IMG/VR virus record: IMGVR_UViG_2703718835_000005
DNA length: 3,888 nt
Reading direction: 5' to 3' (one strand)
DNA from: a virus
Lineage: Duplodnaviria > Heunggongvirae > Uroviricota > Caudoviricetes
In this document: positions 1-3,888 of the stretch, one piece after another
How the letters are laid out: every line of letters starts with the position of its first letter
How positions within the stretch are numbered: position 1 is the first letter of the stretch
Made by a program: the position numbers and the translations under genes
The notes under the pieces: generated by a model
Database searches by the model: none
Told to the model about the DNA's origin: nothing
The model's input: only the letters and a program-made list of their open reading frames with translations

Positions 1-1032
1 TCAAAAAATTGCTATTGATGTTGGTAGTGTTGCCAGCGGATTAAACCGTAATGCAGTTTCCAGGTGATCCGGTGCCAGATGTGCGTAACGCATAGTCATT
101 TTTATGTCGTGATGTCCGAGGATTTTTTGCAAAGCAAGGATATTTCCACCCGACATCATGAAATGCGCCGCAAACGTATGGCGCAGAACGTGTGTCAGTT
201 GACCGCGAGGGAGCACGATAGACGTTTTTTCCATCACGGATAAAAATTGAAAATAGCAGTCTGTAAAGAAATTGAACCCATCAAGCGCCATGATCTCTTC
301 GTAAAGCTCTTTACTGATAGGGATGCTTCTGTTTTTCTTCCCCTTCGTTCTTACAAAGGTAATTCGGTATTTGGTCACTTGCGAGCGGGTAAGATTTATT
401 GCTTCTCGCCAGCGTGCGCCTGTGCTTAGGCATATCTTGACTACCAGTGCCAGAATTGGGTCCTGACGTTTGCAATCAGCCAGCAGTTCAACAATCTGCT
501 CATGGGTAAGCCATGCCATCTCTTTTTCTGCGATGGTGAATTTTCGCATGTTCTCCAGTGGGTTCGGATACGACCATTCACCCAGGCGGGATAGTTCGCT
601 AAAAACACTACTTAGATAGCTTTGCTCTAGGTTAATGGTGACCGGGCTTGCTCCTTTCTTCCATTTCTCGCTGAAGTAGATCTCACCTGTCAGGCGTTTA
701 TCTCGATAGTGGGCAAACATTTTAGAGGTTAGATCAGTTGCAAGGGGATTGCCCAGAGCGTCAACCATCAGCAGCAATTTGTCATAGACATGCTGCCCAG
801 CAGTCAGTGATTTACCATGTAGTTTGAACCATAGCTCAACCACGTCTTTCAGTGTTCGACGATCCACTGATTCACCTAGCCAGGGCTTTGCTTCGGTTTC
901 TTCCATCGTGTGACGCTCAAAAGCCAGTGCTTCGCCTTTGGTGGCGAATTGTTTACGCACACGACGCCCACTACGTCCGGCGGGGTAACATTCGCAAAGC
1001 CATTTTCCTGTGGTGAGTTTTCGTACAGCCAT
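1..1032 (-). CDS. int: Tyrosine-type site-specific integrase (P2/186-family phage integrase), 343 aa from the ATG at 1032-1030; stop codon at 3-1
   Basis: Seen in translation: N-terminus MAVRKLTTGKWLCECYPAGRSGRRVRKQFATKGEALAFE is typical of P2/186-type integrases; tyrosine recombinase motifs are present (LSTGARWREA, HVLRHTFA, ILGHHDIKMTMRYAHL with the catalytic Tyr). On the - strand GGAGGG (complement of 1041-1046) lies 8 nt upstream of the ATG at 1032. The ORF track extends to 1110 (MYGRS...) but that 26-aa extension has no RBS and would contain the candidate promoter/LexA box, so the shorter start is preferred. Confidence 0.9.
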   Translation of the reverse strand: MAVRKLTTGKWLCECYPAGRSGRRVRKQFATKGEALAFERHTMEETEAKPWLGESVDRRTLKDVVELWFKLHGKSLTAGQHVYDKLLLMVDALGNPLATDLTSKMFAHYRDKRLTGEIYFSEKWKKGASPVTINLEQSYLSSVFSELSRLGEWSYPNPLENMRKFTIAEKEMAWLTHEQIVELLADCKRQDPILALVVKICLSTGARWREAINLTRSQVTKYRITFVRTKGKKNRSIPISKELYEEIMALDGFNFFTDCYFQFLSVMEKTSIVLPRGQLTHVLRHTFAAHFMMSGGNILALQKILGHHDIKMTMRYAHLAPDHLETALRFNPLATLPTSIAIF

Positions 1033-1056
1033 AAAAAATGCCCTCCAATAGAGAGC

Positions 1057-1085
1057 ATTTTTACTGTATGTATAACCAGTGTCAA
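1057..1085 (-). promoter_or_regulatory. Candidate sigma70 promoter reading leftward into int: -35 TTGACA (complement of 1080-1085), 17-bp spacer, -10 AAAAAT (complement of 1057-1062)
   Basis: Seen in sequence: perfect consensus -35 hexamer; the -10 is weak but keeps the critical A at position 2 and T at position 6. The predicted start (~1050) lies just upstream of the int RBS (1041-1046). The LexA-like box fills the spacer. Function is inferred. Confidence 0.3.
1062..1081. promoter_or_regulatory. Candidate LexA (SOS) box TACTGTATGTATAACCAGTG (CTGT-N8-CCAG core)
   Basis: Seen in sequence: 16/20 identity by hand to the E. coli LexA consensus TACTGTATATATATACAGTA, with CTG and CAG triplets at the correct spacing and an AT-rich centre. 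A CCAG right half occurs in the natural uvrB box as I recall it. It is the only CTGT-N8-CAG-like element I found in the window, and it sits in the spacer of the candidate int promoter. Confidence 0.45.
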
Positions 1086-1220
1086 TGTATGAAATACTGC
1101 GACCATACATCTCACTGAAGCCATAATGAAGTAGGCTATTCTTTTTGCTATGTGATCATGTAACTTTTGCGGTTAACCTGTGGCTCATTTTTATTTTAGG
1201 CGCAGATATAAAAGCAAAAG

Positions 1221-1412
1221 TTATCGTGAGTTTTTAGTACAGATTTTTTTGGATTTACTAATAGTTCCATCATTGCAAACGAATTTGCCATCTGAGGTAC
1301 AGTGAGAAACACCTCCCTTTTTCCCTGAGCAGGGATAATTTCTAGCATAGGTAGCTAGTGGGTTTAATAACAAAGAACATGACAAAACCACAAAAAATAC
1401 CTTACCAAGCAT
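1221..1412 (-). CDS. Small secreted cysteine-rich protein (63-aa precursor; predicted signal peptide, ~40-aa basic mature peptide with 4 Cys); lysogeny-expressed moron candidate
   Basis: Seen in sequence: ATG at 1412-1410 preceded by GGGAGG (complement of 1418-1423) with a 5-nt spacer; the start is only 15 nt downstream of the cI stop, same strand. Translation [23 protein letters not shown]|[40 protein letters not shown] has a short n-region, hydrophobic core and AxA-like signal peptidase I site (TYA). Region is AT-rich (~37% GC by hand count). Function unknown. Confidence 0.6.
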
Positions 1413-1427
1413 AATTTCCTCCCGGTA

Positions 1428-1997
1428 CTATTTAACATACTTGACTGTTAAACTTATAATTTTACCAATTATTTCAATGTCTTCTATCTTGCATTCGAAG
1501 GCTCTGTTTCCACCCTCGACGAAGATTCTTCCACCGGGTAAACGAGTAATGTCACGGATCGTTATTTCGCCATCAATACTTATTACCCATTTACCATCAC
1601 GTATATCATCAAATTCCTTATCACAAATAAATTCAGAATTATTATCTGTGATTACAAAAAGATTCTTGAATGTCGACGGTAGAAATTCTCTATCGAAAAT
1701 ATAAAAACCGTCTTCACACAAGGCCCCATCAGATAATACATATTTAGCAACTTCCATAGTATTTGTATTACCTGAAGTTTGCTTTGAACCATGCCCGGTT
1801 GTGAGCCAATTAAGCGAGGTGCCTGTTTCAAGGGCGCACTGGATTACCCATTCTGCTGGGAATGAGTCACGCATGTAGCGTGTGGCGAGTGTACTTTTAG
1901 AGATTCCTAAATGATCGCACAACGCCTGTCGAGTCTTGAATCCATAAGCTTCTACCATGCGCTCTATGGCGCCTCGTCCGCCTTTCTCCAAATTCAT
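1428..1997 (-). CDS. cI: Phage 186-type CI immunity repressor (N-terminal HTH domain plus C-terminal oligomerisation domain), 189 aa from ATG at 1997-1995
   Basis: Seen in translation: N-terminal HTH-like segment (AYGFKTRQALCDHLGISKSTLATRYMRD), and a C-terminal region (IRDITRLPGGRIFVEGGNRAFECKIEDIEIIG) compatible with 186 CI architecture as I recall it. GGAG (complement of 2003-2006) lies 5 nt upstream of the ATG at 1997; the GTG at 2003 used by the ORF track would overlap that RBS. Position is divergent from the apl/cII operon and upstream of int, as in phage 186. Confidence 0.8.
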   Translation of the reverse strand: MNLEKGGRGAIERMVEAYGFKTRQALCDHLGISKSTLATRYMRDSFPAEWVIQCALETGTSLNWLTTGHGSKQTSGNTNTMEVAKYVLSDGALCEDGFYIFDREFLPSTFKNLFVITDNNSEFICDKEFDDIRDGKWVISIDGEITIRDITRLPGGRIFVEGGNRAFECKIEDIEIIGKIISLTVKYVK

Positions 1998-2021
1998 GGT
2001 CACTCCAAGTGAACTTTTATC

Positions 2022-2050
2022 TTGACGATTTCACTGTGCGATCGTATGTT
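2022..2050 (+). promoter_or_regulatory. Candidate lytic promoter pR: -35 TTGACG (2022-2027), 17-bp spacer, -10 TATGTT (2045-2050), reading rightward into apl/cII
   Basis: Seen in sequence: good -35/-10 match with optimal spacing, located in the 125-bp cI-apl intergenic region with predicted start near 2057. The face-to-face pL expected from the phage 186 model could not be placed confidently. Confidence 0.45.
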
Positions 2051-2077
2051 TATGGTGTTCACAAAATACAAACGATC
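2040..2077. promoter_or_regulatory. Imperfect 38-bp palindrome (arms GATCGTATGTTT 2040-2051 and ATACAAACGATC 2066-2077, 10/12 complementary) overlapping the pR -10 and start; candidate repressor (CI and/or Apl) operator
   Basis: Seen in sequence: dyad centred at 2058/2059; each arm starts with a GATC Dam site (2040-2043 and 2074-2077). The operator role is inferred from its position over the promoter. Confidence 0.35.
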
Positions 2078-2122
2078 CGTATTCGTCCTGATTAATCATC
2101 ATTAAACGAGGAATGTTGCATC

Positions 2123-2344
2123 ATGAGACCTAACATTTCAATCACTCTTACCACGCCTCATGTGACTATTGAACGCTATAGCGAGCTGACAGGGCTATCC
2201 ATCGATACCATCAATGACATGTTAGCTGATGGACGCCTTATCCGTCACCGTCTGCGCAAAGATAAAAAACGCGAAAAAGTGATGATCAACATAGCAGCAA
2301 TGACCGTTGATGCGCTTTCAGAATGCAATCTAAACCTTAATTAG
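2123..2344 (+). CDS. apl: Apl/Cox-like small HTH protein (excisionase and switch-repressor position of phage 186 Apl), 73 aa
   Basis: Seen in sequence: first gene of the rightward operon, divergent from cI; GAGGAA (2108-2113) lies 9 nt upstream of the ATG at 2123; translation contains an HTH-like segment ([25 protein letters not shown]) and a basic tail. Identity rests on position and size; I recall 186 Apl as longer (87 aa). Confidence 0.6.
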
Positions 2345-2376
2345 TTCGATTCTGAAATACATCAGAGGCATTGACC

Positions 2377-2403
2377 ATGTTTGATTACCAAGTTTCCAAA
2401 CAT
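2377..2403 (-). promoter_or_regulatory. CII-type operator: inverted repeat ATGTTTG (2377-2383) / CAAACAT (2397-2403), half-site centres 20 bp apart; candidate CII-activated establishment promoter pE reading leftward toward cI
   Basis: Seen in sequence: perfect 7-bp inverted half-sites separated by 13 bp (two helical turns centre to centre); the left half-site is the cII start codon itself (ATG TTT G). From my recollection of phage 186, CII binds ATGTTTG half-sites spaced two turns apart at pE. No good -10 is visible leftward (weak TATTTC, complement of 2354-2359), which fits an activator-dependent promoter. Confidence 0.55.
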
Positions 2404-2886
2404 CCACATTTTGATGAAGCCTGTCGTGCATTTGCACTGCGCCACAATCTGGTGCAACTGGCAGAACGTGCAGGCATGAATGTGCAGATTCTGCGGAACA
2501 AGCTGAACCCAGCTCAGCCTCATTTATTAACCGCACCAGAAATCTGGCTGCTTACCGATCTGACTGAAGATTCAACGCTGGTAGATGGTTTTCTGGCACA
2601 GATTCATTGTCTGCCATGTGTACCGATTAATGAGGTGGCAAAAGAGAAACTGCCACATTACGTCATGAGTGCAACCGCAGAGATCGGGCGTGTTGCTGCA
2701 GGTGCGGTGTCTGGCGATGTAAAAACCTGTGCCGGTCGTCGTGATGCTATCAGCAGCATTAACTCTGTAACACGACTGATGGCGCTGGCGGCTGTTTCAT
2801 TGCAGGCCCGTTTACAGGCTAATCCTGCGATGGCGAGTGCAGTTGATACCGTGACTGGCCTCGGTGCTTCATTCGGTTTGCTGTGA
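2377..2886 (+). CDS. cII: Phage 186-type CII lysogeny-establishment transcriptional activator, 169 aa from ATG at 2377
   Basis: Seen in sequence: AGAGG (2364-2368) lies 8 nt upstream of the ATG at 2377; the ORF track's TTG at 2371 is less likely. The 169-aa length matches my recollection of 186 CII; HTH-like segment [25 protein letters not shown]; gene order apl-cII as in 186. Confidence 0.8.
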
Positions 2887-2893
2887 GGTGCTT

Positions 2894-3094
2894 ATGCTGA
2901 CGAAAGAACCATCATTTGCATCGCTGCTGGTAAAACAAAGTCCGGCAATGCACTACGGTCACGGCTGGATCATGGGTGAGGATGGTAAACGCTGGCATCC
3001 GTGCCGTTCGCAAGATGAATTATTGGCAGAACTATCAACGAAAAAACGGGGGAACAAATGGCTATTGAAGGCGCTGCGGCGACTGTTCCATTAA
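2894..3094 (+). CDS. Small early-operon protein, 66 aa (in the position of phage 186 fil); function unknown
   Basis: Seen in sequence: ATG at 2894 is 8 nt after the cII stop (TGA 2884-2886), with GAGG (2885-2888) 5 nt upstream. Translation MLTKEPSFASLLVKQSPAMHYGHGWIMGEDGKRWHPCRSQDELLAELSTKKRGNKWLLKALRRLFH. The GTG at 2864 used by the ORF track would overlap the end of cII and has no RBS. The fil assignment is by synteny only. Confidence 0.5.
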   Translation: MLTKEPSFASLLVKQSPAMHYGHGWIMGEDGKRWHPCRSQDELLAELSTKKRGNKWLLKALRRLFH

Positions 3095-3399
3095 GCCCCG
3101 GTGAACGCCTGAATGGACTTAATCACATTGCGGAGTTAAGGGCGAAAGTATTTGGCCTGAATATTGAGTCAGAGCTGGAGCGGTTTATTAAAGATATGCG
3201 TGATCCACGGGATATCAATAATGAACAAAATAAACGGGCACTGGCTGCTATATTCTTTATGGCAAAAATTCCAGCTGAACGTCATAGCATCAGCATTAAT
3301 GAGCTGACCACTGACGAAAAGCGGGAGCTGATTAAAGCAATGAATCATTTTCGTGCAGTGGTGAGCTTATTTCCCAGACGGCTAACCATGCCGAATTAA
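3058..3399 (+). CDS. Early-operon protein, 113 aa (in the position of phage 186 dhr); function unknown
   Basis: Seen in sequence: GGGGG (3048-3052) lies 5 nt upstream of the ATG at 3058; the start overlaps the 3' end of the preceding ORF by 37 nt in a different frame; TAA stop at 3397-3399. The dhr assignment is by synteny only. Confidence 0.6.
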   Translation: MAIEGAAATVPLSPGERLNGLNHIAELRAKVFGLNIESELERFIKDMRDPRDINNEQNKRALAAIFFMAKIPAERHSISINELTTDEKRELIKAMNHFRAVVSLFPRRLTMPN

Positions 3400-3466
3400 C
3401 CAACTAATGAAATTAATGGCGTAAACCCGCCGGGCATCCCTTTATCTAAATTCAGGAGAATTGATT

Positions 3467-3700
3467 ATGCGTAATATTGAAACCCTCTCGACTAAAACCG
3501 GACCGGATGACGCAGGGCTTAATATTTTACTGACAGAGGCTCGTCTGGAAGAACGCCGGGCAAGGGCTGAAGCAATGGCAGCTCGCCTTGATAGCCTGGC
3601 GTGTCATATAACATCCCGTCAGCTAAACCACGTGGAAGCGGCAGAACTGCTGCGTGTGACTGCTGAAGCAATCCAGAACGAAGCGCAGGAGATCCACTAA
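3467..3700 (+). CDS. Hypothetical early protein, 77 aa, predicted helical and Ala/Arg/Glu-rich
   Basis: Seen in sequence: AGGAG (3454-3458) lies 8 nt upstream of the ATG at 3467 (the track's TTG at 3461 is less likely). The TAA stop (3698-3700) overlaps the next gene's ATG (TAATG), indicating translational coupling. Confidence 0.6.
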   Translation: MRNIETLSTKTGPDDAGLNILLTEARLEERRARAEAMAARLDSLACHITSRQLNHVEAAELLRVTAEAIQNEAQEIH

Positions 3701-3888
3701 TGGCTGATGCAATGGATCTCGTACAGCAGCGCGTTGAAGAAGAACGCCAGCGCCATATCCGTGCTGCCCGTGCCAAAACGCCGGGCGTGTCCCGCGTGCT
3801 TTGCGTTGAGTGTGAAGCGCCAATTCCGCCAGCACGCCGCCGTGCCATTCCGGGTGTGCAGCTTTGCATTACCTGTCGGCTTTGTTGA
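3700..3888 (+). CDS. DksA/TraR-family C4 zinc-finger protein (phage TraR-like RNA polymerase secondary-channel binding factor), 62 aa
   Basis: Seen in translation: CVECEAPIPPARRRAIPGVQLCITC is a Cys-x2-Cys-x17-Cys-x2-Cys finger with the IP..RR..P.V..C signature of the zf-dksA/traR family (compare F-plasmid TraR CEECGNPIPEARRKIFPGVTLCVEC, from memory). Acidic N-terminal helix (MADAMDLVQQRVEEERQ). ATG at 3700 overlaps the upstream stop; TGA stop at 3886-3888 is the window end. Confidence 0.8.
   Translation: MADAMDLVQQRVEEERQRHIRAARAKTPGVSRVLCVECEAPIPPARRRAIPGVQLCITCRLC

Follow-up and report, generated by a model that had tools for sequence, protein, structure and literature searches.

The integrase gene of the 186-type (P2-family) Escherichia coli prophage studied here appears to be served by an autonomous promoter, P_int, which would be repressed by the LexA protein of the host; we assign this reading a probability of roughly 70%. 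Positions 1034-1110 are, as judged from the comparison of related loci, a self-contained control module which travels with int. Because a CII-type inverted repeat and a leader hairpin are present, we interpret this module as a putative two-input promoter and not as a plain SOS promoter. These two elements, a candidate activator site and a predicted RNA structure, go beyond the preliminary description of this DNA, which had drawn attention to the LexA box and the promoter surrounding it.

The window, i.e. the whole stretch of 3888 bases that was analysed, represents the early control region of the prophage. It is 100% identical to DNA of E. coli WL7562, in which the prophage resides between ybjL and rcdA. 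The following features are relevant to the analysis:

1-1032, minus strand: int, tyrosine integrase of 343 amino acids (Pfam Int_N and Phage_integrase; RefSeq annotation), with its ATG at 1032..1030 and its stop codon at 1-3
1034-1062, minus strand: predicted leader hairpin (5' arm 1062..1050, loop 1049..1047, 3' arm 1046..1034; RNAfold)
1049-1051, minus strand: predicted transcription start of P_int, about 7 nt past the -10 hexamer, placed from the hexamer positions
1057-1062, minus strand: -10 hexamer AAAAAT of predicted P_int, 17-nt spacer (promoter scan; a conserved (T/A)AAAT block follows the box immediately)
1062-1081, no strand assigned: LexA (SOS) box TACTGTATGTATAACCAGTG, a single occurrence in the window (consensus match and matrix score)
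1080-1085, minus strand: -35 hexamer TTGACA of predicted P_int (promoter scan; ACATTGAC block conserved)
1085-1110, no strand assigned: CII-type inverted repeat ATGTATG-N12-CATACAT, half-sites at 1085-1091 and 1104-1110 (pattern search)
1221-1412, minus strand: cargo ORF of 63 amino acids, YdcA family, between cI and P_int (ORF list; RefSeq name)
1428-2003, minus strand: cI repressor gene of the 186 type (Pfam Phage_CI_repr and Phage_CI_C)
2123-2344, rightward: apl/cox-like ORF (gene list and Pfam)
2377-2403, no strand assigned: pE CII site ATGTTTG-N13-CAAACAT, the reference for the int-proximal repeat (sequence and position as in 186)
2377-2886, plus strand: cII, activator of 169 amino acids (Pfam Phage_CP76)
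After cII, rightward: fil, DUF5347, DUF2732 and a DksA/TraR zinc-finger gene

The RefSeq annotation agrees with a 343-codon int. The CII protein encoded in the window shares 69% identity with that of phage 186 over its full length. Pfam yielded no match for the 63-residue cargo ORF, whose N-terminus resembles a signal peptide. Neither an Rfam scan of the whole window (E <= 1) nor a tRNA/tmRNA scan detected a known RNA gene; since the Rfam scan is empty, the hairpin belongs to no known RNA family.

In phage 186 cI and int overlap, and a 186-type operon is characterised by an int start which abuts or overlaps the stop codon of cI, without a separate promoter. The window deviates from this organisation as cI and int are separated by a gap of 395 bp containing the cargo ORF and the promoter module; its arrangement is not that of a 186-type operon. 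Between cI and P_int lies a cargo slot whose contents vary among related phages. A 1.7-kb gene annotated as 'chromosome segregation ATPase' (L001/L002, 1596-3272) occupies it in phages KP12 of Klebsiella and 813R9 of E. coli, while in ESSI2_ev040 it is empty. The preliminary description had also considered that the promoter might drive a cargo ('moron') gene. This suggestion has to be abandoned since the cargo gene at 1221-1412 lies upstream of P_int and thus cannot be transcribed from it. Another promoter-like sequence, TTAACA-17-TATAAT at 1432-1460 on the plus strand (11 of 12 matches), is oriented rightward and, antisense to cI, runs into the 3' end of this gene. It is the top promoter match within the scanned region 900-2200 and serves no obvious gene.

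LexA box and core promoter of int

The near-consensus LexA box which the preliminary description had placed at 1062-1081 stands up to quantitative scoring. TACTGTATGTATAACCAGTG matches the published LexA consensus TACTG(TA)5CAGTA (PMC6590174) at 16 of 20 positions with CTG-N10-CAG intact. A position weight matrix was assembled from 25 E. coli SOS boxes, the consensus alone being checked against the paper (PMC6590174). With this matrix the box reaches 23.6 bits, which places it in the upper third of these 25 operators (12.9 to 26.8 bits), and an HI-like index, based on the same operators, of 3.7. The matrix check proposed earlier thus clearly singles out this site, as the second-best 20-mer of the window scores 4.5 bits and none of 2000 window shuffles attains 23.6 bits (shuffle maximum 22.0). 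The loose pattern CTGT-N9-CAG is expected 0.41 times in the window and occurs at least once in 62 of 200 shuffles. Since this pattern alone is not rare, the significance of the box rests on the full 20-mer and its conservation, and the pattern was dropped as sole evidence. Consensus match, score range and overlap with the core promoter, i.e. all sequence properties considered, agree with an E. coli-type LexA operator.

A scan of the minus strand also recovered the leftward promoter with a perfect TTGACA -35 hexamer and the box in its spacer as initially described. Its hexamers match the promoter consensus at 10 of 12 positions and are 17 nt apart. The LexA box fills this spacer, overlapping each hexamer by one or two bases, and ends 29 nt ahead of the int ATG. 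The KP12-type and Pantoea variants of the module fall below the threshold of the promoter scan. We consider it highly probable that int is preceded by a promoter subject to LexA repression, in line with the earlier prediction; this is suggested by a box score equal to that at the tum-like gene of the same prophage and by a position which is conserved across about 19 genera.

Within the 40-kb locus of WL7562 the two top LexA matches, with 23.6 bits each, are the int box and the box at this tum-like gene. The latter is doubled, with two overlapping matches of 23.6 and 15.7 bits (L161, the WL7562 prophage, 30898-30932, outside the window), and precedes a 62-residue tum-like ORF and a DinI-like gene. 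Apparently, the classical SOS input, namely the box at the tum-like/DinI operon, is also kept in the prophage to which the window belongs. A further match of 17.1 bits is found in the same prophage at 27875, inside a DUF262 cargo gene.

Distribution and conservation of the module

For comparison, int homologues together with 3 kb of upstream DNA were taken from GTDB genomes (one per species) and from IMG/VR. A box of at least 15 bits is present upstream of int in 40 of the 74 GTDB species loci. Box-bearing loci stem from about 19 enterobacterial genera, with Int identity down to about 54%; these genera include Escherichia, Klebsiella, Raoultella, Citrobacter, Enterobacter, Kluyvera, Serratia, Yersinia, Rahnella, Pantoea, Pectobacterium, Brenneria, Mixta and others. 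The location of the box is remarkably constant: the distance from its end to the int ATG amounts to 27-34 nt in all but one of 68 unique modules (21 nt in the exception), and among the 39 LexA matches of at least 18 bits within 512 kb of DNA from 77 related loci, 36 sit 40-70 nt upstream of int.

Conservation is unevenly distributed over the module. CTG and CAGT are invariant in related loci and, together with one base of the TTGAC (-35) block, reach an information content of 2.0 bits. The AT-rich centre of the box drifts in sequence yet stays AT-rich (0.7-1.3 bits), and the information content drops to about 0 upstream of -32 relative to the box, i.e. upstream of the distal half-site of the inverted repeat. 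This position-specific conservation corresponds to the pattern of a LexA site and not to a block inherited as a whole. By this measure the LexA box is under selection.

Beyond the module, the upstream DNA shows no relationship from one lineage to the next, and the module is kept with different cargo or with none at all. In Rahnella it is retained where int follows ogr and a terminator, thus not being located beside cI. The box is absent where cI abuts int, as is the case in phage 186 (best LexA score at the cI-int junction 3.4 bits), Yersinia phage 56.17 and the loci L049-L060. Neither P2 nor Vibrio phage yong1 nor Haemophilus S2 has a box upstream of int. Among the loci compared, the module is apparently confined to part of the Enterobacterales int clade. 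Direct LexA control of int had been called unusual for a 186-type phage, and this assessment is borne out: 186 and the phages with overlapping cI and int lack the box, and the only SOS input of 186 named in the literature is p95-tum (PMC7708051).

The module occurs in 744 of 5426 complete E. coli genomes, BL21(DE3) included. A decayed version with inverted repeat and hairpin, in which the LexA box has degenerated to 7.3 bits, is present in Kosakonia arachidis (L071, about 2900-3000); the int match of this locus begins only at residue 13, and the prophage is probably dying. In a review, 'potential SOS boxes' are attributed to intE and to ogrK, the latter being a P2 remnant (PMC6590174). The K-12 ogrK box was ruled out as a relic of the module, as the ogrK region reaches 3.6 bits at most and contains no int. 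The REL606 transcriptome paper (PMC2817434) reports nothing on the int gene of this prophage. In the full-text literature, which was covered in part and thus furnishes no proof of novelty, we found no description of a LexA or CII site at an int promoter of the P2/186 family, the comparative papers on P2 and 186 (PMC3448106, PMC11126057) included.

CII-type inverted repeat and leader hairpin

The CII-type inverted repeat is located directly upstream of the P_int -35 hexamer, which it overlaps by its last base. ATGTWTG-N8-20-CAWACAT matches the window twice, namely at this repeat and at the pE site, with 0.01 matches expected. If one mismatch is allowed, the same two repeats remain the only ones in the 40-kb prophage locus (0.065 expected). 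The pE site at the start of cII corresponds in sequence type and position to the site which NC_001317 (phage 186) annotates at 23435-23462 as 'CII, activate pE' (ATGTTTG-N13-CAAACAT). As in 186, it overlaps the cII start codon (ATG TTT G...); CII would hence bind its own translation start region, and the site would constrain the first codons of cII.

The int-proximal half-site ATGTATG differs from ATGTTTG of pE by a symmetric T-to-A change at one position, and ATGTATG half-sites are also found at the pE-position sites of other phages, e.g. L040. In their predicted geometry the two promoters closely resemble each other. Since the -10 hexamer at 1062..1057 implies a start near 1050, the half-sites of P_int are predicted to be centred at -38 (1088) and -57 (1107), compared with -38 and -58 at 186 pE (PMC6593788; NC_001317). 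Aligned on the sense strand, pE reads CAAACA-TGGTCA-17 nt-CAGAAT and P_int CATACA-TTGACA-17 nt-AAAAAT. Both thus combine inverted 7-bp half-sites of the type ATGTWTG/CAWACAT with the common order half-site, -35, about 17 nt, -10. In addition, the window phage encodes CII, the cognate activator of such a promoter.

P_int and pE differ, however, in several respects. 186 pE has a poor -35 hexamer and negligible basal activity (PMC6593788), transcribes cI (and int) and is devoid of a LexA box. P_int, in contrast, possesses a consensus -35 hexamer, carries the SOS box in its spacer and would serve int only, and its repeat in the window has a spacing of N12. The half-sites of the window repeat are accordingly 19 bp apart from centre to centre and not 20 bp. 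We term P_int pE-like and not a second pE since it shows neither the 20-bp spacing nor the features of weak basal activity; its -35 hexamer is perfect, while the core promoters of other lineages are weaker and below the scan threshold. N12 is found in 35 and N13 in 18 of the 68 unique int modules, the remaining 15 having no repeat at up to one mismatch, whereas all pE sites found have N13. A change of the spacing by 1 bp reportedly lowers the affinity of CII markedly. Furthermore, a consensus -35 hexamer should need no activator, which counts against a role of CII, and 186 is described with a single CII-activated promoter (PMC7708051). The repeat (up to one mismatch, N12 or N13) is tightly associated with the box, being present in 74 of 89 unique box-bearing loci versus 1 of 33 box-less ones, the single exception being a decayed copy of the module. 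Weighing these points, we lean slightly towards an action of CII at the int-proximal repeat. CI was rejected as the protein binding this repeat, because ATGTWTG/CAWACAT is kept in phages whose CI proteins are only 54% identical, while the CII/pE site is conserved. In Rahnella-type prophages a further CII-like repeat, ATGTATG-N13-CATACAA, immediately precedes ogr (L032, about 2567-2600, 2629-2862), which may point to regulation of the late activator by a CII- or CI-type protein in these phages.

The leader between P_int and int is predicted to fold into a hairpin whose 5' arm consists of the -10 hexamer plus 7 nt and whose 3' arm holds the Shine-Dalgarno sequence GGAGGG (1046..1041) and a U-run ending at the ATG. 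For read-through RNA (1066..1027) RNAfold gives a 13-bp hairpin of -17.2 kcal/mol (z = -5.5), whereas RNA beginning at the predicted start (about 1050) is essentially unstructured (-4.8 kcal/mol). As the 5' arm coincides with the -10 region, transcripts initiated at P_int should lack the hairpin. Each leader was folded separately, the stems being too dissimilar between lineages to be aligned for covariation. Folding at -8 kcal/mol or better is seen in 42 of the 47 unique leaders; read-through RNA has a median of -13.3 kcal/mol, RNA that begins at the predicted start one of -0.8 kcal/mol. The stem sequences bear no relation to one another (GCUCUC/GAGGGC, AGCCCUC/GAGGGCU, CACAUUCUC/GAGAAUGUG, ACCCCCUU/AAGGGGGU and others), and still the Shine-Dalgarno sequence always lies within the stem.

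A U-rich tail is found in 29 of the 47 leaders; since 18 lack it, termination is not a general property of them. A simple scan made no terminator call for the window hairpin, because its U-run pairs with an A-run, the stem including UUUUUU as paired bases. The KP12-type leader was scored as terminator-like, and several lineages have a canonical terminator which ends just before the distal half-site. Such terminators, or the hairpin, flank the module, which is consistent with the earlier proposal that int may be expressed independently of read-through from cI. For the hairpin itself, we see about even odds that it insulates int from read-through.

Alternative readings, proposed mechanism and related systems

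Three other readings of the module have to be weighed. The first, which we consider unlikely, takes P_int as a plain SOS promoter: LexA would control int, the repeat would not be a CII site but a UP-like AT-rich element, a relic or the site of another protein, and the hairpin would be the terminator of the upstream operon. The N12 spacing of the window repeat as opposed to N13 at every pE site, the consensus -35 hexamer which makes an activator dispensable, the 15 of 68 unique modules without a recognisable repeat and the single CII target known in the 186 literature (PMC7708051) speak in its favour. It does not account, however, for the conservation of the half-site sequence itself, which goes beyond mere complementarity and equals that of the pE half-site, nor for the position of the repeat relative to the -35 hexamer, which is identical to that in pE. 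Its tight association with the box and the occurrence of only two such repeats in the 40-kb locus also argue against this reading, and the weaker core promoters of other lineages would well benefit from an activator.

A further reading assigns the palindrome to a regulator encoded by the phage itself, namely CI, Apl/Cox or an autoregulatory Int, and explains its likeness to an SOS box by convergence. Palindromes near int are indeed often bound by phage regulators, and LexA binding at this one is a prediction from sequence. Yet the invariant positions are exactly those of the LexA motif CTG-N10-CAG, around a drifting AT-rich centre, and the box is kept both in phages with CI proteins of only 54% identity and in Rahnella prophages of different gene order. 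The Int arm sites (YAYCGCCAYTY) and Apl sites of 186 annotated in NC_001317 look nothing like it, and an equally scoring box is found at the tum-like gene of the same prophage. We therefore regard binding by a phage protein as very improbable. We give equally little credence to a non-functional relic, in which the 5' region of int would have been inherited as a block and int be read through from pL/pE as in 186. Many of the loci belong to closely related E. coli and Klebsiella prophages, so that common ancestry inflates the conservation counts. A relic is nevertheless difficult to reconcile with conservation that is confined to particular positions (2.0 bits at CTG, CAGT and a base of TTGAC, 0.7-1.3 bits in the centre, about 0 upstream) and that holds over some 19 genera and for Int proteins that are as little as about 54% identical. 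The leader stems have changed in sequence while their pairing was kept, a hairpin or terminator would hinder expression by read-through, and int of Rahnella is not located downstream of cI.

The preferred reading is that of a two-input promoter; both protein-DNA contacts, the position of the start site and the effect of the hairpin (termination or occlusion) are predictions in it. The observed sequence features, with their statistics, geometry and conservation, would be integrated as follows. P_int would be a sigma-70 promoter reading leftward into int. In the lysogen, host LexA bound in the spacer would keep int off, and read-through from pL via cI and the cargo gene would be halted or rendered untranslatable by the hairpin. 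The latter would bury the ribosome-binding site of int and, in the lineage of the window, its U-run resembles that of an intrinsic terminator. Upon DNA damage, cleavage of LexA would switch on P_int together with the LexA-controlled tum-like gene. Tum would inactivate CI, whereupon pR fires and Apl (excisionase) is made, and Int and Apl would jointly excise the prophage; Int would already be present when CI is inactivated and Apl is made. Upon infection, CII produced from pR would bind at -38/-57 and probably drive or boost P_int, supplying Int for integration in a manner comparable to lambda pI. Spacer-bound LexA might still block a polymerase recruited by CII. P_int transcripts would begin inside the 5' arm of the hairpin, thus escaping it and being translatable.

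More tentatively, the module may be viewed as a portable cassette of three parts, i.e. a two-signal promoter, a LexA operator in its spacer and a self-bypassing hairpin, which would uncouple int from the cI operon in a large 186/P2-like clade. The two signals of its promoter would then be opposite in meaning, CII indicating entry into lysogeny and loss of LexA the exit from it, and only transcripts born at P_int would escape the hairpin and be translated.

Among known systems, 186 p95-tum resembles P_int in that a host LexA operator on a promoter of a 186-family prophage couples SOS to induction (PMC7708051, PMC12055606). It differs in that it drives the antirepressor gene, located at the opposite end of the early region, whereas LexA would act here on the int promoter. 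Phage 186 has no box at int, while the window prophage has one there in addition to its own tum-like box. In the E. coli HS prophage DuoHS, as in 186, LexA is described as acting only through tum (PMC7708051, PMC12055606). Lambda pI parallels P_int as proposed, since a lysogeny activator (CII) turns on a dedicated int promoter after infection (PMC7708051). Unlike P_int in this reading, it has no LexA input, and the CII protein of lambda is not related to the CII discussed here and recognises another site. This site reads TTGC-N6-TTGC, and after induction lambda int is controlled by read-through from pL and sib retroregulation. The integron promoter PintI, which is repressed by LexA, drives a tyrosine recombinase gene and is overlapped by a LexA box, so that SOS switches recombination on (Guerin et al. 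2009 and Cambray et al. 2011, as cited in PMC3323433). In contrast to phage int, integron integrases recombine gene cassettes, and their promoter has neither a phage activator site nor a leader hairpin. CTX-phi PrstA shares with P_int the direct action of host LexA at a prophage promoter beside a phage-encoded regulator, RstR (PMC3323433), but belongs to a filamentous phage and drives replication genes, and the partner of LexA is a repressor and not an activator. By analogy, P_int may work like a LexA-repressed recombinase promoter such as integron PintI combined with a CII-activated int promoter such as lambda pI.

Phage 186 is among the best-modelled genetic switches, and the present analysis suggests that many of its natural relatives are wired differently, with their Int supply under the direct control of host LexA and probably also of CII. 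If true, one further CII target and one further direct SOS input would have to be added to the 186-type switch, which is now described with one of each. This wiring would explain how variable cargo genes and terminators are tolerated between cI and int, and it would synchronise Int supply with induction triggered by Tum. SOS-inducing antibiotics would then directly influence how a very common family of prophages excises and integrates, as has been shown for integron integrases. The module would also represent a compact natural two-input promoter in which a terminator is bypassed by starting transcription inside it, and could be reused in synthetic biology.

The copies of the prophage in BL21(DE3) and REL606 keep the module but have lost cII, which makes the LexA part of the proposal readily testable. 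In BL21 Star(DE3) (L168, 2125777-2130166 of NZ_CM137359.1) a defective prophage occupies the same rcdA-side site, with cII deleted or truncated and the replication genes truncated. It is intact with respect to int, the YdcA ORF, cI, the tum-like gene and both LexA boxes. Its int module retains all motifs and differs from that of the window by two bases, one located in the hairpin loop and one in the spacer of the repeat.

Follow-up and report, generated by a model that had tools for sequence, protein, structure and literature searches.

The 3888-base stretch of DNA analyzed here, referred to throughout as the window, is the lysogeny-control region (int-cargo-cI-apl-cII) of an E. coli prophage of the phage-186 type (Peduoviridae). 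Its genes run int / cargo / cI / apl / cII / fil, as on the annotated switch-region map of coliphage 186 (Table 1). The cI gene is the first of the leftward lysogenic operon and faces apl-cII-fil, with int downstream. Rightward of cI, on the plus strand, are an apl/cox-like gene, cII (PF06892), fil, DUF5347, DUF2732, and the start of a DksA-type zinc-finger gene. The product of the apl/cox-like gene had no match in Pfam or NCBIfam profile searches. DNA identity to E. coli WL7562 is 100% over positions 1000–2130, and the int DNA is 93–96% identical to that of KP12, 813R9, L027, and L033 as far as position ~1092. A promoter-like site, a consensus match only, is present at 1085–1057 on the minus strand. 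Among 5426 complete E. coli genomes, segments of the window were matched in 730, including BL21(DE3), in which the prophage is decayed; individual modules were found in 539 to 730 of these genomes, with the C-terminal half of cI in 631 and the N-terminal half with the operators in 539.

Table 1 Features of the lysogeny-control region and of the recombining segments within it.
Feature	Position	Strand	Description
int, tyrosine integrase	1..1032	-	343 aa from MAVRK; stop codon 1-3; PF24624 and PF00589
AT-rich int-cargo spacer	1033..1220	.	GC 34-36%; left edge of the low-GC island
Cargo and distal C-terminal-domain coding block	1101..1520	.	Linked, ~9%-divergent alleles, e.g. in BL21(DE3)
ORF63, YdcA-family small secreted protein (predicted), cargo ("moron") gene	1221..1412	-	63 codons; NF007463
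cI	1428-1997	-	189 aa; PF07022 at residues 9-72, PF16452 at residues 83-181
cI part for the C-terminal (oligomerisation) domain	1428..1751	-	Residues 83-189 and stop; AT-rich; PF16452
Recombination tract versus L004	1651..2400	.	5' two-thirds of cI, operators, and apl
cI part for the inter-domain linker	1752..1781	-	Residues 73-82; between the two Pfam domains; variable in alignment
cI part for the N-terminal HTH DNA-binding domain	1782..1997	-	Residues 1-72; backbone GC; PF07022
cI-apl switch region	1998..2122	.	pR-like promoter 2022-2050 (+); 186-type inverted repeat GTCAC-N5-GTGAA at 1999-2013
apl/cox-like gene	2123..2344	+	73 aa; synteny with 186 apl; copies in relatives annotated Cox or regulator

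The CI repressor of phage 186 is not a LexA-like self-cleaving protein, induction of 186 proceeding via the Tum antirepressor, and its oligomer is a wheel of seven dimers (14-mer) built by the C-terminal domain. By all sequence-level criteria, the CI of the window belongs to the 186 CI family. The helix-turn-helix domain PF07022 was identified with an E-value of 2.7e-33 (114.5 bits against a cut-off of 22) and PF16452 with 95.5 bits against a cut-off of 27, and phmmer matched the protein to full-length 186 CI (PDB 2FJR; E = 2.5e-31) and to the 186 CI C-terminal domain (PDB 2FKD; E = 1.8e-14). A match to Peptidase_S24 stayed below threshold (16.3 bits against a cut-off of 23.3), and any tum gene would be located beyond the ends of the window. 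The two proteins share their two-domain architecture and their place between int and apl/cII, and by analogy the N-terminal HTH domain would read the operators while the beta-rich C-terminal domain would build the oligomer.

An earlier note on this DNA had pointed to a sharp compositional break inside cI, with hand-counted GC contents of ~51%, ~33%, and ~37% for three consecutive segments. Exact counts bear these out, giving 50.9% for 1781–2000, 33.4% for 1431–1780, and 36.6% for 1111–1427; the accompanying figure of ~50% for the flanks holds for cII (50.4%) but not for int (47.1%) or apl (43.2%). The maximum-likelihood GC change point in cI falls at nucleotide 209 of the gene, that is codon 70 or window position 1788, in agreement with the proposed break near codon ~72 at the boundary between the two Pfam domains. 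A likelihood ratio as strong as that observed arose in 14 of 5000 shuffles of cI codon order, and the GC contents of the two halves of the gene differ by Fisher's test with p = 1e-4. The N-terminal half has 50.5% GC and a third-position GC content (GC3) of 0.50; for codons 73–189 the corresponding values are 33.6% and 0.256. The low-GC island extends from the int start codon at ~1031 to ~1789. The GC step within cI is thereby confirmed as real and stronger than chance.

To separate the contribution of the protein from that of codon choice, we calculated the GC content expected from the amino-acid sequence and the codon usage of the other genes in the window (the backbone). For the N-terminal half the observed and expected values coincide (0.505 and 0.504), and for the C-terminal half the expectation falls to 0.406 against 0.336 observed. 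In the window, ~58% of the step is accounted for by amino-acid make-up and ~42% by AT-rich synonymous codons. Phe, Tyr, Met, Ile, Asn, and Lys (FYMINK) comprise 38% of the C-terminal domain versus 20% of the N-terminal domain of the window CI, and in 38 of 40 homologues these residues make up more of the C-terminal than of the N-terminal domain. At the codon level, usage in the C-terminal half and in ORF63 is foreign-like relative to the phage backbone: GC3 is 0.256 against 0.42 expected and 0.30 against 0.44 expected, respectively, and the two share AT-rich codons unlike those of the backbone, in support of the earlier reading. The same codon bias is common across the enterobacterial family and so does not date an acquisition event.

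Both components recur beyond the window. Compared with the N-terminal half, the C-terminal half has lower GC at codon positions 1 and 2 in 31 of 34 loci and lower GC3 in 29 of 34. Stratified by codon family over 34 non-redundant loci, codons ending in G or C are enriched in the N-terminal half with a Cochran-Mantel-Haenszel (CMH) odds ratio of 1.43 (p = 1e-8), and the odds ratio is 1.45 in the four phages in which cI abuts int. No codon-level effect was seen in the group of HP1, F108, and the Vibrio phages (odds ratio of 0.81, not significant). We propose that the step has two causes: a C-terminal domain with an abundance of F, Y, M, I, N, and K and little G, A, R, or P would lower GC through the protein, and the 3' half of cI, together with the cargo region between cI and int, would use synonymous codons richer in AT than those of the backbone. 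Both are common to most of the cI gene family.

How widely the step itself is distributed was examined in a set of cI homologues from 29 species genomes, from annotated phages (186, KP12, HP1, F108, two Vibrio phages, PSP3, SopEPhi, ENT90, and RE2010), and from contigs encoding selected homologues. In 39 of 40 homologues the C-terminal half has a lower GC content than the N-terminal half (mean −0.098, range −0.20 to +0.01), although the loci are phylogenetically related and counts of this kind overstate their independence. The step of −0.17 in the window lies at the strong end of this range. Steps of −0.02 to −0.07 were found in 186, SopEPhi, ENT90, RE2010, PSP3, HP1, and F108, and one Vibrio phage had +0.01; steps of −0.10 to −0.20 occur mainly in an enterobacterial clade with AT-rich cargo, and the mean is smaller in the four loci without cargo (−0.044 versus −0.106). 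Part of the effect may therefore be clade-specific rather than intrinsic. In 186 cI, a comparison with which the earlier note had proposed as a check, the GC drop is in the same direction and runs only from 47.7% to 43.2%; the two proteins are only ~33% identical over the aligned part.

The earlier note read the step as the sign of a specific acquisition, and the observation it had named as counting against that reading, a drop in the same direction in related repressors, is what we found in the 39 homologues. Those with the step include phage 186, other phages without cargo, and lineages in which both halves of cI are equally old relative to the window. Its presence in nearly all relatives makes the step a family trait; it is not the recombination scar of one particular event such as a single domain swap.

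The two halves of CI differ strongly in conservation. In many homologues from Citrobacter, Kosakonia, Enterobacter, Klebsiella, and Salmonella, the N-terminal domain is 95–100% identical to that of the window and the C-terminal domain 29–60%; some E. coli alleles have an N-terminal domain of 78–80% and a C-terminal domain of 92–95% identity. We considered whether an identical N-terminal domain joined to a C-terminal domain of 29–60% identity across genera proves swapping, and rejected this argument because saturation at synonymous sites extends to both halves. With the Citrobacter and Kosakonia alleles as reference, pS is 0.75–0.81 in both halves (0.76 for the N-terminal half versus Citrobacter), whereas dN rises from 0.000 in the N-terminal half to 0.33 in the C-terminal one, with the C-terminal domains 55% identical. 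Equal saturation with unequal dN means that the halves are equally old and that unequal purifying selection suffices to account for the pattern. Among close alleles, dN/dS is ~0.02 in the N-terminal and 0.07–0.15 in the C-terminal part, the latter giving no indication of positive selection on the C-terminal domain in this comparison. The C-terminal half is under much weaker purifying selection than the N-terminal half. Saturation in both halves also implies that relaxed selection with AT-biased mutation cannot alone account for the difference in GC3; traffic through the AT-rich cargo neighbourhood and selection at the DNA level are candidate explanations for the low GC3 of the 3' half.

Recombination within cI is visible directly when close relatives are compared. 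Against Escherichia sp. MOD1-EC7003 (locus L004), the window has 16 differences in the 750 nt from 901 to 1650 and 253 in the 750 nt from 1651 to 2400. In 100-nt windows, identity to this locus is 95–100% over ~150–1600, 42–92% over 1601–2350, and 97–100% over 2400–2950, with dS values of 1.10 for the N-terminal and 0.24 for the C-terminal half of cI; the cI-apl switch region is wholly different. L004 thus represents a phage that is ~98% identical apart from an exchanged cassette of N-terminal domain, operators, and apl. An E. coli contig (L036) shows the reversed arrangement, with 77–87% identity up to ~1700, 90–100% over 1725–2380, a different cargo, and dS values of 0.35 (N-terminal) and 1.08 (C-terminal). 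BL21(DE3) differs from the window at 36 positions (9%) in 1101–1500 and at 6 (0.7%) in 1501–2400.

A set of 81 distinct haplotypes, drawn from IMG/VR and genomes, contains alleles that diverge by more than 3% in the cargo, in the distal C-terminal part, in the middle part, and in a patch at 1641–1720. The cargo and distal C-terminal alleles are linked to one another, and all four combinations with the 1641–1720 alleles occur; a minimum of 16 recombination events is required over 1000–2400. The cI gene is a recombinational mosaic that has been shuffled block-wise among related prophages.

These patterns bear on the proposal of a hybrid repressor, which stands in part: N-terminal/operator and C-terminal/cargo parts do occur in differing combinations, but the junctions among close relatives, at ~1500–1520 (BL21-type), ~1650 (L004), and 1700–1725 (L036), do not lie at the GC change point of 1788. 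That an AT-rich module was joined to a resident N-terminal domain is not supported by L004, the clearest case, in which the reverse is seen and the block of N-terminal domain, operators, and apl is the one replaced. The dS of the two halves differs against L004 and L036; against the alleles from Citrobacter and Kosakonia, both are equally saturated. It is not demonstrable that the AT-rich half is a newcomer. DNA similarity to the moderately distant relatives KP12, 813R9, L007, L026, and L027 ends at ~1092 and restarts at 1778–1795, with the C-terminal domains inside this bracket still homologous proteins. The bracket is best read as marking where conservation of int and of the N-terminal domain ends, on either side of a middle part that evolves fast and is often replaced.

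The cargo position downstream of cI is itself variable. In 33 of 37 loci, the gap between cI and int measures 370–3287 bp at 29–41% GC; 186, SopEPhi, ENT90, and RE2010 carry no cargo. BLAST pieces end at 1088–1094 in nine of the 13 loci compared, and another locus has its end at 1120. Relatives encode unrelated cargo here (an SMC-like ATPase, a KAP NTPase, or an AAA protein), and the window encodes the YdcA-like ORF63, which matches NCBIfam NF007463 (PGAP name "YdcA family protein") with 114.6 bits against a cut-off of 93 and has a signal-peptide-like N-terminus; this agrees with the earlier description of a secreted-peptide gene next to cI, the product being a predicted secreted protein. ORF63 starts 15 nt past the cI stop codon behind a GGAGG ribosome-binding site, a spacing that suggests co-transcription with cI. 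Our search found no convincing minus-strand promoter ahead of ORF63 and no minus-strand terminator-like site behind it, the sole terminator-like site being on the plus strand.

The GC content of the C-terminal half is weakly related to that of the adjacent cargo (r = 0.30, p = 0.09), and its relation to cargo GC or gap length was weak or absent overall (Spearman −0.14). The idea that the type of C-terminal domain travels with the cargo was also considered and set aside, as the two are linked in close E. coli haplotypes and the link is broken across species. The window and L036, for instance, have C-terminal domains that are 86% identical and different cargo, and the same holds for L012 and L013. 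The 3' half of cI and the cargo slot form a variable and often exchanged segment, anchored by conserved sequence at both ends, that of int and that of the N-terminal domain.

At the other end of cI, the operator spacer (1995–2115) is 88–95% identical in the Citrobacter and Kosakonia relatives, in which the adjoining coding DNA is 75–88% identical. Together with the invariant N-terminal domain, this conservation fits a co-conserved pair of repressor and operator. Only one 186-like inverted repeat is present in the window, and it forms a putative operator at 1999–2013. A search with TTCAC-N5-GTGAA returned this one good site and elsewhere nothing beyond chance level, with three hits at up to two mismatches against 1.7 expected. 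The operators of the window and of 186 must differ. On the annotated 186 map, the flanking CI operator FL lies inside cI, ~270–286 nt past the start codon (~codons 90–96); no FL-like operator was found within cI of the window, in which 12-mers from the spacer recur only trivially. The suggestion of a changing oligomerisation domain combined with preserved operator specificity would be compatible with the sequences, in which the N-terminal domain is invariant and the C-terminal domains vary.

We consider it probable (roughly 0.72) that the GC step is a family trait arising from the amino-acid make-up of the domains and a regional synonymous bias toward AT, that cI is a mosaic produced by block recombination, and that the step is no scar of such an event. 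This reading builds on the observed composition, its spread over the family, the contrast in selection, and the recombination tracts. In addition, reduced constraint, together with exchange in the surroundings of AT-rich cargo, would keep the synonymous sites AT-rich, and different C-terminal domains would be expected to alter oligomerisation. The account offered earlier, in which a foreign AT-rich module of C-terminal domain and secreted-peptide gene was acquired once, with its junction at the domain boundary and hence at the GC step, is in line with several observations: the AT-rich codon usage common to the C-terminal half and ORF63 and unlike that of the backbone, the similarity gap from ~1092 to 1778–1795 that brackets the island exactly, and the existence of phages with int and right arm ~95% identical that carry unrelated cargo and C-terminal domains only 40–55% identical. 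We nevertheless regard it as unlikely. The step recurs in 39 of 40 homologues, cargo-less phages included; synonymous saturation is equal in the two halves when the comparison is made with the Citrobacter and Kosakonia alleles sharing this N-terminal domain; and 58% of the step comes from amino-acid make-up. Moreover, 1778–1795 marks the end of protein conservation and no demonstrable junction, the demonstrable ones being at ~1500–1520, 1650, and 1700–1725, and against L004 it is the cassette of N-terminal domain, operators, and apl that is the replaced piece.

An effect of protein composition alone, with neither regional codon bias nor recombination, is another account, and the fall in expected GC from 0.504 to 0.406, the FYMINK excess in 38 of 40 C-terminal domains, the lower GC at codon positions 1 and 2 in 31 of 34 loci, and the lack of a codon-level effect in HP1, F108, and the Vibrio phages all agree with it. 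It appears decidedly improbable given a C-terminal GC3 of 0.256 where 0.42 is expected, the stratified odds ratio of 1.43 (p = 1e-8) over 34 loci, and the recombination tracts directly visible within cI. Selection at the DNA level might instead maintain an AT-rich 3' half and cargo, either for H-NS-type silencing or insulation of int and cargo or for flexibility in wrapping the CI wheel. The persistence of a regional GC3 difference despite synonymous saturation and the location of the 186 FL operator within 186 cI (~codons 90–96) are in its favor; we hold it to be highly improbable, as the cI of the window has no FL-like copy of the 1999–2013 motif and DNA conservation is not raised within the C-terminal half of alleles sharing the N-terminal domain. 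A further and doubtful elaboration treats the 3' part of cI and the cargo slot as one AT-rich exchange zone between the conserved 5' end of int and the conserved N-terminal part, in which cargo swaps would repeatedly drag in foreign pieces of C-terminal domain. Prophages of the same operator specificity would then carry diverged and possibly non-interacting oligomerisation domains, and AT richness would be kept by traffic or by DNA-level selection.

Relative to known systems, the locus of the window has both familiar and distinguishing features. Coliphage 186 CI likewise has a C-terminal half of lower GC, but with a small drop, and 186 is without a cargo gene between cI and int, where the window has ORF63. 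That temperate phages of otherwise similar make-up exchange immunity cassettes is a classical observation, and lambdoid imm434/imm21 hybrids and wild lambda-immunity phages are mosaics of the immunity region. P2 Hy dis is mentioned as another such mosaic (PMC1904268). In these lambdoid and P2 Hy dis examples, a cassette of repressor, operator, and anti-repressor is swapped in near-identical phages, with junctions possible in the repressor gene, as in the tract of 1651–2400 versus L004; unlike them, the present case concerns a 186-type switch. Nilsson et al. 2011 found no chimeric regulatory region in 31 P2-like phages and reported recombination only between close relatives (PMC3448106), and the tracts identified here, which involve close relatives, fit the second of these statements. 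Hotspots for cargo and defence genes in P2-like prophages are described in one report (PMC9122126), and another mentions a minor hotspot between integrase and primase (PMC13586616). The window resembles these hotspots in carrying variable, AT-rich cargo between conserved core genes. It differs in that the slot follows directly after cI and that the variable zone reaches into the 3' half of the repressor gene, an extension that the passages considered in the two reports do not mention.

Our literature coverage was incomplete, and within it we found no description of an intragenic GC step or of N-/C-terminal mosaicism in a 186-type cI; novelty is not thereby proven, and the family-wide intragenic step is a modest addition rather than a new kind of system. 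Overall, the locus is an ordinary mosaic phage immunity region, in which the observation of a GC step is confirmed and its interpretation as a domain swap is partly supported. Within the switch region, the step sits where constraint is lowest and exchange most frequent, and it serves as a caution that a sharp intragenic GC step need not mark a recombination junction. Block-wise shuffling within a repressor gene is documented here for a prophage present in BL21(DE3). In this very common prophage, the operator-reading domain has been held without amino-acid change despite synonymous saturation, while the oligomerisation domain is far freer to vary. If the divergence of the C-terminal domain blocks mixed oligomers between co-resident prophages, it would have a bearing on the coexistence of immunity groups.

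Compared with the Citrobacter and Kosakonia alleles, the segment of cI encoding the N-terminal helix-turn-helix domain of the repressor (window 1782-1997) carries no amino-acid change in 68 codons, and its synonymous sites are saturated (pS 0.76-0.81). In the same comparisons, the operator spacer (window 1998-2122) is 88-95% conserved, as against 75-88% identity in the adjacent coding DNA. On this sequence evidence, one immunity specificity appears to have been retained across several genera.

The C-terminal oligomerization domain of CI contains a short, strongly divergent patch (see table), which was found in approximately 30 of the 81 close haplotypes as well as in three of the related loci compared with the window, L004 (Escherichia sp. 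MOD1-EC7003), L046, and L047. The resulting residue changes are C94R, R103K, E104G, N112K, and L113P, and the patch resembles a short stretch of sequence imported into the domain. Elsewhere in the window, the fil/DUF5347 region (2900-3400) has a nucleotide diversity of 10-16% among close relatives, compared with 1-2% around apl; BLAST matches are interrupted there at ~2970-3060, and in some relatives fil is longer (297 versus 201 nt) or extra DNA is present. As judged from these alignments, this region is a further mosaic junction. A promoter-like site was identified immediately upstream of int, within the AT-rich spacer.

Coordinates of features in the window and in related loci
Feature	Location	Strand	Remarks
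Divergent patch in cI	window 1658-1717		CI residues ~94-113; 12 differences in 50 nt
Promoter-like site, TTGACA-17-AAAAAT	window 1085-1057	minus	consensus match only
Ordinary cI, 189 aa	L036 (E. coli contig) 4001-4570		directly precedes the 307-aa CI-like gene
CI-like gene, 307 aa	L036 4621-5544		in cargo slot, downstream of L036 cI
int-ydcA-like-cI-apl module of the window's prophage	NC_012892.2 872265-876597		L045, E. coli BL21(DE3)

In the BL21(DE3) copy, the annotation lists cII and the genes for replication as truncated pseudogenes; the prophage is therefore a remnant in which the repressor is still encoded.

The gap between cI and int holds varied cargo in several related loci (L001 and L002, from KP12 and 813R9; L033-L036; and L044), including a 1677-bp SMC-like "chromosome segregation ATPase" gene and genes for KAP-family NTPases and an AAA protein, all of which are plausible candidates for anti-phage defence genes. 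In L036, the ordinary cI and the second, CI-like gene are followed by a KAP-family NTPase gene and int. Proteins of the class of this second product, judged by eye, comprise two tandem CI-type helix-turn-helix repeats and a CI C-terminal domain. Similar proteins of ~300 residues are common (P0009, P0014, P0016, P0024, and P0050), and the 286-residue cI product of PSP3 likewise bears ~98 additional N-terminal residues. The second gene of L036 could be a captured repressor that confers immunity against another phage type.

Follow-up and report, generated by a model that had tools for sequence, protein, structure and literature searches.

Why should a 186-like prophage of Escherichia coli carry a 63-codon gene between its immunity repressor gene, cI, and its integrase gene, int, an interval that is empty in phage 186? 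The gene lies in a 3,888-nucleotide stretch of the IMG/VR virus record IMGVR_UViG_2703718835_000005 (hereafter the window), and its host is a 186-like (Peduoviridae) E. coli prophage integrated beside rcdA (Table 1). The repressor matches the Pfam profiles Phage_CI_repr (2.8e-33) and Phage_CI_C (2.5e-27) and is 33% identical to 186 CI, while the integrase is 55% identical to 186 Int. In phage 186, cI (22433..23011) and int (21423..22433) overlap by 1 nt; in the window they are separated by 395 bp (1033-1427), and the gene is thus an insertion relative to 186, as had been proposed from the sequence alone. This sequence-only reading had described an AT-rich insert of about 400 bp, which is correct for both size and composition (GC 0.36 in the ORF and downstream spacer vs 0.456 across the whole window), but the AT-richness is not confined to the insert: the C-terminal half of cI has a GC content of 0.337, and the AT-rich zone is the entire 3' part of the immunity module. 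The ATG start codon is the complement of 1410-1412, 15 nt (1413-1427) from the TAG stop codon of cI (complement of 1428-1430), and this spacing, together with the GGGAGG ribosome-binding site that had been pointed out within it, can be read directly from the sequence.

Table 1. Features of the cI-int region of the window. Coordinates of int and the cI start at 1997 are taken from RefSeq, where an identical locus is annotated.
Feature	Position	Strand	Details
Tyrosine integrase (int)	1..1032	-	Pfam Int_N and Phage_integrase; RefSeq annotation; downstream gene of operon
int leader, conserved	1033..1091	-	TTGACA-17-AAAAAT at 1085..1057; Shine-Dalgarno GGAGGG at 1046..1041, read from sequence
Variable cargo slot of lysogenic operon	1092..1427		GC 0.366
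10-bp inverted repeat AACUUUUGC..GCAAAAGUU	1161..1223	-	starts at ORF stop
63-codon YdcA-family gene (63-aa product)	1221..1412	-	includes TAA stop at 1221-1223; ORF list
Mature peptide	1224..1343	-	codons 24-63; 40 aa, 4.3 kDa, pI 9.7, charge +7, 4 Cys
Predicted Sec/SPase-I signal peptide	1344..1412	-	codons 1-23, cleavage after TYA; rule-based
Shine-Dalgarno GGGAGG	1418..1423	-	5-nt spacer (1413-1417) to ATG; read from sequence
186-type cI immunity repressor	1428..2003	-	RefSeq start 1997; upstream gene, same operon
Putative lysogenic promoter, pL equivalent	2113..2141	-	TTGAAA 2141-2136, 17-nt spacer, CAACAT 2118-2113

The ORF is a prophage member of the already catalogued YdcA family. Its product scores 114.6 bits over its full length against NF007463, the NCBIfam model of the family (PRK10040; curated cut-off 93), matches phrog_6000 (PHROG 6000) at 3e-34, carries the precomputed label Pfam PF27300 and the database name 'YdcA family protein', and contains the PCSGxKGG, FxCxDG and SxSK motifs as well as the cysteine spacing of the family. 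A search of Pfam profiles at E<=10 gave only a meaningless match to GULLO2, because PF27300 is newer than the Pfam release searched. Homologue searches put the size of the family at 445 representatives (50% identity) and 1,524 clusters (90% identity) and recovered YdcA of E. coli K-12 (b1419; PRK10040 NF007462/NF007463/NF007464, Pfam PF27300, PHROG 6000), and a kinship with YdcA that the sequence-only reading had tentatively suggested is borne out by profiles and homologues alike. The two proteins are 57% identical and share the same architecture, in which a Sec signal is followed by P-C-S-G-x-K-G-G-[VI]-S-H-C ... G-K-F-V-C-N-D-G-[ST]-x-S-x-S-K-K-x-C with the same cysteine spacing. However, K-12 ydcA resides in the chromosomal cybB-ydcA-trg locus rather than in a prophage cI operon, and the ORF reaches only 68.5 bits against NF007462, the K-12-type YdcA equivalog (cut-off 118). 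On account of both this score and this context, the ORF is a paralogue, not an orthologue, of K-12 YdcA.

The gene is genuine and under strong purifying selection. Between diverged E. coli alleles, the mature peptide shows 9-12 synonymous vs 1-4 nonsynonymous differences (10 and 1 for one of these alleles), corresponding to a dN/dS of 0.02-0.06, with 0.04-0.10 for the whole ORF. The cysteine spacing C-x9-C-x6/7-C-x11-C is found in all 87 of 87 family members examined, the window ORF among them. The sequence-only reading had named a lack of conserved cysteine spacing or purifying selection among homologues as one ground for refutation, and both are present. Of 5426 complete E. coli genomes, 595 contain the gene, so that about one in nine of them, including the B/BL21-lineage strain BLR(DE3) among other B strains, carries it in an operon expected to be on in the lysogen; among the 1120 E. 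coli genomes that have a related int, 593 show this arrangement.

The comparison of cI-int junctions showed that the ORF occupies a variable cargo slot, which is where it had been suspected to lie, and it is an accessory ('moron') gene of the prophage. Homology to sister prophages with other cargo resumes at window position ~1090-1092, and four alternative slot contents are found at the same rcdA attachment site, those of the sister prophages being PD-Lambda-1/DUF4041 (PADLOC match at 7e-120), a 323-aa protein of unknown nature, and a YdcA-like protein together with a KAP NTPase. PD-Lambda-1 is thus found in exactly the same slot of near-identical prophages, but it is unrelated to the ORF in sequence and in likely mechanism, being 558 aa long, either cytoplasmic or anchored in a membrane, and nuclease-like at its C-terminus. 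A closer functional and positional precedent is provided by the P2-related vibriophage K139, with the gene order cI-orf2-glo-int, in which glo is annotated as 'periplasmic protein; involved in phage exclusion'. Glo is periplasmic, as predicted for the ORF product, and its gene has a place in the lysogenic operon with cI on one side and int on the other, but Glo has 137 aa, its gene lies one gene away from cI, and the protein displays no similarity to the ORF product (BLASTP E=0.17). In addition, the cI-int interval of K139-like phages has been described as a defence hotspot (Rousset 2022), and the literature reports the interval between int and the primase gene (gpA) as a hotspot in P2-like phages. 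The occupants of the sister slots, glo in K139 and the published hotspot together uphold the earlier view that this is a typical position for conversion or exclusion genes.

Co-transcription of the ORF with cI in the lysogen is strongly implied by the arrangement of signals, because the 15-nt gap is filled by the ribosome-binding site, no terminator was detected on the gene strand, and a putative equivalent of the lysogenic promoter pL is present. The position of the latter relative to the apl ATG matches that of the annotated 186 pL (hexamers TTGCGA and CATGAT), and it is from this positional homology that we infer the equivalence; the element scored under the threshold of a generic promoter scan. 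A terminator scan of the minus strand found nothing, and no convincing candidate was seen from the ORF to int. The inverted repeat that begins at the ORF stop is unconvincing as a terminator, having an RNA fold z-score of -0.96 and lacking a U-tract. The int leader is retained in all slot variants, and its promoter-like element, which scored 10/12 in the promoter scan, is a candidate promoter. The coupling to cI is tighter still in phage HP2, where the ATG of the homologue and the cI stop have 1 nt in common. An Rfam search of the whole window returned zero RNA families.

Family statistics also agree with the previously proposed layout of the product, a signal peptide followed by a lysine-rich mature peptide of 40 residues with four cysteines. 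The predicted signal peptide has an N-terminal lysine, a hydrophobic core (10-aa Kyte-Doolittle maximum 2.73) and T-x-A at positions -3/-1, and across the family K or R occurs among the first eight residues in 98% of members, a small residue at -3 in 76 of 83 and alanine at -1 in 79 of 83. Signal-peptide sequences are otherwise hypervariable, whereas the mature core and its cysteine spacing are near-invariant, the residues concerned being P27, C28, S29, G30, K31, K32, G33, G34, V35, H37, C38, F44, C46, D48 and G49 and, further along, S52, S54, K55 and C58. This core is almost unchanged from Rhizobiales to Enterobacteriaceae, that is, in alpha-, beta- and gammaproteobacteria. An AF2 model has a pLDDT of 84-90 across residues 30-60. 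Judging by sequence rules and by the one solved homologue, the product is probably exported via Sec and forms two disulfides in the periplasm. The mature peptide would begin at Arg24 and have a mass of 4,293 Da, less 4 Da for the two disulfides, for which we tentatively predict the pairs C28-C58 and C38-C46.

That homologue, the only relative with a solved structure, is Dis2 (Lpg0823; PDB 7MUC/7MUD), an outer-membrane-cap subunit of Dot/Icm, a type IV secretion system (T4SS) of Legionella pneumophila. The similarity is significant (phmmer E=3.2e-5, profile 3.4e-5), Dis2 is the top PDB match in Foldseek (prob 0.98), and the whole mature peptide resembles lobe 1 of Dis2, with all four cysteines aligned to disulfide-forming cysteines. 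Both are small, disulfide-stapled modules that are exported via Sec, which for the ORF is a prediction. They differ in that Dis2 is a stoichiometric T4SS component of 124 aa with two lobes and five disulfides, whereas the ORF encodes a single lobe with four cysteines and has cI and int, and no T4SS genes, as neighbours; two-lobed versions of ~105-120 aa from betaproteobacterial prophages are closer to the Dis2 architecture. In the secretion system, the lobes of Dis2 are pinned by disulfides just beneath the outer membrane, where the protein is clamped on lipoproteins of a DNA/protein translocation machine: it contacts and bridges DotC, DotD and DotK at the outer-membrane face and orders the DotD N-terminus. 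Dis2 is dispensable and makes no contact with the T4SS channel.

The family recurs in the same kind of position in other phages. The mini-gene again stands behind a repressor gene in distant P2-like phages, namely HP2 and S2, where it is unannotated, and prophages of Yersinia and of betaproteobacteria. cI lies directly upstream of the homologue in loci from nine gammaproteobacterial species and in HP2, and these CI proteins are, near-identical relatives aside, 31-39% identical to that of the window. In eight of nine betaproteobacterial P2-like prophages the gene is co-oriented downstream of an HTH_3/S24 repressor, the exception being locus L022, with no repressor within the region covered. That an almost invariant core recurs directly behind repressors diverged to ~30% identity in P2-like phages is a strong signal that the gene is important for temperate phages. 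Among 80 species-representative loci, at least 26 belong to recognisable prophages and others reside on small plasmids, for example, a 3.9-kb MOBQ plasmid of only five genes, on which the family member is located beside traD/mobA. In HP2 the gene after the homologue encodes a secreted OB-fold protein, and in Neisseria prophages a family member adjoins Mu Gam. The YdcA module also forms the N-terminal part of fusions with secreted nucleases of three unrelated folds (SNase in two cases, Endonuclease_NS in three, PLDc_2 in one) and is fused to the periplasmic domain of the type VI secretion system (T6SS) protein VasL; the nuclease fusions are a small minority in a family that overwhelmingly stands alone. 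A literature query by protein accession and 'PF27300' found no functional study, and the literature that was found treats separately the y-gene ydcA and the prophage moron that the annotations of the reference phages HP2 and S2 omit, which our analysis joins.

Taken together, the best explanation we can offer, albeit a tentative one, is that the ORF is a prophage moron encoding a YdcA-family envelope exclusion factor that is made and exported by the lysogen. According to the model suggested by the operon architecture, the lysogenic promoter would give rise to a cI-ORF-int mRNA, from which the ORF would be translated by means of its own strong ribosome-binding site, so that the lysogen produces the protein continuously. 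The 23-residue signal peptide would direct it to Sec and be removed by signal peptidase I, and the positively charged 40-residue peptide would be oxidised in the periplasm to a small beta-hairpin knot with two disulfides, presumably equivalent to one Dis2 lobe. In the periplasm close to the outer membrane, it may bind a conserved polyanionic or envelope ligand, candidates for which are incoming DNA or an outer-membrane-proximal protein or lipid site required by ejecting phages. The lysogen and its prophage might thereby be protected in the manner of K139 Glo from the same operon position.

The least certain step, and one that we put forward somewhat more hesitantly than the model as a whole, is the last, namely that the product acts in superinfection or DNA-entry exclusion. 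Small envelope proteins that block DNA entry or receptor use are well known, for example, Sp and Imm of T4, SieA of P22, Llp of T5 and Cor of phi80 and N15, but these classical exclusion proteins, which would not be expected to be homologous to the ORF product, comprise lipoproteins, proteins of the inner membrane and a lysozyme inhibitor, and to our knowledge none is a 4-kDa disulfide knot. The exclusion reading is further weakened because cargo slots also carry morons unrelated to defence, which makes guilt by location a weak argument; because the PADLOC defence models contain no family that matches the ORF (nor did any match orf1(S) of HP2); because Dis2 avoids the T4SS channel and is dispensable; and because ydcA of strains K-12 and W has been tied only to acid induction and tolerance of 3-hydroxypropionate (3-HP). 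Since the mature product is short enough to be synthesised chemically, both exclusion and ligand binding are cheap to test.

A different answer, which we regard as possible but rather unlikely, is lysogenic conversion for the benefit of host fitness, as modelled by lambda morons of the bor/lom type. The prophage copy would then be an extra, constitutively expressed YdcA paralogue that performs the same housekeeping job without any direct effect on phages, and this job might be, for instance, the stabilising or buffering of the envelope under acid or organic-acid stress. Many members are indeed chromosomal with no phage nearby, which argues for a function in the envelope at large and not for one devoted to defence against phages; such non-mobile copies exist in several genera, among them E. 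coli ydcA between cybB and trg, the Atlantibacter/Citrobacter genes near trmD-rplS, and a Providencia gene flanked by apparent prc and htpX, which are envelope-quality genes (judged by eye). Moreover, acid reportedly induces E. coli ydcA, and E. coli W is reported to become more sensitive to 300 mM 3-HP when the gene is deleted; the near-invariance of the core in three proteobacterial classes would suit a universal envelope ligand, and the lack of a defence HMM match fits as well. However, E. coli lysogens already have a chromosomal ydcA, and plain redundancy offers no obvious benefit. The share of loci in prophages and on small plasmids, the defence genes among the other slot occupants, and the fusions to nucleases and to T4SS and T6SS components, which a stress buffer leaves unexplained, likewise argue against a host-fitness role.

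Dis2 itself suggests another reading, in which the module has no activity of its own but serves in localisation, as a disulfide 'staple' that docks on outer-membrane lipoproteins or peptidoglycan. The stand-alone form would modulate a host envelope machine (a secretion system, a pilus or an outer-membrane lipoprotein complex), such as one used by phages as a receptor or by DNA as a conduit, and any exclusion would follow indirectly from the masking of a receptor. The bridging of three lipoproteins by Dis2, the VasL fusion and the anchor-like placement N-terminal to several unrelated enzymes are all consistent with such an adaptor, and the nuclease fusions could reflect an anchoring role instead of DNA binding. 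On the other hand, neither E. coli K-12 nor B has a Dot/Icm-like system, so that no partner is evident, and the extreme conservation of basic, serine and glycine residues across phyla favours a non-protein or universal ligand. We consider this proposal improbable, while acknowledging that it overlaps with the exclusion factor to an extent that computation cannot separate.

A bolder version of the exclusion reading, on which we place equally little weight, is that the YdcA module represents a hitherto unrecognised mini-domain of the periplasm whose ligand is DNA, or a DNA conduit close to the outer membrane, and so gates DNA traffic through the envelope. The link to envelope-crossing DNA, which also counts in favour of the exclusion factor as such, is drawn from the nuclease fusions, the T4SS subunit Dis2, the MOBQ plasmid, the Mu Gam neighbour and the OB-fold neighbour in HP2. 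If true, P2-like, Mu-like and siphovirus prophages, small MOBQ plasmids and a T4SS would all deploy the module, its fusion to three unrelated secreted nucleases would be explained, the stand-alone prophage form would be the first of a new class of factors, only 4 kDa in size, that exclude incoming DNA, and a first function would be assigned to both Dis2 and the E. coli orphan gene ydcA.

The size, the charge of +7 and the disulfides of the mature peptide are also reminiscent of defensins, which raises the question of whether it is a secreted bioactive peptide, that is, an antimicrobial or bacteriocin-like product or a periplasmic protease inhibitor of the knottin or potato-inhibitor-II type. 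This is very unlikely: the PDB matches to Pin-II proteinase inhibitors are insignificant (E 0.2-1.8), involve a single family and include a local one (FVC with G/D nearby), the fold matches give no support, no immunity, export or processing genes lie alongside, the family is often single-copy and chromosomal, and a Sec signal by itself leaves a peptide in the periplasm. Even less probable is that the product of the E. coli/Klebsiella clade is a lipoprotein cleaved by signal peptidase II at L-S-C12 within the hydrophobic segment. The stretch VVLSC(12)S in the signal region is loosely lipobox-like and one UniRef entry, a Yersinia homologue, is named 'Lipoprotein', but Cys12 is missing from nearly all homologues, including that Yersinia protein, it is too near the N-terminus, with just ~7 hydrophobic residues ahead of it, and the conserved x-A cleavage motif sits 11 residues beyond it; unconserved and badly placed, it led us to reject this reading. 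Finally, a chance ORF or untranslated spacer, which the shortness of the gene, its AT-rich setting and the bare label 'hypothetical protein' in older RefSeq records might suggest, has already been refuted, by selection and homology (the dN/dS of the mature peptide, the NF007463 score above cut-off, and the invariant cysteine spacing and 1,524 clusters of the family), to which the strong ribosome-binding site adds.

Two database names found no support. DUF3761, the name of one UniRef entry and a family with a similar CxDGxxSxS motif, gave no match for the ORF or for P0293. The name 'Conjugal transfer protein', which UniRef gives to the exact protein, is unsupported, the nearest fact being the family member beside traD/mobA. 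Most of the literature found under 'ydcA' concerns the rhomboid gene of that name in Bacillus, or genes so called in studies of the gonococcal genetic island and of plasmid pS88.

The window is the lysogeny and early control region of a 186-like prophage. Its cI-int gap spans 395 bp with a GC content of 0.36, compared to 0.456 for the window; low GC is not limited to the gap, the C-terminal half of cI being at 0.337. In phage 186, cI and int share one base with nothing between them, and the sequence-only reading was right to call the gap an insert relative to that phage, as well as to place the ATG of the 63-codon mini-gene 15 nt past the cI stop codon and a GGGAGG ribosome-binding site 5 nt upstream of it. 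The window proteins are 33% (CI), 55% (Int), and 69% (CII) identical to their 186 counterparts. According to the RefSeq annotation, the fil-family and DUF5347 genes share 37 nt in different frames.

Genes of the window, with positions in nt
Gene	Position	Strand	Remark
int	1-1032	-	
63-codon ORF (mini-gene)	1221-1412	-	ATG = complement of 1410-1412
186-type cI	1428-1997/2003	-	stop TAG = complement of 1428-1430
apl-like gene	2123-2344	+	
cII	2377-2886	+	
fil-family gene	2894-3094	+	RefSeq annotation
DUF5347 gene	3058-3399	+	RefSeq annotation
DUF2732 gene		+	listed after the DUF5347 gene
TraR/DksA gene	from 3700	+	3' part cut off by window end

The kinship to YdcA that the sequence-only reading had tentatively suggested proved correct. 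The mini-gene product scores 114.6 bits against NCBIfam NF007463 (PRK10040.1-2; curated cut-off 93), matches phrog_6000 at 3e-34, and is 57% identical to chromosomal E. coli YdcA, which was recovered among the related loci. Every close homologue has PF27300 as its precomputed label. Databases already list the gene, and in newer RefSeq records it even bears a name ('YdcA family protein'); the family itself is functionally blank. Because the product falls below the cut-off of the K-12-type equivalog NF007462, the mini-gene is a paralogue of K-12 ydcA. Clustered at 50% identity, the family members from an exhaustive profile search come to 445 representatives; at 90% they form 1,524 clusters. They are distributed over the Alpha-, Beta-, and Gammaproteobacteria, with a few matches outside. 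The chromosomal ydcA of Shigella flexneri SFBU0723 (L063) has a changed signal-peptide/cleavage region (MKKLALILFMGTLIFLLCRCRHKPCSGSKRGISHC...), which looks like frameshift-and-recovery or gene decay; the adjoining genes are also fragmented.

In a comparison of six diverged mini-gene alleles, taken from E. coli and one Escherichia sp., the peptide stays unchanged while synonymous changes build up. The mature part differs from the L093 allele by 10 synonymous and 1 nonsynonymous changes (dN/dS 0.020), and dN/dS is 0.023 against L094 and 0.057 against L091 (86% identical), compared to 0.10-0.21 for cI in the same comparisons, as expected for purifying selection. The mini-gene DNA occurs in 595 of 5426 complete E. 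coli genomes, nearly always as a single chromosomal copy. Two points are established: the mini-gene belongs to the YdcA family and is strongly constrained, and a common E. coli prophage carries it as cargo in its lysogenic operon. Laboratory carriers of the B lineage include BLR(DE3) (L094, NZ_CP020368.1 855885-856076) and B-StaR (genome match H101), where prophage and mini-gene are present with allele WP_001321204.1.

The proposed signal peptide and four-cysteine mature peptide hold up family-wide. Across 84 distinct members, the first ~20-25 residues lack sequence conservation, yet are signal-peptide-like throughout: 98% have K/R among the first eight residues, the mean 10-residue Kyte-Doolittle value of the hydrophobic core is 2.8, position -1 is Ala in 79/83, and position -3 is a small residue in 76/83. 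The Cys spacing C-x9-C-x6/7-C-x11-C is found in 87/87 members, within a near-invariant core of P27, C28, S29, K32, G33, G34, C38, F44, C46, G49, S52, S54, K55, and C58. Predicted cleavage after T-Y-A23 would release a 40-residue, 4.3-kDa peptide (pI 9.7, net charge +7), for which AlphaFold2 (40-sequence alignment) gives a short helix and a β-hairpin (35-38 and 44-46), with pLDDT 84-90 over residues 30-60. From these patterns and a rule-based export call, we infer with good confidence that the product would be exported by Sec and form two periplasmic disulfides.

A sequence search of the PDB returned only one significant match, chain AN of 7MUC/7MUD, which is Dis2 (Lpg0823), a two-lobed subunit of the outer-membrane cap in the Dot/Icm T4SS of Legionella pneumophila (E = 3.2e-5 from the single sequence, 3.4e-5 from the family profile). 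The match aligns all four cysteines, and a second, weaker one covers the latter half of the chain. Dis2 touches DotK, DotC, and DotD; it takes no part in lining the channel, and assembly can proceed without it. Two published descriptions confine it to Legionella/Coxiella and do not mention YdcA. Two-lobed family members of ~105-120 residues in betaproteobacterial prophages have a similar architecture. Because of these members and the Dis2 match, we treat the product as a putative single-lobe homologue of the Dis2 repeat and not as a Dis2 family member.

Phage 186 is annotated with a lysogenic operon pL-cI-int-orf69 and marked promoter hexamers. In a switch-region alignment, the window's candidate pL hexamers, TTGAAA (2141-2136) and CAACAT (2118-2113) with a 17-nt spacer, occupy the exact positions of 186 pL (-35 TTGCGA, -10 CATGAT) relative to the apl ATG. 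The distance from cI to the mini-gene is too short for a terminator or promoter, and a terminator scan and fold test of the gene strand found no terminator-like element between mini-gene and int; a 10-bp inverted repeat past the mini-gene stop has no U-tract, and its RNA fold is not more stable than that of shuffled sequence (z = -0.96). The mini-gene is therefore almost certainly on the repressor mRNA, and we infer its co-transcription with cI, as predicted from this layout, with good confidence. On the opposite strand, the top σ70 consensus match of the scanned region (TTAACA-17-TATAAT, 11/12; 1432-1460) starts at the cI stop and reads antisense into cI; it may be either an antisense promoter or, the DNA being AT-rich, a fortuitous match.

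In prophages with closely related int and the same rcdA attachment site, the cI-int gap is a variable cargo slot, filled in four ways: by the mini-gene alone (this window; 593 genomes), by a 558-aa DUF4041 protein identified as PD-Lambda-1 (PADLOC, E = 7e-120; also in phages KP12 and vB_EcoM-813R9), by a 323-aa protein of unknown function accompanied by a different, longer cI, or by the mini-gene, still 15 nt behind cI, followed by a KAP-family NTPase. The variants become homologous again at window ~1091, shortly upstream of the int ribosome-binding site and a promoter-like TTGACA-17-AAAAAT. In two compared loci, cI has diverged from that of the window by 14.6% (L008, Escherichia sp. MOD1-EC7003) and 10.9% (L092), while the adjacent mini-genes differ by only 0.5-1.6% (0.5% in L008), which places probable breakpoints at or near the cI/ORF junction; recombination can part the mini-gene from cI. 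The PD-Lambda-1 genes (L002, Klebsiella phage KP12, 2596-4272; L089, 4617-6293) are annotated 'chromosome segregation ATPase' or 'DUF4041 domain-containing protein', and the KP12 record is filed under Vequintavirinae, yet its slot region is P2/186-like. An IS5-like ISKpn26 lies inside the int-ORF-cI interval of E. coli EA7 (NZ_CP069709.1, match H92), the prophage being otherwise 99.3% identical.

The repressor-adjacent position recurs in a survey of 80 genomes, each standing for one species and containing a family member. In nine, a 186/HP1-type cI ends just upstream and int lies downstream (Escherichia, Buttiauxella, three Yersinia, Haemophilus and other Pasteurellaceae, and a Bacillota-labelled bin whose locus is 98% identical to that of E. 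coli). Another nine are betaproteobacterial P2-like prophages, where the gene faces gpD/gpU and the tape-measure gene and, in 8/9, is co-oriented downstream of an HTH_3/S24 repressor; in the ninth (L022), no repressor was found in the region examined. Three are Neisseria Mu-like prophages with gam adjoining, and five are other prophage-like contexts with tail-tube and BRO-N neighbours. Reference phages HP2 and S2 contain an unannotated homologue of 60 codons; its ATG overlaps the cI stop, and orf1(S) and int come next. HP2 orf1(S) (L003, 3136-3900) encodes 254 aa with a signal-peptide-like N-terminal segment and a tRNA_anti-like OB-fold (Pfam, 2.8e-13), and is a predicted second exported protein of the same lysogenic operon. 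Elsewhere, the family member is a tail-module moron (Moraxella and Acinetobacter phages) or plasmid-borne, as in the 3916-bp mobilisable MOBQ plasmid pApiMCR53a of Acinetobacter pittii (L096), where it is one of only five genes (728-904), flanked by a small 'TraD' gene on one side and an unknown gene on the other. A. soli and Psychrobacter have similar plasmids of 4-5 kb.

The sequence-only reading had placed the mini-gene where conversion or exclusion genes sit. The finding is real, and both the description and this argument from placement find support. Sister prophages have validated defence genes in the slot. The P2-related vibriophage K139 has the same operon, cI-orf2-glo-int, in which Glo, although not homologous to the mini-gene product, is annotated 'periplasmic protein; involved in phage exclusion' and is also described as an immunity gene. 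Published surveys identify the cI-int interval as a defence hotspot in K139-like phages, and the int-to-primase (gpA) interval as a minor one in P2-like phages. In longer members, a minority in an overwhelmingly stand-alone family, the module precedes, at the N-terminal end, one of three unrelated nuclease folds: SNase (P0113; L062 ORF 4569-5318), Endonuclease_NS (P0164, P0183, P0253), and a PLD-like domain (P0191). Others show fusion to a T6SS VasL periplasmic domain (P0119) or tandem repeats (2x in P0083, 3x in P0081); P0160 and P0182 have an unidentified C-terminal domain in common. The literature searched contains neither these nuclease fusions nor the Dis2 link, the repressor-adjacent synteny in distant P2-like phages, or the HP2/S2 gene. 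Position, fusions, company (a T4SS core, mobilisable plasmids, Mu Gam, the HP2 OB-fold protein), and chemistry (a charge of +7; Lys, Ser, Gly, and His at invariant positions) suggest that the product works in the outer-membrane-proximal periplasm, at DNA or a DNA-transit site. It may act in envelope-level exclusion or gating of DNA entry, a hypothesis we advance tentatively.

The main rival, a host-fitness or envelope role common to chromosomal ydcA, is in our view only slightly less likely, and several points speak for it and against a dedicated anti-phage role: the mini-gene product matches no PADLOC defence model, the only phenotypes that the literature gives for E. coli ydcA are induction by acid and, in a deletion mutant, sensitivity to 3-hydroxypropionate, and many family copies are chromosomal. 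Clearly chromosomal loci in the survey include E. coli cybB-ydcA-trg, Atlantibacter/Citrobacter near trmD-rplS, and Providencia (L033, L042, L073, L077), where the flanking genes are, by eye, presumably prc and htpX. These Providencia proteins are extended at the C-terminus by a long run of ~12-residue repeats rich in Lys, Glu, and Ala (..KEKATKA.DKDSAKA..).

Follow-up and report, generated by a model that had tools for sequence, protein, structure and literature searches.

A probable 186-type lysis-lysogeny switch with a conserved promoter GATC in a common Escherichia coli prophage

The stretch of DNA analysed here (the window) is 3888 bases long. The following genes were assigned from the open reading frames and their protein families.

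1 (left window edge) to about 1035, minus strand: integrase gene (int), from the ORF list and family assignment
1221-1412, minus strand: orf63, a 63-aa ORF between cI and int, from the ORF list
1428-1997, minus strand: cI, 186-type immunity repressor of 189 aa, from PF07022, PF16452 and the 2FJR/2FKD matches
2123-2344, plus strand: apl, 73 aa, Cox-like excisionase/repressor, first in the pR operon, phrog_575
2377-2886: cII, 169 aa, PF06892

Four more small genes lie to the right of cII, and the first of these encodes a homologue of 186 Fil (PF10893). Thus int and cI are read leftward and apl, cII and fil rightward, a layout that RefSeq also gives for an identical prophage. The CI protein, which RefSeq labels phage repressor protein CI, contains the domains PF07022 (E = 2.8e-33) and PF16452 (E = 2.5e-27) and matches the structures of 186 CI (PDB 2FJR, E = 2.5e-31; 2FKD, E = 1.8e-14), although its identity to 186 CI is only 33%. 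Apl belongs to phrog_575 (E = 6e-31) and its similarity to 186 Apl is weak; CII is 69% identical to 186 CII. The 186-type switch context proposed in a first-pass annotation, which had been made from the sequence alone, is borne out by the CI domains with the 2FJR match, the Cox-like Apl and the CII identity. At the start of cII (2377-2404, plus strand), 25 of 28 positions are the same as in the annotated CII site of 186, and this stretch is probably the CII site of the prophage and the region of pE, the leftward promoter activated by CII. With the start codon of cI placed at the ATG at 1997, as in RefSeq, the gap between cI and apl is 125 bp (1998-2122), as had been described.

The segment from cI to apl was found in 539 of 5426 complete E. 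coli genomes, or about 10% (94-100% identity, at least 80% coverage). The prophage is present in E. coli B strains, and BLR(DE3) carries the segment at 99.8% identity. E. coli B was also the source of P2 Hy dis; an identity of the prophage with Hy dis was rejected, because Hy dis has a P2-type C repressor (PMC1904268). In strain WL7562, the segment belongs to a complete-looking P2-like prophage that adjoins rcdA, and a gene for a D12-class DNA adenine methylase (dam) lies in it between a DksA-like gene and the replication gene. When 50,697 deposited phage genomes were searched at the DNA level, similarity was found from 2109 rightward and none to the left of 2109, and protein comparison revealed no CI above 57% identity among deposited phages, with 56% for the best match. 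Because similarity begins only at 2109 and CI is at most 57% identical, these comparisons indicate that cI, pR and the operators make up a separate immunity module, common in genomes and with no studied representative.

Relatives were collected at several distances. The cross-species relatives are 19 loci in which the N-terminal domain of CI is 65-99% identical. Four viral sets of 80 contigs each represent the window type and the Fels-2-like, 813R9-like and L016-like types, and a fifth set of 80 contigs represents the 186 type. The window-type set consists of 80 IMG/VR loci that do not differ in the N-terminal domain of CI and are too alike to footprint individual operators. The annotated records compared were those of phage 186, Fels-2, PSP3 and vB_EcoM-813R9 (hereafter 813R9).

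The lytic promoter and a variable patch within it lie in the gap between cI and apl.

2022-2050, plus strand: pR, with -35 TTGACG (2022-2027), a 17-bp spacer and -10 TATGTT (2045-2050)
2034-2038: hypervariable patch in the pR spacer, multi-allelic in the 80 window-type loci

A promoter scan of both strands, which the first-pass annotation had suggested as a check, recovered its rightward promoter TTGACG-17-TATGTT in place, as the sole sigma-70-like match in 1900-2450 (9 of 12 positions); 1.4 such matches are expected by chance, and the match by itself is not significant. What supports pR, far more than the match to the consensus, is its conservation in relatives. Among 76 distinct related promoters, the -35 sequence TTGACG/A, the exact 17-bp spacer and the -10 sequence TAnnnT were invariant or nearly so, the T, the A and the final T being the fixed positions of the -10, whereas most spacer and flanking positions vary freely among the promoter-anchored relatives. 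The position of pR corresponds to that of the annotated 186 pR, and we infer from the sequence a start near 2057. Among the 80 window-type loci, the C at 2034 is replaced by T in 14 loci and by A in 3, and the T at 2035 by C in 18, G in 2 and A in 3, while the positions flanking 2034-2038 are near-invariant.

On the opposite strand, a lysogenic promoter overlaps the start of apl.

2141 to 2113, minus strand: pL, with -35 TTGAAA (2141-2136), a 17-bp spacer and -10 CAACAT (2118-2113)
2078-2112: interval between pR and pL, the expected place of Apl sites, equivalent in position to the Apl interval of 186

The first-pass annotation had seen no convincing leftward -35/-10 in 2060-2160. Both that reading and our scan missed pL because its -10 has no more than 3 of the 6 consensus bases, which is also the score of 186 pL. 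The 186 record places pL (TTGCGA-17-CATGAT) on the minus strand, with its -10 ending 5 bases before the ATG of apl and its -35 in apl codons 5-7, and the window promoter stands in the same register to the apl ATG, its -35 likewise falling inside codons 5-7. The promoter is conserved in the family: in the related groups the -35 is TTGAAA and the -10 is CAACAT, CAGTAT or CAATAT (CAnnAT), and the codons beneath it are invariant (ATT-TCA-AT) in these groups, though Ser and Ile have alternatives. Moreover, the pL block is the only one that can be aligned between the window, 186, Fels-2 and 813R9. By its register and conservation, the leftward promoter TTGAAA-17-CAACAT is identified as pL, with a predicted start near 2107, about 50 bp from the predicted start of pR. 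The face-to-face arrangement that the first-pass annotation had described for 186 thus holds at the sequence level, with pL in the same register over the start of apl, and the proposed comparison of the intergenic region with 186 showed that both the position of pR and the register of pL correspond.

Sites of the Apl type consist of direct repeats of 6 bp at a phasing of 10-11 bp, and those of 186 occupy the interval between pR and pL (PMC7498355); in the 186 annotation they fill the equivalent interval, beginning at the pR -10. In the window, weak ATT-phased 10-bp repeats occur at 2081, 2091 and 2101, the palindrome TGATTAATCA lies at 2089-2098, and the interval ends with the ribosome-binding site of apl (GAGGA, 2108-2112). 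The att region of the identical prophage has 10-bp and 20-bp repeats of its own and no motif in common with 2078-2112. Among the 80 window-type loci, there was no polymorphism at all in 2078-2151, whereas the coding sequence on both sides varies, and 2061-2151 contained a single variable position, 2077, in one locus. The invariance of 2078-2151 fits a dense regulatory content.

Three further features lie around pR and are candidates for operator DNA.

2040-2077: imperfect palindrome of 38 bp, overlapping the pR -10 and the predicted pR start
2057-2073, plus strand: O_down, the main candidate CI operator unit, GTTCACAAAATACAAAC, in the right arm of the palindrome
1998-2014: O_up, candidate CI operator, a 17-bp dyad GGTCAC-N5-GTGAAC between the cI start codon and the pR -35

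The palindrome over the promoter, including its GATC outer ends, is as the first-pass annotation had described it. It is self-complementary at 28 of its 38 positions, that is, in 14 of 19 arm pairs, and an equal palindrome was reached in 16 of 2000 shuffles of the intergenic region (0.8%). Among relatives the right arm varies less than the left, and no compensatory, palindrome-preserving substitutions were seen. O_down starts 6 bp past the pR -10, and the palindromes of relatives (GGTTTG-N5-CAAACC, GTACCCAATTGGGTAC and ATTCCC-N5-GGGAAT) start 6-8 bp past theirs. The unit itself lacks dyad symmetry. Only its left half, GTTCAC, is similar to the half-site of O_up, and this half also resembles ATTCAC, a half-site of 186; a degenerate inverted copy of the unit at 2040-2058 forms the 38-bp palindrome together with O_down. 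GTTCACAAAATACAAAC is also present at the pR of L006, a locus from an Enterobacter species. At the pR of L007, whose HTH is nearly identical, no clear copy of the unit was found, and the FL-like sequence (see below) is kept.

O_up is the window's only match to GTTCAC-N5-GTGAAC with 2 mismatches or fewer, and its 6-5-6 layout is that of the 186 sites ATTCAC-N5-GTGAAT. Substitutions at O_up in relatives fall in the central N5 only (at 2004 and 2008), and in phage 813R9, too, a half-site immediately precedes the -35. From centre to centre, O_up and O_down are separated by 59 bp, which is not the two-turn spacing of the three pR operators of 186, and no array of three sites spaced two turns apart was found at the window pR. 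Outside the switch, no copy of the O_down unit was seen near att, where one would expect Apl sites, and two 11/17 matches to it, 22 bp apart, lie at the prophage pB, the promoter of the late activator; in 186, pB is repressed by CI. Because the unit is absent at att and matched at pB, we assign the palindrome to CI and not to Apl. The palindrome is, on this comparison, most likely CI operator DNA with the right arm as the main site.

Copies of the operator unit were also sought at a distance from pR.

1761-1777, minus strand: candidate FL-like distal CI site; the minus strand reads CTTCAGGTAATACAAAT, 12/17 to the O_down unit
1727-1743, plus strand: possible second flanking copy, FL', CATCAGATAATACATAT, 11/17 to the O_down unit
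2351-2366: FR candidate, a 16-bp palindrome TCTGAAATACATCAGA at the apl-cII junction, in the position of the annotated 186 FR

In L006, an exact 17/17 inverted copy of the O_down unit lies inside cI at an offset of -237 from the cI start, and chance does not account for the recurrence of an exact 17-mer within about 3 kb. The CI of L006 has the same recognition helix as that of the window, and the linker and C-terminal domain barely align. L005 has, at the same offset, a 14/17 match to its own unit, and 1761-1777 in the window again lies at -237. By window-only statistics, chance alone would give 1.4 matches at 12/17 or better, so that 1761-1777 alone is not significant; the copy is credible because the relatives fix its position. 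We consider 1761-1777 a credible equivalent of the 186 FL, which lies 269-285 bp inside cI in the 186 record. FL' is inverted relative to 1761-1777, with centres 34 bp apart, and is not conserved in L005 or L006; as a second flanking copy it is a weak candidate.

On the right, the FR candidate includes the AAATACA of the operator unit and matches the O_down unit at 9 of 17 positions by hand, which is below the 11/17 cutoff of the scan, so that the scan did not list it. It is not conserved in L005 or L006, and no consistent copy of the unit was found at FR among the window, L005 and L006. At the homologous place, 813R9 has TTGGGATAC, which resembles that phage's own operator half-site. No flanking copies of the Fels-2 and 813R9-type operators were found in those phages, so an FL/FR architecture is not shown to be general. 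The first-pass annotation had compared AAATACA at 2064 and 2355 and GTATTT at 1759 with the distal sites of 186. These motifs are where it had placed them, and GTATTT/AAATAC hexamers do occur seven times in the window; its left site gains support, since GTATTT at 1759 overlaps the comparatively supported 1761-1777, whereas its right site (2355) is unproven and not conserved in L005 or L006. Beyond that annotation, the analysis locates pL and proposes both an FL-like site and an upstream operator.

The assignment of the palindrome to CI has to be weighed against other explanations of the same DNA. The symmetry of the 38 bp might be largely incidental, the right arm being the real operator and the left arm promoter sequence that happens to mirror it. 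The substitutions among relatives agree with this, since the left arm has more of them and none is compensatory; groups without such a palindrome also conserve the left GATC and the -10, and the FL copies of the unit lack GATC. The rarity of an equal palindrome among the shuffles argues the other way, as does the retention of both GATC ends in the window type, L005 and L006, and we regard an incidental symmetry as possible, if doubtful. A different explanation is that the palindrome is the operator of Apl, or of another early protein, and that CI, as in 186, is confined to the upstream DNA of the -35 and spacer. The annotated Apl sites of 186 run from the pR -10 to pL and so cover the equivalent of the right arm (PMC7498355), and the main CI dyad of 186 sits in the promoter spacer, not downstream. 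However, sites of the Apl type are short phased direct repeats and not a 17-bp unit (PMC7498355), the unit recurs in cI at the FL-equivalent place in three lineages and not at att, and the hypervariable spacer of the window is unlike an operator. Since relatives also have obvious repressor-style palindromes at the same downstream position, we hold binding by Apl or another early protein to be quite unlikely. Finally, the palindrome might function as a hairpin in RNA, within the 5' leader of the cI transcript that runs leftward from pL, because a transcript from near 2107 would hold both arms and the predicted fold pairs them. But the folding energy of -22.7 kcal/mol is close to the shuffle mean of -19.9 (z = -0.94; 34 of 200 shuffles fold as well), and the arms are A/T-rich with five mismatches, which makes a hairpin very improbable. 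The reading of the palindrome as CI operator DNA, with the right arm as its main site, is the one used below.

The GATC tetranucleotides at the two ends of the palindrome were considered separately.

2040-2043: GATC-1, Dam site in spacer positions 13-16 (pR -17 to -14), separated from the -10 by one base
2074-2077: GATC-2, Dam site at the outer end of the right palindrome arm

The window contains 17 GATC, against roughly 15 expected from its composition, and there is no global enrichment. GATC was found at spacer positions 13-16 in 70 of the 76 distinct promoters, which come from four immunity groups. Its information content, 1.7-1.9 bits per position, equals that of the -35 and -10, whereas its neighbours in the spacer have 0.4-0.9 bits. 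Among the window-type loci, GATC-1 varies in 1 of 80, while the five bases just upstream of it are multi-allelic. These data point to selection acting on the promoter GATC tetranucleotide. GATC-2 is kept in 79 of 80 window-type loci and in L005 and L006, and not in other immunity groups. The occurrence of the promoter GATC and of a phage dam in the five contig sets was as follows.

Window type: GATC at spacer 13-16 in 75 of 76 loci; phage dam in 74 of 78
Fels-2-like: GATC at spacer 13-16 in 69 of 73 loci; phage dam in 60 of 75
813R9-like: GATC at spacer 13-16 in 51 of 54 loci; phage dam in 42 of 68
L016-like: GATC at spacer 13-16 in 71 of 71 loci; phage dam in 67 of 72
186 type: GATC at spacer 13-16 in 0 of 66 loci; phage dam in 1 of 68

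The phage Dam of the four GATC-bearing groups is of the D12 class and occurs in about 62-93% of their loci. This contrast is essentially one clade against another, so that the association between GATC and dam is not statistically independent. Fels-2 itself has both the promoter GATC and dam; PSP3 has GATC one base nearer the -10 and is without dam; and within groups, loci that lack dam keep the promoter GATC.

Dam-dependent transcriptional switches include IS10 pIN, pap, agn43 and ST64B intA. GATC sites in the promoter and operator, as expected of such a switch, are found here: one lies at pR -17 to -14 and the other closes the operator palindrome. The switch could thus be sensitive to Dam through the GATC in the pR spacer and the second GATC in the operator, with Dam made from the pR operon feeding back on the switch. 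In this case, GATC-1 would lie in repressor-covered DNA and be mirrored by the second GATC. CI bound in the lysogen would shield the sites from Dam, derepression would expose them to methylation by Dam from the pR operon and from the host, and methylation would alter the rebinding of CI or the strength of pR. What speaks for such sensitivity is that GATC is conserved like the -35 and -10 in 70 of 76 promoters whose neighbouring positions vary, that GATC and dam occur together in four groups and are both absent or nearly so from the 186 group, and that both are present in Fels-2. A Dam-controlled promoter in another prophage, ST64B intA, is a precedent, cited in a preprint (bioRxiv 10.64898/2026.01.27.702048). 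On the other hand, the association sets clade against clade, the loci without dam keep their GATC, host Dam is always present, PSP3 has a shifted GATC and no dam, and contacts with RNA polymerase alone could conserve the four bases. Our literature search found no paper linking Dam to P2/186-like switches or Fels-2, which also weighs against the proposal, and found no methylome of a lysogen, the methylome papers being concerned with strains without this prophage. We therefore offer a Dam-sensitive switch as a tentative and rather unlikely explanation. The broader proposal, that 186-like prophages of a large clade, which includes this E. coli type, Fels-2, and Klebsiella and Citrobacter types, built adenine methylation into their switch, is similarly speculative. 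If it were true, methylation would make induction hard to reverse, or would mark newly replicated genomes.

Taken together, these data suggest that the region is probably the lysis-lysogeny switch of a 186-type (P2-like) prophage whose immunity specificity is uncharacterised. From the gene families, the conserved promoter sequences and the recurring operator unit, we infer the pairing of proteins with sites, the transcription starts, the interference and the looping as follows. pR would fire rightward into apl, cII and fil, and onward to dam and A, and the weak pL, which overlaps the start of apl, would fire leftward into cI, orf63 and int. Because the two promoters face each other with predicted starts about 50 bp apart, a strong pR should interfere with pL, as in 186. 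CI would bind operators that bracket pR, namely O_up at 1998-2014, O_down at 2057-2073 and the degenerate inverted copy at 2040-2058. The distal copy in cI (1761-1777) may act as FL does in 186, with looping helping both repression and the activity of pL, and the Cox-like Apl may bind the invariant interval between pR and pL and damp both promoters.

The switch of phage 186 is among the few temperate-phage switches understood in quantitative detail, and its features include a repressor wheel, the wrapping of DNA, distal sites and transcriptional interference. The prophage would be a natural variant of this switch with a different operator code and layout, and comparing the two may tell which features of the 186 design are essential. 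Since about 1 in 10 complete E. coli genomes carries it, laboratory B strains included, it is easy to test. The least ordinary feature of the switch is the conserved promoter GATC with its clade-level link to a phage dam; if this GATC is functional, it would explain why many P2/186-like phages have dam in their early operon.

We compared the switch with three known systems. With the P2-type switch (C, Cox, Pe/Pc; P2 Hy dis) it shares face-to-face promoters 40-60 bp apart and a Cox-like first gene in the lytic operon, and the distance of about 50 bp in the window falls within the 40-60 bp between early and lysogenic starts in P2-like phages (PMC7498355). P2-type C repressors are small and bind direct repeats, and the phages that have them are without cII (PMC1904268). 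In contrast, the repressor of the window is a 189-aa CI of the 186 type and cII is present, for which reason a P2-type switch was rejected.

With the Salmonella prophage Fels-2 and its Klebsiella/Escherichia relatives KP12 and 813R9 (Peduoviridae), the window shares the architecture of both promoters, that is, TTGACG/A, 17 bp with GATC at 13-16 and TAnnnT for the rightward one and TTGAAA-17-CAnnAT for pL, as well as a dam gene upstream of the replication gene. In KP12 and 813R9, apl, cII and the downstream genes are 76-94% identical to those of the window at the DNA level. The difference lies in the immunity: DNA similarity to these phages begins only at 2109, their CI proteins are at most 57% identical to that of the window, and the operators differ, being GGTTTG-N5-CAAACC in Fels-2 and GTACCCAATTGGGTAC in 813R9.

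The published model of 186 comprises three operators at pR, the sites FL and FR about 300 bp away, and transcriptional interference (PMC3675496, PMC7498355). The window differs from 186 in that its CI is only 33% identical and its operator sequences are different; its best candidate operator lies downstream of the -10, whereas that of 186 lies in the spacer; the predicted distance between the pR and pL starts is about 50 bp, versus 62 bp; there is an extra small gene, orf63, between cI and int; and the window type has the conserved GATC in the pR spacer and a dam in the early operon, of which 186 has neither. The two have in common the fold family of CI, with N- and C-terminal domains matching 2FJR and 2FKD, the arrangement of int and cI facing apl, cII and fil, and the face-to-face pR and pL with an identical pL register over the start of apl. 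They also share a 17-bp 6-5-6 dyad beside the start of cI, a candidate distal operator copy inside cI, and a CII site at the start of cII that is the same at 25 of 28 positions.

Similarity between the window and deposited Klebsiella and Escherichia phages has its left limit at window position 2109. Because the similarity begins there, we concluded that pL and apl move as one, apart from cI, pR and the operators. A second mosaic joint lies at about 1970, where some E. coli prophages match cI only over 1700-1970, with 80-85% identity. In the relative L007, the body of cI is window-like and the pR region is different.

Two related elements were found in the window, one between pR and pL and the other within cII:

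2089-2098, perfect 10-bp palindrome TGATTAATCA, pR-pL interval
2624-2633, CGATTAATGA, related to TGATTAATCA, inside cII

The motif TAATCA was also found in the pR-pL interval of relatives with the same Apl type, and the Enterobacter relative L006 carries a 13/14 copy of the CGATTAATGA element at the equivalent position in cII.

Within the cI C-terminal coding region, the stretch 1539-1563 is similar to two distinct parts of the switch: it matches 2103-2116 at 13/14 and the reverse complement of 2071-2080 at 10/10, GATC included. No polymorphism was seen at 1523-1558 among the 80 loci of the window type, and the neighbouring stretches were just as quiet.

A multi-allelic, hypervariable patch was observed in the pR spacer at 2034-2038 among these 80 loci, which share an identical CI N-terminal domain, with at most three alternative bases at any one position. 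The patch adjoins the invariant GATC, and the rest of the intergenic region is near-invariant. In PSP3 (L424, 4100-4140), which has a different and longer repressor and no dam gene, the rightward promoter is TTTACA-17-TATAGT; a GATC nevertheless abuts its -10, one base nearer to it than the GATC of the window's clade.

We also analyzed the pB region of L003, a prophage of the same type in E. coli WL7562:

L003 5497-5535, operator-unit matches; also a 20-bp palindrome, AATAATGCGGTATCATTATT

Here the operator unit is matched twice at 11/17, by inverted sites that lie 22 bp apart and overlap the promoter of the late-activator gene (ogr/B-like). The paired matches, together with the palindrome, hint that CI controls transcription from it, as in 186.

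The lysogenic operon includes an additional small gene:

1221-1412, minus strand, 63-aa ORF between int and cI, phrog_6000 (function unknown)

Its N-terminus is signal-peptide-like and it is labelled 'YdcA family' in some genomes. This ORF, which may be a cargo gene expressed in the lysogen, is missing from 186, and PSP3 has a different small gene in its place. Locus L002 carries, downstream of the replication gene:

L002 12245-12677, 62-aa ORF and DinI-like gene

This arrangement is like that of tumA/tumB in PSP3, and suggests that SOS induction proceeds via an antirepressor.

Follow-up and report, generated by a model that had tools for sequence, protein, structure and literature searches.

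A predicted CII operator in the first codons of cII of a 186-like Escherichia coli prophage, orthologous to the CII site at pE of phage 186

The 27 bp at positions 2377–2403 of the analyzed DNA very probably form the operator for the prophage's own CII protein and thereby supply the upstream activation element of a leftward establishment promoter that is orthologous to pE in phage 186. The sequence from 2375 to 2405 reads ccATGTTTGattaccaagtttcCAAACATcc and holds the perfect inverted repeat ATGTTTG-N13-CAAACAT, whose 7-nt arms are 100% complementary and centered at 2380 and 2400. The initial annotation of this DNA had described exactly such a repeat with half-site centers 20 bp apart, and the positions of both arms confirmed it. 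For 186, the element as such has been annotated and described in print before, and what is described here is, judging by its sequence, an orthologous copy in a heteroimmune prophage. The case rests on the observed identity with the 186 site, on constraint beyond coding need, on co-variation with the recognition helix of CII, and on a −10 hexamer that is conserved in position.

The whole stretch of DNA that was analyzed, referred to as the window, comprises 3888 bp and covers the lysis–lysogeny switch region of a 186-like (Eganvirus-type) prophage. The window shares 98.4% identity with an E. coli HS prophage, and at least 80% of the window was covered in 542 of 5,426 complete E. coli genomes, strain HS among them. 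The order int, cI, pR, apl-like gene, cII, fil is that of the 186 type, and all features are collected in Table 1. The apl-like product resembled 186 Apl only weakly. The small open reading frame between int and cI is a hypothetical gene in the E. coli HS annotation, and 186 has no gene at this place, its cI and int abutting each other. The hydrophobic N-terminus and several cysteines of its product suggest a small secreted or membrane protein, and the gene may be a "moron" for lysogenic conversion, carried on the pE/pL transcript. At the other end of the window, fil and the DUF5347 gene overlap by 37 nt in different reading frames, at the place where 186 has overlapping fil and dhr.

Table 1. 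Coordinates of genes, promoter elements and predicted CII half-sites in the 3888-bp window.
Feature	Position	Strand	Basis or remark
int	1–1032	minus	
Small ORF (63 aa) between int and cI	1221–1412	minus	PHROG 6000, function unknown, E = 3e-34
cI, immunity repressor	1428–1997	minus	Pfam Phage_CI_repr, E = 2.7e-33; Phage_CI_C, E = 2.4e-27; RefSeq
pR-like early lytic promoter, TTGACG-17-TATGTT	2022–2050	plus	Promoter scan; placement as 186 pR
apl-like gene (73 aa, Cox/Apl-type)	2123–2344	plus	PHROG 575 "Cox-like excisionase and repressor", E = 6e-31
Predicted pE start, A	2342	minus	7 nt past the −10, within the apl stop codon
Predicted pE −10, CAGAAT	2354..2349	minus	22 nt downstream of the proximal half-site; cross-locus position comparison
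Predicted pE −35 position, TGGTCA	2377..2372	minus	4/6 matches to TTGACA; placed by position only
cII, transcriptional activator by homology (169 aa)	2377–2886	plus	Pfam PF06892 Phage_CP76, E = 4e-42
Predicted promoter-proximal CII half-site, ATGTTTG	2377–2383	plus	Identical to the left end of the annotated 186 site
13-bp spacer, ATTACCAAGTTTC	2384–2396	plus	cII codons 3–7
Predicted promoter-distal CII half-site, CAAACAT	2397–2403	plus	Identical to the 186 half-site
fil	2894–3094		Pfam Phage_186_Fil
Genes 3′ of fil: DUF5347	3058–3399		
Genes 3′ of fil: DUF2732, TraR-like zinc-finger protein			

With regards to phage 186, GenBank entry U32222 annotates a "protein_bind CII, activate pE" feature at 23435..23462, which corresponds to the first 28 nt of the cII coding sequence (23435..23944). 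The feature is contained in pE, annotated as a leftward promoter at complement 23400..23462. The 186 sequence at this site is ATGTTTGattttcaggtttcCAAACAT. The window has the same two half-sites at the same 13-bp spacing, and the two sites differ by three substitutions in the spacer. In both phages, the site occupies the first 27 nt of cII in the same orientation relative to apl, pR, and cI, and the half-sites lie at −38 and −58, positions that are published for 186 pE and predicted in the window. The initial annotation had pointed to a likeness to the CII sites at pE of 186, and the comparison with the annotated pE region bore this out, as the site starts at the first base of cII and falls inside pE there as well. 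According to Hao et al. (2019, PMC6593788), the inverted repeat bound by 186 CII has its arms at −38 and −58 of pE, separated by two helix turns, and the basal activity of this promoter is negligible whereas its activated form is strong (5 to 1140 units). Work on the 186 CII operator and pE further includes Neufing 1996, Shearwin & Egan 2000, and Murchland 2014, as cited in PMC6593788, and pE is the only CII-activated promoter of 186 (Murchland et al. 2020, PMC7708051).

The cII ATG was placed at 2377–2379, in agreement with the RefSeq coding sequence in E. coli HS (2377–2886), and is preceded by a Shine–Dalgarno sequence, AGAGG, 8 nt on its 5′ side. The encoded protein is 69% identical to 186 CII in an alignment that starts from residue 1. 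It also matches the PDB entries 6VLI, 6VPE, and 6VMH ("Regulatory protein CII") with E = 2e-65, the first 20 residues of the PDB chains preceding the match. With RefSeq, the Shine–Dalgarno sequence, and the alignments to 186 CII and the PDB chains in agreement, the start codon is secure, which upheld the earlier reading of the left half-site as the opening of cII. The proximal half-site thus consists of codons 1 and 2 (ATG TTT) plus the first base of codon 3, with its center at the predicted pE position −38, and the distal half-site of the third base of Ser-7, AAA (Lys-8), and CAT (His-9), with its center at the predicted −58. That an activator should have its operator in its own first codons is supported by homology with the 186 site. 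Over the helix-turn-helix stretch compared, the window CII differs from 186 CII by one substitution; T38I lies in the recognition helix of the window CII. The residues V36 and Q37 are those mutated in a published helix-turn-helix cII− allele (PMC7708051).

Perfect 7-nt inverted repeats within 40 nt are common in the window, where 16 pairs were found, and a generic repeat is therefore unremarkable. The half-site ATGTTTG alone is not enriched either (3 found vs. 1.05 expected in the window). The full pattern ATGTTTG-N13-CAAACAT occurred once in the window and in 0 of 200 dinucleotide-preserving shuffles. The repeat is significant because it is identical to a known 186 site and conserved, not because it is an inverted repeat. 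Two other candidates for CII sites in the window were rejected. At 694–720, inside int (GCGTTTATCTCGATAGTGGGCAAACAT), one perfect CAAACAT half-site is paired with a partner carrying three mismatches at the correct 13-bp spacing, which is at chance level (0.38 expected; 12 of 200 shuffles with at least two matches), and 186 has a single promoter of the CII-activated kind. Over the −10 of pR, ATGTTTA (2046–2052) and CAAACGA (2069–2075) have centers 23 bp apart instead of 20.

Conservation was followed in 160 loci encoding CII relatives, of which 80 came from species-representative genomes (54–99% amino acid identity); the remaining 80 were taken from viral contigs closely related to 186. The conservation in related prophages, on which the first reading had been made to depend, was found: the repeat is kept at the cII start in almost all of approximately 155 related loci, and the spacer length of 13 bp is constant throughout them. 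Shearwin and Egan reportedly found that a half-site spacing altered by even 1 bp impairs binding. For the comparison of synonymous sites, 112 cII genes with pairwise nucleotide identities below 97% were used, giving 108 degenerate codons at which the amino acid is conserved. Since the loci were searched with degenerate back-translations, no bias arises at synonymous sites. Only codon 2 (TTT, 105 of 105) and codon 8 (AAA, 103 of 103) were represented by a single codon in 100% of the genes. Both are inside the half-sites, and they rank first and second of 108, with CAT at codon 9 in fourth place (94%), while the mean frequency of the commonest codon was 0.67. Elsewhere in cII, the commonest codon was used in 51–89% of the genes for other Phe positions and in 87–92% for other Lys positions. 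Four codons with synonymous freedom lie in the half-sites, and the chance that both top ranks fall among them is approximately 0.001 by our own arithmetic. Selection on translation initiation could partly account for the synonymous conservation at codons 2–3.

These data bear on the idea that the repeat is a mere by-product of selection on the N-terminal residues of CII (MFD…SKH) and has no function at the DNA level. The repeat is located wholly within coding sequence, the N-terminal residues are conserved, and the abundance of 7-nt inverted repeats in the window points in the same direction. We nevertheless regard this explanation as highly improbable, since no codons of the gene are held as strictly as TTT and AAA in the half-sites, the two arms change together in one clade despite the amino acid cost, and the identical half-sites and spacing belong to the annotated CII site of 186.

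The clade in question comprises seven loci (L063, L064, L068, L069, L070, L071, and L073, with the cII start at locus position 1501, or 60 in L063), in which the recognition helix reads KPHTLYNKL as opposed to NVQTLRNKL. In 7 of 7, the half-sites are ATGTTAG on the left and ATGTGA(G/C) on the right (reverse complement). Position 6 is thus A instead of T in either arm, a change that entailed the amino acid substitutions F2L and K8S. All loci with Q37 and LRNKL at residues 39–43 (Q[TVI]LRNKL) retain nTGTTT(G/A/T), except for two with a degenerate distal arm, ATGCTGA in L010 and GTGGTTA in L060. The co-variation of helix and half-sites comes from a single clade and consequently represents one evolutionary event, which, from the sequences, looks like a natural change in operator specificity.

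A DNA inverted repeat and an RNA hairpin co-vary alike, and base pairing would also survive the paired T-to-A and A-to-T change of the variant clade. Another explanation considered was that the pR RNA forms a hairpin which hides the cII AUG and regulates translation, in place of CII binding or alongside it. Taken alone, the 27-nt segment folds into a 7-bp hairpin of −3.5 kcal mol−1 (z = −2.16), but in an 81-nt context this hairpin is missing from the minimum-free-energy fold, which is no better than that of shuffled sequences (z = −0.40). Moreover, an AU-rich stem of 7 bp is marginal for a 13-nt loop, a T/C or G/G mismatch interrupts the stem in the variant clade, and the distal arm starts with C, T, A, or G without compensation. 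Together with the annotation of the 186 site as protein-binding, this makes a translational hairpin quite unlikely, and binding by CII stays the preferred reading.

The operator would act on a promoter core located on the cI side of the cII ATG. Of 38 distinct upstream sequence clusters, which represent unrelated modules, 34 have a −10-like hexamer (nAnnnT with at least 4/6 matches, read on the minus strand) in this region, 21–23 nt past the proximal half-site; no other −10 offset occurred in more than 5 of the 38. In the window, this hexamer is CAGAAT, and TGGTCA is found 17 bp upstream of it, adjoining the proximal half-site. A start 7 nt after CAGAAT puts the half-site centers exactly at the predicted −38 and −58. 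Based on the −10 comparison and on the end of the 186 pE feature at 23400, the pE start would lie near 2342. A consensus promoter scan of positions 1900–2500 called pR and not pE, which scored 8/12 at a threshold of 9. A weak consensus score is expected for an activator-dependent promoter, and we infer the pE core from the position of its elements.

For 186 itself, TACAAT (positions 2420–2425 of locus L001) was first a candidate for the −10, but the half-sites would then fall at approximately −27 and −47. It was dropped in favor of TAAAGT, because the latter fits the published −38 and −58 as well as the annotated pE end at 23400. TAAAGT is located 21 nt from the proximal half-site, compared to 22 nt for CAGAAT in the window, and at the −35 position the window has 4/6 consensus matches, whereas 186 has 2/6. 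With a −35 nearer to the consensus and a shifted −10, the basal activity and the CII dependence of the window promoter could differ from those of 186.

The location of the operator over the cII start, with the cII Shine–Dalgarno sequence inside the pE spacer, might also fit a site that serves mainly negative autoregulation, in which CII on its own start codon would block pR-derived polymerase or cII expression instead of activating a leftward promoter. For 186, however, the modest inhibition of pR was attributed to pE-dependent interference, mainly polymerase collisions, and a CII roadblock on pR transcription was contradicted (PMC6593788). The constant distance of the −10 from the operator in 34 of 38 modules likewise argues for a promoter, and we give a mainly autoregulatory role hardly any credence compared with activation of pE.

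Further repeats were observed around both promoters. A perfect 9-bp inverted repeat, TTTCAGAAT-N24-ATTCTGAAA (2316–2324 and 2349–2357), spans the apl stop codon, and its right arm holds the predicted pE −10. A near-copy of its motif, the palindrome ATTCAGAAT, is present at 1631–1639 inside cI. These two places, roughly 300–390 bp on either side of pR, may be likened to the CI flanking sites FL and FR of 186. The 9-bp motif is not enriched (13 matches vs. 17.7 expected) and is absent at pR. A 186-like FR (ATTCAC-N5-GTGAAT, which lies over the 186 pE −10) is absent, TTCAC-N(1–12)-GTGAA having no match in the window; the repeat overlapping the predicted pE −10 is unlike it in sequence. Other immunity modules have inverted repeats of their own that coincide with the pE −10 or follow closely downstream of it, as in loci L030 and L038. 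Just downstream of the pR −10 (TATGTT, 2045–2050) is the center of an 18-nt imperfect inverted repeat, GATCGTATGTTTATGGTG / CACAAAATACAAACGATC (78% complementary, 2040–2077), and the short repeats GTGAAC / GTTCAC and AGTGAA / TTCACT occur around pR. The 2040–2077 repeat and these short repeats are candidate CI or Apl operators for the immunity type of the window.

The nucleotide similarity of the window to 186 begins at 2376, one base 5′ of the cII ATG. To the left of this codon, the pE core, apl, and cI belong to a different, largely non-homologous immunity module. When the window was compared with the related loci by blastn, the cII segment began at 2371–2377, that is, within 6 nt of the ATG, in 131 of 155 loci and exactly at 2376 in 103, although many of these 131 junction loci (among loci L001–L161) are close 186 relatives and the counts are not independent. 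The CII operator is thus on the conserved cII side, and the pE −10 and start are on the variable apl/cI side. Since similarity starts at the cII ATG, activator and operator would be inherited as one unit. We tentatively propose, as a possibility that we would not yet favor, that having the operator within the opening 27 nt of cII serves as a linkage device in a mosaic family, with pE being split across the recombination junction and reconstituted at each module swap, and with the KPHTLYNKL clade as an operator-specificity variant. If true, each exchangeable apl/cI immunity module would independently keep its −10 at 21–23 nt.

Taken together, the following circuit is proposed on the model of 186, the source from which CII binding and activation are carried over, as are the transcription start and the role in physiology. 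After infection, pR would transcribe apl and cII rightward. The CII helix-turn-helix would bind both ATGTTTG half-sites, two helix turns apart and centered at −38 and −58, and recruit RNA polymerase to an otherwise weak core made up of TGGTCA (2377..2372), CAGAAT (2354..2349), and a start near 2342. The resulting transcript would run antisense through the whole of apl, cross pR, and enter cI and int, supplying the first repressor and integrase and meeting pR transcription head-on. The initial annotation had likewise proposed a leftward promoter antisense through apl into cI that converges on pR; gene order, strands, and homology with 186 support the former, and the convergence, which agrees with gene order and strands in the window, is documented for 186, where pE and pR interfere transcriptionally (PMC6593788). 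A widespread E. coli prophage would accordingly carry an intact 186-type establishment circuit with a CII operator whose half-sites and spacing are those of the characterized one, and quantitative models of 186 CII and pE are therefore probably transferable to it. The frozen synonymous operator bases, the fixed distance from operator to −10, and the clade in which helix and operator have changed together may be of modest use for engineers and modelers of 186-type switches.

In comparison with other known systems, CII and pRE of phage lambda share the circuit logic and geometry with the window, as analogues and not as homologues. In lambda, too, the CII site falls within the opening codons of cII itself: codons 4–8, read as the reverse complement (GCAAACAAACGCAA), have the form TTGC-N6-TTGC, and these TTGC repeats are the lambda CII site. 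The proteins are unrelated, as the window CII matches Pfam Phage_CP76 only. Furthermore, the direct tetranucleotide repeats of lambda straddle the −35, whereas the inverted 7-mers of the window are two turns apart and upstream of it; neither a lambda-family CII protein nor TTGC-N6-TTGC at the −35 was found in the window. The leftward promoter driven by lambda CII reads into cI and is antisense to cro, which corresponds to apl; lambda CII also activates pI and paQ, in contrast to the single CII-activated promoter of 186 (PMC7708051). P2, with its C repressor and Cox, comes from a related phage family (Peduoviridae); like the window, it has early and lysogenic promoters that converge and an excisionase-repressor of the Cox/Apl type. 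P2 is, however, without CII and an establishment promoter (PMC7708051), whereas the window has cII, a two-domain 186-type CI, and fil, so that the earlier assignment to a 186-type and not a P2-type switch holds.

Follow-up and report, generated by a model that had tools for sequence, protein, structure and literature searches.

The window analysed here, a stretch of 3,888 nucleotides from the virus record IMGVR_UViG_2703718835_000005, closes with two overlapping open reading frames, the second of which raises the question of whether a TraR/DksA-type regulator of RNA polymerase can end only three residues past its zinc finger. The first-pass annotation of this DNA had described that reading frame as a compact 62-aa zinc-finger protein that would bind the secondary channel of the host RNA polymerase, and had proposed that its tightly coupled, uncharacterized 77-aa neighbor may be a cofactor. 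Both the short length of the one protein and the role of the other are addressed below, in the context of the prophage from which the DNA comes.

On the evidence of its sequence, the window is the int-cI-apl-cII-fil early and immunity region of a phage-186-like prophage (P2 family) of E. coli. Profile matches across the window comprised int, a 186-type CI, a Cox/Apl-like excisionase, CII, Fil, DUF5347, DUF2732, and TraR, and the gene order was the same as that of the 186-type early lytic operon, with int and cI reading leftward and with apl, cII, fil, and the following genes reading rightward as far as DUF2732 and the TraR homolog. Bases 1-3877 showed only 2 mismatches in 3877 positions to a prophage of E. 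coli WL7562 that adjoins rcdA/ybjJ. In that genome the two genes in question are annotated as 'DUF2732 family protein' and 'TraR/DksA family transcriptional regulator', and they are followed by dam and a replication endonuclease gene. The same pair was present at 80-100% identity in 1239 complete E. coli genome records and in 56 phage genomes. In particular, the two genes are standard members of the early lytic operon, located 3' of a putative tR1-like terminator and 5' of the dam and replication (A) genes.

The tR1-like intergenic element lies 5' of the gene pair at 3417..3446 on the plus strand, and its 21-nt core, TGGCGTAAACCCGCCGGGCAT at 3417-3437, was identical to the annotated tR1 of phage 186. 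The predicted fold of this element was no better than that of shuffled sequence, and a terminator scan gave no match there; we infer a terminator function from phage 186 only, in which tR1 is said to be anti-terminated in early lytic growth. Other features of the region were observed in addition. The DUF5347 gene (3058-3399) takes the place of phage 186 dhr, which encodes an inhibitor of host DNA replication, and shares 37 nt with fil, which is read in a different frame. Between int and cI, a 63-aa ORF on the minus strand (1221-1412), with 35.9% GC and a signal-peptide-like N-terminus, matched NCBIfam NF007463 (1.3e-33) and phrog_6000, and the source contig lists Pfam YdcA for it; its features resemble those of a cargo ('moron') gene carried within the immunity region. 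Just beyond the window, where the prophage ends, rcdA and the integrase gene are separated by an 89-aa hypothetical gene (L002 3974-4243, L001 2274-2543) in the position that Orf69 has in phage 186.

The DUF2732 gene occupies 3467..3700 and the TraR/DksA-family ORF 3700-3888, both on the plus strand, and they encode 77 and 62 aa, respectively. As had been read from the window at the outset, the two share a single base in a TAATG stop/start overlap (3698..3702 on the plus strand, with TAA at 3698-3700 and ATG at 3700-3702), and we found that a one-base overlap was kept in 80 of 80 related IMG/VR loci, as TAATG in 61 and as TGATG in 19, as well as in phage 186. Each gene carries an AGGAG Shine-Dalgarno sequence on the plus strand 8 nt before its ATG; that of the DUF2732 gene, read from the sequence, is at 3454..3458 (ATG at 3467), and that of the TraR-family gene is at 3687..3691, within the 3' end of the DUF2732 gene. 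Translational coupling of the two genes is plausible. The earlier impression of a GC-richer block was likewise accurate: the GC content of 3467-3888 was 55.9% versus 44.3% for 1-3466, and this was the maximum among the 422-nt stretches of the window, with 0.09% of sliding windows reaching that GC. A foreign origin of the pair was considered as an explanation for the high GC and was rejected, since the neighboring genes cII (50%) and A (53%) have a GC near that of the pair and the AT-rich part is the immunity region. The DUF2732/TraR pair is an ordinary gene pair of a common prophage, and it is already annotated.

The 62-aa ORF proved to be correctly placed in the DksA/TraR C4 zinc-finger family. 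It matched Pfam zf-dskA_traR (PF01258) with E = 1.1e-8 and 35.4 bits against a cut-off of 24.9, and phrog_54 ('DksA-like zinc-finger protein') with E = 1.3e-23 over positions 1-61 of 75; the TraR family model TIGR02419 was passed with 60.0 bits against a cut-off of 59.7, a narrow margin that is due to a match extending no further than profile position 59 of 64. The zinc finger reads C35-x2-C38-x17-C56-x2-C59, with cysteines that align with those of TraR and YbiI. [quoted passage not shown] Position 8, the A8 of the motif, is Val in the window lineage and Ile (I8) in P2 Orf82. R46/R47 align with R48/R49 of TraR, where R48 is directed to the rim helices and R49 to beta'Si3 (PMC9239242), and they were invariant among 13 homologs. 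When compared with solved structures, the intact 75-aa sequence of this gene matched YbiI (3.8e-11) and F-plasmid TraR (2e-9), in alignments that run from the finger through the C-terminal helix. The AlphaFold2 model of the 62-aa remnant kept helix 2-25 and the finger, and its best fold match was TraR in RNA polymerase (6n57_M), with YbiI and DksA also matched. Judged by these comparisons, the gene is a member of the TraR subfamily by descent, and the window copy lacks the C-terminal helix, which is a functional element.

The end of the similarity to relatives coincided with the appearance of insertion-sequence DNA. Alignments to all relatives (the 1239 E. coli records and the 56 phage records) ended at window base 3877, and the last 11 bases of the window mismatched the otherwise near-identical WL7562 sequence at 9 of 11 positions. 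The remnant of the TraR-family gene (3700..3877 on the plus strand) is identical to the WL7562 75-aa gene (WP_000752619.1) and consists of codons 1-59 and the first base of codon 60, with D3, D6, R46/R47, C35, C38, C56, and C59 kept. It is followed at 3878..3888 by 11 bases that open a terminal inverted repeat of the IS903 group (IS5 family), with GGCTTTGTTGAATAAATC at the breakpoint. The source contig LONV01000002.1 (GCA_001576295.1) ends 6 nt past the stop codon, and its final 17 nt, GGCTTTGTTGAATAAAT, are the start of both the left and the right inverted repeats of IS903B (PMC10569121). The same 17 nt were located at both ends of an element with an IS5-family transposase gene on an E. coli plasmid (L003), and an element with these ends was found in 1948 of 5426 complete E. 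coli genomes.

Because the repeat begins right at the break, within codon 60 (C/GG), it supplies Arg60, Leu61, Cys62, and the TGA stop codon. The intact allele continues from ...CITC with QEIAELKGKHYNGGAV, encodes 75 aa, and overlaps dam, whereas the window allele ends in ...CITC-RLC-stop. We propose that the 62-aa ORF is, with high probability, an insertion-truncated TraR-family allele of a 186-like prophage, in which the last 16 residues were cut off by an IS903-group element within codon 60, an insertion that is known here from one junction, namely 17 nt of the IS end at the end of a draft contig. Insertion into codon 60 would have generated a truncated fusion protein that takes its last residues and its stop codon from the inverted repeat of the IS. 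The predicted 9-bp target duplication is TTACCTGTC (3869-3877), and a simple IS903 insertion would give one junction of TTACCTGTC followed directly by GGCTTTGTTGAATAAATC and another of ...GATTTATTCAACAAAGCC followed directly by TTACCTGTCAGGAAATCG, with the 9 bp duplicated.

Two other explanations of the short protein have to be weighed against such an insertion. The 62-aa protein could be a natural compact variant of TraR that functions as it stands and ends three residues past the finger, as the first-pass annotation had taken it to be; its ORF is intact from ATG to TGA, the cut-offs of Pfam and TIGR02419 are passed, and D3, D6, R46, R47, and all four cysteines are retained. However, the final 11 bases are IS903 inverted repeat and are absent from all relatives, and the allele sits on a single contig, the exact 62-aa protein having been found only on LONV01000002.1 in the whole collection. 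The intact length was 75 aa in WL7562, in phage 186, and in 80 of 80 IMG/VR loci, and P2 Orf82 has 74 aa. Moreover, a tail as short as that of the window protein was seen in 0 of 82 homolog representatives with a complete finger, the part past the last Cys being at least 14 residues long in all 82 and exactly 16 in 68 of them, and the residues that are lost are invariant (Q60, E64, and H69) or nearly so (I62, K66, and Y70) among 13 homologs. The naturally compact protein of the earlier reading gave way to a gene of 75 aa that is interrupted past codon 59, where an IS903-type end adds R-L-C-stop, and we consider the chance that it is a genuine compact variant to be close to nil.

The other concern is the assembly itself, as the junction would be an artefact if IS903 bases from elsewhere had been joined to a chimeric contig end in a genome that really has the intact 75-aa gene. 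Just 17 nt of the IS are present, at the very end of a draft contig, and the junction was seen in no other genome: it was found in none of the complete E. coli genomes, in which no record reaches beyond 3879, and it gave 0 matches in the GTDB species representatives and 0 in the 80 IMG/VR loci. Nevertheless, a contig break just inside a repeated IS is the usual sign of a real insertion in short-read assembly, and a random chimera would rarely break precisely where the inverted repeat begins, as is the case here. In another assembly, an independent IS5-family insertion in this gene, ~12 nt upstream of the break, further indicates that such events occur here. An assembly artefact is thus improbable, and insertion of an IS903-group element in codon 60 is the explanation that we prefer.

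The independent insertion was observed in L086 2160-2293 (GCA_013341665.1, JABUVV010000133.1), where the TraR-family gene gives way to GGAAGGTGCGAATAAGCAGGTCATTTCTTCCCAAGCTGACTCG, a sequence similar to the right inverted repeat published for ISKpn26 (IS5 family), and a 70-aa fusion protein (P0012) results. Several other aberrant products of this gene were noted. P0001 contains an internal 24-residue duplication, and P0002 and P0014 have foreign tails with a common 'PLIIS', which may come from the end of another mobile element. P0010 joins DUF2732 and TraR in frame, apparently through a deletion between short GCAATGG repeats, and P0071, which has 89 aa, is named 'DUF2732 family protein', and matches the TraR query, may be another DUF2732-TraR fusion.

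The consequences of losing the C-terminal end can be considered from what has been established for the intact family. Secondary-channel binding and reprogramming of host transcription, the mode of action that had been assigned to the family from the start, have been demonstrated for the P2 counterpart: purified Orf82 competes with DksA for RNA polymerase and binds at the DksA site, inhibits rrnB P1 in the absence of ppGpp with an IC50 of 250 nM, and complements a dksA null strain (PMC9239242). Binding in the secondary channel with altered initiation at rRNA and amino-acid promoters has been demonstrated for TraR and lambda Orf73 as well. P2 Orf82, which is without A8, is less active than TraR, and the authors tied this lower activity to the missing A8; TraR, lambda Orf73, and P2 Orf82 are all active as purified single proteins in vitro and when expressed alone in vivo (PMC9239242). 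The same authors proposed that, in lytic growth, host transcription of rRNA and ribosomal-protein genes is turned off by the phage homologs (PMC9239242). In cryo-EM, TraR was resolved into an N-terminal helix (2-27), a globular domain (28-57), and a C-terminal helix (58-73) (PMC6970531). The C-terminal helix and the globular domain contact the beta-lobe/Si1 and drive an 18-degree rotation, and with RNA polymerase lacking Si1, the activation by TraR is nearly gone, its inhibition is reduced, and its binding is weaker (PMC6970531; PMC9239242).

[quoted passage not shown] As a result, the promoters for rRNA and ribosomal proteins would be expected to be inhibited in lytic growth, for which neither ppGpp nor a partner would be needed. 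Without the conserved C-terminal helix, the truncated protein would probably be weakened or inactive. The remnant still has D3, D6, R46, R47, and the four cysteines and passes the family cut-offs, and it might retain some channel binding. In addition, we assume that dam and A, which lie downstream, would be expressed less because of the insertion, probably leaving the prophage defective.

The second question raised by the locus is that of the 77-aa neighbor. This ORF matched Pfam DUF2732 (PF10809) at 3.4e-29, with 101.1 bits against a cut-off of 25 and over residues 1-76 of 77, and it matched phrog_128 at 1.5e-33; its counterparts are NP_052284 of phage 186 (77 aa) and Orf80 of P2. The AlphaFold2 model of the DUF2732 protein was a two-helix hairpin (helices 13-50 and 55-75, pLDDT 79.6). 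A comparison with solved structures gave no sequence match and no fold match better than E = 1.8, and a search of the literature on DUF2732 found no relevant literature. Searching with the DUF2732 protein returned 449 clusters; the best 120 listed were at least 84% identical to the window protein, and the named sources among these 120 were enterobacteria, for example Escherichia, Salmonella, Klebsiella, and Citrobacter. In the phage-genome protein search, DUF2732 was found in 56 records, all of enterobacterial phages, versus 170 for the TraR homolog, which indicates a faster divergence of DUF2732. The occurrence of DUF2732 is limited to enterobacterial prophages of the P2/186 type.

From the one-base overlap, the DUF2732 protein had been thought to be a functional partner of the TraR-family protein, that is, a cofactor or modulator. 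Adjacency with a one-base overlap was indeed kept in 80 of 80 close relatives and in phage 186, both genes belong to one operon segment in P2 too, and the predicted helical hairpin would have a shape compatible with protein-protein contacts. The TraR homologs are nevertheless fully active alone, as stated above for TraR, lambda Orf73, and P2 Orf82, and the elements that carry F TraR and lambda Orf73 appear to be without DUF2732, as judged from the 56-record phage search and not from a direct search of F or lambda. In P2, moreover, Orf81 separates DUF2732 (Orf80) from Orf82, and stop/start overlaps are the rule along the whole operon; the DUF2732 model also has no informative structural match. 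The cofactor proposal gained no support from these comparisons, and a functional partnership of the two proteins seems very doubtful to us. A split-DksA arrangement, in which DUF2732 would give the missing coiled-coil helix in trans, was also considered and was rejected as unsupported, since there is no DxxDxA-type motif at the hairpin loop; it is further countered by the activity of TraR homologs alone and by the presence of another P2 gene between DUF2732 and the TraR homolog.

A more far-reaching role for the locus could take one of two forms: either the 62-aa protein is a separation-of-function allele, or DUF2732 modulates the TraR homolog or RNA polymerase in 186-type lytic growth. If the former were true, the 62-aa protein would enter the secondary channel by virtue of its retained Asp tip, Arg pair, and finger without engaging the beta-lobe/Si1, and it would be a competitor of DksA or of GreA/GreB, not a TraR-like regulator. 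The evidence supports neither a separation-of-function allele nor a DUF2732 modulator, and we see only a slight chance that one or the other is correct.

Taken as a whole, the TraR-family assignment and the mechanism ascribed to the family are right, and they are already known. Annotations of the pair exist for phage 186 and for ~1,240 complete E. coli genome records, the P2 counterpart was characterized biochemically in 2022, and the locus has little importance beyond its correct annotation. What it offers is a caution, in that the eye-catching short length of the protein very probably stems from an insertion sequence at the end of a contig rather than from a novel minimal form of TraR. The window allele and the second IS5-family insertion illustrate, at most, the decay of prophages by insertion sequences, and the two insertion alleles would be ready-made C-terminal truncations for probing the role of the TraR C-terminal helix.

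Among known systems, IS903/IS903B (IS5 family) accounts for the end of the contig, the terminal 17 nt of which are identical to both published inverted repeats; the source contig shows the tip of the element only. As for the TraR-family gene, the intact allele resembles F-plasmid TraR (6N57, 5W1S) and lambda Orf73 in its N-terminal helix with D3/D6, in its C4 finger with an Arg pair, and in a C-terminal helix ending in KHY. F-plasmid TraR is, however, a distant relative (the match covers residues 24-70, with E = 2e-9), the spacing from the Asp motif to the finger is two residues shorter in the protein of this prophage, and the window copy differs further in being without the C-terminal helix (TraR residues 62-73). 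P2 Orf82 (NP_046793.1), the TraR counterpart in the early (Pe) operon of P2, is 44% identical and is also without A8, but it is full length, with 74 aa and the C-terminal helix, and Orf81 lies between Orf80 (DUF2732) and Orf82. Also among the close systems is that of phage 186, the early lytic operon of which encodes, 3' of tR1, a 77-aa (NP_052284.1) and a 75-aa (NP_052285.1) protein in genes that overlap by one base. The 186 pair is annotated as 'unknown function; not essential' and is followed by an exonuclease-like gene, whereas dam follows in the counterpart prophage of WL7562, and the window copy differs from that of 186 in the insertion sequence that appears to interrupt it past codon 59. 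The TraR homologs themselves are 61% identical, with D3, D6, and the four cysteines kept, and the C-terminal Q-E-I-x-E-L-K-x-K-H-Y of phage 186 is conserved with the intact allele.
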